Source: a virus (taxonomy: Duplodnaviria; Heunggongvirae; Uroviricota; Caudoviricetes). From it: a DNA stretch of 15,905 nucleotides. The DNA lies in the IMG/VR virus record IMGVR_UViG_3300021961_000056; one strand, given 5' to 3'. This document shows, one piece after another, positions 1 to 15,905 of the stretch (the first letter of the stretch is position 1; every line of letters starts with the position of its first letter). Below the pieces are notes generated by a model. It made no database searches. It was not told the DNA's origin and saw only the letters and a list, made by a program, of their open reading frames with translations. The position numbers and the translations under genes are program-made.

Positions 1-300
1 GCACAACTTGGTGTATCATCACGTGGTATGGGTACTTTGAAAGAACGTGATGGTGTAAATGAAGTACAAGAAGATTTCTATCTAGCCACTGCAGCTGACA
101 TTGTAGCTGACCCTTCGGCACCAGATGCCTTCGTTCAAGGCATCATGGAAAACAAGGAATGGATGTTTGTAAATGGTAGCTGGACTTACCAAAACATTGA
201 TGAAACCAGAAAGTTGATTGAAGCCACGAAAAAGAAGCAATTGGAAGAAGTGAAACTTCGTGTCTTTGAAAACTTTTTAAATAGTGTTTCCAAGAAGTAA
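1..300 (+). CDS. g21: Prohead protease gp21, 3' portion (5' end outside the window)
   Basis: Frame 1 is open from base 1 and reads AQLGVSSRGMGTL...DFYLATAADIVADPSAPDAFVQGIME. GVSSRG and DIVADPSAPDAFV are T4-like gp21 hallmarks, so the ATG at 28 is internal. TAA at 298-300. Confidence 0.95.
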   Translation, partial: AQLGVSSRGMGTLKERDGVNEVQEDFYLATAADIVADPSAPDAFVQGIMENKEWMFVNGSWTYQNIDETRKLIEATKKKQLEEVKLRVFENFLNSVSKK

Positions 301-303
301 AGC

Positions 304-325
304 TGTATAAATAATAGTAACGTTT
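304..325 (+). repeat. 22-bp exact direct repeat, copy 1 (TGTATAAATAATAGTAACGTTT), containing a late promoter
   Basis: Identical to 1914-1935; flanking bases differ on both sides. Confidence 0.95.
306..313 (+). promoter_or_regulatory. T4-type late (gp55-dependent) promoter TATAAATA upstream of g22
   Basis: Exact T4 late consensus in the g21-g22 intergenic gap, followed by an AGGAG RBS (336-340) and ATG at 349. Confidence 0.9.
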
Positions 326-348
326 GTAACTAATAAGGAGATAGTTAA

Positions 349-1902
349 ATGGCCTCAATCGAAAACAAGATTCGTGAAATGATGAATCCAAAGGCCCAAT
401 TGGACGAAGCTTTCCCAGGCATGGGTAACAACAAGGAAGCTGCTCCAATGGCTCAAGGTTCATCTGAAAAACCAGAAGTTCAAATGATGAATGTTTCAGG
501 AGCTGCAAAGCCAGGTAATCCTGTAAACAATCTTGCTGCTGGTGCCGGTGCAATGGAATCAAAGCCAATGGCACAAGGTTCATCAGAACAAGCATCAGTT
601 GAATCAGAAGATGACCAAGAAACACAAGGCAAGACACAAGCCGCCAAGATGAAGAAGGCAGCTGAATTGAAGGGTCAAGGTGCCGGTGCAGCTCCAAACT
701 TCACCACACATGCTGATCCATCATCAGTTGTAAATCAAGCATCAAACGCAGGCAACGTCTACAAGGAAGAAGCAGAAGTTGAAGAAGCTGTAGAAATCAA
801 GCCAACTCCTGCCGTACAATCAGCCATTGATGCTTTCAAGAAAAAGAGAGCTGAAGCAGCTAAGGTAAATGATGGCAAGACCAATCCTTCAATGCCAGCT
901 GTAAAGCCAGCAATGAAGCAGGAAGAAACTGAAGTAGAAGCTGCTGAAGAAGAATTCATTTCAGAAGAAGAATTCAATGCTTTGTCAGATGAAGAAAAGG
1001 CAAACTATGAATTGGTAGAAATGGAAGTTGAAGCTGAAGAAGTTGTTGAAGCTGAAGTTGAAGAAGCTTATCAACCAGGTGATGTCAAGAAGAAAGTAGA
1101 AGGCGCTCAAGCATCAGCTCGTGCTGCCAAGGGTGAATACAAGCTAGGTGATGTAACCAAGCGTGTAGAAGCTCAAAAGGTGAAGATGAAGGAAGAATTA
1201 TCAAAGGATGTGGAAACACTTCTTTCAACTGAATCAGAACTTTCAGAAGAATTCAAGACCAAGGCTGCTTCATTGTTTGAAGCTGTAGTAACAGCTCGTG
1301 TAGCTCATGAAATGGAAATCATGGAAGATGTTCTTGCTGAACAAGCAGCAGAAGTTGTTGCAGAAATGCATCAAGAATTGGTAAACAAGGTAGATGCCTA
1401 CCTCAACTATGTTGTTGAACAATGGTTGGAACAAAATGCTGTAGCCGTGGAAAGCGGCCTACGTGCAGAAGTCACAGAAGATTTCATTGCTGGTCTCAAG
1501 GTGTTGTTCAAGGAAAACTACATTGAAGTACCAGAAGAAAAATATGATGTTCTTGGCGAAATGCAAAATCAAATTGAAGAATTGACCGCAGTGGCCAATG
1601 CTTCAATGGCAGAAGCTCTAGAACTCAAGAAGGCATTAACTGAATCAAAGCGCGATGCTGTGTTTGCCAAGGTCACCGCTGACCTAGCACAAACTGAAGC
1701 AGAAAAACTTCATGGTTTAGTTGAAGAAGTAGAATTTGATAACGCAGAACTTTTCGAACAAAAGTTAACTGTCATCAAGAACAACTACTTCCCAAAGAAT
1801 GTTGTTGAAACTACAGCTCTTCCAGAAGAACAACCAATTGTTGAAGAAACATCTGGAACTGTAGCACAATATGCAGCTCGCATCGCTCGTACCAAGTTCT
1901 AA
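349..1902 (+). CDS. g22: Prohead core scaffolding protein gp22 with a long N-terminal extension (517 aa)
   Basis: Lies between g21 and g23. The C-terminal half is gp22-like (LSEEFKTKAASLFEAVV, VDAYLNYVVEQW, FIAGLKVLFKENYIEVPEEKYDV, KLTVIKNNYF), Glu/Ala-rich and coiled-coil-like. Confidence 0.92.
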   Translation: MASIENKIREMMNPKAQLDEAFPGMGNNKEAAPMAQGSSEKPEVQMMNVSGAAKPGNPVNNLAAGAGAMESKPMAQGSSEQASVESEDDQETQGKTQAAKMKKAAELKGQGAGAAPNFTTHADPSSVVNQASNAGNVYKEEAEVEEAVEIKPTPAVQSAIDAFKKKRAEAAKVNDGKTNPSMPAVKPAMKQEETEVEAAEEEFISEEEFNALSDEEKANYELVEMEVEAEEVVEAEVEEAYQPGDVKKKVEGAQASARAAKGEYKLGDVTKRVEAQKVKMKEELSKDVETLLSTESELSEEFKTKAASLFEAVVTARVAHEMEIMEDVLAEQAAEVVAEMHQELVNKVDAYLNYVVEQWLEQNAVAVESGLRAEVTEDFIAGLKVLFKENYIEVPEEKYDVLGEMQNQIEELTAVANASMAEALELKKALTESKRDAVFAKVTADLAQTEAEKLHGLVEEVEFDNAELFEQKLTVIKNNYFPKNVVETTALPEEQPIVEETSGTVAQYAARIARTKF

Positions 1903-1913
1903 AAATTTCCACT

Positions 1914-1935
1914 TGTATAAATAATAGTAACGTTT
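1914..1935 (+). repeat. 22-bp exact direct repeat, copy 2
   Basis: Identical to 304-325. Confidence 0.95.
1916..1923 (+). promoter_or_regulatory. T4-type late promoter TATAAATA upstream of g23
   Basis: Exact consensus in the intergenic region, then a CAGGAG RBS and ATG at 1966. Confidence 0.9.
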
Positions 1936-1965
1936 AACAAAACAAACAGTAACAGGAGAACAAGA

Positions 1966-3237
1966 ATGTTTCTTTCAGAAAATCTACAAAAGAAGTGGGC
2001 TCCAGTATTGGACCACGACAACCTTCCTTCAATCAAGGATAACTACAAGCGTGCAGTAACAGCCGTTGTTCTTGAAAACCAAGAAAAGGCATTGCGTGAA
2101 GAAAAGGCAGCTCTTTTCGAAGCAACACATGCTAACCAAACAGGTGCAGCAATTGACACCTACGATCCAATTCTTATCTCATTGGTTCGTCGTTCACTTC
2201 CAAACTTGATGGCTTATGACGTAGCCGGCGTGCAACCAATGACTGGTCCAACTGGCTTAATCTTCGCCATGAAGTCACACTACTCAACACAATCAGGCAC
2301 AGAAGCTCTATTCAACGAAGCTGACACAGACTTCTCAGGCACTGGTACACATGCTGGTTCAAACCCAGTATCAGGTTCATACACAACTGGTACAGGTGTT
2401 TCAACATCAACAGCTGAAGGTTTCGGTGATTCAACCACACTTCAACAAATGGCCTTCTCAATTGAAAAGACCACTGTAACTGCAAAGTCACGTGCTTTGA
2501 AGGCAGAATACACAGTTGAATTGGCACAAGACTTGAAGGCAATTCACGGTCTTGATGCAGAAGCTGAATTGGCCAACATTCTTTCACAAGAAATTCTTGC
2601 TGAAATCAACCGTGAAGTTATCCGTACCATCTACAAGGTTGCAAAGCCAGGTGCTGCTTCAACAGCAACAGCAGGCACATTCGACCTTGATGTTGACTCA
2701 AACGGTCGTTGGTCAGTAGAACGCTTCAAGGGCTTGATGTTCCAAATCGAACGCGATGCAAACGTAATCGCACAAGAAACCCGTCGTGGCCGTGGTAACT
2801 TCATCGTCTGTTCATCAGACGTTGCAGCTGCTCTAGCAATGGCTGGCAAGTTGGATTACACACCAGCTCTTTCAGGCAACGATGGCATCTCATCAGATGA
2901 CACAGGCAACACATTCGCAGGTACATTGAATGGCCGTTACAAGGTGTTCATCGACCCATACTCAGCCAACACAAACGCAGCATCACAATTCGTGATGGTT
3001 GGTTACAAGGGTTCAAATGCATATGACGCAGGTTTGTTCTACTGCCCATACGTTCCTCTCCAAATGGTTCGCGCAATCGACCCATCAACATTCCAACCTA
3101 AGATTGGATTCAAGACACGTTACGGCATGATTGCAAATCCATTCGTAACACAATCAGACGGTACAACAGATGCAGATACATTCACTGCTGACCGTAACCA
3201 CTACTATCGTTTGTTCGCAGTAACAAACCTTCTATAA
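1966..3237 (+). CDS. g23: Major capsid protein gp23 (423 aa)
   Basis: Motifs KKWAPVLD, LVRRSLPNLMAYDVAGVQPMTGPTGLIFAM, MAFSIEK, KSRALKAEYTVELAQDLKAIHGLDAEAEL, YCPYVPL and FQPKIGFKTRYG are all canonical gp23. Confidence 0.99.
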   Translation: MFLSENLQKKWAPVLDHDNLPSIKDNYKRAVTAVVLENQEKALREEKAALFEATHANQTGAAIDTYDPILISLVRRSLPNLMAYDVAGVQPMTGPTGLIFAMKSHYSTQSGTEALFNEADTDFSGTGTHAGSNPVSGSYTTGTGVSTSTAEGFGDSTTLQQMAFSIEKTTVTAKSRALKAEYTVELAQDLKAIHGLDAEAELANILSQEILAEINREVIRTIYKVAKPGAASTATAGTFDLDVDSNGRWSVERFKGLMFQIERDANVIAQETRRGRGNFIVCSSDVAAALAMAGKLDYTPALSGNDGISSDDTGNTFAGTLNGRYKVFIDPYSANTNAASQFVMVGYKGSNAYDAGLFYCPYVPLQMVRAIDPSTFQPKIGFKTRYGMIANPFVTQSDGTTDADTFTADRNHYYRLFAVTNLL

Positions 3238-3258
3238 TAGTAGCAGGTAAAAATTGGG

Positions 3259-3292
3259 AAAGAGAGTCCGAAAGGGCTCTCTTTTTCCTTTT
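3259..3292 (+). terminator. Rho-independent terminator after g23
   Basis: Stem AAAGAGAGTCC (3259-3269), GAAA tetraloop, stem GGGCTCTCTTT (3274-3284) with one G-U pair, then a T-rich tail TTCCTTTT. Confidence 0.9.
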
Positions 3293-3298
3293 GTGTCA

Positions 3299-3306
3299 TA
3301 TAAATA
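3299..3306 (+). promoter_or_regulatory. T4-type late promoter TATAAATA upstream of g3
   Basis: Exact consensus immediately after the terminator, with a CAGGA RBS before ATG 3331. Confidence 0.88.
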
Positions 3307-3330
3307 TTAGAAACTCCACAGGATTACTAC

Positions 3331-3918
3331 ATGGCAACTACACAATGGGATTTACGTCAACCAGATATGTTGGACTTTCTTCGTCCAAATGGTTTCTATT
3401 TTCTTGTACAAAATCTACCACAAGTAACATATTTCTGCCAGGCAGCTAACATTCCAGGTATCAATCTGGGATATGCCATTCAGCCAACACCATTCATCAA
3501 CATCCCTAAGCCAGGTGAAAAGATTGACTTTGGTGAATTGACCATTAAGTTTCTTATTCAAGAAACCATGGCCAACTACATTGAACTATACAATTGGATT
3601 ATTGCTTTAGGATTTCCTGAAAGCCACACACAATTTCAAAGTCGTTTTGGTGGTGCATCCACCATCACACCAGAAGGAAATGTGTCCAGTACAGGAGCTC
3701 GTCCTGGATTAAGAACCACAGATGCTGCTGAATATAGTGATGCCACATTGTTGGCATTGGATAGCAATTACAATCCGGTTGTGGAATTCACATTTAAAGA
3801 TTGTTTTCCTGTAGGATTAACTGGTATTGAATTTGACGTATCAACTGGTGATACTCAATACTTTGCTGCTCAAGCCGTGTTTAGATACAGAATGTTCACC
3901 ATAACATCATTGGCTTGA
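3331..3918 (+). CDS. g3: Tail completion / tail-tube terminator protein gp3 (tube-fold)
   Basis: Motifs FCQAANIPG, PGEKIDFGELTIKFL, NYIELYNWI..LGFPE, SDATL and FKDCFP..L..IEFD. The g23-g3-uvsY-uvsW order is typical of cyanophage-type T4-likes. Confidence 0.85.
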   Translation: MATTQWDLRQPDMLDFLRPNGFYFLVQNLPQVTYFCQAANIPGINLGYAIQPTPFINIPKPGEKIDFGELTIKFLIQETMANYIELYNWIIALGFPESHTQFQSRFGGASTITPEGNVSSTGARPGLRTTDAAEYSDATLLALDSNYNPVVEFTFKDCFPVGLTGIEFDVSTGDTQYFAAQAVFRYRMFTITSLA

Positions 3919-3943
3919 CAAATAAGGTAAAGTAGTTTATAAT
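3915..3943 (+). promoter_or_regulatory. Perfect sigma70-type (early/middle) promoter for uvsY-uvsW-hyp-g55
   Basis: TTGACA (3915-3920), a 17-bp spacer, TATAAT (3938-3943), and a GAGGAGG RBS (3954-3960). The -35 box overlaps the g3 TGA stop. Confidence 0.9.
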
Positions 3944-3964
3944 TGTAGTATGTGAGGAGGTTAT

Positions 3965-4405
3965 ATGAAACTACAAGAAATTCAGGCTATGTGGGCAGAA
4001 GATTGTAAAGTGGATCAAACCAATCTTGGTCGCTCTGCTGCTCGGGTACCAGAACTACACGCAAAATATTTAAATATGTTAACTTCGGTTCGCCTACAAT
4101 ATCGTAAGGCTGAAGCCGATTATCTTCGTTTACGCAAGTTGAAGTTTCGTTACTATCGTGGTGAATTGTCCAAAGAAGAATTGACTGAATTGGGGTGGGA
4201 CCAGTATTTAAACAATCGCCCATTAAAGAATGAAATGGATGAGGTTATGATTACAGATGATGACATCATTCAAATCACAGATAAAGTGGAATACATCAAA
4301 ACGGTTCTATATCAACTAGAACAAATATTGAAAAGCATCAATAGCAGAACCTGGGATGTAAAGTCTGCCATTGAATGGTACAAGTTCACGAACGGTGGCT
4401 TGTGA
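3965..4405 (+). CDS. uvsY: Recombination mediator UvsY
   Basis: Motifs W..D..VD, PELHAKYL, YYRGEL and R.WDVKSAIEW.KF; 146 aa; directly upstream of uvsW. Confidence 0.92.
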   Translation: MKLQEIQAMWAEDCKVDQTNLGRSAARVPELHAKYLNMLTSVRLQYRKAEADYLRLRKLKFRYYRGELSKEELTELGWDQYLNNRPLKNEMDEVMITDDDIIQITDKVEYIKTVLYQLEQILKSINSRTWDVKSAIEWYKFTNGGL

Positions 4406-5880
4406 GTACTGTTACGATAAATAAAAAAGATGAAGTGTATCTTCGTGTAGATGCCGACCCGGATGTTCTACTAGAAATGAATGACTTCTTCACCTTTGCT
4501 GTACCTGGCGCACAATTCACACCTCAGTATCGTGCAAAACTTTGGGATGGAAAAATTCGACTATTGAGTTTGTTCACCAAAGAATTGTATGTGGGATTAT
4601 CATCTTATGTCGAAGAATTTTGTAAAAGAAACGGCTATGCATTTGTTAATAAGTGTCAGCCTGTCTCTGATGTCGGTGATGTTGCTCAGTTTATTGCTTC
4701 GCTAAACTATCATTCGAACGGCAAGCCTGTAAACATTCGAGATTATCAAGCTGATGCTGTTCATGAAGCAATTAAAACGGGACGAACACTTCTGTTGTCT
4801 CCAACAGCAAGTGGTAAAAGTCTTGTTATTTACACGTTGGTGCGTTGGCATCAACAACATAATCGTAGGCAACTCATCATTGTTCCCACCACAAGTCTTG
4901 TGGAACAAATGTATGGAGACTTTGCCGACTACGCCACGGGTTCCGATTGGAAGGCGTCCGAGAATTGTACACGCATCTATTCAGGTAAAGAGAAAATCAC
5001 AAACGTGCCTGTGGTGATTTCCACTTGGCAAAGCATCTACAAGATGCCTAAGAGTTTCTTTGAAAACTTCGATGTCATCTATGGTGATGAATGTCATCTA
5101 TTCAAAGCCAAGTCATTGTCCTCTATCTTACATAAGTGCACCAAGGCACCGTATAAGATTGGCACCACAGGCACACTTGATGGCACCAAGACACACAGGT
5201 TGGTGTTGGAAGGATTGTTTGGTGCTGTGTACAAGGTGACAAGCACCAAGAAGTTAATGGATGAACATCAATTGGCAGACTTGAAAATTCGATGTGTTAC
5301 ATTAGATTACACAGATGAAGAAAAACAATTGTGTAAGAAGTTTAGTTATCAAGAAGAAATTGATTGGTTGGTAACACATCCAAAACGAAACAAGTTCATT
5401 CGTAATCTAGTATTGGATCAAAAGGGTAACACCTTGGTGTTGTTTCAATATGTAGAGAAACATGGTGAACCTTTATATGATATGATTAGTGAAAAGTTGG
5501 AAGATGGGAGAGATTTATTCTTTGTTCATGGTGGTGTTGAGGCAGGAGATAGAGAACAAGTTCGTGCCATCACAGAAGAATCCACGAACGCCATCATCTT
5601 GGCGTCATACGGAACATTCTCTACAGGCATAAATATTAGAAACCTCCATAACATTGTGTTTGCCTCACCTACAAAATCTCGTATCAGAAACTTACAAAGT
5701 ATTGGTCGTGGATTGCGTTTAGGTGAACAAAAAACAAGTTGTAAGTTATATGATATAGGTGATAACTTATCATGGAAGTCGCATAAAAATTACACATTAT
5801 TGCATCTAATTGAGCGAGTGAAGATATACAATGAAGAAGGGTTTGATTATAAACTTCTCACGGTACCTTTAAATGCATAA
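4402..5880 (+). CDS. uvsW: SF2 DNA helicase UvsW
   Basis: WDGKIRL, Walker A SPTASGKS, DECH, GTTGT, FSTGINI and QSIGRGLR. Start placed at GTG 4402, a GTGA overlap with the uvsY stop; the track's ATG 4375 lies inside uvsY. Confidence 0.96.
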   Translation: MSTVTINKKDEVYLRVDADPDVLLEMNDFFTFAVPGAQFTPQYRAKLWDGKIRLLSLFTKELYVGLSSYVEEFCKRNGYAFVNKCQPVSDVGDVAQFIASLNYHSNGKPVNIRDYQADAVHEAIKTGRTLLLSPTASGKSLVIYTLVRWHQQHNRRQLIIVPTTSLVEQMYGDFADYATGSDWKASENCTRIYSGKEKITNVPVVISTWQSIYKMPKSFFENFDVIYGDECHLFKAKSLSSILHKCTKAPYKIGTTGTLDGTKTHRLVLEGLFGAVYKVTSTKKLMDEHQLADLKIRCVTLDYTDEEKQLCKKFSYQEEIDWLVTHPKRNKFIRNLVLDQKGNTLVLFQYVEKHGEPLYDMISEKLEDGRDLFFVHGGVEAGDREQVRAITEESTNAIILASYGTFSTGINIRNLHNIVFASPTKSRIRNLQSIGRGLRLGEQKTSCKLYDIGDNLSWKSHKNYTLLHLIERVKIYNEEGFDYKLLTVPLNA

Positions 5881-6334
5881 TCTCGAAGATGGATATTTCA
5901 AGATTGTAAAATTGAAAACAGGTGAAAACATCTTGTGTAACATGGAACGAGATGTGAAGTCTACTGCTGCTGAAACACATCTTCATTTAACTATCCCTGT
6001 TCAAGTAGTTCCCATGAAAGAAACTAGAAAAGGGAATCATGTAATAGGTGAAAGTTTCATGCTTCGTCCTTGGATGGGATTAAGTGATGGCGAAGAATTT
6101 ACAATCAGCACAGATGTTGTGTTGACTATTGGTGATATGAAACGCGAAGTGAAAAAGCAATATGTCACCTATGTTACACAAGCCAAAGAAAGCCGACAAA
6201 AGTTTTTAGAACAAGAAGAACGGTCTGATGCAGTTAATGATTTGCTGCGTGAAGTGAATAACGGTGATGTTCGCATCATTGAAATTGATGATTATCATGG
6301 AGAATATTATGGCGAAGAAGAAGGAAGAGAGTAA
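5873..6334 (+). CDS. Conserved T4-like hypothetical protein between uvsW and g55 (possible Sm-like N-terminal beta domain)
   Basis: Overlaps both neighbours. The N-terminal KIVKLKTGENIL pattern resembles small beta-barrel hypotheticals found after uvsW in T4-likes. Function not assignable. Confidence 0.75.
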   Translation: MHNLEDGYFKIVKLKTGENILCNMERDVKSTAAETHLHLTIPVQVVPMKETRKGNHVIGESFMLRPWMGLSDGEEFTISTDVVLTIGDMKREVKKQYVTYVTQAKESRQKFLEQEERSDAVNDLLREVNNGDVRIIEIDDYHGEYYGEEEGRE

Positions 6335-6938
6335 ACATTACATTGACAACAAGCAATTTTTAGCCGCACTTGTTGAATATAAAAAAGAAGTGAACCGCGC
6401 CAAAAAGAACAATGACGAGCGCCCACAGGTTCCGGATTACATTGGTGATTGTTTCATTAAGATTGCCAATCATTTAGCATACAAGAGCAATTTCATCAAT
6501 TACAGCTTCCGAGAAGATATGATTCTGGATGCCATTGAGAATTGCCTCATCTACATGGACAACTTTGACCCAAAGAAATCAAGTAATCCATTTGCCTATT
6601 TCACGCAAATCACCTATTATGCATTTTTGCGTAGAATTCAAAAAGAAAAGAAGCATCTACAAACCAAATATCGGTACATTGAATCTTTGGACATTGAAGG
6701 ATTGATTCGTCAAGCACATGATGAAGGAAGTTATGATAATGGTTTCATCAAGTATTTGAAACAACAAGCTGATGCAGCTCAATTGGAATTGAGTGAGAAC
6801 AAGAAAGACAAGAAGATGACCAGAAAGCCCAAGTATCTTCAGAAATTGGATGATGATGTGGTCATTGATGAGGCACAACACATTGATGTATTAAGTGTGG
6901 ATGAATCCATTGAAACAGGTGAAATTGAATACGAATAA
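6309..6938 (+). CDS. g55: Late-transcription sigma factor gp55
   Basis: Motifs HYIDNKQF, YIGDCFIKIA, NFINYSFREDMI.DAIENC, NFDP.KS.NPFAYFTQI and AFLRRIQKEKK. Start revised to ATG 6309 (GGAG at 6299-6302). Confidence 0.96.
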   Translation: MAKKKEESKHYIDNKQFLAALVEYKKEVNRAKKNNDERPQVPDYIGDCFIKIANHLAYKSNFINYSFREDMILDAIENCLIYMDNFDPKKSSNPFAYFTQITYYAFLRRIQKEKKHLQTKYRYIESLDIEGLIRQAHDEGSYDNGFIKYLKQQADAAQLELSENKKDKKMTRKPKYLQKLDDDVVIDEAQHIDVLSVDESIETGEIEYE

Positions 6939-6941
6939 TCG

Positions 6942-6975
6942 TTGACAAGCTCCTAAATAGTTATTAGTTTATAAT
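6942..6975 (+). promoter_or_regulatory. Probable promoter region for the deazaguanine operon
   Basis: TTGACA at 6942-6947. TAGTTT sits at 17-bp spacing (6965-6970) and TATAAT at a too-long 22-bp spacing (6970-6975). A late-like CTAAATA occurs at 6953-6959. This is the only intergenic gap upstream of nine tightly packed genes. Confidence 0.6.
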
Positions 6976-6993
6976 GTGACCTGTGAGGTGTAT

Positions 6994-7887
6994 ATGAGAT
7001 ATTCAGAAATTTTCTATTCATTCCAAGGCGAGGCCGAACTGGCGGGGACACCTGCTGTCTGGCTTCGTTTCTTTGGTTGCAATTTAAATTGTGAAGGATT
7101 TGGACAAAAGAATCCAACTGACCCTTCAACATATCAACTACCATACAAAGACTTCAATGTGGATTCTGTTAAGACCATTGAACAGCTTCCCGTGTGGTCT
7201 TTTGGTTGTGATTCATCTTATTCATGGTCACAGCGATATAAGCATTTGGCACATGATGCCTCGGTGTCTGAGGTTGCTGACCGATTGATTGAAGCCAACA
7301 AGAATCAACATAATCCCGAAGGTTTGTTCACGCATCCCACAACAGGTCAAGATGTGATGTTGTGCTTCACTGGTGGTGAACCAATGTTACAACAAAAGGC
7401 GATGATGGAGATTCTAATTGAATTGTCCATGCGTGGAAATATGCCGAAGATTGTAACGGTGGAAACTAATGCCACAAAGCCATTATCAGATGAACTTCGT
7501 AGATTTATTGCCACAGATTTTCGATTCATGGGTGGGAAGCGTTGGCACTGGTCCATGAGTCCTAAGTTGTTCAATGTATCAGGTGAAAAAGATGTGGTGA
7601 TGCCAGAAGTGATTCGTGATTATACATTCAGCATGGCAACTACAATTTTAAAGTTTGTCTGTAATGGAACGAAAGAATGTTGGAATGAACTTGACAGAGA
7701 AATGGAAAGTGTTAGATTTCTTTGTAGGCAATTCACACCTCACGTTTGGGTGATGCCTGTTGGCGCCACCAAGGATGCTCAAGAGGATCCTTATATTGGT
7801 GATTTGTGCATTGAAGCAATGAATCGTGGTTACAATGTTGCCACACGAAATCATTGTTATGTCTTTGGCAACATTATTGGGAGATAA
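6994..7887 (+). CDS. queE: 7-carboxy-7-deazaguanine synthase QueE (radical SAM)
   Basis: EIFYSFQGE..GTPAVWLRFFGCNL.C, CDSSYSW, FTGGEP, TVETNAT and SMSPKL. Start revised to ATG 6994 (GAGG at 6985-6988). Confidence 0.92.
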   Translation: MRYSEIFYSFQGEAELAGTPAVWLRFFGCNLNCEGFGQKNPTDPSTYQLPYKDFNVDSVKTIEQLPVWSFGCDSSYSWSQRYKHLAHDASVSEVADRLIEANKNQHNPEGLFTHPTTGQDVMLCFTGGEPMLQQKAMMEILIELSMRGNMPKIVTVETNATKPLSDELRRFIATDFRFMGGKRWHWSMSPKLFNVSGEKDVVMPEVIRDYTFSMATTILKFVCNGTKECWNELDREMESVRFLCRQFTPHVWVMPVGATKDAQEDPYIGDLCIEAMNRGYNVATRNHCYVFGNIIGR

Positions 7888-7888
7888 T

Positions 7889-8590
7889 ATGAAATCACAG
7901 CAGCGATATAACGCAAACGCCATTCGCAATGCTTTGGGGAAGTGCGACCCGGAGCTTGGACAAAAGGTCCATAAGCATCTTCAATCTCTTGGCGTGGAAA
8001 CACCTACTATTCAGTCGGGTGAATATGCTGACAAGAAGGTGAAGAAGATTGAAAAGCACTTTACAGGCATCATGGAAACACTTGGCATGGACTTGACTGA
8101 TGACAGCCTTCAAGATAGTCCAGCTCGTGTCGCCAAGATGTTTGTGAATGAATTGTTTTGGGGATTGGATCCTGCCATGTTCCCGAAGTGTACTGCCATT
8201 GAAAACAAGATGGGGTATGATGAGATGGTGTTGGAAAAGAACATCACAGTCACTTCATGCTGTGAGCATCACTTCGTTACCATTCATGGTGTAGCTCACG
8301 TGGCATATATCCCACGTAAGAAGGTGTTGGGTCTTAGCAAGTTGAATCGTGTTGTGGAATATTTCTCACGCCGTCCACAAGTCCAGGAACGTTTGGCTGA
8401 ACAAATTTATCATGCACTTGCCTTCATTCTGGAAACAGATGATGTGGCTGTGGTGATTGATGCTGAGCATTTCTGTGTAAAGGCACGTGGTGTGGAAGAC
8501 CCTCACTCCAACACCATCACAAGCAAGTTGGGTGGTGCCTTCAAGGCGGATCCGGCTCTTCGCGCCGAGTTCATGCATCTCATCAAGTAA
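7889..8590 (+). CDS. folE: GTP cyclohydrolase I FolE
   Basis: DSPARVAKMF, SCCEHH, AYIP, GLSKLNRVV, RRPQVQERL and HFCVKARGV. Start revised to ATG 7889 (GGAG at 7880-7883). Confidence 0.97.
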   Translation: MKSQQRYNANAIRNALGKCDPELGQKVHKHLQSLGVETPTIQSGEYADKKVKKIEKHFTGIMETLGMDLTDDSLQDSPARVAKMFVNELFWGLDPAMFPKCTAIENKMGYDEMVLEKNITVTSCCEHHFVTIHGVAHVAYIPRKKVLGLSKLNRVVEYFSRRPQVQERLAEQIYHALAFILETDDVAVVIDAEHFCVKARGVEDPHSNTITSKLGGAFKADPALRAEFMHLIK

Positions 8591-8591
8591 C

Positions 8592-9113
8592 ATGGCGTTC
8601 AATGATGATGTGAACGTGATGTTGGATTTGGAAACAATGAGTACTGAATCCAACGCCGCCATCTGTTCCATTGGTGCAGTAAAATTTTCCATTGATGAGG
8701 GCATCTTGGATAAGTTTTATTGCACCGTGGATGCAGCAGATTGCAAGAAGCATGGATTAAACATTTCTGCTGACACCGTTCAATGGTGGGCAAAGCAACC
8801 AAAAGAAGTTCTTGAAATGTTACGCAAAGATAACATCCCATTACAACAAGCACTCACAAACTTTTCTAAATGGTATGGCGTGAAAGGAATGCCTACATGG
8901 GGCTGTGGTGCGGGATTTGATAACGTCATCATTGAAAACGCCTACAAGGCGGTTGGAATGAAACGTCCTTGGACACCTTGGTTGGATCGCTGTTATCGAA
9001 CCATTAAAGAAGTAATTGTTCTTCCCTTTGAAGATAGAACAGGCACGTATCATAACGCATTGGATGATGCCATTTATCAGACCAATCATCTGATTAAATT
9101 ATTCCGGAGTTGA
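8592..9113 (+). CDS. DEDDh 3'-5' exonuclease (DexA-like / Rv2179c-like)
   Basis: Exo I VMLDLETM, SIGAVKF, TVQWW, WGCGAGFDNVI (Exo II) and HNALDDAIYQ (Exo III). Start revised to ATG 8592. Confidence 0.88.
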   Translation: MAFNDDVNVMLDLETMSTESNAAICSIGAVKFSIDEGILDKFYCTVDAADCKKHGLNISADTVQWWAKQPKEVLEMLRKDNIPLQQALTNFSKWYGVKGMPTWGCGAGFDNVIIENAYKAVGMKRPWTPWLDRCYRTIKEVIVLPFEDRTGTYHNALDDAIYQTNHLIKLFRS

Positions 9114-9114
9114 T

Positions 9115-10413
9115 ATGAAATTTGAATATGTTGCATCAGGATTATCATTTCTTCGTGTGAGATTTAAGGAGTCACACTCTGGAACAACTGCTGCTCGCTT
9201 GAATGATATTTGGGCATTGCTTCGTGGCAAGCATAATCATGAGTTTTCTTTTCTGTATAATGCTTTTATTGAAAAGGAATTTGGTGAGTTTTTCAGGGGT
9301 GTGTATCGTGGCAAGGGTGTGAATCAAATCTACGCCGACTCAGGTGGTCTGCAAATGATTACACTAGGCAAGACCATCACACCACAATTGAAACAAGAAG
9401 TGTATAACAATCAAGGAAATTATTCTGATTGTGCCATGAGTTTTGATGAGATTCCAGTATCATTGAAGTCCACACGTTCATCACGCTCTGATACATCGAG
9501 CAAATATTTTGATAGAGAAAAGTTTGAATGGTGTGCACGTGAATCTGGGAAAAACATTCGTGACCAGATTGAAACATTCTTGAAGATGAAGTCTGATGCA
9601 CGTCCTTTCTTTATTGCACAAGGCAATGATTTGGAAAGCTATGTTCGATGGACAGAGTTGGCAATGGAAGAAATTCCCAAGGAACTTCATGAACGTATCG
9701 GTGGTGTGGCATTGGGAGCTGTGGCACTAGGCACAGGCACTCTTGAAGATTGTAAGCGAGCATTTTATTATACACAACTCCCGCTTTCGCAAACAACACA
9801 TCATTTCCATTTGTTGGGTGTGGGTTCTGTTTCACGATTGCTTCCCGTAATTGCCATGCAGAATCATCCAGTGTATCAAGATACTTTGATTAGCTACGAT
9901 AGCACAACTCATACATCAGGTGTGCAGATGGGAAGATATTATGGTCCCGACTTTCAATGGATTACTCCAGGTCGTTTGTTCCGAGATGATGAAGGCAAGT
10001 ATCAAACAGAAAACGGTGGTCAAGGTGCAGAAGATTACAAGTTCATCAATGCTGATGTACGAAAGTATGTGAAAGATTACATTGTGGATGATGACTTCTT
10101 CATGGAGGCGATGAATGTCCCGGTTCGTGCCTATCAGAAGTTACATAATGGAAATTATATGCCTCCACTTGAAGCCTTCAGCGCCTACTTTGTAGGTAGC
10201 ACTATGAACTTCATTCGTCATGTGGATGCTGTCACACAAGATTTCACATTGGCACATGGATTGGTTGATGAAACAACATATTCAGCCATCAATGACATGA
10301 GAAATGTCAAGACAAAGCAGGATTTTGAACATTGGTTACGTCATGCTGGAACAAGTTTAGATAGCACGCCAATTGAAGATGGTCAACCCGCAAGCCTCCC
10401 GGAGGATTTCTAA
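9115..10413 (+). CDS. dpdA: TGT-fold guanine transglycosylase, DpdA-like (DNA 7-deazaguanine insertion)
   Basis: TGT motifs occur in order: D75-SGGLQ, MSFD111E, AQ169G, GGVALG, H232LLGVG and SYD262S. There is no Cys after D262, so the tRNA-TGT zinc site is absent. Context is queE/folE/queD. Confidence 0.85.
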   Translation: MKFEYVASGLSFLRVRFKESHSGTTAARLNDIWALLRGKHNHEFSFLYNAFIEKEFGEFFRGVYRGKGVNQIYADSGGLQMITLGKTITPQLKQEVYNNQGNYSDCAMSFDEIPVSLKSTRSSRSDTSSKYFDREKFEWCARESGKNIRDQIETFLKMKSDARPFFIAQGNDLESYVRWTELAMEEIPKELHERIGGVALGAVALGTGTLEDCKRAFYYTQLPLSQTTHHFHLLGVGSVSRLLPVIAMQNHPVYQDTLISYDSTTHTSGVQMGRYYGPDFQWITPGRLFRDDEGKYQTENGGQGAEDYKFINADVRKYVKDYIVDDDFFMEAMNVPVRAYQKLHNGNYMPPLEAFSAYFVGSTMNFIRHVDAVTQDFTLAHGLVDETTYSAINDMRNVKTKQDFEHWLRHAGTSLDSTPIEDGQPASLPEDF

Positions 10414-10787
10414 TGTTTATATCACGTTACATTGAAGTCACTTTTCAAAAGGAAGGGATACACAAGTATCCTGCTGCTTTAGATGATCCGAAGTTGGCTG
10501 ATGTCCAATTTCTTGGTTACCCACATAGGCATATGTTTCATTTCCGTGTCCGCGTATCTGTGACACATAATGACCGAGACATTGAATTCATTCTATTTAA
10601 GCGTGAATTGGAAAATCTGTATCAAGGTACCATGAACATTGATTACAAGAGCTGTGAAATGTTGGCAGAAGAATTGATTGGATATATTGTAAAAAATTAT
10701 CCTAGTCGTTATGTTGAAGTAGGTGTGAGTGAGGATGGAGAGAATGGTGCTGTATTAACTAATGTACTTCCGAGTGTGCTAATATGA
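10413..10787 (+). CDS. dpdL: QueD-paralog T-fold protein, DpdL-like (predicted CDG decarboxylase family)
   Basis: F..EGIH17, L34GYPH38RH40MF (LxxxHRHxF, which I recall as the DpdL signature), SCEMLAE and VSEDGENGA. Aligns by eye to QueD but lacks its catalytic Cys. TAATG-coupled to dpdA. Confidence 0.7.
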   Translation: MFISRYIEVTFQKEGIHKYPAALDDPKLADVQFLGYPHRHMFHFRVRVSVTHNDRDIEFILFKRELENLYQGTMNIDYKSCEMLAEELIGYIVKNYPSRYVEVGVSEDGENGAVLTNVLPSVLI

Positions 10788-11812
10788 TATTCATTGTCCC
10801 TATTGAACCTATTGACCAACGCTATACTAAGCAATGGTACTATAACATCCCAAAAGATTTAGATAAGAAGGGATTGAAGTATCGTATTGTAGGTGATGAC
10901 AATAGTGACTCAGGTACTACAACAGGTGCCTTCTTGAACTTCGCCTTCACCAACAAATACAAGGCACAACAAGTGCAACAAATTGCCGACTTGTTTAGCA
11001 TGGGACAAGTCATGCCCGGTGACAAGTTCTTGGTTACGGATGCTTGGAACTTTGCCATTACTGCCATTAGATACATGAGTGATTTGTTGGATATTCCCGT
11101 GGAGATTCATGGCATCTGGCATGCTGGTGCCTATGACCCATCTGATATTTTGGGTATGAAGATGAGAGGAGATGTGGCACACAATGTGGAACGTAGTTGG
11201 TTTCATGCCTGTGATTACAATTACTTTGCCACAGAATTTCATCGCACCATGTTTTTGAATAATTTGAGCATTGAAAAACAACATCATCACAAGGCAATTC
11301 GTTCTGGGCAACCTCATCTAGAATTGGTGACATCACTTGCTCGGCATCTATCAACTCCTAAGGCTGACATGGTGTTATGGCCACACAGGTATAATTCTGA
11401 CAAACAACCTGAGATTGCCGAGGCATTGAAGTTGACCATCACACAAAAGATGAATCTGTCAAAGCCAGATTATTATGATTTGGTGGGCAAGGTGAAGGCG
11501 GTGTTCAGTTGTTCACTACATGAAAATCTTGGTATCAGCATGATGGAAGGTGTCATGGCAGGAGCCATTCCCATTGTGCCAGATAGATGCAGTTATTCAG
11601 AAATGTATCTTCCAGCATTTAAATATCCAAGCGAATGGACATCTAGTTGGGATAATTTTCAAAAGTATAAGCAAGAAGTGGATGAATTCATTCGGTATCG
11701 GGTCATCAATTATGACCAGTATCAAGGTGCCATGGAAGTGCAACGTGGTATTCTATCACAAAGTTTTATGAACGCTGACATCATGTACTCTAAACTTCTG
11801 AGGAATCTATGA
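10784..11812 (+). CDS. GT-B glycosyltransferase, GTDC1/QTMAN (DUF3524)-like
   Basis: Retaining GT-B motif E-x7-E (HENLGISMME), VLWPHRYNSDKQPE, CDYNYFATEFHRTMFL, SKPDYY and G..PIVPDRCSYSEMY. Confidence 0.85.
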   Translation: MIFIVPIEPIDQRYTKQWYYNIPKDLDKKGLKYRIVGDDNSDSGTTTGAFLNFAFTNKYKAQQVQQIADLFSMGQVMPGDKFLVTDAWNFAITAIRYMSDLLDIPVEIHGIWHAGAYDPSDILGMKMRGDVAHNVERSWFHACDYNYFATEFHRTMFLNNLSIEKQHHHKAIRSGQPHLELVTSLARHLSTPKADMVLWPHRYNSDKQPEIAEALKLTITQKMNLSKPDYYDLVGKVKAVFSCSLHENLGISMMEGVMAGAIPIVPDRCSYSEMYLPAFKYPSEWTSSWDNFQKYKQEVDEFIRYRVINYDQYQGAMEVQRGILSQSFMNADIMYSKLLRNL

Positions 11813-12252
11813 CCTATTATTCTACAAAGACATTTGGTAATGACCGTGGATTGAGCTGTGCGTTTCGTCAGTGGCGTGCCACTTCACATTGTAACCAAGT
11901 TCATGGATATAGTTTAGGATTTCGTTTCATTTTTGAATCCAAGTCTTTGGATGAAAGAAATTGGGTATATGATTTCGGTGATACTAAATGGATTTTAGAA
12001 TATCTTCGTGAAGCGTTTGACCATACAACTGCTGTAGCAGCAGATGACCCACACCTGGAACTATTCAAGCAAATGGATGAAGCAGGTATCCTCACACTTC
12101 GCATCTTCTCATCAGTAGGGTGTGAAAAGTTTGCCGAGATAGTGTATACTGATGTTGCCCCTCAGATTGCTGAACGAAGCAAGAAACGTGTTCGTCTTAA
12201 GAGTGTGGAAGTATTTGAACATGGAGCTAATTCCGCCATCTACGAGGGATAA
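11809..12252 (+). CDS. queD: 6-carboxy-5,6,7,8-tetrahydropterin synthase QueD (HGY variant)
   Basis: HCNQVHGY, WVYDFG, FDH, CEKFAE and VEVFEH; T-fold PTPS family size (147 aa). Confidence 0.88.
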   Translation: MTYYSTKTFGNDRGLSCAFRQWRATSHCNQVHGYSLGFRFIFESKSLDERNWVYDFGDTKWILEYLREAFDHTTAVAADDPHLELFKQMDEAGILTLRIFSSVGCEKFAEIVYTDVAPQIAERSKKRVRLKSVEVFEHGANSAIYEG

Positions 12253-13296
12253 ATGAAAATTGCTATTCTTACCGACACTCACTTTGGTGCTCGGAATGAC
12301 TCACAACACTTTGACGCATATTTTAGGAAATTCTATGATAATGTATTCTTTCCCTACCTTGATAAGCACAATATCAAAACAGTTTTCCACCTTGGTGATG
12401 TTTTTGATAGGCGCAAGTATATTAATTTTGCCACACTTCGCTCTTGCAAAAATTATTTCTTTGATCCTCTCCACGAATTAAATGCAGATATGTGGGTGAT
12501 TCCAGGTAATCACGACACATACTATAAGAACACCAATGAAGTGAATAGCCCAGATTTACTTCTTCAAGAATATTCCAACATTCATATCATTGATAAGTGT
12601 AAAGAAATTACTTTCGGTGAGCGAGATTTCAGCTTCATTCCGTGGATTTGTCCAGAGAATCATGCTGAGTCATTGGACTTTTTGAAGCGACATAAAGGTG
12701 TTTGTTTAGCACATTTTGAATTGATGGGCTTTCATATGTTCCGTGGTGTAGCAAATGAAGCTGGCATGGACAGAGAAATAGTGAAACATTACGACATGGT
12801 ATTAACTGGACATTTTCATCATAGAAGCACTGATGACAATGTGTACTATCTTGGTAGTCCTTATGAAATGATTTGGACTGATTTTGAGGATGTACGTGGC
12901 TTTCATATTCTTGATACTGACACATTGGAATTAACCTTTATTGAAAATCCACATCGCATCTTCCATAAAATTTACTATGATGACAGAAAACCTATCGTAG
13001 ATGCGTCTGAATACAAGAAATGTTGCGTAAAGGTGATAGTCGTACACAAAACGGACTATCAAAAGTTTGACAAATTGATTGATTCATTGTATCTTAATGA
13101 AGTGATTGAATTGACAATTCACGAAGATTTTTCCGAGTTTGAAAGTGAAGCATTGGATAGTGAGAACGTGAACATTGAAGATACCATGACGTTGTTATCT
13201 GAATATGTGGACGCCGTGGAATCAATGAAAGATAAAGAACGATTGAAAACGTTGCTCAAAACATTATATGTTGAGGCGCAAAATCTTGAACTATGA
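12253..13296 (+). CDS. g47: Recombination endonuclease subunit gp47 (Mre11/SbcD-like)
   Basis: Phosphoesterase motifs DTHFG, HLGDVFD, PGNHD, AHFE and GHFH. Confidence 0.96.
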   Translation: MKIAILTDTHFGARNDSQHFDAYFRKFYDNVFFPYLDKHNIKTVFHLGDVFDRRKYINFATLRSCKNYFFDPLHELNADMWVIPGNHDTYYKNTNEVNSPDLLLQEYSNIHIIDKCKEITFGERDFSFIPWICPENHAESLDFLKRHKGVCLAHFELMGFHMFRGVANEAGMDREIVKHYDMVLTGHFHHRSTDDNVYYLGSPYEMIWTDFEDVRGFHILDTDTLELTFIENPHRIFHKIYYDDRKPIVDASEYKKCCVKVIVVHKTDYQKFDKLIDSLYLNEVIELTIHEDFSEFESEALDSENVNIEDTMTLLSEYVDAVESMKDKERLKTLLKTLYVEAQNLEL

Positions 13297-15005
13297 TACA
13301 TTTTAAAAAGGTTCGTTGGCGTAACTTTCTGTCCACAGGAAACGCCTTTACTGAAATTCAATTAGATGTTCGTCCTACAACCTTGATTGTGGGTGAGAAT
13401 GGCAGTGGCAAAAGCACTTTGCTAGATGCAATATGTTTTGCCTTGTTCAGTAAGCCATATCGCAACATCAACAAGCCGCAATTGGTGAACACCATTAATG
13501 GGAAGAATTGTGTAGTTGAAATTGAATTCTTCATTGGTAGCAAGAACTATAAAATCATTCGTGGCATCAAGCCTGCCATCTTTGAGATTTGGGTTGATAA
13601 TGTATTGTTGAACCAAGATGCTGCCAGCCGCGATTATCAAAAGTATTTGGAAGAAAACATTTTAAAGTTGAATTACAAATCATTCACACAAATTGTCATT
13701 CTTGGGTCGGCATCTTTCACACCTTTCATGCAACTTCCAGCTGCAGCTCGTCGTGAAGTGATTGAAGATATTCTTGACATTAAGATTTTCACATCCATGA
13801 ATCTGGTGTTAAAGGACAAGATGTCTGAATTAAAGACAAAGATGACGGATGTGGAAAATAAAATTTCTTTGGCCAAGAACAAAGCAGAGATACAGCAAGA
13901 CTACATCAAGACGTTGGAAGAAGATAGAGATGCTCGTATCGCAGATATTGAAAATAAGATTCAGGAGGCAACACATGAGATCCATCATAAACGGGATTTG
14001 TTATCTCATCTTGATGATAGGAGAACTAATCATTTTACTAGCATTGGGGATGCATCTAGTGTTAACGAAGCTGTTTCCGAAATCCTACGGCAAGTCCGAG
14101 AATTCGAATCCACAGCATCATCTATAGAAAAAGAAATTTCTTTCTATCATAACAATGATACCTGTCCTAAGTGTAAGCAAGGTATTCAACATGATTTCAA
14201 GAAGGACATCATTGATGAACGTTCTGAGGACTTACAAAAGGTTCATACTAATATTCAACAGATAGAAGAACAGAAAATAACATTACAAGCTCGTCTCCAG
14301 GAAATTGCTGACATCAATAAAGAGATTGGTAACTTGACTGAGGAAATCAATCAGATGAAATCTGAGATGGCATCCACAGAACGATTCATTCAACGTCTTG
14401 AATTGGAAAAAGCAGATGTCAGCCAGAAGGTAGGCAACATTGAAGTTGAGAAAGCAAAGTTGAAAGACTTGGCAAAAGATACATTAGGTGTAGTGAAAGA
14501 AAGAAGTGAATTGAATGAATTAGGTGATTACTATGATATCGCTGGCATCTTGTTGAAAGATTCAGGTATCAAGACCAAGATTATTCGGCAGTATCTCCCG
14601 GCAATAAATAAACTCGTCAACAAGTTTTTGACATCCATGGACTTCTTTGTCCAATTTACACTTGACGAGAAATTTGATGAAGTTATTAAATCACGTTATC
14701 GGGATGATTTTAGTTATGAAAGCTTTAGTGAAGGCGAGAAACAAAGAATTGATTTGGCGCTTCTGTTTACGTGGCGTACAATCGCTAAACTTAAGAATAG
14801 TGCTAGTACTAATCTTCTTATTCTTGATGAAGTCTTTGATAGTAGCTTAGATAATAGTGCCACAGATTATGTGATGACGTTATTGAATACCCTAGGTGAT
14901 GGCACCAATGTCTGGGTGATTTCACATAAAGGTGACCAATTGTTTGATAAGTTTGCTCATGTAGTGAAGTTCACCAAACGACAGAATTTCTCTGTGATTG
15001 TATAA
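13293..15005 (+). CDS. g46: Recombination ATPase subunit gp46 (Rad50/SbcC-like)
   Basis: Walker A GENGSGKST, coiled coil with CPKC hook, signature FSEGE, Walker B LLILDEVFDSSLD and H-loop ISH. Confidence 0.97.
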   Translation: MIHFKKVRWRNFLSTGNAFTEIQLDVRPTTLIVGENGSGKSTLLDAICFALFSKPYRNINKPQLVNTINGKNCVVEIEFFIGSKNYKIIRGIKPAIFEIWVDNVLLNQDAASRDYQKYLEENILKLNYKSFTQIVILGSASFTPFMQLPAAARREVIEDILDIKIFTSMNLVLKDKMSELKTKMTDVENKISLAKNKAEIQQDYIKTLEEDRDARIADIENKIQEATHEIHHKRDLLSHLDDRRTNHFTSIGDASSVNEAVSEILRQVREFESTASSIEKEISFYHNNDTCPKCKQGIQHDFKKDIIDERSEDLQKVHTNIQQIEEQKITLQARLQEIADINKEIGNLTEEINQMKSEMASTERFIQRLELEKADVSQKVGNIEVEKAKLKDLAKDTLGVVKERSELNELGDYYDIAGILLKDSGIKTKIIRQYLPAINKLVNKFLTSMDFFVQFTLDEKFDEVIKSRYRDDFSYESFSEGEKQRIDLALLFTWRTIAKLKNSASTNLLILDEVFDSSLDNSATDYVMTLLNTLGDGTNVWVISHKGDQLFDKFAHVVKFTKRQNFSVIV

Positions 15006-15011
15006 TAAATA
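15004..15011 (+). promoter_or_regulatory. Candidate late promoter AATAAATA upstream of def
   Basis: One mismatch to TATAAATA. Shares TAAATATTAGA with the g3 promoter. GAGG RBS at 15015-15018. Confidence 0.55.
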
Positions 15012-15023
15012 TTAGAGGATGAT

Positions 15024-15560
15024 ATGCATTTTAACATTGATGAATTACAATTAATACATTTCACTGACCAACGAATGACTACGCGGCCACCTGCGTTTGA
15101 TTTCGAAAAGGATGGTGACAAAGCAGCAGAATTGGTTGAAGTGTTGCATGCAAAGATGGTGGAATGGGATGGCGCAGGATTATCAGCCAATCAAGTAGGA
15201 CTTCCTTATCGTGTGTTTGTGATGGGAACCAAGACGGACAAGATTGCCTTTTTCAATCCTAACGTGGTGGGTGTAAGTAGAGAAGAAATTGCCATGGAAG
15301 AAGGATGTCTTTCATTCCCAGGATTCTATTTAACATTGAAGCGTCCAAAAGAAGTTGTCTTGGAATGGCAGAATGAGAAGGGAGAAACACAAACAGGAAA
15401 GTTTCAAGGTGTAGGCGCGCGAGTTGTATTACATGAATATGACCATATGGAAGGCATCAATTTCACATTTCATGCTACTCATTTCAAGTTGAAGTGGGAG
15501 TTGGATAAGTGGAAGAAGAAACAACTCAAACATCAAAAACGGTTAAGATATGGAAAATGA
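15024..15560 (+). CDS. def: Peptide deformylase
   Basis: All three PDF motifs are present: GAGLSANQVG, EGCLS and HEYDH. Confidence 0.96.
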   Translation: MHFNIDELQLIHFTDQRMTTRPPAFDFEKDGDKAAELVEVLHAKMVEWDGAGLSANQVGLPYRVFVMGTKTDKIAFFNPNVVGVSREEIAMEEGCLSFPGFYLTLKRPKEVVLEWQNEKGETQTGKFQGVGARVVLHEYDHMEGINFTFHATHFKLKWELDKWKKKQLKHQKRLRYGK

Positions 15561-15905
15561 TTTCGATTTCGGGTTTACATTTGCTGATGATGAAGTAGGA
15601 ACACCACAGCAAACAACACCCACCGCAACACCAGAAGATACAGAATTTAAAAGTGAGTTGTTGGATAAAATTACAGCACTAGAAAGCAAGTTGGAAGAAT
15701 TGACAACAGGTGATACATCCTCATTGATTGAACAACATAAACAATTATTAACATCTGAGGTGCGTGGCAAATTACAACAAGTAGAACAGCTTATACTTCC
15801 ACTTCTTTACAATCTCCAAAAGAATCCGGACAAGGAATACATTCATTGGCCAAATCGTAAAGATATTATTCAAAAACAAATAGATAAAATATTGAACATT
15901 ACTAG
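15550..15905 (+). CDS. Hypothetical protein, 3' truncated by the window end (absent from the ORF track)
   Basis: My translation from ATG 15550 is open to the window end: MENDFDFGFTFADDEVGTPQQTT...LILPLLYNLQKNPDKEYIHWPNRKDIIQKQIDKILNIT. It overlaps the def stop and has a coiled-coil-like middle. The LxxNP.KEYIxWPNR pattern is one I associate with T4-like hypotheticals. Confidence 0.8.
   Translation, partial: MENDFDFGFTFADDEVGTPQQTTPTATPEDTEFKSELLDKITALESKLEELTTGDTSSLIEQHKQLLTSEVRGKLQQVEQLILPLLYNLQKNPDKEYIHWPNRKDIIQKQIDKILNIT

Follow-up and report, generated by a model that had tools for sequence, protein, structure and literature searches.

Within a window of 15,905 nucleotides (the whole stretch of phage DNA that was analysed), genes of the 7-deazaguanine pathway enclose a gene for a glycosyltransferase (GT). 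This arrangement raises the question of what the GT glycosylates, and whether it places a sugar on a deazaguanine base of the phage DNA. The best explanation of the locus is that a marine T4-like phage carries a QueC-less, DpdL-type 7-deazaguanine DNA-modification cassette with a built-in GT that adds sugar to the deazaguanine in DNA, a reading to which we give a probability of about 0.5 as a whole. Taken separately, it is very likely that the cassette puts 7-deazaguanine into DNA, and there is an even chance that the GT decorates that base.

Organization of the cassette

The cassette comprises seven tightly packed plus-strand genes (6994-12252) and is bracketed by the T4 core genes gp55 and gp47 (Table 1). 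An earlier note on this DNA had described a contiguous queE-folE-exonuclease-dpdA-dpdL-GT-queD array, and all seven genes were recovered in that order on the plus strand. With refined starts, the gene borders consist of a 1-base gap, direct abutment or an overlap of 1-4 bases, starts and stops are coupled throughout the pathway genes, and gp47 begins directly after the stop codon of the QueD variant. We found no terminator-like site on the plus strand within the cassette. Rhizobium phage RHph_I1_18 lacks the cassette at this site: its gp55 precedes endonuclease VII, after which come gp47/gp46.

Table 1. Genes of the cassette and its two flanks, with positions in the window
Gene product	Position	Strand	Remarks
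gp55-like late sigma factor	6264..6938	+	Left flank, T4 core gene; phrog_234 E 7e-59
QueE-like radical SAM enzyme (CDG synthase)	6994..7887	+	297 aa, ATG 6994
GTP cyclohydrolase I FolE	7889..8590	+	233 aa, ATG 7889
Rv2179c-like 3'-5' exonuclease	8592..9113	+	173 aa, ATG 8592
DpdA-type guanine transglycosylase	9115..10413	+	TGT-like core and acidic C-terminal extension
DpdL, T-fold QueD paralogue, proposed CDG decarboxylase	10413..10787	+	124 aa
GT4-family (GT-B fold) glycosyltransferase, virus-specific clade	10784..11812	+	
QueD/PTPS-family T-fold enzyme, phage variant	11809..12252	+	
gp47 (Mre11/SbcD-like)	12253..13296	+	Right flank; phrog_100 E 3e-104; Pfam Metallophos

Precursor enzymes, DpdL and DpdA

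The QueE-like protein matched PHROG 2076 (E 4e-46), and its N-terminus matched the QueE NCBIfam models at E 7e-11, under their cut-offs. Its previously proposed start was kept after refinement and is preceded by a GAGG-type ribosome-binding site. FolE was recognized by Pfam PF01227 (E 3e-62) and by NCBIfam NF006824 (309 bits, cut-off 202), and a relative in locus L005 has the same length. The QueD variant matched Pfam PF01242 (E 1e-18) and PHROG 2389 (E 3e-36), and reached 35.6 bits against a cut-off of 89 with TIGR03367. It reads C28-N-Q-V-H32-G-Y34 where canonical QueD has CxxxHGH, and the usual N-terminal His is replaced (FRQ), leaving the canonical motif and the set of three zinc-binding histidines incomplete. 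The same FRQW...SHCxxxHGY variant is kept in relatives, including that of Cellulophaga phage phiST; because phiST makes deazaguanine, the variant probably works like QueD. QueC and QueF, which the earlier note had found missing, were likewise matched by none of the window's 19 main ORFs. QueC was also missing from the complete genomes of the GT-carrying cultured phages ACP17, Phosso, PAC2 and BUCT-ZZ01, and the complete genome of phage X1, which also carries the GT, gave a sub-threshold QueC match only.

The exonuclease (Pfam PF16473, E 4e-43) has Rv2179c-like counterparts in or beside the modules of loci L005, L013, L019, L020, L024 and L028 and of Synechococcus phage BUCT-ZZ01, and none in the modules of ACP17 and X1. 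Its membership of the deazaguanine module is uncertain.

The protein encoded upstream of the GT is a DpdL. It matched phrog_17812 (E 3e-37) and contains an exact LxxxHRHxF motif (L34-G-Y-P-H38-R39-H40-M-F42), in which L34, H38, R39, H40 and F42 are invariant across 16 homologues; this motif is the published DpdL signature that replaces the CxxxHGH of QueD (PMC10516641). The protein is 57% identical to that of ACP17 and aligned by tblastn with CGPG_00067 of phiST at 35.5% identity, covering 94% of the query (E 5e-13). As expected of a DpdL, it occurs with DpdA, FolE, QueD and QueE and without QueC in the window. The decarboxylation of 7-carboxy-7-deazaguanine (CDG) by DpdL is a proposal for phiST and ACP17 as well (PMC10516641).

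The transglycosylase matched phrog_10773 (E 8e-92), and its residues 3-276 are 35.6% identical (E 4e-31) to VPFG_00171 of Vibrio phage nt-1, a gene flanked there by FolE and QueC. The experimentally tested nt-1 DpdA2 puts dPreQ0 into DNA. The TGT-like motifs D75-S-G-G-L-Q80 and L233-L-G-V-G237 lie in a core of about residues 1-276, followed by an acidic C-terminal extension (pI 4.7). The Pfam TGT model did not match this protein, and likewise fails to match other phage DpdA. Judging by the TGT-fold core and the homology to a tested DpdA, we assign the transglycosylase to the DpdA type from its sequence.

The glycosyltransferase

The GT matched Pfam Glycos_transf_1 at E 0.005 only (16.8 bits, cut-off 26.4), and its AF2 model was confident (pLDDT 95.5, pTM 0.92). 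The model has two Rossmann-like domains with GT4 enzymes as best structural matches, headed by BshA, MshA and sucrose-phosphate synthase (VIA-align Z 25-26, rmsd 2.6-3.1 A, 290-309 residues; 6kih, 6n1x, 3mbo and 3c4q at Z 25-26). Among 67 homologues, the EX7E residues E247 (at least 90%) and E255 (invariant) are retained and the basic diphosphate-binding residues H201, R202 and K207 are nearly invariant. About 17 acceptor-side residues of the N-domain are kept down to about 30% identity, as are the donor-site residues. Because of the confident GT4 fold of the model and the conserved donor site, the enzyme looks catalytically competent. In the protein library, the family comprises 1101 clusters at a 50% identity level, and its atlas clusters are 95-100% viral.

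The earlier note had called the enzyme QTMAN-like, with reference to DUF3524. This label found no support: DUF3524 (PF12038) gave no match in the GT even at E <= 10, and GTDC1 fell outside the best 30 Swiss-Prot fold matches, which were filled by MshA-type entries. QTMAN belongs to the GT4 family, and the likeness to it is at that family level only. What stands of the new hypermodification system proposed in that note is the QueC-less, DpdL-type pathway with a GT built in. The T4 alpha- and beta-glucosyltransferases were also outside the best 50 PDB and best 50 viral-library fold matches of the GT.

Linkage of the GT to DpdL

The proposal had been tied to the co-occurrence of the GT and dpdA in other genomes, and such co-occurrence was found: GT orthologues lie beside DpdL, DpdA, FolE and QueE in ACP17, the PA5oct group, Phosso, X1/BUDD, BCSR5, BUCT-ZZ01 (a GT carrier added by profile search) and many metagenomic phages. 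Of 29 informative contigs, 26 place DpdL no more than 3 kb from the GT, and DpdL is likewise found in every one of the 17 records of cultured phages that encode a full-length homologue of the GT; as the loci were collected via the GT, these counts cover the direction from GT to DpdL. The linked contigs belong to T4-like, Busanvirus, PA5oct jumbo, 469-kb Phosso, PolA- and PolB-type phages. No fewer than seven unrelated phage types show the adjacency, in differing gene orders; it holds across differing DpdA types and is widespread in marine, freshwater and soil phages. Sugar-nucleotide genes also occur beside the GT in relatives: PAC2 has a short protein of the epimerase family, locus L036 a cupin from the mannose-6-phosphate isomerase family, and locus L025 a nucleotidyltransferase-cupin fusion.

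In the opposite direction, 6 of 12 cultured DpdL lineages are without the GT. One phage without any member of the GT family is phiST, the only DpdL phage with solved chemistry: it encodes FolE, QueD, QueE, DpdL and DpdA3 and has dDG in its DNA (Cui, Hutinet et al., NAR 2023, PMC10516641). Since phiST makes dDG without the GT and half of these lineages lack it, the GT is an add-on to the pathway and not a requirement. The window shares with phiST the QueC-less layout, FolE, the same QueD variant, QueE, a LxxxHRHxF DpdL and a TGT-fold DNA transglycosylase. It differs in carrying the GT, in having an nt-1-like transglycosylase where phiST has DpdA3, and in its DpdL, which is only distantly similar to that of phiST, the latter branching apart in a portion of the DpdL tree that has no GT carriers.

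The module of Acidovorax phage ACP17 (a Busanvirus and thus another phage type) has the window's seven functions minus the exonuclease in a different order, queD-folE-x-dpdA-GT-dpdL-queE. Its GT is 31.5% identical to that of the window (TM 0.88), compared to 42% for the DpdA core. The ACP17 DpdL and DpdA alone did not yield dDG in E. coli, and the authors suggested that further enzymes may be needed; the ACP17 GT goes unmentioned in their report (PMC10516641). In the Pseudomonas jumbo phage PA5oct (Wroclawvirus), a GT 35-36% identical to that of the window directly adjoins DpdL (55% identical), with QueE nearby. The PA5oct cluster has a distinct 540-aa TGT-like protein in place of the window's DpdA type, along with additional epimerase-family and phosphoribosyltransferase genes. 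PA5oct DNA withstands enzymes whose sites contain G, and it is attacked by a defence nuclease that is specific to modified G; the structure of this modified base is unsolved (PMC12191111).

Alternative acceptors for the GT

We considered the possibility that the DNA ends up with undecorated dDG, like that of phiST, or with dCDG, and that the GT acts on a small molecule of the pathway. The substrate could then be DG or CDG as a free base, a nucleotide form of it or an intermediate, and glycosylation could serve to sequester it, keep it in reserve, render it harmless or export it, or could yield an inhibitor that resembles a nucleoside. The nearest solved folds use small acceptors (malate, inositol phosphate, fructose phosphate), and the GT is tied more tightly to DpdL, whose proposed substrate is the base, than to DpdA. 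The PA5oct-like and BUCT-ZZ01 modules also include phosphoribosyltransferase genes, which shows that chemistry at the level of the base takes place in such clusters. The mannosyl-queuosine synthase QTMAN/GTDC1 and the N-glycosyltransferase HuiG, like the proposed activity of the window GT, glycosylate a 7-deazaguanine derivative and belong to the same broad GT4-type superfamily, a likeness drawn by description. Of these, HuiG acts on a free 7-deazapurine base in the secondary metabolism of huimycin biosynthesis (preprint 10.64898/2026.04.15.718813). The GT family is also acidic (median pI 5.7), but the DpdA, with a pI of 5.7, is equally so and charge therefore says little. A sugared free base, however, would have to be inserted by DpdA or else be wasted, and the deazaguanine module is located amid DNA-metabolism genes in all phages inspected. 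We regard this explanation as unlikely.

We judge it quite unlikely that the acceptor is unrelated to deazaguanine (a different DNA base, for example hydroxymethyl-pyrimidine, a protein of the phage or its host, or the cell envelope), the genes being neighbours through anti-defence clustering. T4 provides the familiar example of phage GT-B enzymes glucosylating hmC, and a thymidylate-synthase-family gene is present in Phosso and PAC2. ACP17, X1 and BUCT-ZZ01, on the other hand, are without any thymidylate-synthase/hydroxymethylase family gene and therefore without a hydroxymethyl-pyrimidine acceptor. The T4 alpha- and beta-glucosyltransferases, of GT-B fold, attach sugar to an already modified base once the DNA has been replicated and thereby counter host defences, and the system proposed here may work likewise; their acceptor is a hydroxymethyl on a pyrimidine, which the window's pathway does not supply. 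The GT clade of loci L025-L027 would also favor an unrelated acceptor, with DpdL absent within 26.8 kb, but that contig represents only about 8% of its genome and the L025-clade GT retains all conserved acceptor-side residues. The adjacency to DpdL in differing gene orders further argues against this reading.

A pterin glycoside, made from a pterin derived from FolE and the PTPS-family enzyme of the module and resembling the tetrahydrobiopterin glucosides of cyanobacteria, is improbable. The solved tetrahydrobiopterin glucosyltransferase 9v0l does fit the GT model (Z 21.4, rmsd 3.2 A, 284 residues), but only at rank 47, below many unrelated GT4 enzymes, and the GT family profile misses it at E <= 1. 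Moreover, DpdL is the partner of the GT, neither QueE nor DpdA is ever missing, no sepiapterin-reductase-like gene is encoded in the window, and the cultured phages with the GT have mostly proteobacterial and not cyanobacterial hosts.

It is most improbable that the module modifies RNA, with the Tgt-like protein acting on tRNA and the GT glycosylating a queuosine-type base as does QTMAN. The weak match of the Tgt-like protein to bacterial tRNA-guanine transglycosylase (E 7.5e-4) and the placement of QTMAN in the GT4 family favor this reading. Against it, the closest tested relative of the protein acts on DNA, QueC, QueF, QueA or QueG routes to queuosine are missing, DG and CDG are without the cyclopentenediol that QTMAN glycosylates in the queuosine of animal tRNA, the GT is without DUF3524, and G is modified at the DNA level in phiST and PA5oct.

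Proposed mechanism and implications

In the preferred reading, that of a sugar added to deazaguanine in DNA, FolE, the QueD variant and QueE would convert GTP to CDG, as established for these families. DpdL would then convert CDG, most likely to 7-deazaguanine (DG), by extension from what is itself proposed for phiST. From its homology to nt-1 DpdA2, DpdA is predicted to swap guanine in the phage DNA for the deaza base. The linkage of the genes suggests that the GT4 enzyme would finally sugar the deazaguanine from a host nucleotide-sugar, most likely after insertion. HuiG offers a precedent for a glycosyltransferase that works on a 7-deazapurine base. Sites that could accept the sugar are the pyrrole-ring carbons C7 and C8, N2, and the CDG carboxyl group. 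The expected product, a sugar-bearing 7-deazaguanine, would block restriction enzymes and possibly also defences that recognise plain dDG.

We found no description of a glycosylated 7-deazaguanine in DNA in the literature searched. That the DpdL-GT pair makes such a base in phage DNA, and with it the first glycosylated purine of any genome, is a tentative proposal, slightly short of even odds. Because dDG lacks a hydroxyl and no hydroxylase or reductase that could create such a handle is encoded in the window, the sugar would, if the proposal is true, be held by an unusual linkage, either through a carbon of the pyrrole ring (C-glycoside), through N2 (N2-glycoside) or, in dCDG, as an acyl-glycoside.

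Genomic setting of the module

Every sizeable gene of the window lies on the + strand, and the T4-like core is represented by prohead protease, scaffold, gp23, UvsY, UvsW, the gp55 late sigma factor, gp47/gp46 and peptide deformylase. The window gp23 shares 69% identity with its counterpart in Methylophilales phage Melnitz and 68.4% with the one in Pelagibacter phage HTVC008M; together with the core genes, these identities place the window in an uncultured marine T4-like myovirus. No cultured phage matched the module in a Megablast search. The phage peptide deformylase gene (15024-15560) lies 3' of gp46, and a 153-aa Sm-like/DUF6561 protein is encoded between UvsW and gp55 (5873-6334).

The seven genes that the earlier note had read as queE-folE-exonuclease-dpdA-dpdL-GT-queD were all recovered in that order between gp55 and gp47, and its statement that the window lacks queC and queF also held, as no window ORF matched either family. 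We refined the gene starts of the module by eye, using ribosome-binding sites and relatives.

Features of the module and its flanks
Feature	Coordinates	Strand	Evidence or remark
gp55 late sigma	6264-6938	+	left flank of module
QueE-like radical SAM	6994-7887	+	PHROG 2076, E 4e-46
FolE	7889-8590	+	NCBIfam 309 bits, over cut-off
Rv2179c-like exonuclease	8592-9113	+	Pfam E 4e-43
Tgt/DpdA-like	9115-10413	+	phrog_10773, E 8e-92
DpdL, 124 aa	10413-10787	+	LxxxHRHxF-type motif
Glycosyltransferase (GT)	10784-11812	+	fold
QueD/PTPS	11809-12252	+	Pfam E 1e-18
gp47	12253-	+	right flank of module

Neighboring module genes are one base apart, abut or share as many as 4 bases, and no + strand terminator-like site was found inside the module in a scan of 6200-12500; the module is therefore probably one transcription unit. 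Counts of sigma-70 promoters and terminators over the same interval were at chance level, and a TTGACA/TATAAT pair upstream of QueE was rejected as a promoter, its elements being too far apart (22 nt). In Rhizobium phage RHph_I1_18, only an endonuclease VII gene separates gp55 from gp47/gp46, so the module resembles a cassette inserted into a run of core genes. The Rv2179c-like 3'-5' exonuclease occurs in or beside the module of T4-like relatives and of Synechococcus phage BUCT-ZZ01 (8525-9049 of locus L011) and is missing from the ACP17 and X1 modules; it could be a T4 DexA-like neighbor or a helper that processes DNA around base exchange.

DpdA, DpdL and the QueD variant

The window DpdA carries the TGT-like motifs DSGGLQ and LLGVG and an acidic C-terminal extension. 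Over its transglycosylase core (residues 3-276) it shares 35.6% identity with VPFG_00171, a protein encoded between FolE and QueC in Vibrio phage nt-1; the nt-1 DpdA2 has been shown to put dPreQ0 into DNA. The 124-aa DpdL contains L34-x3-H38-R39-H40-x-F42, the DpdL signature described by Cui, Hutinet et al., who proposed DpdL as the 7-carboxy-7-deazaguanine (CDG) decarboxylase of phage phiST (PMC10516641). It is 35.5% identical to phiST CGPG_00067 and 57% to the ACP17 protein. Comparison of DpdL from phages with and without the GT revealed no residue difference at the HRH motif or other conserved blocks. The QueD is a variant (C-x3-HGY) that keeps just one of the three canonical zinc-binding histidines, with FRQ for the AAH-type site and HGY for HGH. 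The variant is kept across DpdL-type phages, phiST included, and may differ in how it binds metal or have an altered activity.

In Vibrio phage Bakedbeans, gp176 (384 aa; 6212-7363 of locus L042) matches DpdL in its C-terminal third and seems to be a fusion with another domain. The DpdL of RHph_I1_18 is 64% identical to that of the window and is accompanied by FolE and PTPS; searches of the complete genome recovered neither a GT of this family nor a window-type DpdA, and Pfam TGT gave no match, which leaves either a decayed module or another inserting enzyme.

The glycosyltransferase

Sequence models detect the GT weakly (Glycos_transf_1 at E 0.005). The QTMAN-like (DUF3524) assignment in the earlier note was abandoned, as DUF3524 gave no match even at E <= 10. 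An AF2 model built from a 67-sequence alignment (pLDDT 95.5, pTM 0.92) has a GT-B, GT4-type fold according to Foldseek and VIA-align; the latter superposed it on sucrose-phosphate synthase, BshA and MshA with Z of 25-26 and rmsd of 2.6-3.1 A over 290-309 residues. The top viral fold match was the ACP17 protein (TM 0.88), and neither QTMAN/GTDC1 nor the T4 glucosyltransferases were among the fold matches listed. The best sequence-level PDB match, 8xsg, is referred to in a study of a glucoside glucosyltransferase from Actinobacillus, the subject of which is not DNA.

The family is large, with 1526 clusters at 90% identity and 1101 at 50%, and is nearly all viral (Atlas clusters 95-100% viral). 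E247-x7-E255, H201-R202, K207 and about 17 residues on the acceptor side, in the N-terminal domain, are conserved even among homologues of about 30% identity, and this conservation on both the donor and the acceptor side points to a functional enzyme that has one specific acceptor. In several relatives, sugar-nucleotide genes adjoin the GT (for an epimerase-family fragment, cupins of the mannose-6-phosphate-isomerase type and a nucleotidyltransferase), supporting genuine sugar transfer as its predicted activity. The net charge and pI of the family were uninformative as a hint of DNA binding since DpdA is equally acidic, and a GT-DpdL complex prediction, run without controls, scored 0.00 and speaks neither for nor against binding.

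Linkage of the glycosyltransferase to DpdL

The earlier note had called for a gene-neighborhood survey, and the linkage of the GT to DpdL is the main result of the analysis. All 17 cultured-phage records in which a GT homologue is full-length (Phosso, eleven records of PA5oct type, ACP17 twice, BUDD, X1 and BCSR5) also carry DpdL, and a profile search added BUCT-ZZ01, in which a 388-aa GT adjoins DpdL. In every annotated cultured-phage region inspected, the GT was inside the FolE/QueE cluster, 0-1 gene from DpdL. Of the metagenomic contigs, which were retrieved through the GT, 29 were informative, and 26 of these have DpdL no more than 3 kb from the GT, including contigs of PolA- and PolB-type phages with distant GT members (29-34% identical). 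As single queries, the distant members P0178 and P0248 returned no loci in viral contigs and were found instead through the contigs that encode them. The pairing holds despite differing transglycosylases: some GT-bearing phages have a window-type DpdA, and PA5oct-type phages and a 244-kb jumbo-phage contig (L007) have a 520-540-aa TGT-like protein with ADSGGFQ. On the L007 contig (9274-10305 and 14224-15588), an IMPDH/GMP-reductase-family gene lies directly 3' of the GT and a second GT of 454 aa ends the deazaguanine cluster.

The three contigs without DpdL form a single clade, in which the GT is 3' of a nucleotidyltransferase-cupin fusion and retains all conserved acceptor-side residues. As the contig represents about 8% of a giant genome, DpdL is possibly encoded elsewhere. 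In a member of this clade (L025; 9231-10004 and 11539-15829), the fusion that precedes the GT is cytidylyltransferase-like plus cupin, and the neighborhood also holds genes for a sulfite/nitrite-reductase-like protein, NifU and radical SAM/SPASM proteins.

The reverse association is weaker, as the GT family is missing from 6 of 12 cultured DpdL lineages (RHph_I1_18, Bakedbeans, Ahp1, D479, the phiST group and MA9V-3). In the DpdL tree, the majority of GT-less proteins, including that of phiST, fall in a divergent group; those of RHph_I1_18 and Ahp1 are nested among GT-linked proteins. With sampling biased towards the GT, the tree needs about four changes of GT label, at least two of which are forced by well-supported branches.

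Proposed pathway and alternatives

QueC had no match in the complete genomes of ACP17, Phosso, PAC2 and BUCT-ZZ01, and the complete X1 genome had only a sub-threshold match far from the cluster; the pathway therefore stops at CDG-derived bases. The cassette very probably makes such a base and inserts it into DNA through DpdA. The GT would then add a sugar to the CDG-derived base, probably on DNA, a step to which we give a probability of about one half. The interpretation in the earlier note is partly supported: a GT built into a QueC-less deazaguanine cassette survives, and the likeness to QTMAN/DUF3524 does not. Chemistry is the weak point of glycosylation of 7-deazaguanine in DNA (dDG), because dDG has no hydroxyl and the minimal module of the window has no enzyme to add one.

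Action of the GT on the free base or an intermediate is unlikely, albeit the strongest of the alternatives; a free 7-deazapurine is the substrate that HuiG glycosylates on the way to huimycin (10.64898/2026.04.15.718813). Somewhat less likely still is an acceptor unrelated to deazaguanine. The L025 clade, with the GT and no nearby DpdL, speaks for it; against it, the GT recurs beside DpdL, and ACP17, X1 and BUCT-ZZ01 contain no thymidylate-synthase/hydroxymethylase family gene, so in these three the GT must have some acceptor other than a T4-style hydroxymethyl-pyrimidine. Synthesis of a pterin glycoside is improbable; the tetrahydrobiopterin glucosyltransferase 9v0l ranked 47 (Z 21.4), and many unrelated GT4 enzymes were at least as close to the GT. 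Action of the module on tRNA is the least credible.

Phosphoribosyltransferase genes are present inside the deazaguanine modules of PA5oct-type phages (PAC2; L003, 10324-10758) and BUCT-ZZ01 (L011, 2450-2911), hinting that the deaza base may also be made into a nucleotide in some phages.

Relation to known systems and significance

The module is a variant of the known DpdL-type deazaguanine system. The DNA of phiST is fully dDG (PMC10516641); phiST, unlike the window, has no GT of this family. Expression of ACP17 DpdL and DpdA in E. coli gave no dDG, and that paper does not mention the glycosyltransferase (PMC10516641). PA5oct DNA is resistant to enzymes whose sites contain G, and nucleases sensing modified G restrict it; the paper does not identify the base (PMC12191111). 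Sugar transfer onto the deazaguanine could, if true, explain both the missing dDG of ACP17 and the modified G of PA5oct.

Searches of the full-text literature, a body from which subscription journals are mostly absent, yielded no description of 7-deazaguanine glycosylated in DNA. To our knowledge, the sugar-bearing DNA bases described so far are all pyrimidines (glucosyl- and arabinosyl-hmC and base J). If true, glycosylation of 7-deazaguanine would add a new class to the natural DNA bases and need new glycosyltransferase chemistry. The proposal is directly testable because the family is present in cultured phages. Plain 7-deazaguanine DNA is attacked by Dag glycosylases, and bacteria recognize plain deazaguanines with glycosylases and END nucleases; by adding a sugar to the base, the phage could be making its next move against such defenses.

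Follow-up and report, generated by a model that had tools for sequence, protein, structure and literature searches.

A QTMAN-Related Glycosyltransferase Encoded beside DpdL in Phage 7-Deazaguanine Modules

Organization of the Gene Module

The window analyzed in this work, a stretch of 15,905 nucleotides from a marine T4-like phage, carries the gene run queE-folE-exonuclease-dpdA-dpdL-GT-queD, all on the plus strand and without queC (Table 1), where GT denotes the glycosyltransferase that is our main subject. FolE, QueD, QueE, DpdA, and DpdL are found together and QueC is not found in the window, which is the composition of a DpdL-type module. The start of the GT gene overlaps the stop of the upstream dpdL and its stop overlaps the start of queD, in both cases through an ATGA junction. 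Neither a tRNA gene nor a pyrimidine hydroxylase or hydroxymethylase was found in the window, and scans for promoters and terminators remained at the level expected by chance.

Table 1. Genes of the module in the window, their coordinates, and the evidence for each assignment
Feature	Coordinates	Strand	Evidence
QueE-like radical SAM enzyme (CDG synthase)	6994..7887	+	phrog_2076 "QueE-like radical SAM domain", E 4e-46; weak Fer4_12; ATG at 6994
FolE, GTP cyclohydrolase I	7889..8590	+	Pfam PF01227, E 3e-62; ATG at 7889 directly after queE stop
DEDDh / Rv2179c-like 3'-5' exonuclease	8592..9113	+	Pfam PF16473, E 4e-43; ATG at 8592
DpdA-like DNA guanine transglycosylase, 432 aa	9115..10413	+	tblastn, DSGG motif, phrog_10773
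DpdL, QueD-like T-fold, proposed 7-carboxy-7-deazaguanine decarboxylase	10413..10787	+	Signature, tblastn, phrog_17812
QTMAN-related retaining GT-B glycosyltransferase (GT), 342 aa	10784..11812	+	ORF (ATG at 10784, stop ends 11812), translation, AlphaFold model, hhalign
QueD (CPH4 synthase, PTPS fold)	11809..12252	+	Pfam PF01242, E 1e-18; ATGA junction with GT

A known system of this kind is the DpdL-type dDG system of Cellulophaga phage phiST, which consists of FolE, QueD, QueE, DpdL, and DpdA3 (Cui, Hutinet et al., NAR 2023, PMC10516641), and with which the window shares the FolE, QueD, QueE, DpdL, and DpdA-family core, the absence of QueC, and an associated exonuclease. The DpdL signature LxxxHRHxF (PMC10516641) is present in the window protein as LGYPHRHMF, and the tblastn match of this protein is phiST gp040, which adjoins MazG, as CGPG_00067 does. 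The two systems differ in that phiST, in which DpdL is likewise present, has no GT homologue and contains plain dDG, its DNA being fully dDG (PMC10516641), whereas in the window a GT stands beside DpdL; the DpdA of the window is also the longer of the two (432 aa as compared to about 260 aa). The DNA of Vibrio phage VP1 is also naturally 100% dDG. Pfam and PDB sequence searches with the DpdA-like protein gave no match; its tblastn matches are a gene of Vibrio phage nt-1 (E 4e-31) and phage proteins that carry the annotation queuine tRNA-ribosyltransferase (E 2e-50). We note that nt-1 belongs to a set of Vibrio phages for which other records label the matching gene as TGT-like, and also that a homologue of the exonuclease comes after the GT in Synechococcus phage BUCT-ZZ01 and that a DEDDh exonuclease adjoins queD in phiST.

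Fold and Donor-Site Motifs of the Glycosyltransferase

The initial annotation had placed the open reading frame of the GT at the position listed in Table 1, which is borne out here, and the four motifs that it quoted are all found in the translation (PIEPIDQRYTKQ, CDYNYFATEFHRTMFL, VLWPHRYNSDKQPE, and SKPDYY...SCSLHENLGISMMEGVMAGAIPIVPDRCSYSEMY). The AlphaFold model of the protein (pLDDT 94.9) comprises two Rossmann-like domains, that is, the GT-B fold, and aligns by VIA with retaining GT-B enzymes, including SPS, BshA, MshA, and PimA, with Z 21–25.6 and an rmsd of 2.6–3.8 Å over 282–317 residues. In an alignment of 50 family members, of which 39 match the Pfam family Glycos_transf_1, the residues of E247-x7-E255 and H201-R202...K207 either do not vary or are kept in at least 90% of the sequences. 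The GT thus combines the two Rossmann-like domains, the E-x7-E motif, and the R202/K207 diphosphate-binding pair of a retaining GT4-type GT-B enzyme and, with its donor-site motifs intact, is predicted from sequence and model to be an active enzyme of this type using a nucleotide-sugar donor, a prediction that forms part of the joint explanation proposed below. In the N-domain, many aromatic and charged residues are conserved among the same 50 members (among them R13, Y14, W18, W88, Y97, H113, Y117, and D118), which suggests that the family may have one fixed acceptor. With a median pI of 5.8, the proteins of the family are acidic, such that their net charge and pI indicate no obvious general DNA-binding surface. 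It is also large (>1,500 clusters at 90% identity), mostly marine, and almost purely viral; no close relative of the GT was found in bacterial genome contigs, and no matching phage record was found by megablast.

Searches with the single GT sequence returned a subthreshold Glycos_transf_1 match in Pfam, weak generic glycosyltransferase matches in PHROG, and no match in NCBIfam or among PDB sequences, while a protein language-model atlas yielded nothing beyond generic GT4 clusters and hypothetical proteins of viruses. The matches listed by Foldseek searches (Swiss-Prot models, PDB, and AFDB clusters) with VIA re-ranking are all generic retaining GT-B enzymes; GTDC1 is not among the 30 Swiss-Prot matches listed, and no QTMAN structure was found in the PDB by sequence. 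As fold rankings do not discriminate within GT-B, we do not use them for or against a link to QTMAN.

By sequence, the GT does not match the T4 DNA glucosyltransferase families: the T4 alpha-/beta-glucosyltransferase families are not among the Pfam matches of the GT or of the 50 family members, and the PHROG matches are weak and generic. The T4 enzymes, and the GT-B enzymes acting on hmC and 5-hydroxycytosine, resemble the GT in being phage-encoded, in having the GT-B fold, and in using NDP-sugar donors (predicted in the case of the GT), and phage GT-B enzymes are known to decorate already modified bases as a counter-defence (PMC13326640; PMC13216743). They differ from it in lacking a sequence-family match and in their acceptor, which is a hydroxyl-bearing pyrimidine rather than the hydroxyl-free purine analogue with which the GT is associated.

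Relationship to the QTMAN/GTDC1-DUF3524 Family

The central claim of the initial annotation was a resemblance between the GT and human GTDC1 (QTMAN). The Pfam family PF12038, formerly DUF3524, is now named QTMAN_N, and in our comparisons bacterial PF12038 proteins from 401 Bacteroidota genomes stood in for the human sequence. The bacterial consensus has counterparts of the human strings quoted for that claim (LEPFFSGSHKQW, ADKxxFNSxYH, ILWNHRWEYDKNP, and VTSxQDFFGGSVxEAxYCxCxPLLPNRLAYPE). With a profile of the phage GT, two PF12038 paralogues ranked first in each of five Bacteroidota genomes (E 1e-10 to 2e-14), scoring 40–54 bits as compared to 20 bits (E 3e-4) for the next GT4 enzyme. DUF3524 proteins thus lead generic GT4 enzymes by ~25 bits in these five genomes and there is no match to the T4 alpha-glucosyltransferase, which is the reverse of the ranking that the initial annotation had named as counting against it.

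Profile–profile comparison gives the same picture. The phage GT family aligns with the QTMAN_N family over 283 columns (hhalign Prob 99.3%, E 2e-20), and with 29 more diverse QTMAN_N proteins added, the values become 99.5% and 3.7e-23, which places the resemblance to these bacterial proteins far beyond chance; control alignments with GT4 families, the next-best from the same genomes, gave probabilities of 51% (E 1.6e-4, 72 columns) and 1.6%. In the reverse direction, a profile of the QTMAN_N family, run against the complete genomes of Phosso, PAC2, and ACP17, matches this GT and nothing else. Both hhalign and the profile ranking indicate a full-length homology to PF12038-bearing proteins that is closer than that to other GT4 enzymes, and each of the two families is the best match of the other among GT4 enzymes. 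As judged from these sequence comparisons, we consider it confirmed that the GT is a specific relative of QTMAN/GTDC1-DUF3524, with these proteins as its nearest cellular relatives, and not a generic GT4 enzyme.

The homology is colinear over the full length with the same order of the two domains, at ~17% identity overall and with a phage protein of 342 aa as compared to about 370–400 aa in bacteria. In the C-domain, the two families share derived motifs, namely [FW]-x-[HN]-R-x3-[DE]-K-x-P, and E/D-x7-E followed by C-x-P-L-x-P-x-R/x-L-x-Y-x-E, where these elements replace the usual GT4 GRL...KG and GG loops. The signature is present in the GT as WPHRYNSDKQPE and HENLGISMMEG...IPIVPDRCSYSE, in the consensus of the phage family as FPHRxxPEKQP and QETLGIxxxEG...IPxVPDRLSYxE, and in the bacterial QTMAN_N consensus as WNHRWEYDKNP and QDFFGGSVxEA...PLLPNRLAYPE. 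K207 of the GT, kept in at least 90% of members, falls within the first of these shared motifs. K296 of human QTMAN is reported to be needed for manQ formation (bioRxiv 10.64898/2026.06.28.735034).

This specific signal sits in the C-terminal, donor-binding half of the protein (E 1e-20), whereas the N-terminal acceptor half is marginally similar to QTMAN_N (hhalign E 6–8e-4, Prob 24–29%). The PF12038 model, which scores 135–225 bits on the matching Bacteroidota proteins, finds no match in the GT (E ≤ 10), in 50 family members (E ≤ 1), or in five GT-carrying phage records (E ≤ 10). Because the N-domain is both this distant and unrecognized by QTMAN_N, the phage GT is, in terms of sequence classification, a sister family of QTMAN/GTDC1-DUF3524 and not a member of it. 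The further suggestion of an ancient link of the whole family to 7-deazaguanine acceptors is not carried by this likeness, which is one of donor domains; given the marginal similarity of the acceptor half, homology alone does not fix the acceptor of the GT. QTMAN itself, the characterized member, has as its substrate a 7-deazaguanine nucleoside within nucleic acid; the phage GT differs from it in being viral and in belonging to a deazaguanine pathway that serves DNA instead of tRNA and that, as judged from complete relatives without QueC, cannot make queuosine.

Coupling to DpdL across Phage Genomes

Since homology does not settle the acceptor, the link of the GT to deazaguanine rests on gene context, which ties it tightly to the 7-deazaguanine DNA pathway and in this respect supports the initial annotation. 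Of 50,697 phage records, 28 contain DpdL and 18 contain the GT, and all 18 GT records, which span at least seven unrelated phage lineages with hosts reaching far beyond pterin-glycoside producers, contain DpdL; approximately one-third of the DpdL records are without a GT, with phiST and RHph_I1_18 as examples of such DpdL phages. DpdL is found next to or near the GT in 13 of 13 IMG/VR loci as well as in Phosso, PAC2, and ACP17, with the two genes adjoining in the window, Phosso, PA5oct-like phages, ACP17, BUDD/X1, BCSR5, and BUCT-ZZ01, and GT members that are only 29% identical also stand directly after DpdL. The module around the GT always includes QueE, and it includes DpdA where this is identifiable (the window, ACP17, and BUCT-ZZ01). 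A search for which the control was positive in 14 of 14 genomes found no QueC in three GT-bearing phages with complete genomes, and thus the pathway in these relatives stops at CDG or DG.

In some relatives, the gene overlapping the GT start encodes a nucleotidyltransferase fused to a mannose-6-phosphate isomerase-type cupin, with a DegT sugar aminotransferase nearby, and in another a MannoseP_isomer cupin follows the GT. Sugar-activation genes of this kind are a sign of genuine sugar chemistry and hint at mannose.

Proposed Function and Alternatives

Taking these observations into account, we consider it moderately probable that the GT is an active glycosyltransferase that decorates the 7-deazaguanine of the DpdL branch, most likely after insertion into phage DNA, in alpha linkage, with a host-supplied donor, and in a protective role, where we infer the acceptor, donor, timing, and biological role from the scheme that follows. 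FolE, QueD, and QueE would yield 7-carboxy-7-deazaguanine, which DpdL is proposed to decarboxylate to 7-deazaguanine, and DpdA would swap this base into the phage DNA. The GT would then add a sugar to the deazaguanine, as an add-on to the DpdL branch, most likely after insertion by analogy with QTMAN, whose queuosine substrate is already part of a tRNA. The linkage formed would most likely be alpha, and the sugar donor in the window phage would come from the host, with GDP-mannose as the leading guess. The outcome would be a bulkier G modification that shields the DNA further from restriction enzymes and from defences recognizing plain deazaguanine. As the GT lies inside a gene set that replaces guanine by 7-deazaguanine, the DNA may carry an undescribed sugar-decorated purine.

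This proposal draws on the specific homology to QTMAN, the intact donor-site motifs, the strict genomic coupling to DpdL, and the lack of QueC in relatives. In addition, PA5oct, which carries both DpdL and the GT, has DNA that resists G-site restriction enzymes, the modified G being chemically unidentified there (PMC12191111). There is precedent for glycosylation of 7-deazaguanine in Q-tRNA by QTMAN (bioRxiv 10.64898/2026.06.28.735034) and of a free 7-deazapurine base by HuiG (bioRxiv 10.64898/2026.04.15.718813).

Several points count against the proposal, namely that no report of a glycosylated deazaguanine in any phage was found in the literature searched, the marginal similarity of the acceptor N-domain, the acidity of the family, and the third of DpdL records that are without a GT. 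Furthermore, 7-deazaguanine has no hydroxyl group, and the glycosidic bond may therefore be unusual (N2-, O6-, or C-glycosidic): the sugar would need to be placed on N2, O6, a ring carbon, or the carboxyl group of CDG, for none of which we know of a precedent in DNA. The decarboxylase activity of DpdL is itself only predicted, and its reconstitution in E. coli failed (PMC10516641).

The alternative that survives best, although we regard it as unlikely, is that the GT glycosylates the free 7-deazaguanine base or its nucleotide before it reaches DNA, after which DpdA inserts the decorated base or the product serves a role outside DNA. The conserved and often translationally coupled dpdL-GT pair fits consecutive steps on a small molecule, the acidic character of the protein also speaks for this reading, and the phosphoribosyltransferase genes in the PAC2 and BUCT-ZZ01 modules hint that some lineages carry out chemistry on the base or nucleotide. 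A precedent is HuiG, the enzyme of huimycin biosynthesis by which a free 7-deazapurine is N-glycosylated. HuiG is likewise of the GT-B/GT4 type, and the 7-deazapurine to which it adds a sugar stems from FolE/QueD/QueE(/QueC), but its acceptor is free O-methylated preQ0, it belongs to actinomycete secondary metabolism without DpdA, and we found no sequence relationship to the GT that is specific beyond the GT-B fold. QTMAN, the sole characterized relative, acts on a base already in a polynucleotide, and a transglycosylase would be unable to insert an N9 glycoside.

We find it improbable that the target lies elsewhere, in a modified DNA pyrimidine, a protein, or a cell-envelope glycan, with the GT merely riding in the same cassette. 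BshA/PimA-type phage GT-B enzymes do glycosylate DNA pyrimidines (PMC13326640), and in Pfam and PHROG the GT looks like no more than a generic glycosyltransferase; however, DpdL accompanies the GT in every record across unrelated lineages, their adjacency persists at the lowest identities observed, and the window lacks the enzymes that would provide a hydroxylated or hydroxymethylated pyrimidine. Even less probable is a QTMAN-like action on tRNA of the host or the phage, at queuosine or a different 7-deazaguanine, tuning translation during infection, which the initial annotation had put forward as an alternative and which the homology to the QTMAN family would favor: the phage pathway is without QueC and all later queuosine genes, the acceptor domain has strongly diverged from QTMAN_N, and the GT co-occurs strictly with DpdL and DNA-modification genes, not with tRNA genes. 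Finally, glycosylation of a pterin intermediate or by-product of FolE/QueD, as by the cyanobacterial tetrahydrobiopterin glucosyltransferase and with no role in DNA, is the least probable, since, despite the flanking FolE and PTPS-fold QueD, the hydroxyls of pterin side chains (deazaguanine having none), and the presence of the pterin glucosyltransferase 9v0l among the structural neighbors (Z 21.4), this enzyme does not stand out in rank from dozens of other GT-B enzymes, the tight partner of the GT is DpdL rather than FolE or QueD, the module always carries QueE (and DpdA where identifiable), which together make and insert deazaguanine, and the host range is too broad for pterin-glycoside producers.

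Implications for DNA Modification and for DUF3524 Proteins

Our preferred reading, glycosylation of deazaguanine in DNA, also allows a wider and tentative one: it is quite possible that GT-bearing DpdL phages in general, among them abundant marine T4-like phages, Pseudomonas PA5oct, Acidovorax ACP17, and Synechococcus BUCT-ZZ01, carry glycosylated 7-deazaguanine in their DNA, and that QTMAN and the phage GT share an ancestor that already acted on 7-deazaguanine in nucleic acids. To our knowledge, eight 7-deazaguanine derivatives have been described in phage DNA, none of them bearing a sugar, and the glycosylated DNA bases that we know of are all pyrimidines with a hydroxyl handle. If true, these phages would provide the first case, in any genome, of a purine analogue decorated with a sugar and a new class of DNA hypermodification, possibly involving new glycosyl-transfer chemistry, and, as the family is large and mostly marine, the modification would be widespread among ocean viruses. 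It would matter for restriction, for the sequencing of such genomes, and for DNA-glycosylase defences aimed at deazaguanine phages, and it could account both for the modified G of PA5oct and for the failure to obtain dDG in E. coli with the ACP17 dpdL/dpdA pair.

The specific kinship with QTMAN would also give a first functional lead for DUF3524 proteins, which we found in a quarter of the sampled Bacteroidota; a sample of 201 cyanobacterial genomes gave no PF12038 match. The initial annotation had hoped for a hint at the function of the bacterial proteins, but no queuosine genes were found beside the bacterial QTMAN_N genes inspected, and so the window says nothing yet on this point. The neighbors of these genes are Rrf2 regulators, an Exo_endo_phos protein, DnaB, an M28 peptidase, and MutL.

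Relationship of the Glycosyltransferase to QTMAN

The sequence comparisons indicate that the 342-aa glycosyltransferase (GT) represents a new phage-specific sister family of QTMAN/GTDC1, the animal tRNA-queuosine mannosyltransferase. Searched alone against Pfam, the protein gives a single subthreshold match to Glycos_transf_1, and its relatives (1,526 among 90%-identity clusters, 1,101 among 50%-identity representatives) are almost entirely viral by protein atlas assignment. The kinship was tested at the family level, with bacterial proteins carrying PF12038 (formerly DUF3524, now QTMAN_N, the N-terminal domain of QTMAN) as the comparison set. These were present in 102 of the 401 Bacteroidota genomes sampled, frequently as a pair of ~370-aa paralogues, and 201 sampled cyanobacterial genomes yielded none; one Bacteroidota protein was confirmed as QTMAN_N plus Glycos_transf_1.

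When the phage-family profile was searched against five whole Bacteroidota genomes in six frames, the ten best matches coincided exactly with the PF12038 genes (E 4e-10 to 2e-14, 40–54 bits), whereas the best other glycosyltransferase reached E 3e-4 to 7e-4 (~20 bits) in four genomes, with none in the fifth. Profile-profile comparison of the phage and QTMAN_N families gave Prob 99.3% (E 2e-20, 283 colinear columns), and 99.5% (E 3.7e-23) upon adding 29 more diverse QTMAN_N proteins, versus 51% (72 columns) and 1.6% for the GT4 families that ranked next in these genomes. Conversely, when complete genomes of three phages (469, 286, and 156 kb) were searched with a bacterial QTMAN_N-family profile, each returned one candidate, always the GT homologue. 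The two families have in common H/N-R...D/E-K-x-P in place of the usual GRL...KG, a P-L-x-P-x-R/x-L-x-Y-x-E stretch after the E-x7-E motif, an A/x-D-x-x-x-F-[AN]-[TS]-x-[FY]-H motif at the end of the N-domain, and L-E-P on the first strand. The profile rankings and shared motifs therefore uphold, for sequence profiles, the proposal of the initial annotation that the enzyme is specifically QTMAN/DUF3524-like, with PF12038 proteins ranking above generic GT4 families and the motifs quoted there being shared derived features.

This similarity is unevenly distributed. In a domain-split comparison, similarity is strong between the C-terminal donor-binding halves (E 1e-20) and marginal between the N-terminal acceptor halves (E 6–8e-4, Prob 24–29%, 135–139 colinear columns), although control GT4 families fare far more poorly (E 0.4–0.6), and the Pfam QTMAN_N model matched no phage family member searched. 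We thus consider the phage proteins a sister family of QTMAN_N rather than members of it. Homology argues for common descent and perhaps for a similar donor, but not for the same acceptor. No queuosine genes lie beside the bacterial QTMAN_N genes inspected, which therefore add nothing on function. Bacteroidota paralogue pairs are ~39% identical (L032–L049 and L069–L080), and in one genome an Exo_endo_phos gene follows the first paralogue and overlaps it.

Across a 50-member family alignment (28–72% identity to the query), H201, R202, K207, E247, and E255 are invariant or near-invariant, with R202/K207 forming the R/K pair, and E247/E255 the E-x7-E motif, that characterize retaining GT4 enzymes. 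The N-domain is strikingly conserved (E8, R13, Y14, W18, T56, K60, Q63, D86, W88, Y97, H113-G115, Y117, D118, D121, E136, D144, and H153). The AlphaFold model (pLDDT 94.9, pTM 0.92) has a two-domain GT-B fold and resembles many retaining GT-B enzymes (sucrose-phosphate synthase, BshA, MshA, GlgM, and PimA) at Z 21–25.6, a comparison that settles fold and retaining class without separating subfamilies.

Gene Context and Coupling to DpdL

T4-like phage genes occur throughout the window, every one on the plus strand, and the junctions of the QueE-to-QueD run are 1-nt gaps or overlaps (ATGA, TAATG). Neither QueC, QueF, nor a tRNA gene was found within the window. The nearest record, an 18-kb IMG/VR contig, has an identical gene order and a 95% identical GT.

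Genes of the window in order
Gene or group	Position	Strand	Remarks
Prohead protease, scaffold, gp23 major capsid protein	First in window	+	
Tail-tube-like protein, UvsY, UvsW, small Sm-like protein	After gp23 group	+	
gp55 late sigma factor	Before deazaguanine run	+	
QueE-like radical SAM enzyme	6994-7887	+	
FolE	7889-8590	+	
DEDDh/Rv2179c-like 3'-5' exonuclease	8592-9113	+	
DpdA-family protein	9115-10413	+	432 aa; DSGG motif and homologue matches
DpdL	10413-10787	+	124 aa; LGYPHRHMF signature
GT	10784-11812	+	342 aa
QueD	11809-12252	+	
gp47, gp46, peptide deformylase	After QueD	+	

The LGYPHRHMF of the 124-aa protein corresponds to the LxxxHRHxF signature of DpdL, described by Cui, Hutinet et al. 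as a QueD-like T-fold protein and proposed 7-carboxy-7-deazaguanine (CDG) decarboxylase (PMC10516641). It also matches gp040 of Cellulophaga phage phiST, which adjoins a MazG gene, as does CGPG_00067 of that study. Although Pfam and PDB sequence searches gave no match, we assign the 432-aa protein to the DpdA transglycosylases because of its DSGG motif and its matches to phage proteins annotated as queuine tRNA-ribosyltransferase (E 2e-50) and to the counterpart gene in Vibrio phage nt-1 (E 4e-31). Given these identities, the operon is the DpdL branch of the phage 7-deazaguanine DNA pathway plus one extra gene. Compared with phiST DpdA3, the DpdA-like protein has ~170 additional aa; its similarity to the homologues of ACP17 and Vibrio phages is confined to the first ~275 residues, and its C-terminal part is thus variable.

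The extra gene is consistently coupled to DpdL. A DpdL homologue lies within ~4 kb of a GT relative in 13 of 13 IMG/VR loci, usually adjacent and with FolE and QueE near, as well as in Sinorhizobium phage Phosso, Pseudomonas phage PAC2 (PA5oct group), and Acidovorax phage ACP17; Synechococcus phage BUCT-ZZ01 has the order dpdA-dpdL-GT-exonuclease, and in two metagenomic contigs a GT 29% identical to that of the window directly follows DpdL. Among 50,697 phage records, DpdL is present in 28 and GT in 18, of which 17 were detected by tblastn and one further by profile; every GT record carries DpdL, and together they span at least seven unrelated lineages. The remaining ten DpdL records (phiST and relatives, RHph_I1_18, Bakedbeans, Ahp1, D479, and MA9V-3) are without GT. 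GT, carried by part of the DpdL records and not found without DpdL, thus forms an optional extra of this branch. A search for QueC was negative in three complete GT-bearing genomes, and its control was positive in 14 of 14 genomes.

The DpdL closest to that of the window (64% identity) is from Rhizobium phage RHph_I1_18, where its neighbors are FolE and a macro-domain (Appr-1-p processing) protein; g47, g46, and PDF follow the same order as here. The genome of this phage lacks GT, and the 14 kb examined gave no match to DpdA. The best cellular-collection matches of FolE (61% identity; L019 and L018) are short contigs from a Prochlorococcus single-cell assembly and a cyanobacterial MAG, which are probably phage DNA and hint at marine picocyanobacteria as hosts of this lineage.

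Proposed Reaction and Alternative Acceptors

Taken together, the family-level profile tests and DpdL coupling confirm the observation of a QTMAN-like enzyme in a deazaguanine operon. With homology leaving the acceptor unspecified, gene association makes a deazaguanine the best reading, and it is partly supported that GT provides a previously undescribed accessory step of DpdL-type DNA modification, with a putative product readily testable in cultured phages. FolE, QueD, and QueE would make CDG, which DpdL would turn into 7-deazaguanine (a step proposed, but not demonstrated, by Cui et al.); DpdA would then exchange guanine in phage DNA for this base, and GT would transfer a sugar onto it from an NDP-sugar with retention of configuration.

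Because 7-deazaguanine lacks a hydroxyl, the sugar would have to be attached as an N2-, O6-, or C-glycoside or as an ester on CDG, which is both the main chemical objection to a deazaguanine acceptor and the main source of its interest. In phiST, which lacks GT, all G in the DNA is replaced by plain 7-deazaguanine deoxynucleoside (PMC10516641), whereas the operon here adds GT. PA5oct, which carries GT, has DNA resistant to restriction enzymes whose sites contain G, from which the authors of that study infer a modified, chemically unidentified G (PMC12191111). In the literature searched, eight deazaguanine derivatives are described from phage DNA. None of them carries a sugar, and no report of a glycosylated or hexosylated one was found; the text of Cui et al. 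(PMC10516641) makes no mention of a glycosyltransferase.

The donor may be GDP-mannose, the leading guess from QTMAN kinship and from mannose-type cupins in relatives. In one GT-bearing relative (L010), a nucleotidyltransferase fused to a mannose-6-phosphate-isomerase-type cupin (E 3e-24; 9234-9995) overlaps the GT start, with a DegT sugar aminotransferase downstream; in another (L063), a lone cupin of this type (8407-8808) abuts GT on its 3' side, and a methyltransferase also follows. GT is thus coupled to sugar activation in some lineages, which suggests lineage-specific donors. The window holds no such genes, and its donor must therefore come from the host. The L010 cluster also contains a 2OG-Fe(II) oxygenase and a SAM synthetase.

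The sugar would be added after base insertion, by analogy with other phage DNA glycosyltransferases and with QTMAN, which acts on queuosine already within tRNA (bioRxiv 10.64898/2026.06.28.735034). Glycosylation of the free 7-deazaguanine base or nucleotide is unlikely by comparison, despite the precedent of HuiG, a huimycin-pathway glycosyltransferase acting on free 7-deazapurine (bioRxiv 10.64898/2026.04.15.718813), and phosphoribosyltransferase genes in two lineages. The latter, inside the deazaguanine modules of PAC2 (L002:10324-10758) and BUCT-ZZ01 (L051:2450-2911), hint at additional synthesis of a deazaguanine nucleotide in some lineages. An acceptor unrelated to deazaguanines is quite improbable given the association with DpdL. 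We regard both tRNA queuosine, the QTMAN substrate, and a pterin intermediate as very improbable; a pterin glucosyltransferase is one of the many structural neighbors. The acidic pI of the GT family argues weakly against a general DNA binder.

The Neighboring Exonuclease Gene

The exonuclease gene is separated by 1-nt gaps from folE and dpdA. Its homologue in BUCT-ZZ01 comes after GT, and in phiST a DEDDh exonuclease adjoins queD. A DEDDh/Rv2179c-like exonuclease may be a regular component of DpdL-type modules.
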